In this document: piece after piece, positions 1-64,000 of the stretch
Layout: every line of letters begins with the position of its first letter
How positions within the stretch are numbered: the first letter of the stretch is position 1
Source: Gammaproteobacteria bacterium
Lineage (GTDB): Bacteria; Pseudomonadota; Gammaproteobacteria; JADZEE01
Reading direction: 5' to 3'
Assembly: GCA_050183625.1 (NCBI GenBank)
Contig: JBFXBD010000006.1
Location: forward strand, 42,653 to 106,652
DNA length: 64,000 bases
Made by a program: the position numbers and the translations under genes
The notes under the pieces: model-generated
What the model was told of the DNA's origin: nothing
Databases searched by the model: none
The model's input: the letters and a program-made list of their open reading frames with translations, nothing else

Positions 1-89
1 CGCAACCCATCGGTCGCGCGCGGTCCGGCACTGTAAAATCCATACCTCTGCCCGTACAATCCGATGCCCGACCTTCGTGAACAGCCCGC

Positions 90-1145
90 ATGGCCGAACC
101 GAAACTCGTTGACAAGGCGATCCTGAAGACGCTCGTGCCGCCGAGCGCCCTGAACGCGGAGAACTTCCAGGAACTCGCCGGCAAGGCGTACGTCGAGGAG
201 ATCCCGGCGGGCAAGGTCATCTTCAAGCAGGGCGACCTGGACCGCAAGACGACCTACCTGTTGGAAGGAGAAGTGCTGATCGTCACCGAGCGCGGTACCA
301 CGACGCTGGTCGGCGGCAGCGATCTGGCCCGCCACCCGATGGCGAACCAGCAACCGCGCACCGCAACGGCCACCGCGAAATCGGCCTGCAAGATCACCCG
401 CTTCGACAGCGATCTGCTCGACATCCTGCTCACCTGGGATCAGCTTTCCGGCATCGAGGTGAGCGAGATCGCGCACGGCGAGGAGGACAGCGACAGCGAC
501 TGGATGACCCGCATCCTGCAGTCGCAGGCCTTCCAGCAGGTGCCGCCGGCGAACATCCAGGCGATGTTCATGCGCATGCAGGAACTGCCCGTGCGCACCG
601 GCGAGGTGATCATCCGCCAGGGCGACGACGGCGATTCCTACTACATCATCAAGTCCGGCAAGGCGAAGGTCACCCGCGCCTCCAAGACCGGCGCCGACCT
701 CATGCTCGCGCAGTTGAGCGACGGGGACGCCTTCGGCGAGGAGGCGTTGCTGTCGGAGGCCAAGCGCAACGCCACCATCACCATGGTGACCGACGGCGTC
801 CTCATGAAGCTCTCCAAGGAGGATTTCAACGCCCTGCTCAAGGAGCCGATGCTGTCCTGGGTCACGTGGGACGACGCGGAAAAGCGCGTCCGCGAGGGTG
901 CCGCGTGGCTCGATGTGCGCCTGGAGAGCGAGCACGCCAATTCCGGCCTGCCCGGCAGCATCAACATCCCCTTGTTCATGCTGCGCCTGAAGGCCGATTC
1001 CCTTCCGAACAACCCGCCCTACATCATCTACTGCGACACCGGGCGGCGCAGTTCGGCCGCGGCCTTCCTGCTCGGCGAGCGCGGGTTCCAGGTCTATGTG
1101 CTCAAGGGCGGGCTGATGGAGCGCGCCAAGAAGGCCGGCGCCTGA
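90..1145 (+). CDS. Signalling protein with two cyclic-nucleotide-binding (CAP-effector) domains fused to a C-terminal rhodanese domain
   Basis: Two cNMP-binding-like segments (…FGEEALL…RNATI…). C-terminal rhodanese signature YIIYCDTGRRSSAAAFLLGERGF. Confidence 0.7.
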   Translation: MAEPKLVDKAILKTLVPPSALNAENFQELAGKAYVEEIPAGKVIFKQGDLDRKTTYLLEGEVLIVTERGTTTLVGGSDLARHPMANQQPRTATATAKSACKITRFDSDLLDILLTWDQLSGIEVSEIAHGEEDSDSDWMTRILQSQAFQQVPPANIQAMFMRMQELPVRTGEVIIRQGDDGDSYYIIKSGKAKVTRASKTGADLMLAQLSDGDAFGEEALLSEAKRNATITMVTDGVLMKLSKEDFNALLKEPMLSWVTWDDAEKRVREGAAWLDVRLESEHANSGLPGSINIPLFMLRLKADSLPNNPPYIIYCDTGRRSSAAAFLLGERGFQVYVLKGGLMERAKKAGA

Positions 1146-1155
1146 GGGGCCTGCC

Positions 1156-2001
1156 GTGAGCGCCGCCGGCGCGGCGGACCTGTACTGCGTCTTCGGCAAC
1201 CCGGTCGCGCACAGCAAGTCACCGTTCATCCATGCCCGGTTTGCCCTGCAGACCGGGCAGCACATCCGCTACGAACGCGAACTGGTCGAGCCCGGCGCCT
1301 TCCAGGCTGCGCTCGATGCATTCCGGCGCCGTGGCGGCCGCGGCTGCAACGTCACCGTGCCCTTCAAGCAGGATGCATGGCGCTGCGCGCGGATGCGCAC
1401 TGCGCGTGCCGAGCGCGCCGGCGCCGCCAATACCCTGGCATGGGACGATGCCGAGGGTGCCTGGCTCGGCGACAATACCGACGGCGTCGGCCTGCTGCGC
1501 GACCTGCGCGACAACCACGGCGTGCAGATCCGCGGCCGGCGCGTCCTCGTGCTCGGTGCGGGCGGCGCCGCGCGCGGGATCCTGGCGCCGTTGCTCGCCG
1601 AGAACCCCGAAGCGCTGCAGATCGCCAACCGCACCCCCGCGACCGCCGAGACGCTCGCTGCCGGCTTCCGGGACCTGGGCGCGGTCAGCGGGGGCGGGCT
1701 GAAGACCGAGCGCGTACCCGACATCCTCATCAACGCCACGTCCATCGGCGTGCAGGGCGCGCAATTCGCGGCGGGCGACATCGCCATCGGGCCGCACACC
1801 CTGTGCTACGACCTGAGCTACGCCAGCGCGGCCGAGCCTTTCGCGCGCTGGGCACGCGCGCGCGGGGCGGTTCGGATCATCGACGGCCTGGGCATGCTGG
1901 TGGAACAGGCGGCGGAATCCTTCACCCTCTGGCGCGGTGTCCGGCCGGCGACCGGTCCGGTCATCCGGGCGCTGCGCGAAGCGCAGGAAAATCCCTGCTG
2001 A
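1156..2001 (+). CDS. aroE: Shikimate dehydrogenase
   Basis: AroE motifs: GNPVAHSKSP, NVTVPFK, NTDGVG, and the Rossmann segment GAGGAARG. Confidence 0.85.
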   Translation: MSAAGAADLYCVFGNPVAHSKSPFIHARFALQTGQHIRYERELVEPGAFQAALDAFRRRGGRGCNVTVPFKQDAWRCARMRTARAERAGAANTLAWDDAEGAWLGDNTDGVGLLRDLRDNHGVQIRGRRVLVLGAGGAARGILAPLLAENPEALQIANRTPATAETLAAGFRDLGAVSGGGLKTERVPDILINATSIGVQGAQFAAGDIAIGPHTLCYDLSYASAAEPFARWARARGAVRIIDGLGMLVEQAAESFTLWRGVRPATGPVIRALREAQENPC

Positions 2002-2315
2002 ACGCGCTTGACACGAGCCGATTCCAGCGTCTTTCTTCGCCTCCCCGGCGACAGATATGCACAATCGCGCGGTTTACGCGTCGAATCGCAGCGCGGCACC
2101 GCGAAATCCCCGGGAAAACGTGCGATGCAGTGTCTAACGCATTGAATATAAACAACTCGCAGGTTTGAACAAATTTTCACCATTTTAACTGGACGGTAAT
2201 AATTACGCGGCCTGCGGCGATTGTTCCGGCAACCTTCCACAGAGTTTTCCACAGGTTCTGTGAGTAAGGAAACAATCGTAGGTTCGTCATGTCGTTAGCG
2301 TGCTTTCCTGCGGCA

Positions 2316-3131
2316 TCATTGAGCTTCGGCGGATGCGCCCGGAACCATCTCCGCGGCGCAGTCGGACAGGCGCACGAACTCCGCCACCGAAAGGGTTTCA
2401 GCCCGGCGTGACGGATCGATGCCCGCGGCCTCGAACGCCGCCGGCCCGGCCAGGCCAGCCAGCGCGTTCCTGAGCGTTTTACGACGCTTTCCGAATGCAG
2501 CGCTCACCAAGCGGGCCAGCTGCGCGGCGCTGCGCGCCGGCGGCACCCACGGCCGTGGTTTCAGCCGCACCACCGCGGACTGCACCTTCGGCGGCGGCCG
2601 GAAGGCCCCGGGTGACACGGGGAACAGGAATTCGATGGCGCACCGGTATTGAGCCATCACGCTCAAACGCCCGTAGGCCCGGGAATCCGGCGCGGCAGCC
2701 AGGCGCTGCGCGACCTCGTGCTGCAGCATGAACACCATCTCGGCGATGCGGTCGGAAGCGTCGAACAGGTGGAACAGCAGCGGCGTGGAGATGTTGTAGG
2801 GCAGGTTGCCCACTACCCGAAGTGGCGCGTCCGCGCCGGCCAGCGTGCGCAGGTCGAACCGCAGGGCGTCCGCGCAGTGGACGGTCAGCCCGGTCACGGA
2901 GCAGAAGCGCTCGCGCAGGTGCGCGGCCAGATCCCGGTCGATCTCGATGACGTCGAGCGTGCCGGCCTGCTCCGCGAGCCGGGCGGTCAGGACGCCCTCG
3001 CCGGGCCCGATTTCCACCAGCCGGTCGGTGGCCGCAGGGGCGATCGCGGAAACGATCCGTTCGATGACGCGCGGATCGTGCAGGAAATGCTGTCCGAAAC
3101 GCCGGCGCGGAATATGCCGGCCGCCGCTCAC
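2316..3131 (-). CDS. rsmA: 16S rRNA (adenine1518/1519-N6)-dimethyltransferase RsmA/KsgA
   Basis: N-terminus RFGQHFLHD…IGPGEG…, VGNLPYNISTP motif. Lies downstream of pdxA as in the conserved operon. Confidence 0.9.
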   Translation of the reverse strand: MSGGRHIPRRRFGQHFLHDPRVIERIVSAIAPAATDRLVEIGPGEGVLTARLAEQAGTLDVIEIDRDLAAHLRERFCSVTGLTVHCADALRFDLRTLAGADAPLRVVGNLPYNISTPLLFHLFDASDRIAEMVFMLQHEVAQRLAAAPDSRAYGRLSVMAQYRCAIEFLFPVSPGAFRPPPKVQSAVVRLKPRPWVPPARSAAQLARLVSAAFGKRRKTLRNALAGLAGPAAFEAAGIDPSRRAETLSVAEFVRLSDCAAEMVPGASAEAQ

Positions 3132-3134
3132 GGC

Positions 3135-4130
3135 TCAGGCCCGGGCGCGGGCGAATGAGGCCATCGCCAGCGCGGTCGCGATGGCCGCACGCAGGCTGGC
3201 CGGGCTGGCGCGCCCGGTTGCCGCCAGGTCCAGCGCAGTGCCGTGATCGACAGAGGTTCGCACGATCGGCAGTCCGAGCGTGACATTCACGGCTTCATCG
3301 AAGCTGCGGTGCTTGACGACGGGCAGGCCCTGATCGTGGTACATGGTCAGGACGGCGTCCACTTCCGCCAGGCTGGCCGGGACGAACGCCGTGTCCGCCG
3401 GCACCGGGCCGCGCAGGTCCAGGCCGCGCATTCGCAGCCGGGCCAGGGTCGGAGCGATGACGTCGCGCTCCTCGGTGCCCAGATATCCGCCTTCGCCTGC
3501 GTGCGGGTTCAGGCCGCAGACGAGCACCCGCGGGGTGGCGACGCCGAACCAGCGCCGCAGGTCGCCGGTCAGCACCTCGAGCACGGTTTCCAGGAGCGTG
3601 GGCGTAATCGCGCCCGGGACCTGCGACAACGGCAGGTGCGTGGTTGCCAGCGCCACGCGCAGGCCGGGCGCGTTCATGAGCATCACCGGGTGTGCGGCGC
3701 CGGTGAGCCCGGCGAGGAATTCGGTGTGGCCGCTGAACGGCTCGCCCGCGTCGTTGATGATGCCCTTGTGCACCGGGCCGGTCACCATCGCGTCGAAGCG
3801 GCCGCGGAGGCAGCCGCCGGCCGCGGCGCGCAGCGTCTGCAGCACGTAATGCGCATTGCGCGCATCGGCCACTCCTGCGCGCACTTCGGTGCCGGCCGCG
3901 ACGTGCAGGCAACGCAGGTGCCCGGGGCGGTGCAAGGTGCGCGGTGCATCCGCGGTACAGGTGTCGATCGTGACCGCCAGCCCGAGGATCCGCGCGCGCG
4001 CCGCGAGCATGTCGGCGTCGGCTATCGCGATCAGTTCCGCCGCCAGCGGCCCGGTCGCAAGCGCCAGTGCGAGGTCGGGACCAATACCCGCCGGCTCACC
4101 GGGCGTCAGTGCAAGCGAAGTGGGCTGCAT
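3135..4130 (-). CDS. pdxA: 4-hydroxythreonine-4-phosphate dehydrogenase
   Basis: PdxA-like sequence (LALTPGEPAGIGPD…). Sits between surA and rsmA. Confidence 0.85.
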   Translation of the reverse strand: MQPTSLALTPGEPAGIGPDLALALATGPLAAELIAIADADMLAARARILGLAVTIDTCTADAPRTLHRPGHLRCLHVAAGTEVRAGVADARNAHYVLQTLRAAAGGCLRGRFDAMVTGPVHKGIINDAGEPFSGHTEFLAGLTGAAHPVMLMNAPGLRVALATTHLPLSQVPGAITPTLLETVLEVLTGDLRRWFGVATPRVLVCGLNPHAGEGGYLGTEERDVIAPTLARLRMRGLDLRGPVPADTAFVPASLAEVDAVLTMYHDQGLPVVKHRSFDEAVNVTLGLPIVRTSVDHGTALDLAATGRASPASLRAAIATALAMASFARARA

Positions 4131-4158
4131 TGGCGGCCGGGCCCGGCGCAGCGGGCCG

Positions 4159-5505
4159 TCAATTCAACCGGTACTCTACATAGGCCTCATCGCGCAGCCG
4201 CCGCATCCAGGCGTCGCCATCCTCCTGGATTTTGCGCTTGCGGATGATTTCCCGCGCCCGCGCGCGCCGGACTTCCTCCGTATCGTCGTGACGGCGCCTT
4301 TCCAGCACGCGGACGATGTGCAACCCGAACTGGGTCTGGAACGGTTCGGAGACCTCGCCCGGTGCGAGCGCGTTCATCTCCTCTTCGAACTCCGGCACGA
4401 GATCGCCGGGGCTGACCCAACCCAGGTCGCCGCCGTTGACGGCCGTGCCGCGATCGTCGGAGTGCGAGCGCGCCAGGTTCTCGAACGACTCTCCGCCCAT
4501 GATGCGAATGCGCAGTTGCTGCAGGCGGATGCTCGCGTCCTCGGGGGAAACCAGCTCGTTCGGCCTGATCAGGATGTGCTCGGCGTGCGTCTGGTCGACC
4601 ACGTGTTGTTCGCCGGTGCGCGAACCGAGCACCTGGAGCAGGTGGAAGCCGCTGTCGCTTTCAAGGATCTCGCTGGTTTCGCCCGGACGCAGCACCCCGA
4701 CGAGGTCGGCGAAGATCGACGGCACGCTGCTCGCCTTGATCCACCCCAGGTCGCCGCCCTGAGCCGCCTGGCTGCCCTCGGAGCGCGTCCTGGCGATGGC
4801 GCTGAAATCGGCGCCGCCGACGATTTCCGTGCGGATAGCCTCGATTTCGGCGCGCCTGGCGTCGCGCGTCGCCTGATCCGCATCGGCCGGAACGGAGACC
4901 AGGATGTGCCGCAGGTGATACTCGAGTTCGATGGACGCGTCCTGCTGCAGGCTGCCGAGCTGGTTCTCGATTTCGCGGTCGGTCACCACGGTCCGGTTCT
5001 CCACCTCCCGTTGGCGCAGGCGCGATATGGTGATTTCGTTCCTGATGTCCTCGCGAAAACGGCCGAACGAAAGGCCATCCTGCTCGATGATTTCGCGGAA
5101 CTGGGCCAGCGTGAGCTTGTTGTCCGCCGCGATCCGGCCCAGTGCCTGGTTCAACGTCTCGTCGTCGACGCGGATCCCGGTACGAGCAGCCAGGCCGAGC
5201 TGGATCTTCTGCATGACGAGGTGGTCCAGCACCTGCTTCTGGAACACCGTCATCGGCGGCGGTTGCGCGCCCTGCTGGCGCATCTGGGCGAGCACGCGCC
5301 GCATCTGCGATTCCAGCTCCGAGGCCATGACCACGTCGCCGTCGACGACGGCGACGATCTGGTCGATCGGCGTGTCGGCGCGCGAAGCGGCGCCCGCTGC
5401 GAGCGCGGCGAGCGCCGCGAGAAGTACGATGATTGGCTTCATTGGCTGAAACGCGTGCTTGCCGGCGCCGGCCGGGTGTGGGTGGTCATCGACCGGCCCG
5501 ATCAA
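4159..5505 (-). CDS. surA: Periplasmic chaperone / peptidyl-prolyl isomerase SurA
   Basis: Signal peptide followed by the SurA N-domain and two parvulin-like PPIase domains. Adjacent to lptD. Confidence 0.85.
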   Translation of the reverse strand: MIGPVDDHPHPAGAGKHAFQPMKPIIVLLAALAALAAGAASRADTPIDQIVAVVDGDVVMASELESQMRRVLAQMRQQGAQPPPMTVFQKQVLDHLVMQKIQLGLAARTGIRVDDETLNQALGRIAADNKLTLAQFREIIEQDGLSFGRFREDIRNEITISRLRQREVENRTVVTDREIENQLGSLQQDASIELEYHLRHILVSVPADADQATRDARRAEIEAIRTEIVGGADFSAIARTRSEGSQAAQGGDLGWIKASSVPSIFADLVGVLRPGETSEILESDSGFHLLQVLGSRTGEQHVVDQTHAEHILIRPNELVSPEDASIRLQQLRIRIMGGESFENLARSHSDDRGTAVNGGDLGWVSPGDLVPEFEEEMNALAPGEVSEPFQTQFGLHIVRVLERRRHDDTEEVRRARAREIIRKRKIQEDGDAWMRRLRDEAYVEYRLN

Positions 5506-7724
5506 AAATCCGGTTCGTAACCGGGAACCGTCTTGCTGAAGAACGTCTGCGTCTGGCGGCCGATGCCGGCCAGCCCCTTAAACTCGATCTGCACGAAGAA
5601 CCCGGTGTTGAAGGTGCCGTCGGCGGTGCGAAGGAACCGGCGAACCGCCGCCCGCACACCCCAGCAGCAGCTATTGTATTCGACGCCGCCGACCACTTCG
5701 AGCGTAGATTCGTCCTCCAGGGAATAGTTCCAGCGCCCCATGAGGCCCCAGTTCTCGGTGACCGGCCAGCGGATGGACAGGTCGGTCTGCGCGACGTCGG
5801 TGATTGCACGCCGCAGGCGATAGTCGAAGTTGACGATCGCACCCTCGCCGTCACGGTAGCGCAGGCGCAACGCGCCCTTGCGGGTCTGCTCGGCAGCCGG
5901 ATCCCACTGCAGTGCGCCGCCGACGCTCCACTCGCGGGTCAGGCGCGCCGTGGCCTCCGCGACGATTTCCGAGGTGTCGGCGGTCTGCGGCAGGCCGCCG
6001 GGCACGACGACCTCGCGGTCGGCGAAATAGTAGATCTGGCCGATGCCGGCCCGCAGGCGCTCGAACCCGGTGGTGGAGTCGATAATCCGCGATTGCACGC
6101 CGACCGAGACCTGGTTCGTGTCGCCGACCCGATCGCCGCCGCCGAAGCGGTCGTCGCGGAAAAGCTGCGAAAAGGAGAAGTCGTACAGGCCGGTATCGAA
6201 CACCGGCACGTCGTTCTGGCTGACCTTGGGAATGTAGAGGTAGTAGGCGTGCGGTTCGAGGGTCTGCACCATTCGCACGCCCGCGAAGTGGAGATCGCGT
6301 TCCAGGTCCAGGCCGGTGTCCAGGCTCGCGGCCGGGATGGCGCGCGAGATGCTGTTGCCGCCGACCGTATTGCCCTCCAGCCAGTACTGCGCATAGCGCA
6401 GTTCGAGCTTGGGCACGAAGAAGTAACCCGGCGTGCGCACCGGCAGCGACACCGCCGGGCGCAGTTCCATGCGTGCGCCGACCGTACCGGCCTCGCGATC
6501 GAAGTAGGTGAGGTTCGCGACGGTGTTGAACGCAGGCCGCCAGTTCCGTTCCGGAAAGTAGGTCGTGACGTAGAATTCAGGAAGCCGCGTATACGGGCCG
6601 AAGGCGGCCAGACTGCGATCCACGCTCTGGTAGCGCAGCACGCGCATCCGGCCGTACCAGAAACGGCCCCAGTAGTTGAGATCCCCGCGCTGTTCGAGGT
6701 AGCGCGTACTGGTGACGCTCAGGCTGTTGCCGAAATCCTCGAAGTAGCGGTTGTCCGTGACGTCGTTGTAGAGCACGTATGCGCTCGCGTTTCCGTCCAG
6801 GAATCCCTGCGCGTGCTCGATCTTGACCAGCGCGCGCGTGCGGTCCTCGTAGCCGCTGTCCTGCGGCAGGACTTCGAGTTCGGCCGTGCCTTCGCCGTTG
6901 TCGAGCAGGTACCGGAACTGGCCGCCGAGCATGATGCCCCGGTCGCCGAGGATGCGCGGCGTGAAGGTCGCGTCGTATTCGGGGGCGATGTTCCAGTAGT
7001 ACGGGATTGCGATGTCGGCGCCCGAGGCGGTCTTGTTGCCGAAGACCGGAGCCAGGAACCCGGACTTGCGCTTGTCGCTGAGCGGAAAGGTGAGGTATGG
7101 CAGGTACAGCACCGGGACGTTGCCGACCCGGATCGTCGCATGCCGGGCGCTGCCGATGTCGCGCTCGCGGTCCAGGTTCATGCGCCGGGCGGCGAACCGC
7201 CAGGCCGGCTCCCGCCCGGGGCAGGTGGTGTAGTCGACCGTCTCCAGTTCGCTGCGATCATTGGCAAAATCGATGCCGATCATCCCGGCCTTGCCACGGC
7301 CGCGCCGGCCGATGAGCTGGTAGCGGCCGTCGAGCAGCTCACCGAACTCGGTGTCGAACCTGACCTCCCCTTCGGCACCTTCCCAGTAGAGTGAGTCGGT
7401 CCAGAATCGCGCCGAGCCGATGAAATGGGCGCGCCGCGTCGCATCGTCGTAGGTCATGCGATCGGCCACCAGGGACTGCCCCTGGCGCACGACCGTGACG
7501 CCGCCGGTGAAGCTCGACGTGCCCTGTTCGGCGAACTCGCCTTCCTCGGCGGTGACCTGCGTGGCTCCAGCTTCGAGCGGGTCGTCGGCGGTCGGCTGCG
7601 AGGGAATGTAGGCGTCGTTCGGGCAGACCGCCCAGAGGTCCTCGGGCGACGGCTCGCGCGCGTGCGCCGGTGCCACCGCGAGCAGGGCGAAGAACAGCGC
7701 GGTCGGGTACCGGATCAGGGACAT
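5502..7724 (-). CDS. lptD: LPS-assembly outer-membrane protein LptD
   Basis: LptD-like beta-barrel protein. The ORF extends to 7970, but the signal peptide (MSLIRYPTALFFALLAVAPAHA) begins at the internal ATG 7724. The 3' end overlaps surA by 4 nt. Confidence 0.85.
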   Translation of the reverse strand: MSLIRYPTALFFALLAVAPAHAREPSPEDLWAVCPNDAYIPSQPTADDPLEAGATQVTAEEGEFAEQGTSSFTGGVTVVRQGQSLVADRMTYDDATRRAHFIGSARFWTDSLYWEGAEGEVRFDTEFGELLDGRYQLIGRRGRGKAGMIGIDFANDRSELETVDYTTCPGREPAWRFAARRMNLDRERDIGSARHATIRVGNVPVLYLPYLTFPLSDKRKSGFLAPVFGNKTASGADIAIPYYWNIAPEYDATFTPRILGDRGIMLGGQFRYLLDNGEGTAELEVLPQDSGYEDRTRALVKIEHAQGFLDGNASAYVLYNDVTDNRYFEDFGNSLSVTSTRYLEQRGDLNYWGRFWYGRMRVLRYQSVDRSLAAFGPYTRLPEFYVTTYFPERNWRPAFNTVANLTYFDREAGTVGARMELRPAVSLPVRTPGYFFVPKLELRYAQYWLEGNTVGGNSISRAIPAASLDTGLDLERDLHFAGVRMVQTLEPHAYYLYIPKVSQNDVPVFDTGLYDFSFSQLFRDDRFGGGDRVGDTNQVSVGVQSRIIDSTTGFERLRAGIGQIYYFADREVVVPGGLPQTADTSEIVAEATARLTREWSVGGALQWDPAAEQTRKGALRLRYRDGEGAIVNFDYRLRRAITDVAQTDLSIRWPVTENWGLMGRWNYSLEDESTLEVVGGVEYNSCCWGVRAAVRRFLRTADGTFNTGFFVQIEFKGLAGIGRQTQTFFSKTVPGYEPDF

Positions 7725-7791
7725 GAGCAGGCGGTTTCGAGCGATGCCGTACCATCGCACAGATGTGCCGCAGCGGCAATGCGGACGGGCA

Positions 7792-8382
7792 TCAGTGCTT
7801 TTCGCCGGCGCCGGCCAGGAGCGCGGCGATGAAGCCGAGCCGCTCGGCGGCGGTGTGGATTTCCAGGATGCGTTGGCGTGCCGGCAGCGGCAGCGGCAGC
7901 AGCTCCGCCAGGCGGTATCCCACCCAGTTGGCGTCGTCCCAGGCGGCGTCCTGGCCGCCGGGCACGCCACCGAGCCGCTCCAGGATCCGGTGCAGCAATT
8001 CGCGCATGCCGGCCAGATCCTCCGGCACCGCCGGTGCGATCTCGTCCACCAGCGCTTCGACCGTCGCGGTCTGCAGTTCGTTGCGGTCGGTGCTGCGATC
8101 GCGGATCAGGAACCGTTGCCCGCCCTGGGCGACGATATTGAGCAGACCGCCCTCGCCGCGATCGAAATCGCGGATCCGCGCGAACGTGCCCACGGTTTCG
8201 GGAGTCGCGGCGGTGCCGACTTCGGATCCGGAACGGATCAGGACGACGCCGAACGGCTGGTCGGCGCGCAGGCACTCCCGGACCATGTCGACGTAGCGCC
8301 GTTCGAAGATCCGCAGCGGCAGCAGGCCGCCGGGATACAGGACCGTGTTGAGCGGAAACAGGCTGACGCTGGTCGTTTGCAT
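7792..8382 (-). CDS. LON N-terminal (substrate-binding) domain-only protein
   Basis: LPLRIFERRYVDM…FGVVL pattern of the Lon N-domain. I chose the internal start MQTTSV (8382) to avoid overlapping mpl. The ORF start at 8466 is the alternative. Confidence 0.6.
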   Translation of the reverse strand: MQTTSVSLFPLNTVLYPGGLLPLRIFERRYVDMVRECLRADQPFGVVLIRSGSEVGTAATPETVGTFARIRDFDRGEGGLLNIVAQGGQRFLIRDRSTDRNELQTATVEALVDEIAPAVPEDLAGMRELLHRILERLGGVPGGQDAAWDDANWVGYRLAELLPLPLPARQRILEIHTAAERLGFIAALLAGAGEKH

Positions 8383-8401
8383 GTTGCCTCTCCGCGGCGT
8401 T

Positions 8402-9766
8402 TCAGGCGTTGCCGGCGCGCGCGCGCAACCGATCGGCGAGCCGATGGTGGATGCCGCCGAAATCACCGTTGCTCATGACGAGCACGTGGTCCCCGGGCCG
8501 CGCCGCGCCGGCGAGCCGATCGACGAGCGAGGGCAGGTCGCGATCGACGCTGCGCGCGGCCAGCCCGGCGGTCTCGGCGGCGAGATCCCAAGGCAGTTCC
8601 GGCGGCGCGAACAGCGCGCACATGTCCGCGCCGGCCAGCGCCGGGCCGAGCTGCTCCTTCTGCACGCCCATCTTCAGGCTGTTCGAACGCGGCTCGAACA
8701 CGGCGATGATGCGGGCGCCGCCGACCCGTTCGCGCAGCGCCGCGATGGTCGCTGCAATCGCGGTCGGATGGTGCGCGAAATCGTCGTAGATGCAAACCCC
8801 GGCCACCTCGGCGACCCGTTCCAGGCGCCGCCTGGGCGCCCGGAATGTGGCCAGCGCGGCGCAGGCCGCGGCGGGTTCGAGCCCGGCGGCGGCGGCACAG
8901 GCAATCGCCGCGGTGGCATTGCGCGTATTGTGCTCGCCGTACATCGACCAGAGTACGCTCCCCGCGGCCGCGCCGGCGCGGTGGATGTCGAACGCGCCGC
9001 CGCCTTGCGTCCGGTAGCGCCAATCGGCGCCTGCATCCGGCCCGAAGGTCTCCTGGGTGCTCCAGCATCCCTGCGCGAGCATCCGATCCACCACCGTGTC
9101 CGGCTTCGGGCGGATGATCCTGCCGCCGCCCGGCACGGTACGCACCAGGTGCTGGAACTGGCGCTCGATGGCGGCCAGATCGGGAAAGATGTCCGCGTGA
9201 TCGAACTCGATGTTGTTGACCAGCAGGATTTCGGGCCGGTAGTGCAGGAACTTGGAACGCTTGTCGAAGAACGCGGTGTCGTACTCGTCGGCTTCTATCA
9301 CGAACCATTCGCCGCCGCCCAGCCGGCCCGCGCGGTCGAAGTTCTCCGGCATGCCGCCGATCAGGAACCCGGGATCGACGCCGGCATGCTCCAGTATCCA
9401 TGCGACGATGCTGGTCGTGGTGGTCTTGCCGTGCGTGCCGGCAATGGCGATGACGCGCCGCTTCTCCAGTACCGCCTGCGCCAGCCACTGCGGGCCCGAG
9501 GTGTACGGCAGGCGGGCGTCCAGCATGTATTCGACCGCGGGATTGCCACGCGAGAGCGCATTGCCGACCACGACGAGGTCGGGCCGCGGATCCAGGTGCG
9601 CGGGATCGTAGCCCGGCATCACCTCGATGCCCTGTGCCTGCAGCATCGGCCCGATCGGTGGGTAGGCCGCGCGATCGGAACCGGTGACGCGATGGCCCAG
9701 GTCGCGGGCGATCAGCGCCAGCGCACTCATGAACGTTCCGCAGATTCCCAGGACGTGGATGTGCAT
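8402..9766 (-). CDS. mpl: UDP-N-acetylmuramate:L-alanyl-gamma-D-glutamyl-meso-DAP ligase (murein peptide ligase)
   Basis: MHIHVLGICGTFMSALA…, GTHGKTTTTS P-loop, Mur ligase family. Length is typical for Mpl. Confidence 0.85.
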   Translation of the reverse strand: MHIHVLGICGTFMSALALIARDLGHRVTGSDRAAYPPIGPMLQAQGIEVMPGYDPAHLDPRPDLVVVGNALSRGNPAVEYMLDARLPYTSGPQWLAQAVLEKRRVIAIAGTHGKTTTTSIVAWILEHAGVDPGFLIGGMPENFDRAGRLGGGEWFVIEADEYDTAFFDKRSKFLHYRPEILLVNNIEFDHADIFPDLAAIERQFQHLVRTVPGGGRIIRPKPDTVVDRMLAQGCWSTQETFGPDAGADWRYRTQGGGAFDIHRAGAAAGSVLWSMYGEHNTRNATAAIACAAAAGLEPAAACAALATFRAPRRRLERVAEVAGVCIYDDFAHHPTAIAATIAALRERVGGARIIAVFEPRSNSLKMGVQKEQLGPALAGADMCALFAPPELPWDLAAETAGLAARSVDRDLPSLVDRLAGAARPGDHVLVMSNGDFGGIHHRLADRLRARAGNA

Positions 9767-9815
9767 GTCCGCCTCGGTGTCGTGGCCGCGGTGCGAACCG
9801 GCGCGTCGTGCCCGC

Positions 9816-10367
9816 TCACGCGGGACCCGCGGCGGGCGCAGCGGGCATCAGCGGCGAAGTGGCCAGGAAAGCCAGGATGAAATACATCAGTGCCACCGCC
9901 AGCCCGGCCGCGAAGCGCACCGACAGTGCGTGGCGGATGACGTGCGCGGTCACCGCCAGGCCCCAGCCCAGGAACGCGAGCCAGACCAGGGCGATGGTCT
10001 GGCGCGCGATGCCCATTGCCGGCATTCCCAGGGCAAATGGCGCGGCCAGCGCGGTCATCACCAGCCCGGATCCGGCCAGCGCGGTGATCGTCTGCGGGGC
10101 GCGCGCAGCGTGGCCGGCCGCCTGGAGCACGGCGATGGTCAGGCCGACCGTGACTGCCATGTCGACCAGCGCCGCCAGTGCCGCGGTGTGCGCGGGCATC
10201 GCGAACGCATTCACCGCGGCGCTCGCCGCCATGTTGGCCGCGACCGCCATGGCCGCGGCGCCGTTCGAGGCCGGCATGTCCTGCGGCCCCAGGCGCAGGC
10301 GGCAGACGTCGAAGAAAGCCCTCAGGAGCAGCGCCGCGGCGTCCAGGAACGAACCGGCGCCCGTCAT
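9816..10367 (-). CDS. Ala-rich integral membrane protein, function unknown
   Basis: 183 aa, about 5 hydrophobic segments, fills the mpl–ispG gap. The coding status is uncertain. Confidence 0.35.
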   Translation of the reverse strand: MTGAGSFLDAAALLLRAFFDVCRLRLGPQDMPASNGAAAMAVAANMAASAAVNAFAMPAHTAALAALVDMAVTVGLTIAVLQAAGHAARAPQTITALAGSGLVMTALAAPFALGMPAMGIARQTIALVWLAFLGWGLAVTAHVIRHALSVRFAAGLAVALMYFILAFLATSPLMPAAPAAGPA

Positions 10368-10379
10368 CGGCGGCGTGGG

Positions 10380-11618
<1,239 letters not shown>

Positions 11619-11949
11619 GCAGGATTCCCTCGACTGTGCCCGCGTGCTGCGTCGCAACAGCGCAGTCTAGCCAAAGCGCCCCGCCAAGTCATGCCGCCGG
11701 AACGCCCCGGGGCGGCGATGCCGGCGCGGGCGGATGCTGCGATCGATTTCACGGTTCGCGATGCGGCCCGACGGGGATGTGAACGCGTTCACGGCGGCCG
11801 CCCGCGGTGGGAATGTATCGTCCGTCGCACGCATCGAGTCCGATTTCACAGCTCGGCGGTCGCTCCCACCTCCCTCCCCCCGAAACGAGCGATCACCGGG
11901 CTTTTTTTTGCCCGCGCCGCGCCGGGATCGCAACTCCGGGGTGGCAGGC

Positions 11950-12657
11950 TCAGCCCGCTGCCTCCGCCGCATCGCCGGTCTGCTCCAGCCGGTACCCGTG
12001 CTGATAGACGGACGTGAGCTTCCAGCCGCTCTCCGGCGCAATCCCGAGCTTGCTGCGGATGCGGCTGACGTGCGTGTCGACGGTGCGGGTGTTGATGTCC
12101 GGGTTCCGCCCCCAGACGTTCTGCAGGATGTAGCCTCGCGACAGCACCCTGCCGACGTTGCGGAACAGGAACGCGGCCAGTTCGTACTCCTTCTGGGTAA
12201 GATCGATCGCGGCCCCGCCGCGGGTGATCGTGCGGTGCTCCTGGTCGATCACGTAAGGGTCGAGGTCGATGATCGGCTTGGCCTCGTCGGCCTGCAGGGC
12301 GCGCCGGGCGACGGCGCTGATCCGCGCCAGCATCTCGCGCTCGCGCACCGGCTTGGTGATGTAGTCGTCGGCGCCGTGTTCGAGCGCGCGGACGATGTCC
12401 TCCTCGCGATCCATCGTGGTGATGAAGATGATGGGAATGCGCCAGTCCAGGTTCTCGCGGACCCAGTCCAGCACCTCCAGCCCGCTCATTTCCGGCAGCA
12501 GCCAGTCGAGCAGGAGCAGGTCGAAGCTCTCGCGCTTGACCTGGCGCACGAAGGTGCGCCCCGCGTCGAAATGTTCGCAGATGTGGCCGGCGTCGATCAG
12601 CCACTTGCGCAGCAGCCGCGCCTGGTCGATGTCGTCCTCGAGCAGTGCAACTCTCAC
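11950..12657 (-). CDS. OmpR/PhoB-family two-component response regulator (orphan)
   Basis: REC domain (LLLDWLLPEMSGLEV) and a winged-helix output domain (…TVDTHVSRIRSKLG…). No histidine kinase is adjacent. Confidence 0.85.
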   Translation of the reverse strand: MRVALLEDDIDQARLLRKWLIDAGHICEHFDAGRTFVRQVKRESFDLLLLDWLLPEMSGLEVLDWVRENLDWRIPIIFITTMDREEDIVRALEHGADDYITKPVREREMLARISAVARRALQADEAKPIIDLDPYVIDQEHRTITRGGAAIDLTQKEYELAAFLFRNVGRVLSRGYILQNVWGRNPDINTRTVDTHVSRIRSKLGIAPESGWKLTSVYQHGYRLEQTGDAAEAAG

Positions 12658-12791
12658 AACGCCTCCCCCCTGGAATCGTCGATGGATGCCGCGCCGCGGC
12701 TGCCTCCGGCTGCGTTGCCGGCACCGCTCGTCGCTTTGGTATTATGGCCGCAGGGCTCGGTTGACGGGAAGGGTTCGCGAGGCGGCAGGCG

Positions 12792-13187
12792 ATGACAGGC
12801 AGCGATGACGAGTGGCGGGAGAAGCTGACACCGGCAGAATTCGCGGTGTGCCGCGGGCACGGCACCGAACGCGCCTTCACCGGCGAGTACTGGGACAAGA
12901 AGGACGATGGCCTGTACCGATGCCGCTGTTGCGGCGCGGTCCTGTTCGATTCCAGGACCAAGTACGACTCGGGCAGCGGCTGGCCGAGCTTTTGGGCGCC
13001 GGCTGACCCCGCGCGGGTCGGTCGCACCGAGGACTTCAGCCACGGCATGCATCGTATCGAGGTGCATTGCCAGGCCTGCGATTCGCACCTCGGGCATGTG
13101 TTTCCGGACGGCCCGGCGCCTACGAACGAACGCTACTGCATCAATTCCCTCTCGCTGCGCTTCGACTCGGAGCGGGAAGAACGCTGA
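12792..13187 (+). CDS. msrB: Peptide-methionine (R)-S-oxide reductase MsrB
   Basis: SelR/MsrB fold with two CxxC pairs (CRCCG…[12 protein letters not shown]). Confidence 0.9.
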
Positions 13188-13197
13188 GCGCCCGGCT

Positions 13198-14613
13198 TCA
13201 GCCCGTGGCTGCGGACGATTCCGGCGCCGCGGGATGAAACCAGGCCAGCTTTTCATGTAGCCGCACGACCTCGCCGACGATGAGCAGGCCGGGCGGCCCG
13301 GCGCCCGCGGCCCGCGCGATGGCGGCGATGTCCCCGATGGTTCCGATAAGCACCCGCTGGCGCTCGGTGGTGCCGTGCTCGACGAGGGCGGCGGGCGTTG
13401 CCGGGTCCAGGCCGTGCGTGCACAGATCCCGCCCGATCAGTTCGAGCGCTCCCACACCCATGTAGACGGCCAGCGTCTGGCGCGGTTGCACCAGCGCCGG
13501 CCAGTTGAGATCGAGGCGGCCGTCCTTCACGTGGCCGGTCACGAAAACCACCGACTGGGCGTAATCGCGGTGCGTCAGCGGGATCCCCGCGTAGCTCGCG
13601 CAGCCCGAGGCCGCGGTGATGCCGGGCACGATCTGGAACGCGACGCCCTCGCCCGCCAGGGTTTCGATCTCCTCGCCGCCGCGACCGAAGATGAACGGGT
13701 CGCCGCCCTTCAGGCGCACCACGCGCTTGCCGGCGCGGGCCAGATCGGCGAGCAGGCGGTTGATGTCCTCCTGCCGGACGGTGTGGTGCTCGCGGCGTTT
13801 GCCGACATAAATCCGTTCTGCATCGCGGCGCACGAGGTCCACCAGCGCGGGGTTTACAAGGCGGTCGTAGACCACCACGTCGGCCTGCTGCATGAGACGC
13901 AGTGCACGGAAGGTCAGCAGGTCCGGGTCGCCTGGACCGGCGCCAATCAGGTAGACCTCGCCGTGCGCGGGCAGGCCGGCCGCGGATTCGATCGCCTCGT
14001 CGAGCGCGCGCCGGGCGGCGGCTTCGCGGCCGGCGAAAAGCAACTCGGCGACCGGCCCCTGCAGTACAGTCTCCCAGAACCGGCGGCGCGCGCGCGCGTC
14101 GGGCACCCTGCGTCGCATGCGTTCGCGCAGGTCCGCAGCGAGCGTGGCCAGCCCGCCGTAGGCGGAGGGGATCATGGTCTCCAACCGGGCGCGGAGCAGG
14201 CGGGCGAGCACCGGCGATGCGCCGCCGGTGGAAATCGCGATCTGAACCGGGGCGCGGTCGACGATCGACGGCATGATGAAGGTGCAGGCAGCGGGGTCGT
14301 CGACCACGTTCACCGGGATCCCGCGCGCCCGGGCCGCGTCGGCCAGCGCATGGTTCGCGGCGCGGTCGTCGGTGGCGGCGATGGCCAGACGGCAGCCGTC
14401 CAGGTCGGCGTCCGCGAACGCCCGCGCAAGGTGCGCGATGCGGCCCGTGCGTGCGAGATCGGCGAGTTCCCCGCTCGCCAGCACCGGTGCCACCACGGTG
14501 ACCCGGGCGCCGCTGCGCAACAGGCGATTCACCTTGCGCGCGGCAACCTCACCGCCGCCTGCAATCAGGCACGGGGCGGATTCGACGTGCAGGAAAACGG
14601 GCAGGTGGGACAT
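13198..14613 (-). CDS. cysG: Siroheme synthase (precorrin-2 dehydrogenase / ferrochelatase / uroporphyrinogen-III C-methyltransferase)
   Basis: N-terminal NAD-binding CysG domain and C-terminal SUMT domain (VYLIGAGPGDPDLLT…GGDPFIFGRGGEE). Confidence 0.9.
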   Translation of the reverse strand: MSHLPVFLHVESAPCLIAGGGEVAARKVNRLLRSGARVTVVAPVLASGELADLARTGRIAHLARAFADADLDGCRLAIAATDDRAANHALADAARARGIPVNVVDDPAACTFIMPSIVDRAPVQIAISTGGASPVLARLLRARLETMIPSAYGGLATLAADLRERMRRRVPDARARRRFWETVLQGPVAELLFAGREAAARRALDEAIESAAGLPAHGEVYLIGAGPGDPDLLTFRALRLMQQADVVVYDRLVNPALVDLVRRDAERIYVGKRREHHTVRQEDINRLLADLARAGKRVVRLKGGDPFIFGRGGEEIETLAGEGVAFQIVPGITAASGCASYAGIPLTHRDYAQSVVFVTGHVKDGRLDLNWPALVQPRQTLAVYMGVGALELIGRDLCTHGLDPATPAALVEHGTTERQRVLIGTIGDIAAIARAAGAGPPGLLIVGEVVRLHEKLAWFHPAAPESSAATG

Positions 14614-14673
14614 TCGCGTGCCCCCGTGCGAATCAATGCAGCGCGCGCGCGGGGCGAGTGCGCGCGGGCCGGC

Positions 14674-15762
14674 TCATGTGTTCTCGACGACGATTTTCGG
14701 GAAGCGGGCGCTGAAGTCGCGGGCGCGCAGCGCCACCTTTGCGGCGACCCGGCGCGCGATCTCCACGTACTCGCGCGCGGCGGGCGAATCCGGCTCCACC
14801 GCCACCGTCGGCCGGCCATTGTCGACGCCCTCGCGGATGCGGATGTCCAGCGGCAGCGCGCCAAGCAGGTCCACGCCATACTGGCGCGCCATCGCCGCGC
14901 CGCCGCCGCTGCCGAAGATCGGCTCCTCGTGGCCGCAGTGGCTGCATACGTGGGTGCTCATGTTCTCCACGATGCCCAGCACCGGCACGTTGACCTTCTC
15001 GAACATCTTCAGCGCCTTGCGGGCGTCGAGCAGGGCGATGTCCTGGGGGGTGGTGACGATGATGGCGCCGGTGACCGGGATGCTCTGGCAAAGCGTGAGC
15101 TGGATGTCGCCCGTGCCCGGTGGCAGATCGACGACGAGGTAATCGACGTCCTGCCAGCGCGTGTCGTTCAGGAGTTGGTTGAGCGCGCCGGTGGCCATCG
15201 GCCCGCGCCAGATCATGGGCGTCTCCTCGTCCACGAGGTTGCCGATCGAAATCGCCTGCACGCCGTAGCCGATCATCGGCTCCATGGTCTTGCCGTCGCG
15301 GCTTTCCGGGCGGCCGCCGCAGCCGAGCATGCGCGGCTGGCTGGGGCCGTAGACGTCGGCGTCCAGCAGGCCGGCGCGCGCGCCTTCCTGCTGCAGGGCG
15401 ACGGCGAGATTCACCGCCGTGGTCGACTTGCCAACGCCACCCTTGCCGGAGGCGACCGCGATGATGTTCTTCACGCCCGGCAGCGGCTTGGCACTGCGCT
15501 GCACGGCATGCGCGACGATCCGGGAGGTGACGTCGACCGCGACTTCGCGCGCGCCGCTGCCGGCCGCGACCGCCTCGCGGATGCGCGCGGCCAGGGTGGC
15601 GCCGTAGCGCGCTGACGGAAAGCCGAGTTCGATGCCGATCCGGACCCGGTCGGCATCGATCGCAATCGAGGATACGGCCCTGGCGCTGACGAGATCGGTG
15701 CCGAGGTAGGGATCGGGCAGGGCGGCGAGGATGGCTTCGATACGGGGCTTGTCGATGCTCAT
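14674..15762 (-). CDS. apbC: Fe-S cluster carrier ATPase ApbC/Mrp
   Basis: GKGGVGKSTTAVNLA Walker A and a CxxC pair. Divergent from metG as in enterics. Alternative start at 15786. Confidence 0.9.
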   Translation of the reverse strand: MSIDKPRIEAILAALPDPYLGTDLVSARAVSSIAIDADRVRIGIELGFPSARYGATLAARIREAVAAGSGAREVAVDVTSRIVAHAVQRSAKPLPGVKNIIAVASGKGGVGKSTTAVNLAVALQQEGARAGLLDADVYGPSQPRMLGCGGRPESRDGKTMEPMIGYGVQAISIGNLVDEETPMIWRGPMATGALNQLLNDTRWQDVDYLVVDLPPGTGDIQLTLCQSIPVTGAIIVTTPQDIALLDARKALKMFEKVNVPVLGIVENMSTHVCSHCGHEEPIFGSGGGAAMARQYGVDLLGALPLDIRIREGVDNGRPTVAVEPDSPAAREYVEIARRVAAKVALRARDFSARFPKIVVENT

Positions 15763-15865
15763 GACCGTGTCCTGGCGGGCGCGCACAGGCGCGCGCTGTC
15801 GAAGCGGGGGCGCGCAGTTTACACTATGGAAGCCCGCTCCGCGCGGCGAATACCCTTAAGCCGCC

Positions 15866-17968
15866 ATGACCGATCACCGCCGCAGAATTCTCGTCACCAG
15901 CGCACTGCCGTATGCCAACGGACCGATTCACCTCGGCCATCTGGTCGAGTACATCCAGGCCGATATCTGGGTCCGGTTCCAGAAGCTGCGCGGCCACGAG
16001 TGCTGGTTCGTCTGCGCCGACGACGCACACGGCACGCCGATCATGCTCAAGGCGCAGGCCGAAGGCGTAACACCGGAGGCGTTGATCGCGCGCATCCACG
16101 GCGAGCACCGCGCGGACTTCGACGGATTCCTGGTCGGCTTCGACAACTACCACAGCACGCACTCGCCGGAGAACCGCGCCTGGGCCGAGCGCATCTACCT
16201 GCGCCTGCGCGAAGGCGGCCACATCGAACGGCGCAGCATCCGCCAGGCCTACGATCCGGTGCGGCGGATGTTCCTGCCGGATCGCTTCATCCGCGGCACC
16301 TGCCCGCGCTGCGGCGCGGCCGACCAGTACGGCGATTCGTGCGAGGTCTGCGGCGCCACCTATTCGCCCACCGATCTCGGCAACCCCGTGTCGGTACTGT
16401 CGGGCGTGGCGCCCGTGGAGCGCGAGTCCGAGCATTACTTCTTCCGCCTGGGCGACTTCACCGAAGTCCTGCGTGCCTGGCAGGCGCGCGGCGCGCTGCA
16501 GCCGGAGGTGGTTCACAAGCTCGAGGAATGGTTCGCCGCGGGACTGGCCGACTGGGACATCTCGCGCGATGCCCCGTATTTCGGCTTCGAGATCCCGGAT
16601 GCACCCGGCAAGTATTTCTACGTCTGGCTGGACGCACCAATCGGCTACCTCGGCAGCTTCCAGCACCTGTGCGATCGAACCGGCGTGCGCTTCGACGATT
16701 TCTGGGCACCGGGCGCGGCCGACACCGAGCGCTATCACTTCATCGGCAAGGACATCACCTACTTTCACGCATTGTTCTGGCCGGCGATGCTCGCCGGGGC
16801 GAACCTCGCGCTGCCGGACGCGCTGTTCGTGCACGGCTTCCTGACCGTCGACGGGCAGAAGATGTCCAAGTCGCGCGGAACCTTCATCACCGCGCGCACC
16901 TACCTTGAGCATCTGGATCCGGAACACCTGCGATACTACTTCGCCGCCAAGCTCGGCGCCGGCGTGGTCGACATCGATCTGAACTTCGCCGACTTCGCCG
17001 GGCGAGTGAACGCCGATCTGGTCGGCAAGTACGTCAATATCGCCAGCCGCTGCGCGGCGTTGCTGAACCGTCATTGCGGCAGCCAGCTCGGCACCGCAAT
17101 CGACCCGGCCGGTGCCGAGGTGCTCGGCCGCATGCGGGCGCAGGCCGACGCAATCGCCAGGGCGTACGAGGGCCGTGAGTTCGCCGCCGCGGTGCGTGCG
17201 ATCATGGAACTCGCCGACCAGGCCAACCAGTACATCCAGGCACGTGCGCCGTGGGAAAAGGCCAAGGCGCCGGACGCGCGCGGCGAGTTGCAGGCGATCT
17301 GCGCGGCGGCGCTGAACATGTTCCGGGTGCTGACGATCTACCTCGGGCCGGTGCTGCCGGTGCTGGCCGCGCGCGCCGAGCGGCTGCTGGCGGTGGCTCC
17401 GATGAAATGGTCGGATCTCGGCCTGGATTTGCTCGGGCAGGCCATTTCCGCCTTCGAGCCGCTGACCGCGCGCGTGGATCCCGCCCGCATCGAGGCGATG
17501 ACCGCGGCCAGCCGCGAGACGCTCGGCGCGGCGGGCGCGGCCGCCGTGCCCGCCGCGCAGCCGGCACCCGCGGCGAAGTCCGGTCCGGCCGCGTCGGTGG
17601 TGGCGCCTGCCCGGCCGCCGGCCGGGCAGGATGCGGCGCAGGCGCCGATCGGCATCGAGGACTTCGCACGCATCGATCTGCGCGTCGCGCGCGTGGTCGA
17701 AGCGGGCCCGGTGGAAGGCGCCGACAAGCTGCTGCGCCTGACGCTCGACCTGGGCACCGAACGCCGCAATGTGTTCGCCGGGATCCGCTCCGCGTACGAG
17801 CCCGCCGCACTGGTCGGCCGCCTGGTGGTCGTGGTCGCCAATCTCGCGCCGCGCAAGATGCGTTTCGGCGTGTCCGAGGGCATGGTGCTCGCCGCCGGCC
17901 CGGGCGGATCGGACATCTTCCTGCTCGCCCCCGACAGCGGCGCCGAGCCCGGGATGCAGGTCAAATGA
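15866..17968 (+). CDS. metG: Methionyl-tRNA synthetase
   Basis: [11 protein letters not shown] (HIGH motif), KMSKS, four-Cys zinc knuckle, C-terminal tRNA-binding (EMAP-like) domain. Confidence 0.95.
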
Positions 17969-18001
17969 GGCGCGCCGGGTCCGGCGGCTGAGCGGGCGGC
18001 A

Positions 18002-18577
18002 ATGAGCGGTTCGCTGGCGGCCCTGCTCGCGACGATCTGCGCCGGCAATCTCGTCGTCGATCATCTGCTCGGCATCAGCGCGGTACGGTCGGCCGCGCGG
18101 AACACGGACGCGGCCGATGCGCTGGCGCTCGGCGGCGCGGCCGCGATCCTGGTGACGGCGCTCGGTGGTGCGGCCGCGCAATGGCTGCTGGACCTGGTCG
18201 GGGCGGCCGCGCTCGTGCTTCCGGCCACGATGCTGATGGCGCTGGCGGCGGCGCGTGCGGTCTGCGCGCTCGCGGCTCGCCTGGCGCCGGCGCATGAACC
18301 GTTCGCCGCGCTCGAACTGCTGCTCGCGTTCGATACCGCCGTGCTCGGCGCCGCGTTGCTCGTACAGCACGAAGCCGGCGACTGGTCCGACGCCGCGGCG
18401 ACCGCGATCGGCCTCGCGATCGGCTTCGCGCTCGTCACGCTCGCGCTGGCGGCCCTGAGCCAGAGGCTGCGGGCCGCTCCGGTGCCGGCGGCCTTCGCCG
18501 GGTTGCCGATCGTGCTGCTGACCCTGGCACTCGCAGCGCTGGCCGGCACCGGCTTCCACGGCCTGGGGACGCGCTGA
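18002..18577 (+). CDS. rnfA: Rnf/Rsx electron-transport complex subunit A
   Basis: 191 aa polytopic membrane protein of the RnfA/E family, first gene of the rnf operon. It is diverged and Ala-rich, with LGISAV replacing the usual LGLCP. Confidence 0.7.
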
Positions 18578-19086
18578 TGCTCGCCGGCATCGCGATGATC
18601 GTGCTGGCCGCGGCGGCGCTCGCCTGGCTCGCCGGCGCCGCGCAGGACGGCACGGGGGCGGATTTGGACGACCGCATCGATGCCCTGCTGCCGCAGACCC
18701 AGTGCGGCCAGTGCGGGTTCGGCGGCTGCCGACCCTACGCAGCGGCGATCGGCGCCGGCTTGGCCGGCATCGACCGCTGCCCGCCGGGCGGCGAGCGAAC
18801 GCGGCGCGCGCTGGCACAGTTGCTCGGTGTCGATCCGGTGCCGGGGGCGGTCGCCGGTCCCGGGCCGGTGGTCGCCCGGATCGACGAATCCGCCTGCGTC
18901 GGCTGCGCCAAGTGCATCGCCGCCTGCCCGGTGGATGCCATCGTCGGTGCGCCGCGGCGGATGCACACTGTGATCGAGTCCTGGTGCACGGGATGCGGGC
19001 TGTGCCTGCCGCCATGCCCGACGGACTGTTTCTCTCTCGTGCCCGCCGCGCGCCGCGTGGAACTGCGCCTGCGGGAGCACGCATGA
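18577..19086 (+). CDS. rnfB: Rnf complex subunit B (ferredoxin-like)
   Basis: [10 protein letters not shown]-terminal cluster plus two 4Fe-4S motifs ([24 protein letters not shown]). Confidence 0.9.
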
Positions 19087-20504
19087 AGCAGGCGCCGCAC
19101 GGCTTCACCGGCGGTGTCGTGCTGGCCGCGTTCAAGCCGGACGCGGGTGCAATCGAGGATGCCGGCGTGCCGCAAGTGCTGCACCTGCCATTGAACCGGC
19201 ACGTCGGTACGCCGGGTGTCGCCGTCGTGGCGGCCGGCGAACGCGTTGCCCGCTTCCAGGTGATTGCGCGCGCCGGATCATACGTCGGCGTGCCGCTGCA
19301 CGCCCCAACCTCCGGCGTGGTGCTGGCCGCGGGCCCGGAGTCGATCCTCATCCAGGCCGATGGCCTGGACCGCGGCGCGCCGGCGGACCCGATCGATTGG
19401 CCCGTCGCGAGCCCGGCGCAACTGCGCGATGCCATCGGCGCGGCCGGTATCGTAGGCATGGGCGGCGCGGGATTCCCGGCGCGCGTCAAGCTGCGCGAAG
19501 CGGCCGCGCGCGCACCGCGGATGCTGATCGTCAACGCGGTGGAATGCGAGCCCTCGATTGGTTGCGACAGGGCGTTGCTGCGTCACCGCGCGCGCGAAGT
19601 GTTCGATGGCGCCCGGATCCTGGCACGCGCGAGCGGCGCCCCGCGCTGCGTGCTCGCCGTGAAGCAGGGCGACGACGTCCCGCAGGACTCCGGCGGGATC
19701 GAAGTCATCGCCGTGCCCGCGCGCTACCCGGCCGGCGGCGAGAAGCAACTCATCCAGGCACTGTGCGGCATCGAACTCGCCTCCGGTGCGTTGCCGATCG
19801 AGGCCGGGGTGTTGATGCACAATGTCGGCACCGCCGCGGCGGTGTACGCGGCGGTCGTGCGCGGCGAGCCGCTCGTATCGCGCGTGGTGACCGTGGCCGG
19901 CGCGGTGGCGCGCCCCGGGAATTTCCAGGTCCGCATCGGCACGCCGATCGCGTACCTGATCGAGCGCGCCGGTGGTGCGGCCGTCGCGGGCGCACGCATC
20001 CTGTCCGGCGGGCCGATGATGGGCCACCCGGTGGACGACCCAGGCGCCCCGATCGTCGGCACGACCAACGGCGTACTCCTGCTGGCGCCGTCGGCGCCCG
20101 TCGCCGAACAACCCTGCATCCGCTGCGGCCGCTGCATCGAGGTCTGTCCGGTCCAATTGCAGCCGCAGGCCTTGCTCGCGGCCGCACGCGAAGGGAATTT
20201 CGACCGCGCGCAGGATCTGCATCTGTTCGACTGCATCGAATGCGGTTGCTGCGCGTATGTCTGTCCGAGCCGCATTGGCCTGGTGGGCGAGTACCGCGCC
20301 GCGAAGTCGGCCGTCATGCAGGCCGATGCCGCCTGGCGGGCCGCGCAGTCGGCCCGCGCTCGCCACGACGCGCATGAGGTCCGGATCGCCCGTGCGCCGC
20401 CGTCGCCGTCGGCGACTTCGGCCCGCGCGCCGCGCCAGGACTACATCGCCGCGGCCATCGCGCGCGCGCGCCGGGACGGGAACGGCGGGGATTGCCCTCC
20501 ATGA
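19083..20504 (+). CDS. rnfC: Rnf complex subunit C
   Basis: RnfC/NqrF-like NADH-binding fold with 4Fe-4S motifs ([24 protein letters not shown]). Start ATG 19083 overlaps the rnfB stop (ATGA). Confidence 0.9.
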
Positions 20505-20541
20505 CGCAATCGCACGCGCGCCGGGCCGGGAGCCGGCGGCG

Positions 20542-21522
20542 ATGACCGGCAACGTGCAATTGCACGACGGCGGCTCCGTGGCCGGATTGATGCGCACGGT
20601 CCTGATCGCGCTGGTACCGGCGGCGGTGGCCGCCGTCGCGTACCGGGGCGTGGGTGCCGCGGTGCAGATTGCCCTGGCGGTGCTCGCGGCGCTCGCGGCC
20701 GAAGCGCTGGCGCTGCGGTTGCGGGGCGTTCCGGTACGGCCCGTTTTGAGCGACGGCAGCGTGCTGCTCACTGCGGTGTTGCTGGCGCTCGCCCTGCCGC
20801 CGGCCGGGCCCTGGTGGCTGGCGCCGGTGGGTACCGCATTCGCGGTGTTGCTGGTGAAGCATGCGTTCGGCGGCCTGGGCGCGAATCTGTTCAACCCGGC
20901 CATGGCCGGAGTCGCGTTGCTGCTCGCGGTGTTCCCGGCGCAGATGAGTCGCTGGCCGGCATCGCCTCCGCAGGCGGGGACGCAGCTCGCGGCCGTGTTC
21001 GGCACCGACGGAGTCGACGCGGTGTCCGGTGCAACCGCGCTGGCACAGGCCAGGACCGCACTGCGCGGCATGCGGATGCTCTCGGAACTGGAACCCGCGC
21101 AGGCCTGGGGCCGCATCGGCGCTGCCGGCGAGGAGTGGGTGAACCTGGCATTCCTGATCGGCGGGTTGTGGCTGCTGTGGCGGCGCGCGATCGGCTGGCG
21201 CATTCCGGCCGGCGTACTCGTCGCGATTGCGGTGCCGGCGGCCCTGGCGCACGGCGCCGATCCGGATCGCTTCCTGCCGGCCATGTTCCACCTGTTCAGC
21301 GGCGCGACCATGGCCGCGGCGTTCTTCATCGCCACCGATCCGGTGACCGCGCCGTCGACGCCGCGGGGCATGCTCGTCTTCGGCGCCGGTGTCGGCGCGT
21401 TGATCTGGTCGCTGCGGACCTGGGGGGCACACCCGGACGGAGTCGCCTTCGCGGTGCTGGCGATGAATGCGCTTGCGCCGCTCATCGAGCGCGGTACCGC
21501 ACCCAGGGTACTGGGGCGATGA
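20542..21522 (+). CDS. rnfD: Rnf complex subunit D
   Basis: RnfD/NqrB family membrane protein (LFNPAMAG…ATDPVT…). Start chosen at MTGNVQL. Confidence 0.85.
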   Translation: MTGNVQLHDGGSVAGLMRTVLIALVPAAVAAVAYRGVGAAVQIALAVLAALAAEALALRLRGVPVRPVLSDGSVLLTAVLLALALPPAGPWWLAPVGTAFAVLLVKHAFGGLGANLFNPAMAGVALLLAVFPAQMSRWPASPPQAGTQLAAVFGTDGVDAVSGATALAQARTALRGMRMLSELEPAQAWGRIGAAGEEWVNLAFLIGGLWLLWRRAIGWRIPAGVLVAIAVPAALAHGADPDRFLPAMFHLFSGATMAAAFFIATDPVTAPSTPRGMLVFGAGVGALIWSLRTWGAHPDGVAFAVLAMNALAPLIERGTAPRVLGR

Positions 21523-22136
21523 CGCCGACGGCGCCGGTGCGCGACCGGGTCGGCATCGCCGCGGTCTGCGCGGCGGCGCTCATCTGCGCCGCGTCGCTCG
21601 CCTGGCTCGATCGGGCGAGCGCCCCCGCACTGGCCGCGAGCCGGGCTCGCGCGCAGTGGCAGGTGCTTGCGATGGTGTTGCCGTCCCTGCGCCCGGGCGA
21701 CGTGCCGGACGGACCGTTTCCGCTTGCCGATCTCGGCTGCGCGGCCGGCGGTCGCCACGGCGCCGCGTGGATCGTCCGCCGTGCGGGTCAGGCCGTCGCC
21801 GTGGTGCTCGATCGGGTCGAGGCAGCGGGATACTCCGGGCCGGTCGCCGTCACCGTCGGCACCGATCCCGAGGGGCGGGTGCTCGCGGTGCGCATCGCCG
21901 GGCACCGCGAGACCGCCGGGCTCGGCGACCGTATCGGCGCAACGCGATGGCTGGATGCTTTCGCCGGCGCGACGATTGCCGATGCCTGGGAGCCGCGCTC
22001 CGCCGGCGGCGATTTCCAGGCACTGTCCGGCGCGACCATCAGTTCGGCCGCGGTGATGCGCGCCAGCGCCGCCGCGCTCGGGTGCCTCCAGCGCGTGCTC
22101 GATCGTCACGCCGTCGGGGACGCGCGCGGGCCGTAG
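21519..22136 (+). CDS. rnfG: Rnf complex subunit G (FMN-binding)
   Basis: RnfG/NqrC family with the covalent-FMN attachment motif SGATIS. Start overlaps the rnfD stop. Confidence 0.85.
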   Translation: MTPTAPVRDRVGIAAVCAAALICAASLAWLDRASAPALAASRARAQWQVLAMVLPSLRPGDVPDGPFPLADLGCAAGGRHGAAWIVRRAGQAVAVVLDRVEAAGYSGPVAVTVGTDPEGRVLAVRIAGHRETAGLGDRIGATRWLDAFAGATIADAWEPRSAGGDFQALSGATISSAAVMRASAAALGCLQRVLDRHAVGDARGP

Positions 22137-22204
22137 AATCGCCGGCGGTTCGCGCCGGTGTCGCTGTGTCAGAATGCCGCCGCGCCGCGCGGAGGGGTGC
22201 CGCC

Positions 22205-23983
22205 ATGCTCGAACAGATCGCCATCGTCCTGCTCGCCGCGGTTCTGCTCGTGCCGCTGTTTCAGCGCCTGGGCTTCGGATCGGTGCTGGGATACCTGATC
22301 GCGGGGCTGGCGCTCGGGCCATGGGGCCTGCGCGTCGTCGGCGACGTCGAGGCCGTACTGCACTTCTCCGAACTCGGCGTGACGCTGCTGCTGTTCGTCA
22401 TCGGCCTGGAACTGCAGCCGTCGCGGCTGTGGGCGCTGCGCCGGCCGGTGTTCGGGCTGGGCAGCGCACAGGTCGGCGTCACGGCGGCCGTTGCCGGCGC
22501 GATTGCCTGGTTTGCGGGCGTGCCCGCGGTCGGCGCCGCGGCGATCGGCATCGCGCTGTCGCTGTCGTCGACCGCCTACGTGCTGCGGATGCTCGCCGAG
22601 CGCGGCGAACTGGCCGCACGCCACGGCCGCGAGGCGTTCGCCATCCTGCTGTTCCAGGACGTGGCCGTGATCCCGGTGCTCGCGCTGCTGCCGATCGCCG
22701 CGGTCGCGGACGCGGCACCCGATCCGCTCGCGGCGGCGCGCGCGATCGGCGCACTCGCGCTCATGCTGGTGCTCGGCCGGTACGTGCTGCAGCAGGTCTT
22801 CCGCGCGGCCGCACGGCATACCGACCGGGAGATCTTCACCGCTACGGCGCTGCTGGCGGTTGCCGGCACGGCGTGGCTGATGACGCAGGCGGGGTTGTCG
22901 ACCTCCCTGGGCGCGTTCATGGCCGGCGTGCTGCTGGCGGATTCGGAATTCCGCCATGAGATCGAAGCCGTTCTCGAACCGTTCAAGGGCCTGTTGCTCG
23001 GGTTGTTCTTCATCGCCGTGGGCATGTCGGTGAATCTCGGCCTGGTGCGTGCCGAGCCGGTCGTGCTGCCGGCGCTCGCGGTCGGGCTGCTGGCGCTGAA
23101 GATCGCCGCGACGTACGCGGTTGCGCGGTTCTCGGGCGCGAATCAGGACCAGGCCCGCAAGCTCGCGGTCGCACTCGCGGCCGGCGGCGAGTTCGCCTTC
23201 GTGCTGCTCGCGCTCGCGGCGAGCCTGGGGCTCCTGGATGTCCGCGGCGCGGACGCGCTCGTGGTGGTGGTCACGCTGACCATGATGCTGGCGCCGTTGC
23301 TGCTTGCCGTCGAGGATCGCATCCGCCGCCATCGCGCCGAACACCCGGCCGAGCCCCAGTACGACCGGATCGACGATCCGCCGCGCAAGGTGGTGATCGT
23401 GGGCCTGGGCCGGTTCGGCCAGATCGTCGGCCGCATCCTGCGCATGCGCGGGATCCCGTTCACCGCCCTGGACGCGAGCGCCGAGCAGGTGGACTTCCTG
23501 CGCCGGTACGGCAACAAGGTCTATTACGGCGATGCCTCGCGCCGCGAACTGATCCAGGCCGCCAAGGTCGACCAGGCCGCGCTGGTGATCGTCGCGGTCG
23601 GCAATCTCGCCCAGTCGATGAAGATCATCGACGCACTGCGCCGAGCCTGCCCCGGGGTTCCCATCTTCGCCCGGGCACGCAACCGCCAGCACTGCTATGC
23701 GCTGATGGACCTGGGCGTGCGTTGGCTGGTGCGCGACACCCTGCATTCGAGCCTGGCGATGGCGCAGGAAGTCCTCGCCGCATTGGGCGACCCGCCGGAT
23801 CGGGCCGGCCGGGCGGTTCGGACCTTTCGCGACCACGACGAGCAGCTGCTCCGGGAACAGCACGCCGTACAGCGCGACGAGGCCGCGCTCGTGCAGAGCG
23901 CGCGCGACGCCGCCGAGGAGTTGCGCAGGCTGTTCGAGCAGGACGCCGGCGGCGATCCCGAGGTGCGCGAGACCGCGCTCTGA
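22205..23983 (+). CDS. kefB: Glutathione-regulated K+-efflux antiporter KefB/KefC family (CPA2 + RCK/TrkA-N)
   Basis: N-terminus MLEQIAIVLLAAVLLVPLFQRLGFGSVLGYLIAGLALGPWGL matches KefB/KefC. C-terminal KTN/RCK domain (VVIVGLGRFGQ). Confidence 0.85.
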   Translation: MLEQIAIVLLAAVLLVPLFQRLGFGSVLGYLIAGLALGPWGLRVVGDVEAVLHFSELGVTLLLFVIGLELQPSRLWALRRPVFGLGSAQVGVTAAVAGAIAWFAGVPAVGAAAIGIALSLSSTAYVLRMLAERGELAARHGREAFAILLFQDVAVIPVLALLPIAAVADAAPDPLAAARAIGALALMLVLGRYVLQQVFRAAARHTDREIFTATALLAVAGTAWLMTQAGLSTSLGAFMAGVLLADSEFRHEIEAVLEPFKGLLLGLFFIAVGMSVNLGLVRAEPVVLPALAVGLLALKIAATYAVARFSGANQDQARKLAVALAAGGEFAFVLLALAASLGLLDVRGADALVVVVTLTMMLAPLLLAVEDRIRRHRAEHPAEPQYDRIDDPPRKVVIVGLGRFGQIVGRILRMRGIPFTALDASAEQVDFLRRYGNKVYYGDASRRELIQAAKVDQAALVIVAVGNLAQSMKIIDALRRACPGVPIFARARNRQHCYALMDLGVRWLVRDTLHSSLAMAQEVLAALGDPPDRAGRAVRTFRDHDEQLLREQHAVQRDEAALVQSARDAAEELRRLFEQDAGGDPEVRETAL

Positions 23984-24087
23984 TCCCCGGGACCGCTGCC
24001 CCGGGGTGCGCGGGCTGCAGCATAATCGGGAGTTTCACGGCAAACGAACAGGGCGCGTCGATGGCGCTGCCCGCCAGGAGAGAGAAC

Positions 24088-25224
24088 ATGATCCCCAGGA
24101 CACTCTACAGCGCCGAACACGAGCAGTTCCGCGACTCGGTGCGCCGGTTCGTCGAGCGCGAGATCGTGCCGCAGCACGCGCGCTGGGAACACGAGGGCAT
24201 CGTGCCGCGCGAGACCTGGCTCGCCGCGGGCGCGGCAGGCCTGCTGCTGTGCTCGGTGCCCGAGGAATACGGCGGCATGGGTGGGGATTTCCTGCACTCG
24301 TGCGTGGTGATCGAGGAACTGGCGCGCGTGGGTGCTTCCGGGCCGGGCTTCGGGCTGCACTCGGAGATCGTCGCGCCCTACATCCTGCGCTACGGAAGCG
24401 AGGCGCAGAAGCGCGAACTGCTCCCGGCCATGGCCCGGGGCGAGATCGTCGGCGCCATCGCCATGACCGAGCCGGGTGCCGGCAGCGATCTACAGGGGAT
24501 CCGCACCCGCGCCGTGCGCGACGGCGACGATCTGATCGTCAACGGCTCGAAAATCTTCATCACCAACGGCCAGAACGCCGACGTGGTGATTACGGTCGCC
24601 CGAACCGATCCGGACGCCGGCCACAAGGGCATCAGCCTGGTGCTGGTGCGTCGCGGCGACCCCGGCTTCGAGCGCGGTCGAAACCTGGAAAAGATCGGCT
24701 GGAAGGCGCAGGACACCTCCGAGCTGTTCTTCAACGACGTGCGCGTGCCCGCCGGCCGGATCCTCGGCGAGGCCGGGCGCGGATTCCGCTATCTCATGGA
24801 ACAACTCGGCCAGGAAAGGCTGACGGCCTGCGTCCGCGGTGCTGCGGTGCTGGAGTCGATCCTGGAGCAGACGGTCCGCTATACGAAGGAGCGCCAGGCC
24901 TTCGGGCAGCCTTTGTTCGAGCAGCAGAATACGCGCTTCAAGCTCGCCGACGCCAAGACCCGGGCCGTGGTGTGCCGTACCTTCGTCGACCGCTGCGTGG
25001 AACTGCACATGCAAGGCACGCTGGACTCCACGCTCGCGGCGATGGCCAAGATGTACGTCACGGACCTGGTGTGCGAAGTGCTGGACGACCTGCTGCAGAT
25101 GCACGGCGGCTACGGCTTCATGTGGGAATATCCGGTGGCACGCGCCTGGGCGGACAACCGCGTGACGCGGATCGCCGGCGGCACATCGGAAATCATGAAG
25201 GAGATCATCAGCCGCGCGCTGTGA
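24088..25224 (+). CDS. Acyl-CoA dehydrogenase
   Basis: ACAD family (AIAMTEPGAGSDL, C-terminal …GGTSEIM). RBS AGGAGAG lies 5 nt upstream. Confidence 0.9.
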   Translation: MIPRTLYSAEHEQFRDSVRRFVEREIVPQHARWEHEGIVPRETWLAAGAAGLLLCSVPEEYGGMGGDFLHSCVVIEELARVGASGPGFGLHSEIVAPYILRYGSEAQKRELLPAMARGEIVGAIAMTEPGAGSDLQGIRTRAVRDGDDLIVNGSKIFITNGQNADVVITVARTDPDAGHKGISLVLVRRGDPGFERGRNLEKIGWKAQDTSELFFNDVRVPAGRILGEAGRGFRYLMEQLGQERLTACVRGAAVLESILEQTVRYTKERQAFGQPLFEQQNTRFKLADAKTRAVVCRTFVDRCVELHMQGTLDSTLAAMAKMYVTDLVCEVLDDLLQMHGGYGFMWEYPVARAWADNRVTRIAGGTSEIMKEIISRAL

Positions 25225-25261
25225 ACGCGCTCGCGTTGCTCCCGGCCGGGATGCGCGGCCG

Positions 25262-26338
25262 TCAGCCGTCGACTTCCATCACCCAGCCGTGCGGATCCGG
25301 CGCCAGCCCGCGCTGGATCGCGCTGATGTGATCGAACAGGCGCTGCGCAAGCTGGCCGACGCCGCCATTGCCGATGCGCACGCTCTCGCCCTTGAAGACG
25401 AACTCGCTGACCGGCGATATCACCGCCGCCGTGCCGGTGCCGAAGGCCTCGGTCAGCCGGCCGTTCTGCGCGCCTGAGATGATTTCGTCCACCGTGATCG
25501 GTCGTTGCGCGACCGGCACGCGCCAGTCGCGGGCGATTTGCAGCACCGTGTCGCGGGTGACGCCGTCCAGGATGCTGCCCGTGAGCGGCGGGGTCACCAG
25601 GGTGCCGTCGATCATGAACGCGATGTTCATCGAGCCGACCTCCTCGATGTAGCGCCGCTCGACGCCGTCGAGGTAGAGCACCTGGGCGCAGCCGTGGCGG
25701 TGCGCGTCCTCGCCGGCGGCGAGGCTGGCGGCGTAGTTCCCACCGGTTTTCGCCGCGCCGGTTCCGCCCTTGACCGCGCGCACGTATTCGTCCGCGACCA
25801 GGATCTTCACCGGGTTGAAGCCCTCCGCGTAGTACGCGCCGACCGGGCACAGGATGACGAAGAACAGGTAGCTGTGCGCCGGCCGCACGCCGAGAAACGC
25901 CTCGGTGCCGATCATCGCCGGGCGGATGTACAACGAGGTGCCGGGGAGCCGGGGCAGCCACGCGCGGTCGGTGGAAACCAGCGTGCGGATCGCTTCCACG
26001 AACATCGCTTCGTCCAGCGGCGGCATGCACATGCGGCGCGCCGAGCGGTTCATGCGCTCGGCGTTCTTCGTCGGGCGGAACAGCAGCGCGGTGTCGCGCG
26101 GGGAGCGGTAGGCCTTCAGGCCCTCGAAGATCTCCTGGCTGTAGTGCAGGACCGCGGCCGAGGGGTCGAGCGACAGGGGGCCGTAGGGTACGACGCGCGG
26201 GTCGTGCCAGCCCCGGCCCGTGTCCCACTGCATCAGGAACATGTGGTCGGTGAAGTGGCGGCCGAAGACGAGATCCTCGTCGCGCGGCCGGGGCCGGGGG
26301 TGAGCGGTGAGCGTGATCGGGATTTTTGCTGTCGTCAT
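25262..26338 (-). CDS. ilvE: Branched-chain amino acid aminotransferase (long form)
   Basis: Class IV PLP enzyme with the BCAT hallmark EIFEGLKAYR. Confidence 0.9.
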   Translation of the reverse strand: MTTAKIPITLTAHPRPRPRDEDLVFGRHFTDHMFLMQWDTGRGWHDPRVVPYGPLSLDPSAAVLHYSQEIFEGLKAYRSPRDTALLFRPTKNAERMNRSARRMCMPPLDEAMFVEAIRTLVSTDRAWLPRLPGTSLYIRPAMIGTEAFLGVRPAHSYLFFVILCPVGAYYAEGFNPVKILVADEYVRAVKGGTGAAKTGGNYAASLAAGEDAHRHGCAQVLYLDGVERRYIEEVGSMNIAFMIDGTLVTPPLTGSILDGVTRDTVLQIARDWRVPVAQRPITVDEIISGAQNGRLTEAFGTGTAAVISPVSEFVFKGESVRIGNGGVGQLAQRLFDHISAIQRGLAPDPHGWVMEVDG

Positions 26339-26431
26339 CCGCGAAAGTGTACTACGCCAGGGCCGTTTTTAAGCCCCCTGCGCGGGCCGATCCGGCCGGG
26401 CCCCGCCCGTGCGGAGTCCGGCCGGCGCCGG

Positions 26432-27220
26432 TCACTGCTTCTTGTTCTTGCCGCGGGAAAGCACCTTGGCGACGAGATCGGAGTTGTCGCGCATCATCAG
26501 CGGAGTGTTGACGATGCGCTCCACGTGCCGGGCCTGCTGGCGGTCCAGGTCCCAGCACAGTTCCACCGCCAGCTTGGCCACGCCCTGGACTTCCGGGGGA
26601 CGCAGTTGCAGGCGCTGGCAGAAGGCCCAGACCTCGTCCTCGAACTTGTCGTCCGGATACACGGCCTGGACGAAGCCGGCCATCATGGCGGTGCGGGCAT
26701 CGATCTGCTCGCCGGCCATGCTCAGCCACTTGGACCAGCCCACGCCGCACAGGCGGGTGAAGCGGCTGGTGCCGCCGCTGCCGGCGATGACGCCGATGTC
26801 GATCTCGGGCAGGCCGAAGCGGGCGCTCTCGGCGGCCAGGCGGAAGTCCACCGCGCCGGCCATCTCCACGCCCAGCCCCAGGCACGGGCCGTGGATGGCC
26901 ATGACGATCGGTTTTTCGACCGCTTCCATCTCGTCGAGGAAGATGTGCAGGCCACGCCGGTAGTCGCGGCGCACGGCGACCATCGACGGCGCATCTTCGT
27001 GGGAGATGCCGCCGTCGCCGACGATGTCCACCCCGGCGGTGAAGTATCGGCCCTTGGCCTTGATCAGCAGCACGCGCAGGTCGTCGCGCTCGCGCAGGTC
27101 CTCCACCGCCTGGAAGATGACATCGCGCATTTCCTTGTTCATCGCATTGAGCTTTTCGGGGCGGTTCAGCGTCACGATGACGACGCCGTCCTTCTCTTCG
27201 CGCAGCGCTAGCTGGGACAT
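26432..27220 (-). CDS. Enoyl-CoA hydratase/isomerase family protein
   Basis: Crotonase fold (VVIVTLNRPEKLNAM…FTAGVDI…). Confidence 0.85.
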   Translation of the reverse strand: MSQLALREEKDGVVIVTLNRPEKLNAMNKEMRDVIFQAVEDLRERDDLRVLLIKAKGRYFTAGVDIVGDGGISHEDAPSMVAVRRDYRRGLHIFLDEMEAVEKPIVMAIHGPCLGLGVEMAGAVDFRLAAESARFGLPEIDIGVIAGSGGTSRFTRLCGVGWSKWLSMAGEQIDARTAMMAGFVQAVYPDDKFEDEVWAFCQRLQLRPPEVQGVAKLAVELCWDLDRQQARHVERIVNTPLMMRDNSDLVAKVLSRGKNKKQ

Positions 27221-27334
27221 CGGCCGACTCCTGTTGGGAAAGCGGCGAGTATAAGCCGAGCCGCAGCGCCGGGTCCGGACCCCATGGCGCCGGGCGAGCC
27301 GAAAAGGTCCAGGACGGACCTTTTCGGCAATAGA

Positions 27335-33099
<5,765 letters not shown>

Positions 33100-33112
33100 G
33101 CGCAGGTATCGC

Positions 33113-33424
33113 GTGACCAGGCTGCTCGCCGCAATACTCCTCGGGTTGGTGATCGCCCTGCAGTGGCGCGTATGGTACGCGCCGGGCGGCCTGCAGACCG
33201 TCGGCACGCTCCAGCACGCGATCGAACGCCAGCGCGCGCAGAACGCCGAGCTGGTCGAGCGCAACAGCGCGCTCGGCGCGGAGGTCGAGGATCTCAAGAG
33301 CGGCCTGGATGCGGTGGAAGAGCGTGCACGCAGCGAGATGGGGATGATCCGCGAGGGGGAGATTTTCTACCAGACGATCCAGGCCGAGCCCGCCCGCGGC
33401 GGGTTGGCTGCCCTCGGCAGGTAG
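33113..33424 (+). CDS. ftsB: Cell division protein FtsB
   Basis: About 100 aa, an N-terminal TM segment then a coiled-coil. Sits between eno and ispD as in many gammaproteobacteria. Confidence 0.8.
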
Positions 33425-33427
33425 CCG

Positions 33428-34135
33428 GTGGGATCGGCGCCGGTGATCTGGGCCGTCGTGCCCGCGGCGGGGCGCGGGTTGCGCATGGGCACCGGCATTC
33501 CCAAGCAGTACCTGCAGCTCGCCGGCCGGCCGATCCTGCGCCACACCCTCGACCGCCTTCTCGCTCACCCGGGCATCGCCCGGATCGTGGTCGCGCTTGC
33601 CGAGGGCGATCCGCACTGGCCCGCGCTCGGGCTGGCCGACCACCCGCGGATCCTCACCGTGGCCGGAGGCGGCGAGCGGCACGAGTCCGTTCACGCCGCA
33701 CTGCGGCGTGCGCTCGATCTCGGTGCGCCGGGCGACTGGGCCCTGGTGCACGACGCCGCGCGGCCATGCGTGTCCGCCGCGGATATCGACGCGCTCATCC
33801 GGGCCGCGACGGCGCACCCGGTGGGTGCACTGCTCGCGGCGCCGGTGCGCGACACGATGAAGCGTGCGGGCGAGGACGGCGAGGTGGCGCAGACGGTCGA
33901 GCGCGCCGGGTTGTGGCACGCGCTGACGCCGCAGATGTTTCGCCTCGGCGAACTGATCGATGCGCTCGACGCGGTACGCCGCGACGGCACCGCCGTCACC
34001 GACGAATCGCAGGCGATGGAGCGCGCCGGGCGCCGGCCGCTGCTGGTGGCGGGCAGCCCGTGGAACATCAAGGTCACCGAGCCGCGGGATCGGCAACTCG
34101 CCGAACTGCTCCTGGGGCTGGAACAGGCAGGCTAG
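33428..34135 (+). CDS. ispD: 2-C-methyl-D-erythritol 4-phosphate cytidylyltransferase
   Basis: IspD family ([13 protein letters not shown]…PKQY…). Confidence 0.9.
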
Positions 34136-34137
34136 GA

Positions 34138-34608
34138 ATGCGTATCGGACAGGGTTTCGACGCACATCGCTTCGCTCCCGGGCGCCGGCTGGTGCTCGGT
34201 GGCGTGGAAATCGCGTACCCGCTCGGCATGCTCGCGCATTCCGACGGCGACGTGGTCATCCACGCCCTTTGCGACGCACTGCTGGGCGCGGCCGGGCTGG
34301 GCGACATCGGCCGGCATTTCCCGGACACCGACGCTGCGTATGCCGGCGCCGACAGCCGGGTGCTGCTGCGGCAGGTCATGCAGCGCGTGAGCGCACGCGG
34401 GCTGCGCGTGGGCAATGCCGACCTCACCATCGTCGCGCAGAAACCGCGCATGGCACCGCATATCGCGGCCATGCAGGGCAATCTCGCCGCGGATCTGGGT
34501 GTCGGCGCCGATGCGGTGAACGTCAAGGCCACCACCACGGAATCCATGGGGTTCACCGGTCGCGAAGAAGGCATCGCGGCGTTCGCGGTCGTGCTGCTGC
34601 TCGACTGA
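34138..34608 (+). CDS. ispF: 2-C-methyl-D-erythritol 2,4-cyclodiphosphate synthase
   Basis: [12 protein letters not shown]…HSDGDV… IspF signature. Confidence 0.9.
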
Positions 34609-34627
34609 AACCGGCAGCCTGCCGGTT
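34609..34627 (+). terminator. Perfect 8–9 bp GC-rich hairpin immediately after the ispF stop (AACCGGCAG-CC-TGCCGGTT). No U-tract follows.
   Basis: An inverted repeat is visible in the sequence. The missing T-run makes the terminator assignment weak. Confidence 0.25.
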
Positions 34628-34872
34628 CCGGCGCCGGGTCACGTCTGCGCGCGCGCCGTCATGCTTGTTGACCTGCGCTTTATCCACAAGTCTCGTCCAT
34701 ATGCTAATCTCGGCCCGCGTCGTCGCCGGAGGACCGCTGAACCACGGATTGGCGCGTGGCATCGCGATGTGATCGCGGTGCATCCAGGATCGCGTTCATC
34801 CGTCGGGTGCGTCCCCTCGCTGGCGTGCGGCGCAGGCCGTGTCAGTCACACACCCAGGCTAGGAGATTCACG

Positions 34873-35784
34873 ATGAGTGCGATCCGCATCACCAACGATG
34901 CCCTGTTCGACAATTTCCGTCAGTTGCGCATCGAGGTCGAGCCAGAGCTGGCAACGGCCTGGATGTTCATGCAGCCGCATCCGCGGCCGTGTTTCACCCC
35001 GGAACTGCTCGACGAGATCCAGCAGTACCAGCGCATGCTGGTGCATTACCGCGGCCACCTGCCCCAGGGCAACGAACTGGTGCGGATCGACTATCAGGTA
35101 TTGGCGTCGTCGGATCCGGCGATATTCAACCTCGGCGGCGACCTGGAGCGTTTTCTGCGTTGCATCGAGAACCGCGACGCCGAATGGCTGCGCCGCTACG
35201 GCTACGCCTGCGTCGAGGCGGGATACCGCAGCCTGACCGGCTACGACCAGTCGATAACGACGATCTCGCTGATGCGCGGCGAGGCGCTCGGCGGGGGCCT
35301 GGAGTCCGCGCTCTTCAGCCACGTGATGATCGCCGAGCGGGACGCGAAGATGGGCCTGCCCGAGGTGCTCTTCAACCTGTTCCCGGGGATGGGTGCGTTC
35401 CAGCTCATCGCCCGGCGTACCAGCGCGGCGCAGGCGCAGCGCATGATCCAGAGCGGCCGCATCTACGGCGCCGAGGAACTGTATGACCTGGGCATCGTCG
35501 ACGTGCTCGCCGAGCCCGGCGACGGCATCGCCGCCCTGCATGCGTACGTGAAGTCCCATCGCCGGCGCCAGAATGCCAACCTCGCGATCGAGCGCGTGCG
35601 CCGGCTCGCGGCGCCGGTATCGTACGACGAGCTGACCAAGGTCGTGGACATCTGGGTGGACGCGGCCATGCAGCTCGACGAGCGCGACCGCCGGACGATC
35701 CAGCGCCTGATCCGCAGCCAGAACCGCCTGCCCGGTGCACCAGCCGTCCAGGCCGCCGAGCCGCCGCTGCGCGAGGTGGGCTGA
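34873..35784 (+). CDS. rpfF: DSF-family signal synthase RpfF (crotonase superfamily)
   Basis: Long blocks match Xanthomonas RpfF as I recall it: VLASSDPAIFNLGGDL, GLPEVLFNLFPGMGAF, DIWVDAAMQLDE…RLIRSQ. RBS AGGAGA lies upstream. Convergent with the rpfC/rpfG homologues. Confidence 0.85.
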   Translation: MSAIRITNDALFDNFRQLRIEVEPELATAWMFMQPHPRPCFTPELLDEIQQYQRMLVHYRGHLPQGNELVRIDYQVLASSDPAIFNLGGDLERFLRCIENRDAEWLRRYGYACVEAGYRSLTGYDQSITTISLMRGEALGGGLESALFSHVMIAERDAKMGLPEVLFNLFPGMGAFQLIARRTSAAQAQRMIQSGRIYGAEELYDLGIVDVLAEPGDGIAALHAYVKSHRRRQNANLAIERVRRLAAPVSYDELTKVVDIWVDAAMQLDERDRRTIQRLIRSQNRLPGAPAVQAAEPPLREVG

Positions 35785-35839
35785 GGCGGGCGACGCGCCG
35801 CCGCTTGGGTGGGCGGCGGCGCGTCGGAGCGCTCGGGGA

Positions 35840-38386
<2,547 letters not shown>

Positions 38387-38395
38387 GCGGGGGTC

Positions 38396-39454
38396 TCAGT
38401 CGACGTCCTGCAGGGGACGGTGGTCGAGTTCGAAGCGCGCGACGCGGTCGAGCTGGGCGCCGAATGCCTCGACGCATTGCGGGTCGAAAGCCGCGCCCTT
38501 GGCGCGCATGAGGATTTCGACCGCCCGATCCATCGACACCGCCGCGCGCCACGGCCGCGGCGAGGTGAGCGCGTCGTAGGCGTCGACCACCGCGACGATG
38601 CGCGCCGGCAATGGAATCGATTCGGCGCGCAGCCGGTGCGGATAGCCGCTGCCGTCCCAGCGCTCGTGGTGCGCCAGGGCGACCACCGCGGCCTGCTGCA
38701 GGTACGGCGAGCGATGTTCCCCGAGGAAGGCGTGGCCGAGCGAGCAGTGGTTGCGGACCACGTCGAATTCCTCGGCCGTGAGCCGCTCGGGCTTGAGCAG
38801 GATGCGATCCGGCACGCCGATCATGCCGACGTCATGCAGCATCGCGGCCAGTTCTATCGCCTCGGCCTGCTCCTCGGGCAGGCCGAGGCGGCTGGCGATC
38901 AGCCGGGCGAAGTGCGCCGCGCGCACGGTGGCCTGGCCGGTCGGATCCTCGCGGTAGACGGCGTGGCGGGCGAGAATGAGCAGTGATTCACGCTCCCGAT
39001 CGCGCAGCAGCCGGGTCGCGTCCGCCACCTGCTTCTCGAGCCAGCGCGAACGATTGCGCAGCATCTGCGCCTGCCGGCGCATCGTCAGCAGGTTGTGGCA
39101 GCGCGCCCGGCACTCGTGGTGGTCCACCGGCTTGTTGAGGATGTCGGTGGCACCGGCCTCCAGCGCCTGGTAGCGCACGATGCGGTCGTCGACGACGGTG
39201 ATGACGATGATCGGTACGTCAGCCAGGCCCGGGATCGCACGCAGGCGGCGGATGAACTCCACGCCATCCATCTCCGGCATCTTGTAGTCGGTGAGGATGA
39301 GGTCGGGCCGGTTGGCCTGCGCCCAGGCGAGCGCGGCGAGCGGGCTCGAAAAGCTCTCCAGCACCAGGGTCGCGTCGAGCGACGCCAGGAGTTCTTCGAG
39401 AATGAGCCGGCTCGTCGACTGGTCGTCGACAATCATGACCGTCGCCACGGACAT
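38396..39454 (-). CDS. rpfG: Response regulator RpfG-like (REC + HD-GYP c-di-GMP phosphodiesterase)
   Basis: REC domain (IVDDQ…DLILTDYKMPEMDG) plus HD-GYP with HHERWDGSGYP. Confidence 0.9.
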   Translation of the reverse strand: MSVATVMIVDDQSTSRLILEELLASLDATLVLESFSSPLAALAWAQANRPDLILTDYKMPEMDGVEFIRRLRAIPGLADVPIIVITVVDDRIVRYQALEAGATDILNKPVDHHECRARCHNLLTMRRQAQMLRNRSRWLEKQVADATRLLRDRERESLLILARHAVYREDPTGQATVRAAHFARLIASRLGLPEEQAEAIELAAMLHDVGMIGVPDRILLKPERLTAEEFDVVRNHCSLGHAFLGEHRSPYLQQAAVVALAHHERWDGSGYPHRLRAESIPLPARIVAVVDAYDALTSPRPWRAAVSMDRAVEILMRAKGAAFDPQCVEAFGAQLDRVARFELDHRPLQDVD

Positions 39455-39609
39455 CTCCCGCTTTTGGCACCGCGGCGTTCAGCCCGACGCCAGGGTGCAG
39501 CCGGCACCTGCGCGTCGCTACAGGCCAGCGGACGCGCCGTGCCGTGTGGAACTCGGTGCCCGATTATAGGCCTGCAATTGGCTCTGACCAGCCTCGCCGC
39601 GCGGCATTT

Positions 39610-40230
39610 TCAGGGATTTCGTGCCGTGGTTGGCGACTTCAACAGCACGTAGACCGCACCCGTGCCGCCGTCGGCGGCGCGTGCGGAACAGTACGCGAGC
39701 ACCGTGTCGCTGCCTGCCAGCCACTGCGCCAGGTTGGACTTGAGCACCGGCACGCGGTCCGGCGAACGCTGCCCCCGGCCGTGCACGATGCGTACGCCGC
39801 GGTAATGCAAGCTCATGGATTCCTTCAGGAATGCGTCGACCGCGCGGTGCGCTTCCGCGACCGTCATGCCATGCAGGTCCAGTTCCGCCCGGCATGGGAT
39901 CGCGCCACGGCGCAGTTTCCTGAACAAGCCGGGCTGCACTCCGGCGCGGATGAATCGCAGGCTGTCGCCTTCGGCCGCCGGCAGCGGCTGCATCGGCGCG
40001 TGCAGGCCGGCGAGGGCGGCGTCCTGGACGTCGGCGCGGCGATGCCGGGGGATCGGCGCGGGCCGGCGGCGGCGCAGTTCGGCCCGGCCGTCGGCCACGG
40101 GCCGCACCGGGCCGATCGTGCGGCGGAACAGGTCGGAGTCGTCGTCGCCGGCCACGGGGCTGGCGCCCGGATCAACAGTCGCGCGCGAACCGGCGCGCGG
40201 CGCGGAACATCGGCAGCCACGGGCCGTCAT
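39610..40230 (-). CDS. Smr (small MutS-related) domain protein
   Basis: C-terminal Smr domain ([11 protein letters not shown]…VRIVHGRG…). The annotated start overlaps the purL 3' end by about 59 nt, so the true start is uncertain. Confidence 0.7.
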
Positions 40231-43200
40231 CCCCGCGCCACGGCGGCGGCAGCCAGGAGCACTGCACGGCCCGGAACACGCGTTCCGGGTGCGGCATCAT
40301 GATCGTGACCCGGCCGTCGGCGGCGGTGAGCGCGGCGATGCCGAGCTCCGAGCCGTTGGGATTGGCCGGGTAGGCCTGTGTCGGCAGGCCGCGATTGTCG
40401 ACGTAGCGCATGGACGCCGTGCCGTCGGCGAGCACCGAGGCCGCCGTTCCGGCAGCGTCGAACGAGGCGCGCCCCTCGCCGTGCGCGACCACGATCGGCA
40501 GCCTCGCGCCCGCCATCGGCCCGAGCAGCACGGAGGCCGAGGGCAGCACTTCCACCATGACCAGCCGGGACTCGAACCGCGCCGAGGCGTTGGACAGGAA
40601 TCGCGGCCAGTGTCCGGCGCCGGGGATGAGTTCGCGCAGGTGCGCGAACATCTGGCAGCCGTTGCACACGCCGAGCGCGAAGCGATCCGGGCGGGCGACG
40701 AATGCGGCGAATGCCTCGCGGGCGCGGTCGTTGTAGAGCAGCGTGCGCGCCCAGCCGGCACCCGCGCCGAGCACGTCGCCGTAGGAGAATCCGCCGCAGG
40801 CCGCGAGCCCGGCGTAGGCGGCCGGATCGAACCGCCCGGCCACGAGATCGGTCATGTGCACGTCCACCGGCGCGAAGCCGGCGCGCTCGAAGGCGGCGGC
40901 CATCTCCACGTGTCCGTTTACGCCCTGCTCGCGCAGGATCGCGACCTTCGGCCGCGCGAGCGCGACGGCCGGTGCCGCGGCCGGCTCGGGATCGGGCACC
41001 GGCGCGAAGTGCAGGCCCGGGTCGGCGAGGTCGGCGATTACCTCGAATTCGGCATCGGCCGCCTGCGGATTGTCGCGCAGCCGGCGCATGCGGTGGTGCA
41101 CCGTGGACCAGCGCCGCAGCAGGGTGCCGAGATCCTCGTCCAGCAGCGCACGCCCGTCCCGGCGCAGCGTCAGGCGCAGCGCGTCGGCGGGGGCGCCGAT
41201 GCGGTGCGTGCAGCCGGCGAGCGCGGGGTCGCGATCGAACTCGGCGATCACGGCCGCCACGTCCTGGGCCCGTACCTGCACCACCGCGCCGAGTTCTTCG
41301 TTGAACAACGCCGCGAGTGAATCCGGGCCGAGCGGATCGAGGTCGATCGCCAGCCCGCAGCGCCCGGCGAACGCCATTTCCGCCAGGGCCGCGTACAGGC
41401 CGCCGTCGGAGCGGTCGTGATAGGCCAGCAGGAGTTCCGCATCGTTCAGGATCTGGATGGCGCGGAAGAACGCCGCCAGGCGCGGTGCGCTGTCCACGTC
41501 CGGGCAGTCGTCGCCGATCTGCCCGCAGACCTGCGCGAGCACCGACCCGCCCAGGCGCTGGCGGCCGGCCCCGAGATCCACCAGCAGCAGTTCGGTCGGC
41601 CCGCAGTCGCGCTGCAACTGCGGCGTCAGCGTGCGGCGCACGTCGGCCACCGGCGCGAAGGCGGACACGATCGGCGACACCGGCGCGATCACCGCGTGCT
41701 CGCCGCGCGCATCGCGCCAGACGGTCTTCATGGACAGGGAGTCCTTGCCGACCGGGATCGCGATGCCGAGTGCCGGGCACAGCTCCAGGCCGATCGCGGC
41801 GACCGCGTCGTACAGCCCGGCAGCGTCCGCGCCGTGGCCGGGCGCGGCCATCCAGTTTGCCGACAGCAGTACGTCCGGCAGGCGCAGGACGCGCGCTGCC
41901 GCGAGGTTGGTGAGCGCCTCGCCGACGGCCATGCGCGCCGCGGCCGCCGGATCGATGAGCGCCAGCGGCGTGCGCTCGCCGACCGCCATCGCTTCGCCGG
42001 TGAATTCGCGGAAGGAACTCGCGGTGACGGCGCAATCCGCCACCGGCACCTGCCATGGGCCGACCATCTGGTCGCGGCAGGTGAGCCCGCCCACGGTGCG
42101 GTCGCCGATGGTGATGAGGAAGCGCTTGTCGGCCACGGCCGGGAAGCCCAGCACGCGCGCCGCGGCGGTGGCGAGATCGATCCCGCCCAGATCGAGCCTG
42201 GGGCGTGGCGCATCGCGGCGGCGGGCGTCGATCGCCAGCTTGGGCGGCTTGCCCAGCATCACTTCCATGGCGATGTCGATCGGCGCGGCGCCGAGCAGGC
42301 GATCGGTGACGAGCAGGCGGCCGTCGTCGCTGGCATGCCCGACCACCGCGTACGGACAGCGCTCGCGCTCGCATGCGGCCGCCAGGCGCGGCAGCGCCGC
42401 CGGTGCGACGGTGAGCACGTAGCGCTCCTGCGCCTCGTTGCACCAGATCGCCAGCGGGCTCATGCCGGAATCGGCGTTGGGGATCTCGCGCAGTTCCAGG
42501 CGGCCGCCACGGCCGCTGCCGTGCAGGATCTCGGGGATGGCGTTCGAAAGCCCGCCCGCGCCGACGTCGTGGATCGACAGGATGGGGTTATCGGTGCCCA
42601 GGCTGCAGCACCAGTCGATCACTTCCTGGCAGCGGCGCTGCATCTCGGGGTTCGCGCGTTGCACCGAGGCGAAGTCCAGATCGGCGTCGCCGCTGCCGCT
42701 GGCGGCCGAGGACGCCGCCCCGCCCCCCAGGCCGATCAGCATCGCCGGGCCGCCGAGCACCACCACCGCGGCGCCGGCCGGGGTTTCGCGCTTGTCCACG
42801 TGCGCGGGGCGCACGTTGCCGAAGCCGCCGGCGATCATGATGGGCTTGTGGTAGCCGCGCTGTTCCGGTCCGTCCGGCCCGGGCACCGCGAGTTCGAAGT
42901 TGCGGAAGTAGCCCGCCAGCCCCGGCCGGCCGAACTCGTTGTTGAACGCCGACGCGCCCAGCGGGCCATCGAGCATGATCTCCAGCGCCGAGACGATCCG
43001 GTCCGGCTTGCCGACGCTCGCCTCCCAGGGCTGCTCGAAGCCCGGGATGCGCAGGTGCGAAACCGTGAAGCCGGTGAGCCCGGCCTTGGGGCGTGCGCCG
43101 CGGCCGGTCGCGCCCTCGTCGCGGATTTCCCCGCCGCTGCCGGTGCCGGCGCCCGGGTGCGGCGCGATCGCGGTGGGGTGGTTGTGGGTCTCGACCTTGG

Positions 43201-44092
43201 CCAGGATGTGCACGTCCTCGTCGACGAAGCCGTACTCGCGCGTGTCCGGCGCCACCAGCAGGCGGCTGGCGCGGTACCCGGCCGTGACCGCGGAGTTGTC
43301 CTGGTAGGCGGACAGCACCCGGCCGGGGTTGCGGTCCATGGTGTTGCGGATCATGGCGAACAGCGAGTGCGGCTGTTCCTGGCCGTCGATGGTCCAGCGG
43401 GCGTTGAAGATCTTGTGCCGGCAGTGTTCGGAATTGGCCTGCGCGAACATCATCAGCTCGGCGTCGGTCGGGTCGCGGCCGGCCTCGCGGTAGGCATCCA
43501 GCAGGTAGTCGATCTCGTCCGCCGACAGTGCCAGTCCCAGCGCCGCGTTCGCCTCGATAAGCGCCTCGCGGCCATGGCCGGTGACCGCCACGCTGCCGAG
43601 CGCCGCGGGTGCCGCGTGCCGGAACAGCGCATCGAGCGCGGCGCCCGGGTCCAGTACCGTCTCGGTCATGCGGTCGTGCACCAGCGCCGCGATCCCGGCG
43701 CGCCGGCCGGCGTCCAGCGGGCCGCTTGCCGTGTCCACGTACCAGTCGGTGATGCGTTCGATGCGCTCGACCGCATCCAGTCCGCAGTTGCGGGCGATGT
43801 CCGTGGCCTTGGAAGACCAGGGCGAGATCGTACCCAGCCGCGGCGCGACCACGAAGGCGGGCGTGCCGTGCGCCGCGGTGCAGGCACCGCCGAGCACCTG
43901 CAGCAGGCGCGCTGCCTGCGCACCGGCGAGCGGCCGCGAGCAGGCGACGACGTGGCGGTGCCGGGCGTCGATGCGGACCAGGTCGGGGGCGAGCGTACGG
44001 AGCCGATCCGCGATGCGGTCGAGCTGGAACGGCGTGCACGCGGGGCCGCCGGGATGGCACTGGATCTCGATGGAGGCGGGTGTGTTCGACAT
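40172..44092 (-). CDS. purL: Phosphoribosylformylglycinamidine synthase (large single-chain PurL)
   Basis: About 1300 aa with FGAM synthetase AIR-synthase-like domains and a C-terminal glutamine amidotransferase. Start set at MSNTPAS (44092). Confidence 0.9.
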
Positions 44093-44226
44093 GGCCGGCG
44101 CGACGCGGGCCATGATACGTGATGCGGCGGGGCCTGTCCCGGCGGGCGTGACGGCGCCGGGGTCGAGCCCGCGCCGTATCCCGCACCGGTCGCGCGCATG
44201 GCCTGCGCGCCCGCCTCGGGTAGACT

Positions 44227-45792
44227 GTGGCGATGAACGACGATGCGGCCGACACCCTTGCCCGCCTGATCGCGCGCTGCGTTGCGCGATTCGGCGCGCG
44301 GCCGGCCCTGGTCGATGGCGATCGGCGCTGGACCTACGCCGCCCTGGATCGCGATCGCCGCGCCGCCGCGCGCGCCTTCATCGCCGCCGGCGTGCAGCCC
44401 GGGGATCGGGTCTGCCTGTGGGCGCCGAACAGCGCGGAGTGGATCATCGCCTGCCTGGGCCTGCAATCGGCCGGCGCCGTGCTCGTGCCGACCAAACCGC
44501 GCTACCAGGGTGGCGCGGCGGCGGACAACGTCCGCCGCAGCGGCGCGCGGATCGCGGTGACCGCCGGCGAGGTCCTCGGTGTCGACTATCCGGCGGCGCT
44601 GCGCGCGCAGCGCCTGCCTGCGCTGGAGCGGATCGTGGTCCTCGGCGCAGCCGATGCCGCGGACGACGGCTGGGCACGGTTCCTCGCCGCAGGCGAAGCG
44701 GTCGATCCGGCGCTCGCCGAGGCACGTGCGCAGGCCGTCGGGCCCGACGATCTCAGCGACATCATGTTCACCTCCGGGACCACCGGCCAGTCCAAGGGCG
44801 TGATGCTGTCCCATGCGCAGACCGTCCGCACCTACACCGGCTGGTCGCAGTCGGTCGGCCTGTGCGCGGACGATCGCTACCTTGTCCCGGCACCGTTCTT
44901 CCATTCGTTCGGCTACAAGGCCGGCTGGCTGGCAGGCTTCATCGCCGGCGCGGCGGTCTACCCGCTGGCGGTATTCGAGGTCGATCCCGTGCTGGCGCTG
45001 ATCCAGCGCGAGCGCATCACCTGCCTGCCCGGGCCGCCGACGATCTTCCTGTCCATCCTCGCGCACCCCCGGCGCGCCGCGTTCGATCTCTCCAGCCTGC
45101 GGCTGGTGGCCACCGGCGCGGCCAACGTCCCGGTGGAGATGGTGCGACGGTTGCGCACCGAGATGGGCATCGGCGTCGTGCTGACCGGCTACGGGCTGAC
45201 CGAGGCCAGTGCGACCGTGTCCATGAGCCGGCATGATGACGACCCCGAAGTGATCGCCACGACCGTCGGCAGGCCGATCGCCGGCGTGGAAGTGCGCTGC
45301 GTGGACGCGCGGGGGCGGTCGGTAGCGGTCGGCGAGCCGGGCGAAATCCTGGTGCGCGGCTACAATGTGATGCGCGGCTACCTGGACGATCCGGCCGCGA
45401 CCGCCGCCGCGATCGACGCCGAGGGCTTCCTGCACACCGGCGACGTCGGGGTGATCGATGAGCGCGGCTACCTGCGGATCACGGATCGGATCAAGGACAT
45501 GTTCATCGTCGGCGGGTTCAACTGCTACCCGGCCGAGATCGAGAACACGCTGTACCGCATGCCGGGGATCGCGCAGGTGGCGGTGATCGGGGTGCCCGAC
45601 GCGCGCATGGGCGAGGTCGGCAAGGCGTTCATCGTGCGCAAGGCCGGCGCCGATCTCGCCGCGGACGACGTCGTCGCCTGGTGCCGCGCCGAGATGGCGA
45701 ACTACAAGGTGCCGCGCCACGTCGAGTTCGTCGACGCCCTGCCCCTGAACGCCTCGGGCAAGGTCTTGAAGCACCAGTTGCGGGCGTCATGA
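44227..45792 (+). CDS. ANL-superfamily acyl-CoA synthetase (AMP-forming)
   Basis: AMP-binding motif [16 protein letters not shown] and C-terminal ligase-family lysine region. Confidence 0.85.
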
Positions 45793-45912
45793 GCAGCGGC
45801 GCCATCGCCGCGAGTCCGAACCCGGAATGTCCCCGGTCCCCGCACTCGCCGGCCGTGCGGGTTCACCTGGATCCTGGCGCCAAAGCGCCCCTTGTACACG
45901 GAGGATGAAAGC

Positions 45913-46896
45913 ATGAACGTACGTCAATCGACCCGTTGCGCCGCCGCGCTCGTCCTGGCGCTTGGCGCCGGCAGCGCCGGCGCCCGGACCATCGGCATCA
46001 TGGGCGACAGCCTTTCCGATACCGGCAATCTGTCGGCCGCGCTGAGCTCGGTGTCGTTCGGCCTGGTCGACATCCCGTCGAGCGACACCTACTACCAGGG
46101 CCGGTTCTCCAACGGTCCGATCTGGGTCGATTATCTAGAGTCCGCCAATCCGCAATGGTCCGTGGTCAGCATTGCCGTCGGCGGCGCCTACACCGGCAGG
46201 TACGGTGAAGTCGACAACACGGGAGACAACGATTTCGCGGCGGTGCCGATCTTCGGCGGTGCCTTGCAGAACGCGGCGACCGGGCTGGCGTCGCAGCGGG
46301 ATTCGGTGCCCGACCTGCACGGTACGGACGTTTCCGTGGTGATCTGGGCCGGGGCGAACGACCTGCTGTATGCCGCGGACCTGGGCTACGCAACCGCGTC
46401 CGACATCGTCACTCAGGCCATCGCCAACATCGGCGCGGCGGTCGACGCGATGCTGGCCAAGGGCGCGGACGGCGTGTACGTCGTCAACATGCCGGATCTC
46501 GGGCGCACGCCGCGCGCGCTGGTGGAGGGACGGCAGGGCGAACTGACCGCGGCGGCCAGCCTGTTCAACCAGCAGCTCGCGATCGATGTCATCGACACAG
46601 CCATGGGCGTGCGGCTGATCGACGTCGCCACGCCGTTCGCTGCGCTGCTCGACGCGCCCCTCGACTTCGGGTTCACGAACGTGACCCAGGGTTGCTTGGA
46701 CGATTTGTTCGACACCACGCCCTGCGCCGATGCGCAGGGGTTGTTGTTCTGGGACGAGTTGCATCCAACGACCGCGGGGCACGCCGCGATTGCCCAGGCG
46801 TTCCAGGATGCGCTGGCGCCGGTACCCGTGCCGCCGGCGCTGCCGCTGCTGGCGGGCGGCCTCGCGCTTCTCTGGCGCCGCCGGTCCGCGGCCTGA
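45913..46896 (+). CDS. Secreted SGNH/GDSL lipase/esterase with PEP-CTERM-like C-terminal sorting signal
   Basis: Signal peptide, GDSLSDTGN block I, …GANDL…, and a C-terminal DxxH catalytic pair. The tail reads VPVPPALPLLAGGLALLWRRRSAA: a Pro-rich motif, a hydrophobic helix, then a basic cluster. Confidence 0.75.
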   Translation: MNVRQSTRCAAALVLALGAGSAGARTIGIMGDSLSDTGNLSAALSSVSFGLVDIPSSDTYYQGRFSNGPIWVDYLESANPQWSVVSIAVGGAYTGRYGEVDNTGDNDFAAVPIFGGALQNAATGLASQRDSVPDLHGTDVSVVIWAGANDLLYAADLGYATASDIVTQAIANIGAAVDAMLAKGADGVYVVNMPDLGRTPRALVEGRQGELTAAASLFNQQLAIDVIDTAMGVRLIDVATPFAALLDAPLDFGFTNVTQGCLDDLFDTTPCADAQGLLFWDELHPTTAGHAAIAQAFQDALAPVPVPPALPLLAGGLALLWRRRSAA

Positions 46897-46897
46897 C

Positions 46898-48556
<1,659 letters not shown>

Positions 48557-48655
48557 GGCCGCCACCGAAGGCCGTGGAGCCTGCGGGGGCGCGCATTCGT
48601 CACCGCGGCGGATGTGGGCGGTGCGTCCGTGCGCCGGAGCAGGAGCAATCGGAAG

Positions 48656-49483
48656 ATGAGCGACGCAGAACCCGAAGTGCTGTACACCGCCGCGGATGGC
48701 GTTGCGGTGGTGACGCTCAATCGTCCGGCGGCGCGCAACGCCATGACCTACGAGATGGCGGTGCAGTTGCGGCAGGCGATGCTGCGGGCGCAGGGCGAGG
48801 AAGCCGTGCGAATCGTCGTGCTCACCGGGGCGGGCGCTGCGTTCTGCGTCGGGCTCGACGTCAACGCCATCGTCTCGACCGCCGACCACGGCGCACCGCA
48901 GCGTTACATCGGCGCACTGCACTGGCCGCTCGATCCGGCGATGCGCCACGACTACCAGGCCACGCACAATTATTTCCCGGGCATCGACAAGCCCATCATC
49001 GGCATGCTGAACGGCGCCACGGCCGGCCTCGGCCTCATCTACGCGGCGTTCTGCGACTTGTGCTTCGCCGCCGACAGCGCGGTGTTCAGCACCAGCTTCG
49101 CCCGCCGGGCGGTCGCGGCGGAGTACGGCATCGCGTGGTTGCTGCCGCGCCTGGTCGGGCAGGCGCGGGCGGCGGATCTGCTGCTGTCCGCGCGCAGGTT
49201 CGATGCGGCGGAGGCACTGCAAATCGGGCTCGTGGCGCGCGTGTATCCACGTGCCCGCCTGGAGGCGGAAACGATGGCGTACGCGCAGGACATCGCGCTC
49301 AATTGCGGGCCGCTGGCGCTGAGCGCCATCAAGCGCCAGCTCTGGGAGGCGCCGTTCCAGACGCTCGCCGAAGCCAACATGCTGTACAAGCGCCTGCTGA
49401 AGACCTGCACGGATTCCGCCGATCTGCGTGAAGCCGCGCTCAGCTTCCTGGAGAAGCGTCCGCCGCGATTCACCGGGCGGTGA
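48656..49483 (+). CDS. Enoyl-CoA hydratase/isomerase
   Basis: Crotonase fold (VVTLNRPAARNAM…GAGAAFCVGLD). Confidence 0.85.
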   Translation: MSDAEPEVLYTAADGVAVVTLNRPAARNAMTYEMAVQLRQAMLRAQGEEAVRIVVLTGAGAAFCVGLDVNAIVSTADHGAPQRYIGALHWPLDPAMRHDYQATHNYFPGIDKPIIGMLNGATAGLGLIYAAFCDLCFAADSAVFSTSFARRAVAAEYGIAWLLPRLVGQARAADLLLSARRFDAAEALQIGLVARVYPRARLEAETMAYAQDIALNCGPLALSAIKRQLWEAPFQTLAEANMLYKRLLKTCTDSADLREAALSFLEKRPPRFTGR

Positions 49484-49560
49484 GTGCGCGGGAACGCGGC
49501 GGACCTGACCGGCGATGCCGGGCGGTGTTTCATGGCCCGCCGCGATCCGCGGCGCGAGGC

Positions 49561-50625
49561 TCAGGGTTGTGCCTGGTAGACCAGGTTGAACGGCGTATGG
49601 CAGGCCCGGCGGAAGCGGGTGAAGCCGGCGTCGGTGACGACCGCGCGCATCCTTGCTTCGCCGGCCTGCGCGCCGAGCGCCAGCCCCACCTCCTGGGCCA
49701 TCGAGCAGGGCGTGCAGATCAGGGTGGAGCCGGCGTAGAAAGCCCGTCCGATCGGATTGAGGTTCTCCTCCACCCGATCGCCGGCGTAGGGTTCGACGAT
49801 CATCCACGAGCCCTGCGGCGCGAGCGCGGACAGGACGTGGCGCGAAGCGCCCACCGGATCGCCCATGTCGTGCAGCGCGTCGAACACGGTGATGAAGTCG
49901 TATCCGGTGCCGGCGAACGTCTTGGCGGTCGACACCTCGAACCGGCAGCGCCCGGCCACGCCCGCCTCGCGTGCGCGCTCGCGCGCGGTGGCGATCGATT
50001 CGGCATGGCCGTCGAAGCCGATGAATTCGGACTCGGGGTAGGCCCGTGCCATCAGGATGGTCGATGCGCCGTGGCCGCAGCCGATGTCCGCGACCTGCGC
50101 GCCGGCCAGCAAACGTTCGTGCATCCCGTTCACGGCCGGGATCCAGTGCTGGATCAGGTTGCCGACGTAGCCGGGGCGGAAGAAGCGCTCGATGCCATGG
50201 AACAAGGCGTGATCGTGCTCGTGCCAGCCGACGCCTTCGCCGCTGCGGAAGGCGTCGGCGAGCCGGTCGTGGATGCGGCTCGCGGCCAGCGTGGTCTGGA
50301 AGGCGCCGACCACGAACGCGGGGCTTTCCTCGTCGGCGAACATCGCCGCCTGCTCGGGCGTGAGCACGTAGCGGCCGCTCGGTGCGAGGTACTGCACGTA
50401 GCCGGAAGCCGCGTGCGCGTTCAGCCACTCGCGTACGTAGCGCTCGTGGGTGCCGGTTCGATCGGCCAGTTCGGTGGATGTCATGGCGCCGTGGTCGGCG
50501 AGCGCACGATACAGCCCGAGCCGGTCGCCGATCAGCACCAGCGGGGCTAGCGAGACGGCGCCGAAGTCGACGATGGCCCGTCCGAGCAGTTCATTGAGCT
50601 TGGATTCGTCAATGCGGGTTTGCAT
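49561..50625 (-). CDS. Class I SAM-dependent methyltransferase with N-terminal winged-helix dimerisation domain
   Basis: VADIGCGHGAST motif I. Start set at MQTRIDE (50625) with an AGGAGG RBS. The ORF extends to 50973 into repeat DNA. Confidence 0.75.
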   Translation of the reverse strand: MQTRIDESKLNELLGRAIVDFGAVSLAPLVLIGDRLGLYRALADHGAMTSTELADRTGTHERYVREWLNAHAASGYVQYLAPSGRYVLTPEQAAMFADEESPAFVVGAFQTTLAASRIHDRLADAFRSGEGVGWHEHDHALFHGIERFFRPGYVGNLIQHWIPAVNGMHERLLAGAQVADIGCGHGASTILMARAYPESEFIGFDGHAESIATARERAREAGVAGRCRFEVSTAKTFAGTGYDFITVFDALHDMGDPVGASRHVLSALAPQGSWMIVEPYAGDRVEENLNPIGRAFYAGSTLICTPCSMAQEVGLALGAQAGEARMRAVVTDAGFTRFRRACHTPFNLVYQAQP

Positions 50626-50848
50626 GAGTGCCTCCTTCGGGTTCAACGAGCCCGCATTCTCGGCTCGACTCCAGGCCGGTGCTTTGCAGCGCGGCCGCGA
50701 TAATTGACCGATGCGCGCGTGAACGCCGCGCGCTTGACCGCCCGGCCGGAAACATTGCCTGCGCGGCCGGCGATCAGTGAACCGCCCCGGGTCATCGCGA
50801 GGCCGAACCGGGGTGGCCCCGGCCGATTGCAGCCATGATCCGCGCCTT

Positions 50849-51149
50849 CGTCGTCGCGAGCGCAGCGAAGCGACCCACGCGGCCTCGATGGCGGCGGCGC
50901 GTGGATTGCTTCGTCGCTTCGCTCCTCGCAATGACGGCGTGCGGTTCCTGGATAGCGCAGCGAAGCAATGCATGCCGCCTCGACATCGTTGGCGAAGCGT
51001 GGGTGGCCGCGCCCGCTACGCGGGCTCGCAACGACGGAGTGCGGTTCAGGCGTTGGCGGCGCTGCGGCCGCTGCAATCCACGCGCAGCCGGTGGCATCGA
51101 GGCCGCTTGGGTCGCTTCGCTGCGCTCGCGACGACGAATCGCGGGCATG
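50849..51149. repeat. MITE/REP-like element of about 300 bp bounded by about 50 bp imperfect terminal inverted repeats, with internal direct repeats and hairpins
   Basis: 50849–50899 TTCGTCGTCGCGAGCGCAGCGAAGCGACCCACGCGGCCTCGATGG is the reverse complement (about 90% identity) of 51099–51149. Two internal direct repeats are present: GCGCAGCGAAGC…GCCTCGA twice, and CGCAA(T/C)GACGG(C/A)GTGCGGTTC twice. Confidence 0.6.
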
Positions 51150-51225
51150 TGACGGCGTCCGGGTGCGCCCGCAAACGGCTGCGCGGGCGGGCCGTCGCGG
51201 TGCCGGCCGGCCTCTGGTAGTCTGA

Positions 51226-52230
51226 TTGGCGATGGACGCTCTCTCGGAGCTTCTGCGCGCCGTCAAGCTGTCCGGCGCGATGTTCTTCAATGCCGAGTGC
51301 GTGGCGCCCTGGTGCGTGCGATCGCCGGCGTCCGAGGCGTTCGCTCCCTACGTCGCCACGGCCGCCAGCCGGATCATCGAGTTTCATCTCATCGCCGACG
51401 GGCGCGGCTACATCCGGGTCGGCGAGGAGGCGACGCCGCTGACCGCCGGCGACATCGTCATGCTTCCGCATGGTGATCCGCACTTCATGGGCAACGGACA
51501 GGGCGGTGAAACCGTCGACGGTTCGGCGGACCTGCCCAGGATGCTCAGTGGCCGGATCGAACTCTCCCGGATGGGGGGCGGGGAAGGCGAACGCACGCGC
51601 CTGATCTGCGGCTATCTCGCCTGCGAGGCGCGGATGATCCTACGCGTGCTGGCGGGGTTGCCACGCGTGCTGCGCGTCCACATACGCCAGGATCCGTATG
51701 GCGAGCTGCTCGAGAACATGATCCGCCACGCGGTCAATCAGGTCACCGACGCAACGCCGGGCGGCGATGCGATCGCGGCCCGCATGGCGGAAGTCCTGTT
51801 CGCCGAGGTGTTGCGCCGCTACGTGCTGCAATTGCCCTCGGGCCGTACCGGCTGGCTGGCCGGCGCGGCCGATCCCGGCATCGGCAGGGCGCTCGCGGCC
51901 ATGCACCAGCGGCCGGGGCATGCATGGTCCCTGGACCTTCTGGCACGCGAGGCGGGCGTGTCGCGCTCGGTGCTCACGGAGCGCTTCGCGCGTTATCTCG
52001 GCCAGGCCCCGATGGCCTATCTGGCCGACTGGCGCCTGGAACTGGGTGCCGAGTCGCTGCGCACCACCAGCCGCAGCGTGGTGCAGATCGCCGAGGAAGT
52101 GGGGTACGAGTCGCAGGCCGCCTTCAATCGCGCTTTCAAGCGCCGGTTTTCCACCCCGCCGGCCCGCTATCGCCGGAGCTGGAGGACCGGGCGCCCGCAG
52201 GGCGAGCGCTTCGGCGAACAACTGCGCTGA
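51226..52230 (+). CDS. AraC/XylS-family transcriptional regulator (N-terminal cupin sensor + C-terminal HTH)
   Basis: C-terminal dual HTH with AraC signature (…SVVQIAEEVGYESQAAFNRAFKRRF…). Confidence 0.85.
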   Translation: MAMDALSELLRAVKLSGAMFFNAECVAPWCVRSPASEAFAPYVATAASRIIEFHLIADGRGYIRVGEEATPLTAGDIVMLPHGDPHFMGNGQGGETVDGSADLPRMLSGRIELSRMGGGEGERTRLICGYLACEARMILRVLAGLPRVLRVHIRQDPYGELLENMIRHAVNQVTDATPGGDAIAARMAEVLFAEVLRRYVLQLPSGRTGWLAGAADPGIGRALAAMHQRPGHAWSLDLLAREAGVSRSVLTERFARYLGQAPMAYLADWRLELGAESLRTTSRSVVQIAEEVGYESQAAFNRAFKRRFSTPPARYRRSWRTGRPQGERFGEQLR

Positions 52231-52278
52231 TCGAGCGCGGGCCCGAACGCCACCGACACCCGCTGGCTTGGACAGCCG

Positions 52279-52794
52279 TCAGGCCGGGGTCGGAAATCCC
52301 AGCGCCTTCCACTTCTCGGCGTTCGCGGCCACGCCGTCGGCGATCGCCTTCCAGCGCGCGGGGCTGGTCTCGGTGATTCTCATGTCGAACGAGGTGGCGC
52401 CGCGGAACTCCAGCACTTCCACCCCGTCGGGCCCGGCCTCGTAGCCGTAGGGCTGGTGGGCCGGCAGGAAGAAGCCGCCGCCGGCTTCGAACGTGCGGTT
52501 GCCCATGCGCAGGCTGCCGGCAACGACGTAGTACAGGCAGTCGACGTCATGGGTGTGGCGCACGAGCTTGAAGTCCGGCGCGAAGCGCAGGCGCACCAGG
52601 CTCAGGCCGGCCTTGGGATCGCAGAACACGACGCGCATGTCCGCGCCCTGGGCGAGCAGCGCGCCGGTCGCCTCGGGGTCGATTCCGGGCGGGAACGTGA
52701 TCGGCTGCATGATCTCGTAGTTGTCGGCGACGGCGTTGCCGTCGAACGTCGAAAACCGGGCATCGTCTGCTGTTTCGGTTGCGGTCGTGTTCAT
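52279..52794 (-). CDS. Cupin-domain protein
   Basis: Small beta-barrel cupin with HTHD…YYV region, 171 aa. Confidence 0.6.
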   Translation of the reverse strand: MNTTATETADDARFSTFDGNAVADNYEIMQPITFPPGIDPEATGALLAQGADMRVVFCDPKAGLSLVRLRFAPDFKLVRHTHDVDCLYYVVAGSLRMGNRTFEAGGGFFLPAHQPYGYEAGPDGVEVLEFRGATSFDMRITETSPARWKAIADGVAANAEKWKALGFPTPA

Positions 52795-52840
52795 CCGAAT
52801 GGCTCCTGATGGCGGTCGGGCCGATGGCTGGAGCGCACCT

Positions 52841-61548: not shown

Positions 61549-64000
61549 GTGTCCGATCCCGGCAAGCAGCTGCAACCCGTCAACATCGAAGACGAGATGC
61601 GTCAGTCCTACATGGACTACGCCATGAGCGTCATCGTCGGCCGTGCGCTTCCGGACGTGCGCGACGGCCTCAAACCGGTCCACCGCCGCATCCTGTTCTC
61701 GATGCAGGAGGCGAACAACGTCTGGAACCGCCCCTACGTGAAGTGCGCGCGCGTGGTCGGCGACGTGCTCGGCAAGTACCACCCGCATGGCGACAGCGCG
61801 ACCTACGACGCGCTCGTGCGCATGGCGCAGGATTTCTCCATGCGCTACGTGCTGGTGGACGGCCAGGGCAATTTCGGCTCGGTGGATGGCGACCCGCCGG
61901 CGGCCTACCGCTACACCGAGTGCCGGATGACGCAGCTCGCGTCCGAGCTGCTGGCGGACATCGACCGCGAGACGGTCAACTTCGTCGCCAACTACGACGG
62001 CAAGGAACTCGAGCCCACGGTTCTGCCGACCCGCGTGCCGAACCTGCTCGTCAACGGTTCCAGCGGCATCGCCGTGGGCATGGCGACCAACATCCCGCCG
62101 CATAACCTGGGCGAGATCGTCGGCGCCTGCATCGCCCTCATCGACACCCCGTCCCTGGACGCCGGCGCGCTGATGCAGCACGTGCCGGGGCCGGATTTCC
62201 CGACCGCCGGCCTCATCAGCGGCGCCGGCGGGCTGCGCGAGGCGTATCTCACCGGGCGCGGCCGCATCACGGTGCGCGCACGCGCCACGATCGAGACCGA
62301 TGACGACGACCACACCCGCATCGTCGTCACCGAACTGCCGTACCAGGTGAACAAGGCCCGCCTGATCGAGTCGATCGCGGCATTGCACAAGGAAAAGCGC
62401 ATCGAGGGCATTCGCCCGGACGGCCTGCGCGACGAGTCCGACAAGGACGGCATGCGCATCGTCATCGAGCTGCGCCGCGGCGAGGTGCCCGAGGTGGTGC
62501 TGAACAACCTCTACCAGCACACCCAGATGCAGACCGCGTTCGGATTCAACATGGTCGCGCTGGTGGACGGCCAGCCCAGGGTGCTCAACCTCAAGCAGCT
62601 CCTGGAGTGCTTCATCCGCCATCGCCGCGAAGTGGTGACCCGGCGGACGCTGTACGACCTGCGCAAGGCGCGCGATCGCGCCCACATCCTGGAAGGCCTG
62701 GCGGTCGCGCTCGCCAGCATCGATCCGATGATCGACCTCATCAAGGCCTCGCCCGGCCCGGCCGAGGCGAAGGCCGGGCTGATGGCACGGGCCTGGGCGC
62801 CCGGGGTGGTGTCGGCGATGGTGGCCCGCAGCGGCTCGGCGCTGTCCAGGCCGCTCGACATGCCGCCCTCGTGCGGGCTGCACGATGACGGCTACCACCT
62901 GTCCGAGAGCCAGGCGCAGGCCATCCTCGACCTGCGGCTGAACCGGTTGACCGCGCTCGAGCAGGACAAGGTCTTCAAGGAGTACGAGGAGATCCTGGTC
63001 AACATCGCCGACCTGCTCGATATCCTCGCCCGCCCCGAACGCCTGATGCAGGTGATACGCGAGGAACTGATCGAGATCCGCGAGAAGTACGGGGACGTGC
63101 GTCGCACCGAGATCGTGGATGATCACCGCGATCTGCGGCCGGAGGACCTCATCAGCCAGGAGGACGTGGTCGTCACGCTCTCCCACGCCGGCTACGCGAA
63201 GTCGCAGCCGCTCGATGCCTACCGCGCCCAGCGCCGCGGCGGGCGGGGCAAGGCCGCGACCTCGGTCAAGGAAGAGGATTTCATCGACAAGCTGTTCATC
63301 GCCAACACCCACGACACCCTGCTGTGCTTCTCCACCCTGGGCAAGGTGTACTGGCTGAAGGTGTACCAGCTTCCGCAGGCCGGGCGCACCGCGCGCGGCA
63401 AGCCGATCGTCAACCTGCTGCCGCTGGCGGAGAACGAGCGCATCACGGCGCTGCTGCCGATCACCGCGTTCGAGGACGATCGCTTCGTACTGATGGCCAC
63501 CGCCAACGGCACGATCAAGAAAACGCCGCTGTCGGAGTTCTCGCGGCCGCGCCCGAGCGGCATCATCGCCATCGATCTGGCGGGTGACGACAGCCTGGTG
63601 GACGTCGCGCAGACCGACGGCCGCCAGGACGTGATGCTGTTCACCAGTGCCGGCAAGGCGATCCGCTTCGACGAGGACGAGGTGCGTCCCATGGGCCGGC
63701 CGGCGCGCGGCGTGCGCGGGGTCAGGCTGGTCGAGGGCCAGCGCGTGATCGCGCTCATCATCCGCGAACCGGACAGCGCCATTCTCACGGCGACGGCCAA
63801 CGGCTACGGCAAGCGCACCCCGGCGGAGGACTATCCGCGCCACGGCCGCGGCGGCCAGGGCGTGATCGCCATCCAGGCGAGCGATCGCAACGGCCCGGTG
63901 GTCGGCGCCATCGCCGTGCGTGCCGACGACCAGATCATGCTCATCAGCGGCCAGGGTACGCTGGTGCGCACCCGGGTCGCGGACATCTCCCTGGTCGGGC
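61549..64000 (+). CDS. gyrA: DNA gyrase subunit A (5' partial, runs off window)
   Basis: N-terminus [46 protein letters not shown], active-site Tyr region, C-terminal beta-pinwheel repeats. GTG start. An AT-rich promoter-like stretch lies at 61500–61535. Confidence 0.95.

Follow-up and report, generated by a model that had tools for sequence, protein, structure and literature searches.

The open reading frame at positions 45913–46896 (plus strand) of the window, a term used here for the whole stretch of 64 000 nucleotides that was analysed, encodes a GDSL lipase of 327 amino acids, the last 25 residues of which are a diverged copy of a sorting tag. Alignments and profile scores indicate that this tail shares ancestry with exosortase sorting signals, beyond a mere likeness of shape, and its best explanation on those grounds is that of a diverged PEP-CTERM-class signal of the V-P-[L/V]-P (VPLPA-CTERM-like) subtype. 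The feature belongs, in diverged form, to a sorting-signal class that is already known, and the protein family that bears it is often tailed in this way. We put at roughly 65% the probability that the gene product is an active GDSL/SGNH lipase or (lyso)phospholipase that is exported by Sec, relieved of its tail by an exosortase and thereby delivered to the cell surface or the extracellular matrix.

The reading frame starts with the ATG at 45913 and ends with the TGA at 46894–46896 (the stop codon is counted in its length). A Shine-Dalgarno sequence read from the DNA, GGAGGA (45900–45905, plus strand), lies 7 nt 5' of this ATG, which is for that reason favoured over the TTG at 45892. The translation shows no differences from the protein quoted in the earlier note, and is identical to NCBI entry MGE0383840.1, annotated as 'MAG: SGNH/GDSL hydrolase family protein [Gammaproteobacteria bacterium]' and encoded on a contig of 144,274 bp. 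Residues 1–24 (45913–45984, plus strand), which consist of MNVRQSTR followed by CAAALVLALGAGSAGA, form a putative signal peptide with a putative cleavage site after AGA and ahead of RT; the layout was judged by eye, and at that level it agrees with the signal peptide that had been claimed for this protein. The AlphaFold2 model, which took as input an alignment of 16 sequences (the query and 15 homologues), places a helix of lower confidence at residues 3–16 of this region.

The catalytic SGNH/GDSL domain occupies residues 25–301 (45985–46815, plus strand), as delimited by the PF00657 match, the invariant catalytic columns, the AlphaFold2 model and Foldseek. With PF00657 (Lipase_GDSL) the protein reaches 85.1 bits, the cutoff being 23.6. 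Block I, GDSLSD, lies at 46003–46020 and holds S33, block III is the GAND around N149, and block V is D281-x-x-H284 (DELH, 46753–46764), all on the plus strand; the residues G31-D32-S33-L34, G147-x-N149-D150 and D281-x-x-H284 are invariant in the 16-sequence alignment. The identification of a GDSL lipase with SGNH blocks, made originally from the letters alone, is thus borne out by the domain score and by the presence and invariance of every block that was named. Mean pLDDT of the model is 90.3, with values above 90 across the catalytic domain, and the model shows a confident SGNH fold at residues 25–301, an extended stretch at 302–308 and a lower-confidence helix at 309–326. Used as a Foldseek query, it matched Pseudomonas aeruginosa ChoE (6uqv), Legionella PlaA (8a24) and the Vibrio thermolabile hemolysin/PlpA (6jkz, 8h09) with E values of ~5e-15 (TM-score 0.72–0.82 for ChoE; the upper value is the one on the target). 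The lipase shares with these enzymes the SGNH fold, the catalytic Ser-Asp-His residues and the Gly/Asn oxyanion residues, but identity is only 22–27% and the alignment stops at about residue 297 of the query, so that nothing in them corresponds to the tail. PlaA is the nearest solved structure by sequence (phmmer, 9e-22); the query is nevertheless not a PlaA orthologue, since it scores 109.2 bits on the PlaA equivalog model NF045906 against a cutoff of 450. Judged from sequence and model together, the protein is a GDSL (lyso)phospholipase-type enzyme, a placement that holds at the level of the family and not at that of a specific substrate.

The tail follows the catalytic domain and runs, after an A-P pair, as VPVPP-ALPLLAGGLALLW-RRR-SAA to the extreme C-terminus. 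Its signature motif, V304-P305-V306-P307-P308 (46822–46836, plus strand; codons checked), stands at the position that VPEP or VPLP occupies in homologues. It is followed by a hydrophobic segment of 13 residues, A309–W321 (46837–46875, plus strand), within the helix that AlphaFold2 predicts at 309–326, and by the basic cluster R322–R324 (46876–46884, plus strand), which ends three residues short of the stop codon. This is the layout that the earlier note had described, down to the SAA before the stop, and it can be set beside that of PEP-CTERM regions, where proteins with a signal peptide end in a PEP motif, a hydrophobic stretch of about 14 residues and a group of basic ones (PMC1569441). The likeness to PEP-CTERM (TIGR02595/PF07589) extends to the location at the very end of a protein with a putative signal peptide, to the P-x-P, the 13–14 hydrophobic residues and the basic cluster, and to a column-for-column alignment with the VPEP tails of other lipases; a run of 13 residues is closer to the PEP-CTERM helix than to an ordinary membrane anchor. 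The unlike features are that the near-invariant Glu is replaced by Val in the query and that the score lies at the NCBIfam cutoff and below that of Pfam. Pro-Glu-Pro is accordingly absent, the sequence being P305-V306-P307 with both prolines aligned with those of PEP.

Scoring the tail with the PEP-CTERM models, as had been proposed as a check, resulted in a draw. TIGR02595 gave 16.1 bits with the 26 amino acid tail alone and 15.3 bits with 32 amino acids, against a cutoff of 16, and PF07589 gave 13.7 bits against a cutoff of 20.7; the full-length protein is not listed by TIGR02595. The tail has no match to TIGR03370, the VPLPA-CTERM model (cutoff 25.35), at E ≤ 10. The isolated tail also scored 16.5 bits on TIGR03382, the MYXO-CTERM model (cutoff 15.85), and 15.0 bits on TIGR03901 (cutoff 20). 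That the first of these two exceeds its cutoff indicates that HMMs for such short tails respond to composition.

Comparison with homologous lipases carries the assignment further. Across 16 homologues of different lineages P305 and P307 never vary, in contrast to the linker that precedes them. Between the two prolines the query has V, the clade to which it belongs L (A in one member, P0115) and the canonical members of the class E. [quoted passage not shown] More distant relatives (30–38% identity) carry canonical VPEP tails, one of which scores 32.8 bits on TIGR02595. By aligning P305 and P307 with the P-x-P columns of VPLP and VPEP tails, and by its short helix and Arg residues, which match the published description (PMC1569441), the tail falls in the PEP-CTERM class to which it had been assigned. 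An HMM was built from ten VPLP-type tails of homologous lipases, with the query left out, and compared with the C-termini of 498 stop-to-stop ORFs from the 64-kb window, which has a GC content of 70%. The query tail scored 30.7 bits (E = 5e-9), and the runner-up among the 497 remaining ORF ends reached 9.7 bits; the distance between the two scores argues that the resemblance is inherited and not compositional. A phmmer search with the last 30 amino acids retrieved the protein itself and four others, none of which matched at its C-terminus; the three of these that were inspected are repeat or low-complexity proteins. With 40 amino acids of the tail as query, no candidate had three words of five residues in common with it.

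VPLPA-CTERM is a curated variant of PEP-CTERM with an exosortase of its own, XrtD. The query resembles it in having a hydrophobic residue in place of the Glu, within V-P-[L/V]-P-[A/P], and differs from it in reading VPVPPA and not VPLPA and in the absence of a TIGR03370 match. The VPLP-type tails of related lipases, the closest ones among them, hit TIGR03370 with 9.2–24.6 bits and TIGR02595 with at most 17.2 bits. VPLPA-CTERM proteins have been annotated beside PEP-CTERM proteins in the gammaproteobacterium Methylophaga (PMC12530212).

No exosortase was found in the 64-kb window. Its polytopic membrane proteins comprise Rnf subunits, a Kef-type antiporter and a sensor kinase, besides an ORF of 187 amino acids that belongs to no family; the gaps missed by the GC3-based ORF filter, which arise where a stop-to-stop frame extends far upstream of the gene, were checked by hand and contain no membrane protein of exosortase size. 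Nor did the tail HMM detect a second tail-bearing ORF among the 498 ORF ends. Around five related VPLP-tailed lipases (P0003, P0004, P0005, P0043 and P0115), no exosortase is annotated within 10 kb, and the ten likeliest polytopic ORFs of the retrieved loci resemble, by eye, glycosyltransferases, transporters, NnrS, LptF/G and CcsA. Where one sorting enzyme serves many substrates, these are usually encoded at a distance from it (PMC3237569), so the absence of an exosortase and of a second tail from the window weighs little.

The main rival reading is that of a relic: the tail would descend from PEP/VPLP signals, the host would have no cognate exosortase, and the tail would serve as a mere C-terminal anchor that tethers the lipase to the inner membrane on its periplasmic side. 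We regard this as unlikely, at something like a quarter of the weight of all readings together. Curated-model scores that are borderline or below cutoff, together with the missing Glu, are what it would lead one to expect, as are a single tail in 64 kb and no exosortase nearby, and a solitary PEP-CTERM region with a low score may, according to Haft et al., be left over from a system that has since disappeared (PMC1569441). Against it, P-x-P with its flanking A-P-V-P, the short helix and the RRR are all intact, and the tail scores 30.7 bits with the HMM from related lipases, whereas an unconstrained tail would be expected to lose its motif. Moreover, a run of only 13 hydrophobic residues is rather short to anchor a protein stably in a membrane, and the usual distance of the sorting enzyme deprives its absence from the window of most of its force. 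We prefer the reading of a functional sorting signal, for which we infer the following course of events. The signal peptide would carry the lipase across the inner membrane, where the short C-terminal helix and the Arg cluster would retain it; an exosortase encoded elsewhere in the genome would then recognise the VPVP motif and remove the tail, and the lipase would move on to the cell surface or the extracellular matrix and free fatty acids there.

The distribution of such tails was tallied with a regular expression (P-x-P, hydrophobic run and basic pair near the C-terminus). P-x-P, a transmembrane segment and a basic tail are present in 63 of the 120 best protein homologues and at 34 of the 80 loci among the matches listed in species-representative genomes, the latter from a profile scan of genome contigs with the lipase alignment, in which the listed relatives have at most 37% identity. 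Tailed lipases occur in Nostoc and other cyanobacteria, in Edaphobacter and other Acidobacteria, and also in Rhodoferax, Aquabacterium, Niveibacterium, Rheinheimera, Halioglobus, one Methylomonas MAG and one Chromatiaceae MAG, so that the tails span cyanobacteria, Acidobacteria, Beta- and Gammaproteobacteria. The remaining members of the lipase family have RTX repeats or no C-terminal extension. This agrees with published work, in which PEP-CTERM is described as a suffix that part of a protein family may carry and the rest lack (PMC3237569). With about half of the listed homologues tailed, the architecture is common: the combination of lipase and tail is real but not unusual, and the opinion that it was unusual for an organism of this kind finds no support in these two tallies. 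GDSL lipases with a PEP-CTERM tail from cyanobacteria, Acidobacteria and Betaproteobacteria (among them P0065, P0113 from Niveibacterium umoris and L018 from Edaphobacter modestus) share with the query the order of signal peptide, GDSL domain and tail, with the tail directly after block V, at 30–38% identity; they differ in having canonical VPEP, which scores well over the cutoff (the 32.8-bit tail is one of theirs), and other gene neighbours.

Exact V-P-V-P was seen again on two lipase homologues, those of the Methylomonas MAG (L043) and the Chromatiaceae MAG (L044). It was also seen on an unrelated protein of 203 amino acids that has a signal peptide and no Pfam domain (L086, 939–1550, minus strand), the gene of which lies ~3.3 kb from that of one of the VPLP-tailed lipases (P0004). 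The tail of this protein, NPVPVPVAVWLFGSGLIGLVGFARRK, a VPVPV tail, when scored alone passes TIGR03370 with 26.1 bits against 25.35. The occurrence of V-P-V-P on such a protein means that V-P-[V/L]-P tails serve more than one kind of protein, as a sorting signal should. It may be asked whether these tails constitute a separate sorting subclass of uncultured high-GC Gammaproteobacteria that is missed by both the PEP-CTERM and the VPLPA-CTERM models and is served by a dedicated, as yet unnamed exosortase paralogue; we consider this improbable. If it were true, surface display of the lipase would be coupled to a fatty-acid activation operon. What does seem probable is that TIGR02595 and TIGR03370 detect too few of the V-P-[V/L]-P tails on gammaproteobacterial proteins: these tails fall between the two curated models and hence stay unannotated. 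The NCBI name of the present protein stops at 'SGNH/GDSL hydrolase family protein' for the same reason, the curated tail models being at or below their cutoffs. The value of the observation lies chiefly in annotation, where a retrained tail model would allow better prediction of surface- or matrix-displayed enzymes.

Two further readings have very little left to recommend them. Chance resemblance, in which high-GC coding would have produced a proline-rich linker and a hydrophobic end with no sorting system behind them, could appeal to the abundance of Pro, Ala, Leu, Gly and Arg in high-GC genomes and to a score at the cutoff of the unrelated TIGR03382, but it is countered by the other 497 ORF ends, which share the base composition of the window and none of which rises above 9.7 bits on the tail HMM, by motif prolines that are invariant next to a variable linker, and by the PEP or VPLP tails that half of the listed homologues have at the same position. 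Equally remote is the idea that rhombosortase (GlyGly-CTERM) or myxosortase (MYXO-CTERM) acts on the tail, for which the TIGR03382 and TIGR03901 scores and a GG pair within the hydrophobic run could be cited, but the homologue tails align with PEP/VPLP and not with GlyGly or MYXO motifs. For MYXO-CTERM-type signals, passages of two sources give an invariant Cys (bioRxiv 10.1101/2023.06.07.544157; PMC11980579); the last 60 residues of the lipase contain no Cys, and the TIGR03382 score stems from the shared layout of helix plus Arg. In GlyGly-CTERM the Gly-rich motif precedes the helix (PMC3237569), whereas the GG of the query is in mid-helix, and TIGR03501, the model for GlyGly-CTERM, is absent among the matches listed for the tail.

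Turning to the genes around the lipase, a FadD3-family acyl-CoA ligase with an AMP-binding domain (44227–45792, plus strand; NF005801, 727.6 bits against 657) lies upstream, separated by a gap of 120 nt. Downstream is a second acyl-CoA ligase (46898–48556, plus strand), followed by an enoyl-CoA hydratase (plus strand; PF00378, 155.9 bits), the stop-to-stop frame of which (48557–49483) opens directly after the ligase stop codon. The GTG start of the second ligase is only 2 nt past the lipase stop, so that this gene is probably co-transcribed with the lipase, and a gene call on the Logan contig L001 shows the same spacing of lipase and ligase. Gene order points to co-transcription and to release of fatty acids for activation and beta-oxidation: the two acyl-CoA ligases and the enoyl-CoA hydratase, if co-transcribed, would activate and oxidise the fatty acids freed by the sorted lipase. 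A sorted lipase in such company suggests lipid scavenging at the cell surface, which is plausible but unremarkable. The order of genes around the lipase is not conserved on the contigs of the same five relatives (P0003, P0004, P0005, P0043 and P0115), and a functional link between the lipase and its neighbours is for that reason something that we infer. Rfam gave no match in the whole window, and thus no riboswitch upstream of the lipase.

The host, an uncultured gammaproteobacterium, had been described as Xanthomonadaceae-like. Its GyrA (NCBI MGE0383855.1), encoded in the window, is 78% identical to that of the nearest MAG, and the best named relatives are sequences from Chromatiales, Steroidobacter and Steroidobacteraceae (72–73% identity); no Xanthomonadaceae name occurs among the best 120 GyrA matches. 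These relatives place the host outside the Xanthomonadaceae and do not support the description. An rpfF/rpfC/rpfG-like cluster is located at 34741–39478 and may have been the source of the impression; the crotonase in it scores 225 bits on the RpfF equivalog against a cutoff of 550. Elsewhere in the window are housekeeping genes named by eye, namely lptD-surA-pdxA-rsmA, metG, pyrG-kdsA-eno, purL, purB and gyrA (lptD was assigned from its translation and the others from short C-terminal fragments), together with an acyl-CoA dehydrogenase at ~24080–25230 and a dihydroorotase at ~57320–58355.

A second carrier of a V-P-V-P tail, unrelated to the lipase, is a 203-amino acid protein encoded on the minus strand of JGI contig Ga0535658_0014206 (L086, positions 939–1550). 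This protein possesses a signal peptide, is without a Pfam domain and ends in NPVPVPVAVWLFGSGLIGLVGFARRK; its tail scores 26.1 bits with the VPLPA-CTERM model TIGR03370 (cutoff 25.35), and its gene is located about 3.3 kb from that of a VPLP-tailed relative of the lipase (P0004). Two homologues of the lipase itself terminate in IVPVPATLPLFFSAISFLAFVSKRMK (L043, Methylomonas MAG) and LVPVPDTLALVMLGLAGLHIRRR (L044, Chromatiaceae MAG); therefore, the VPVP motif variant recurs in other Gammaproteobacteria. Another variant, VP[AG]PLP, is found at the end of the lipase homologues of Synechococcaceae/Cyanobium MAGs (L028, L031, L042 and L055), where it is followed by a short hydrophobic run (e.g. LVGGLAAVGW), then by SRRLRRRLR and by about 15–20 more residues. 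These tails may form a separate sorting-signal subclass.

The gene upstream of the lipase (window 44227–45792) codes for an acyl-CoA ligase which passes the FadD3-family equivalog model NF005801 (727.6 bits versus 657). The FadD3 family is tied to steroid-ring degradation in actinobacteria. Taken together, the membership of the ligase in this family and the Steroidobacteraceae-like GyrA relatives of the host hint that sterol esters rather than plain lipids could be the target of the lipase/ligase operon.

The host had been called 'Xanthomonadaceae-like' in the earlier note, an impression that may stem from a DSF-type-like signalling cluster (window 34741–39478, both strands). A crotonase-family protein is encoded there on the plus strand; the minus-strand genes specify a hybrid sensor kinase that carries REC and Hpt domains, and a c-di-GMP phosphodiesterase-type REC protein. 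The crotonase passes the curated family model NF006452 (338 bits versus 177) but does not reach the RpfF equivalog level (225 bits versus the 550 needed).

Two genes, both on the plus strand and identified by eye, had been overlooked by the GC3-based ORF filter because their stop-to-stop frames extend far upstream: an acyl-CoA dehydrogenase (about 24080–25230) and a class II dihydroorotase (about 57320–58355). These regions are ordinary coding genes and not non-coding gaps. The minus-strand region 54507–55873 contains a 328-amino acid ORF that bears one Secretin_N domain (29 bits) and lacks the secretin C-domain; this ORF appears to encode a small secretin-N-like protein and adjoins a DUF7931 protein (154 bits). 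An Rnf-type electron-transport cluster (17969–21522, plus strand) is made of an RnfA/E-like membrane subunit, an Fe-S/RnfC-like region and RnfD (308 bits), and is followed by a Kef-type K+/H+ antiporter (about 22200–23983).

Follow-up and report, generated by a model that had tools for sequence, protein, structure and literature searches.

Among the short palindromic repeats described in bacteria, the closest to those analysed here are the CGTC-tagged REPs of Di Nocera, De Gregorio and Rocco (2013, BMC Genomics 14:522, PMC3733652), which comprise the families CGTC-1 to CGTC-4 and include dRS3 of Neisseria and RPE-4 and RPE-6 of Rickettsia. As set out in the text of that paper, these repeats carry an unpaired CGTC tag (in some copies TGTC or CCTC), a stem that starts with A-T and T-A pairs and a short unpaired CCA tail, they occur in many dispersed, largely intergenic copies per genome, mainly as head-to-head dimers able to fold as one larger hairpin, and the published families have a continuous stem of 8-9 bp closed by a loop of 4-5 nt. 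The same text places them mostly in Alphaproteobacteria, with further occurrences in beta and gamma species, and describes them without an associated or dedicated transposase and without reporting a RAYT (PMC3733652). Three other kinds of repeat invite comparison with our locus, namely the REPINs and GTAG-type REPs that occur with a RAYT (a Y1 HUH transposase whose gene usually has copies of the same REPs on its flanks), the mosaic clusters known as BIMEs in enterobacteria and as RIMEs in Sinorhizobium, and the bacterial MITEs such as Correia (CREE) and ERIC. The RIMEs were reportedly described by Osteras in 1995.

The region under study, positions 50626-51225 of the 64-kb stretch of DNA that was analysed (called the window throughout), is intergenic and separates two divergent genes. 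These code for a methyltransferase and an AraC-family regulator, as the preliminary description of this DNA had claimed when it placed a repeat element in the divergent promoter region of an AraC-regulated locus, and both the gene assignments and the placement are borne out by domain annotation (Table 1). We consider the region, with a probability of roughly 0.8, to be a BIME-like cluster in which a CGTC-tagged palindromic unit of REP type forms three dimers. An exact-protein look-up of the methyltransferase returned no record. The neighbouring genes were read at 46730-48556 and 52279-54425; the upstream neighbour is an AMP-binding enzyme, and genes for a Cupin_7-like protein, a PhyH dioxygenase and a Polyketide_cyc2 protein follow the AraC gene on the minus strand. 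No candidate ORF within 48574-49540 had a Pfam match, and in relatives PpoB2 and DUF1326 genes adjoin the methyltransferase gene.

Table 1. Positions of the repeat units and other features of the methyltransferase-AraC intergenic region in the window
Feature	Positions	Strand	Evidence or remark
Rv2258c-like winged-HTH (wHTH) + SAM methyltransferase gene	49561-50625	minus	Domain annotation
Ancestral half of the intergenic region (context, outside the element)	50626-50775		Alignment with five relatives
Extra DNA with the repeat cluster, ~437 bp	50776-51212		Borders approximately +/-10 bp
Hairpin CCGGGG-TGG-CCCCGG	50808-50822		Outside the units, on the left side of the extra DNA; occurs once in the window
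Left arm of the inverted repeat (U1 + half of spacer A)	50847-50898		Inverted-repeat search
U1, intact L-type: CGTC GTCGC GAG CGCAGC GAA GCGAC CCA	50849-50877	+	nhmmer E = 5e-9
Spacer of dimer A, holds GCGGCCTCGATG	50878-50901	+	Same 12-mer inverted beside U5
U2, intact R-type: CGTC ATTGC GAG GAGCGAAGCGAC GAA GCAAT CCA	50902-50936	-	nhmmer E = 1.5e-5
Flank GCGTGCGGTTC after U2, repeated after U4 (51037-51047)	50937-50947	+	Direct repeat D2, 91%
U3, decayed, 3' two-thirds only: TAG CGCAGC GAA GCAAT GCA	50953-50972	+	nhmmer E = 0.006, model positions 13-28; D1
U4, R-type variant: CGTC GTTGC GAG [GCCCGC-GTA-GCGGGC] GCG GCCAC CCA	51000-51036	-	Parse; partial nhmmer match, E = 0.05
U6, remnant of the U5 partner: GCAAT CCA only	51073-51080	+	Left half aligned to the reverse complement of the right half
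Right arm of the inverted repeat (half of spacer C + U5)	51087-51138		Inverted-repeat search
U5, intact L-type, identical to U1	51108-51136	-	nhmmer E = 4.5e-9
Palindrome GCGCCCGC-AAACGGCT-GCGCGGGC	51165-51188		Outside the units, on the right side of the extra DNA; occurs once in the window
Cupin_6 + HTH_18 AraC-family regulator gene	51232-52230	plus	Domain annotation

Among inverted repeats of 30 nt or more, the strongest that the window contains lies in this region and consists of two 52-nt arms, 92% complementary and 188 nt apart. The preliminary description had reported inverted arms of about 50 bp and about 90% identity; the arms exist, with the correction that the right one, given as 51099-51149, had been placed about 12 nt away from its true position. 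It had further named two families of direct repeats, and both are present: D1 (50859-50899 against 50954-50994) with 76% identity, and D2 (50925-50947 against 51025-51047) with 91%, the 23-mer of D2 being found 0.00 times in shuffled sequences. Equally real are the GC hairpins it listed, among them GCCCGCTACGCGGGC at 51011-51025, which is the inner hairpin of the unit U4, and the additional palindrome downstream. The folding that it proposed, carried out on the 306-nt core as single-stranded DNA, gave -138 kcal/mol (z = -14.5 against shuffles), and its view that the ORFs across the region are implausible agrees with the one ORF tested, of 147 aa on the plus strand, for which no homologue was found among 5.8 billion proteins. 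A longer palindrome spanning to the borders of the extra DNA was considered and rejected, the alignment being unconvincing beyond 50830-50910. Only one other inverted repeat in the window reaches 30 nt, an overlapping palindrome of 31 nt (84%) at 15354-15403.

Each arm contains a copy of a 29-nt unit, of which the region holds five to six copies, in both orientations, between 50849 and 51136. Its frame consists of CGTC, a 5-nt stem strand, GAG, a GC-GNA-GC mini-hairpin, GAA, the opposite 5-nt stem strand and CCA, so that an outer stem, either ATTGC/GCAAT or GTCGC/GCGAC, encloses a GAG/GAA purine internal loop. Units measure about 29-35 nt, and in the longer R type a variable inner stem of 5-6 bp, forming an inner hairpin of 12-18 nt, replaces the GC-GNA-GC core of the L type. 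When the window was tested by nhmmer with an HMM trained on units from outside the window alone, five matches were obtained, all of them within 50847-51138 (E-values in Table 1), and the remainder of the 64 kb gave no further significant match to the unit; the window thus holds a single cluster. The label "REP-like", used from the beginning for this element, was right. A sixth unit, U0 (GTCATCGCGAG at 50791), was considered and rejected: its nhmmer E-value is 2.4, and locus L002 has a similar sequence at the homologous place.

Read in the order U1, U2, U3, U4, U6, U5, the units alternate in orientation (+ - + - + -) and pair into three dimers of about 90-100 bp each. Dimer A, formed by U1 and U2 (50849-50936), is an intact tail-to-tail hairpin with a fold z of -3.3. 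Dimer B, formed by U3 and U4, is a decayed and diverged tandem copy followed by the same 11-nt right flank, and dimer C, formed by U6 and U5, is inverted and truncated, with the same GCGGCCTCGATG in its spacer as dimer A. The spacer motif GCCTCGA is found in all three dimers, and U1, U2, U4 and U5 all open with CGTC and close with CCA. U2, whose inner segment is 12 nt long, shows 90.7% identity to a copy on a Methylosinus plasmid and shares the outer stem ATTGC/GCAAT with most family members, and U1 and U5 have GTCGC/GCGAC. The recurrence of GCGTGCGGTTC after both U2 and U4 points to a local tandem duplication of about 100 bp that comprised a dimer plus its flank. U1 and U5, for their part, share an exact inverted identity of 31 nt, and the apparent 52-nt terminal inverted repeat is thus an inverted duplication of U1 together with half of its spacer.

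The unit belongs to a dispersed family. A plasmid BLAST with the region as query gave matches only in Alphaproteobacteria, over the U1-U2 dimer (Methylosinus, Methylocystis, Novosphingobium and Methylobacterium); none of these plasmid copies lies under an annotated gene, and one Novosphingobium replicon of 1.76 Mb carries the repeat at nine places. In genome contigs the exact U1 core was found at no fewer than six Methylobacterium loci, and a slightly degenerate unit core was found in 29 viral or GTA-like contigs of IMG/VR. The plasmid, Methylobacterium and IMG/VR loci together provided a family set of 36 distinct units and about 40 distinct dimers (units in L007-L047). The dispersed form in these genomes is a dimer of 71-99 nt in which two units are joined tail-to-tail over a spacer of 10-40 nt. 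The tag is CGTC in 30 of the 36 units and TGTC in 5, and 27 of the 36 end in the CCA tail. Partial R-type matches (33-39 nt, 87-91%) in the gammaproteobacterial replicons of Legionella lytica (H31) and Halomonas sp. PA16-9 (H33) indicate that the family is not confined to Alphaproteobacteria.

Dimers of the family also form tandem arrays, with a period of 156 and 2.9 copies in L039 and L047, and with a period of 108 in L038. Given such arrays elsewhere, clusters like the one at 50849-51136 are a normal state of the family. The L039 and L047 arrays (L039:2991-3441 and L047:4360-4810, 92% matches) are mosaics, each period combining a CGTC dimer with a second, unrelated palindromic repeat, CATCCTTCGAGGCTCGCTGCGCTCGCACTTCAGGATG, in the manner of a BIME- or RIME-like mosaic of two families. 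In IMG/VR contigs with GTA/phage-like head-tail clusters, CGTC-type dimers occupy short gaps that separate cluster genes of the same direction (L019, L020, L021, L032, L034, L035, L036, L040 and L044; examples are L035:4816-4901, L020:5183-5258 and L036:6970-7055), the gaps being those between terminase and portal, between tail completion and tail tube, and beside the capsid gene. All three independent heterodimers for which the gene direction is known (L020, L035/L044 and L021) have the L-type unit first along transcription. This polarity hints at a strand-specific, possibly RNA-level role.

Comparison across the family set informs the structure of the unit. Any base may stand in the middle of the GNA loop, where family units show C, G, A and T, and the inner stems of the R type vary yet remain paired (GAGGC/GCCTC, GGCGC/GCGCC, GGGGC/GCCCC, CCCGC/GCGGG); the free loop base and the variable inner stems argue for a structural constraint that acts on the unit. 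In the outer stem, pairing holds in 96.6% of cells and drops to 15-66% once the 3' partner is slid, and compensatory AU<->GC and UA<->CG changes are seen at pairs 1 and 3, two of the five pairs, which may reflect one or two events. Under nearest-neighbour DNA parameters single units are not more stable than shuffled sequences (z about +0.5), and the case for structure at the unit level is therefore entirely a comparative one. The L-type core GC-GNA-GC is the motif of the d(GCGNAGC) DNA mini-hairpins, which Hirao and colleagues reportedly found to be unusually stable, and such stability receives no credit from standard folding parameters. The unit d(CGTCATTGCGAGCGCAGCGAAGCAATCCA) is predicted to fold as a stem, a G·A internal loop and a GNA triloop.

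Set against the published CGTC-tagged REPs, as these are described in the text of Di Nocera et al. (2013), the unit shows the same CGTC/TGTC 5' tag, A-T or T-A first pairs in most copies and an unpaired CCA. It shares with them a predominance of inverted dimers with spacers of 10-40 nt, both homodimers and heterodimers, and occasional clusters, as well as an intergenic location, a distribution mostly in Alphaproteobacteria with additional beta and gamma occurrences, and the lack of a flanking transposase. It differs from the continuous stem given in that text by its 5-bp outer stem, GAG/GAA purine internal loop, 2-bp inner stem and 3-nt loop, and by an R variant with a variable inner hairpin of 12-18 nt. 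In its outer frame, CGTC-ATTGC...GCAAT-CCA, the unit probably coincides with CGTC-3, a comparison made by back-translating the R. palustris peptide VIAGLDPAIH from the supplement to that paper; among the peptides of the supplement, none of the GC-GNA-GC subtype was found. The best-supported assignment, judged from architecture and from the families as described in the text, is to the CGTC-tagged REP superfamily, and the unit is filed at that level only. Neither the unit sequence nor GCGAAGC led to anything relevant in the literature.

The REPINs and GTAG-type REPs with a RAYT, or TnpA-REP (Nunvar 2010; Bertels & Rainey 2011; Ton-Hoang 2012), resemble our repeats in that two inverted palindromic units forming a hairpin of about 70-100 nt are the dispersed form, and both are non-coding and show local decay of one partner. 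They differ in the tag, which here is CGTC rather than GTAG (or GTGG), and in the RAYT, since a tblastn search of the 64-kb window with two RAYT sequences gave a best E of 0.57 and no RAYT was found there. Like the BIMEs of enterobacteria, the region is a mosaic in which clustered REP units alternate in orientation and spacers recur, and the arrays of the CGTC-type unit in other genomes (periods 156 and 108) extend this likeness. The units and spacers are, however, unrelated in sequence to those of E. coli, and two of the three dimers here are decayed. The RIMEs of Sinorhizobium are likewise mosaic clusters of units in alternating orientation. REPs are typically found downstream of genes, whereas the cluster described here lies between divergent ones, a position that is atypical for them.

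Orthologous loci place the cluster in an evolutionary frame. The methyltransferase-AraC spacers of relatives measure 158-240 bp and contain no unit, and none was found in the roughly 49 kb of relatives' loci examined; the comparison of orthologous intergenic regions that had been suggested thus finds the element not conserved at this site. When 50776-51212 was deleted in silico, the spacer of the window became collinear with those of L006, L016 and L018 along its whole length, from which it follows that the approximately 437 bp are lineage-specific extra DNA. Its borders are approximate, because even the closest orthologues have only 75-77% AraC protein identity, and the outer ~70 bp on each side contain no recognisable units.

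The extra DNA leaves intact the half of the spacer that adjoins the methyltransferase gene. In this half, the alignment shows four TTG-containing blocks (GCTTTGC, AATTGAC, GCTTGACCG and CATTGCC) that are kept in all five related loci; they lie within 50680-50760, with TTG at 50684, 50704, 50734 and 50755 and thus a spacing of 20-30 bp, and the repeat cluster lies just past them. These blocks are candidate AraC-type binding sites or candidate -35 elements of the divergent promoters, and the half that holds them is a candidate promoter and AraC-type operator module. On the other side of the cluster, a -10-like hexamer, TAGTCT at 51218, just 5' of the AraC ATG, is likewise collinear with relatives in the alignment. 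A scan of 50500-51400 for promoter and terminator consensus sequences detected nothing, and the statements on promoters made here are therefore drawn from the alignment. A 15-bp tandem repeat, GCGCGCGTGAACGCC, occurs in two copies (86%) at 50713-50742, inside the conserved half.

Taken as a cluster of REP dimers, the region may have originated when dimers entered the promoter region as non-autonomous mobile DNA, the cluster then growing by local duplication and inversion at the hairpins. The 290-bp core comprises an intact dimer (U1-U2), its diverged tandem copy (U3-U4) and an inverted, truncated copy (U6-U5), and on this reading the youngest event was the inverted duplication of U1 and spacer that gave rise to the 52-nt "terminal inverted repeat". 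We presume the cluster to be mainly selfish or neutral DNA. A likely side effect of its presence would be that the ancestral AraC -35-like block (TTG at 50755) has been separated from the -10-like TAGTCT at 51218. In addition, the strong hairpins could form a cruciform barrier between or inside the divergent transcription units, or a structured leader, and in these ways the cluster may affect regulation of the AraC-methyltransferase locus.

The further proposition that this gammaproteobacterial lineage otherwise lacks CGTC-type REP dimers and acquired those of the cluster recently appears unlikely. Recent activity would be suggested by the 31-nt exact identity of U1 and U5, and an otherwise repeat-free lineage by the lack of units both in the ~49 kb of relatives and elsewhere in the 64-kb window. 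If this proposition were true, very few genomic copies would exist beside a still-active mobilising function, which would offer a clean route to the long-missing enzyme that moves CGTC repeats. The extra DNA may in addition have split the ancestral AraC promoter (-35 block at 50755, -10-like TAGTCT at 51218), with autoregulation of the locus rewired.

We regard it as quite improbable that the region is instead a set of regulatory palindromes belonging to the host, or a structured RNA (a 5' leader, an sRNA or an insulator) selected for control of the AraC-methyltransferase pair. Its location in the divergent promoter region and its extremely stable fold would suit such a role, as would the L-to-R polarity of dimers A and B, which matches the direction of the AraC gene. 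Nevertheless, all orthologous loci recovered lack the block and keep a short spacer, two of the three dimers are decayed, and the same sequence is common to repeats of distant taxa in unrelated contexts. The structured-RNA possibility raised in the preliminary description also finds no support in Rfam: a search of the whole window gave zero matches at gathering score, and with a cut-off of E <= 10 the region matched only hairpin look-alikes from plant and animal miRNAs, all far below threshold, the best being MIR839 with 42 bits against a gathering score of 200.

Very improbable, too, is the interpretation that had been put first, of a single MITE of about 300 bp with 52-bp terminal inverted repeats, moved as a whole by a DDE-type transposase. 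The long terminal inverted repeat and the absence of the block from orthologous loci are what such an element would show, and the region resembles bacterial MITEs (Correia/CREE, ERIC) in its small size, its non-coding and palindromic sequence, its presence/absence variation among related genomes and its position in a promoter region. However, the arms are built from a smaller unit that occurs three or four more times within the block, and the family members elsewhere are dimers of 71-99 nt, not elements of 300 bp. No full-length copy of the block was found in the window, in the relatives' loci, among homologues of the translated composite (the 147-aa ORF), or in pattern scans of JGI metagenomes, where both the unit-plus-spacer and the unit-plus-duplicated-flank patterns had zero matches. 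The check for target-site duplications that the MITE idea called for reveals none abutting the arms, whose flanks, CCGCGCC and TCGCGGG, continue the palindrome without an adjacent direct repeat. The 8-mer CGGCCGGC does occur at both borders of the 437-bp extra DNA (50764-50771 and 51204-51211), which would favour insertion of a single element, but it is a common word in the window (29 occurrences in 64 kb, 0.45 per kb) and its copies stand about 70 bp outside the arms, beyond sequence that is not made of units, so that we rejected it as a target-site duplication. Readings as attC, CRISPR or iterons were dropped on sequence grounds.

An artefact of assembly, that is, a chimeric or duplicated hairpin in what is a metagenome-assembled genome, is highly improbable: an independent Logan contig does break inside the repeat (L001, from SRR27751815, ending at 51110), but it does so 2 nt inside the 31-nt exact inverted repeat (51108-51138), exactly as a k=31 graph predicts, and over its 4121 bp of overlap with the window, in which U5 and the right flank are included, the identity is 100%, which shows that the right part of the structure is not the product of one assembler, and moreover the units are diverged from each other and match a real family, and the arms are shorter than a read. 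The end of this contig is in itself a small example of how such repeats fragment k=31 assemblies.

We conclude that the cluster is a repeat of an ordinary selfish or structural kind in a new place, and not a new mobile element. As one more case of a class of short palindromic repeats that is widespread and has been described before, the locus carries little wider consequence, and, taken by itself, this window brings us no closer to the way in which CGTC repeats move. It nevertheless documents a CGTC-type unit with a GC-GNA-GC mini-hairpin core, and shows that a cluster of REP dimers can mimic a MITE with long terminal inverted repeats. Lying between a conserved, operator-like block and the start of the AraC gene, the cluster would also provide a natural experiment on the behaviour of REP clusters at divergent promoters.
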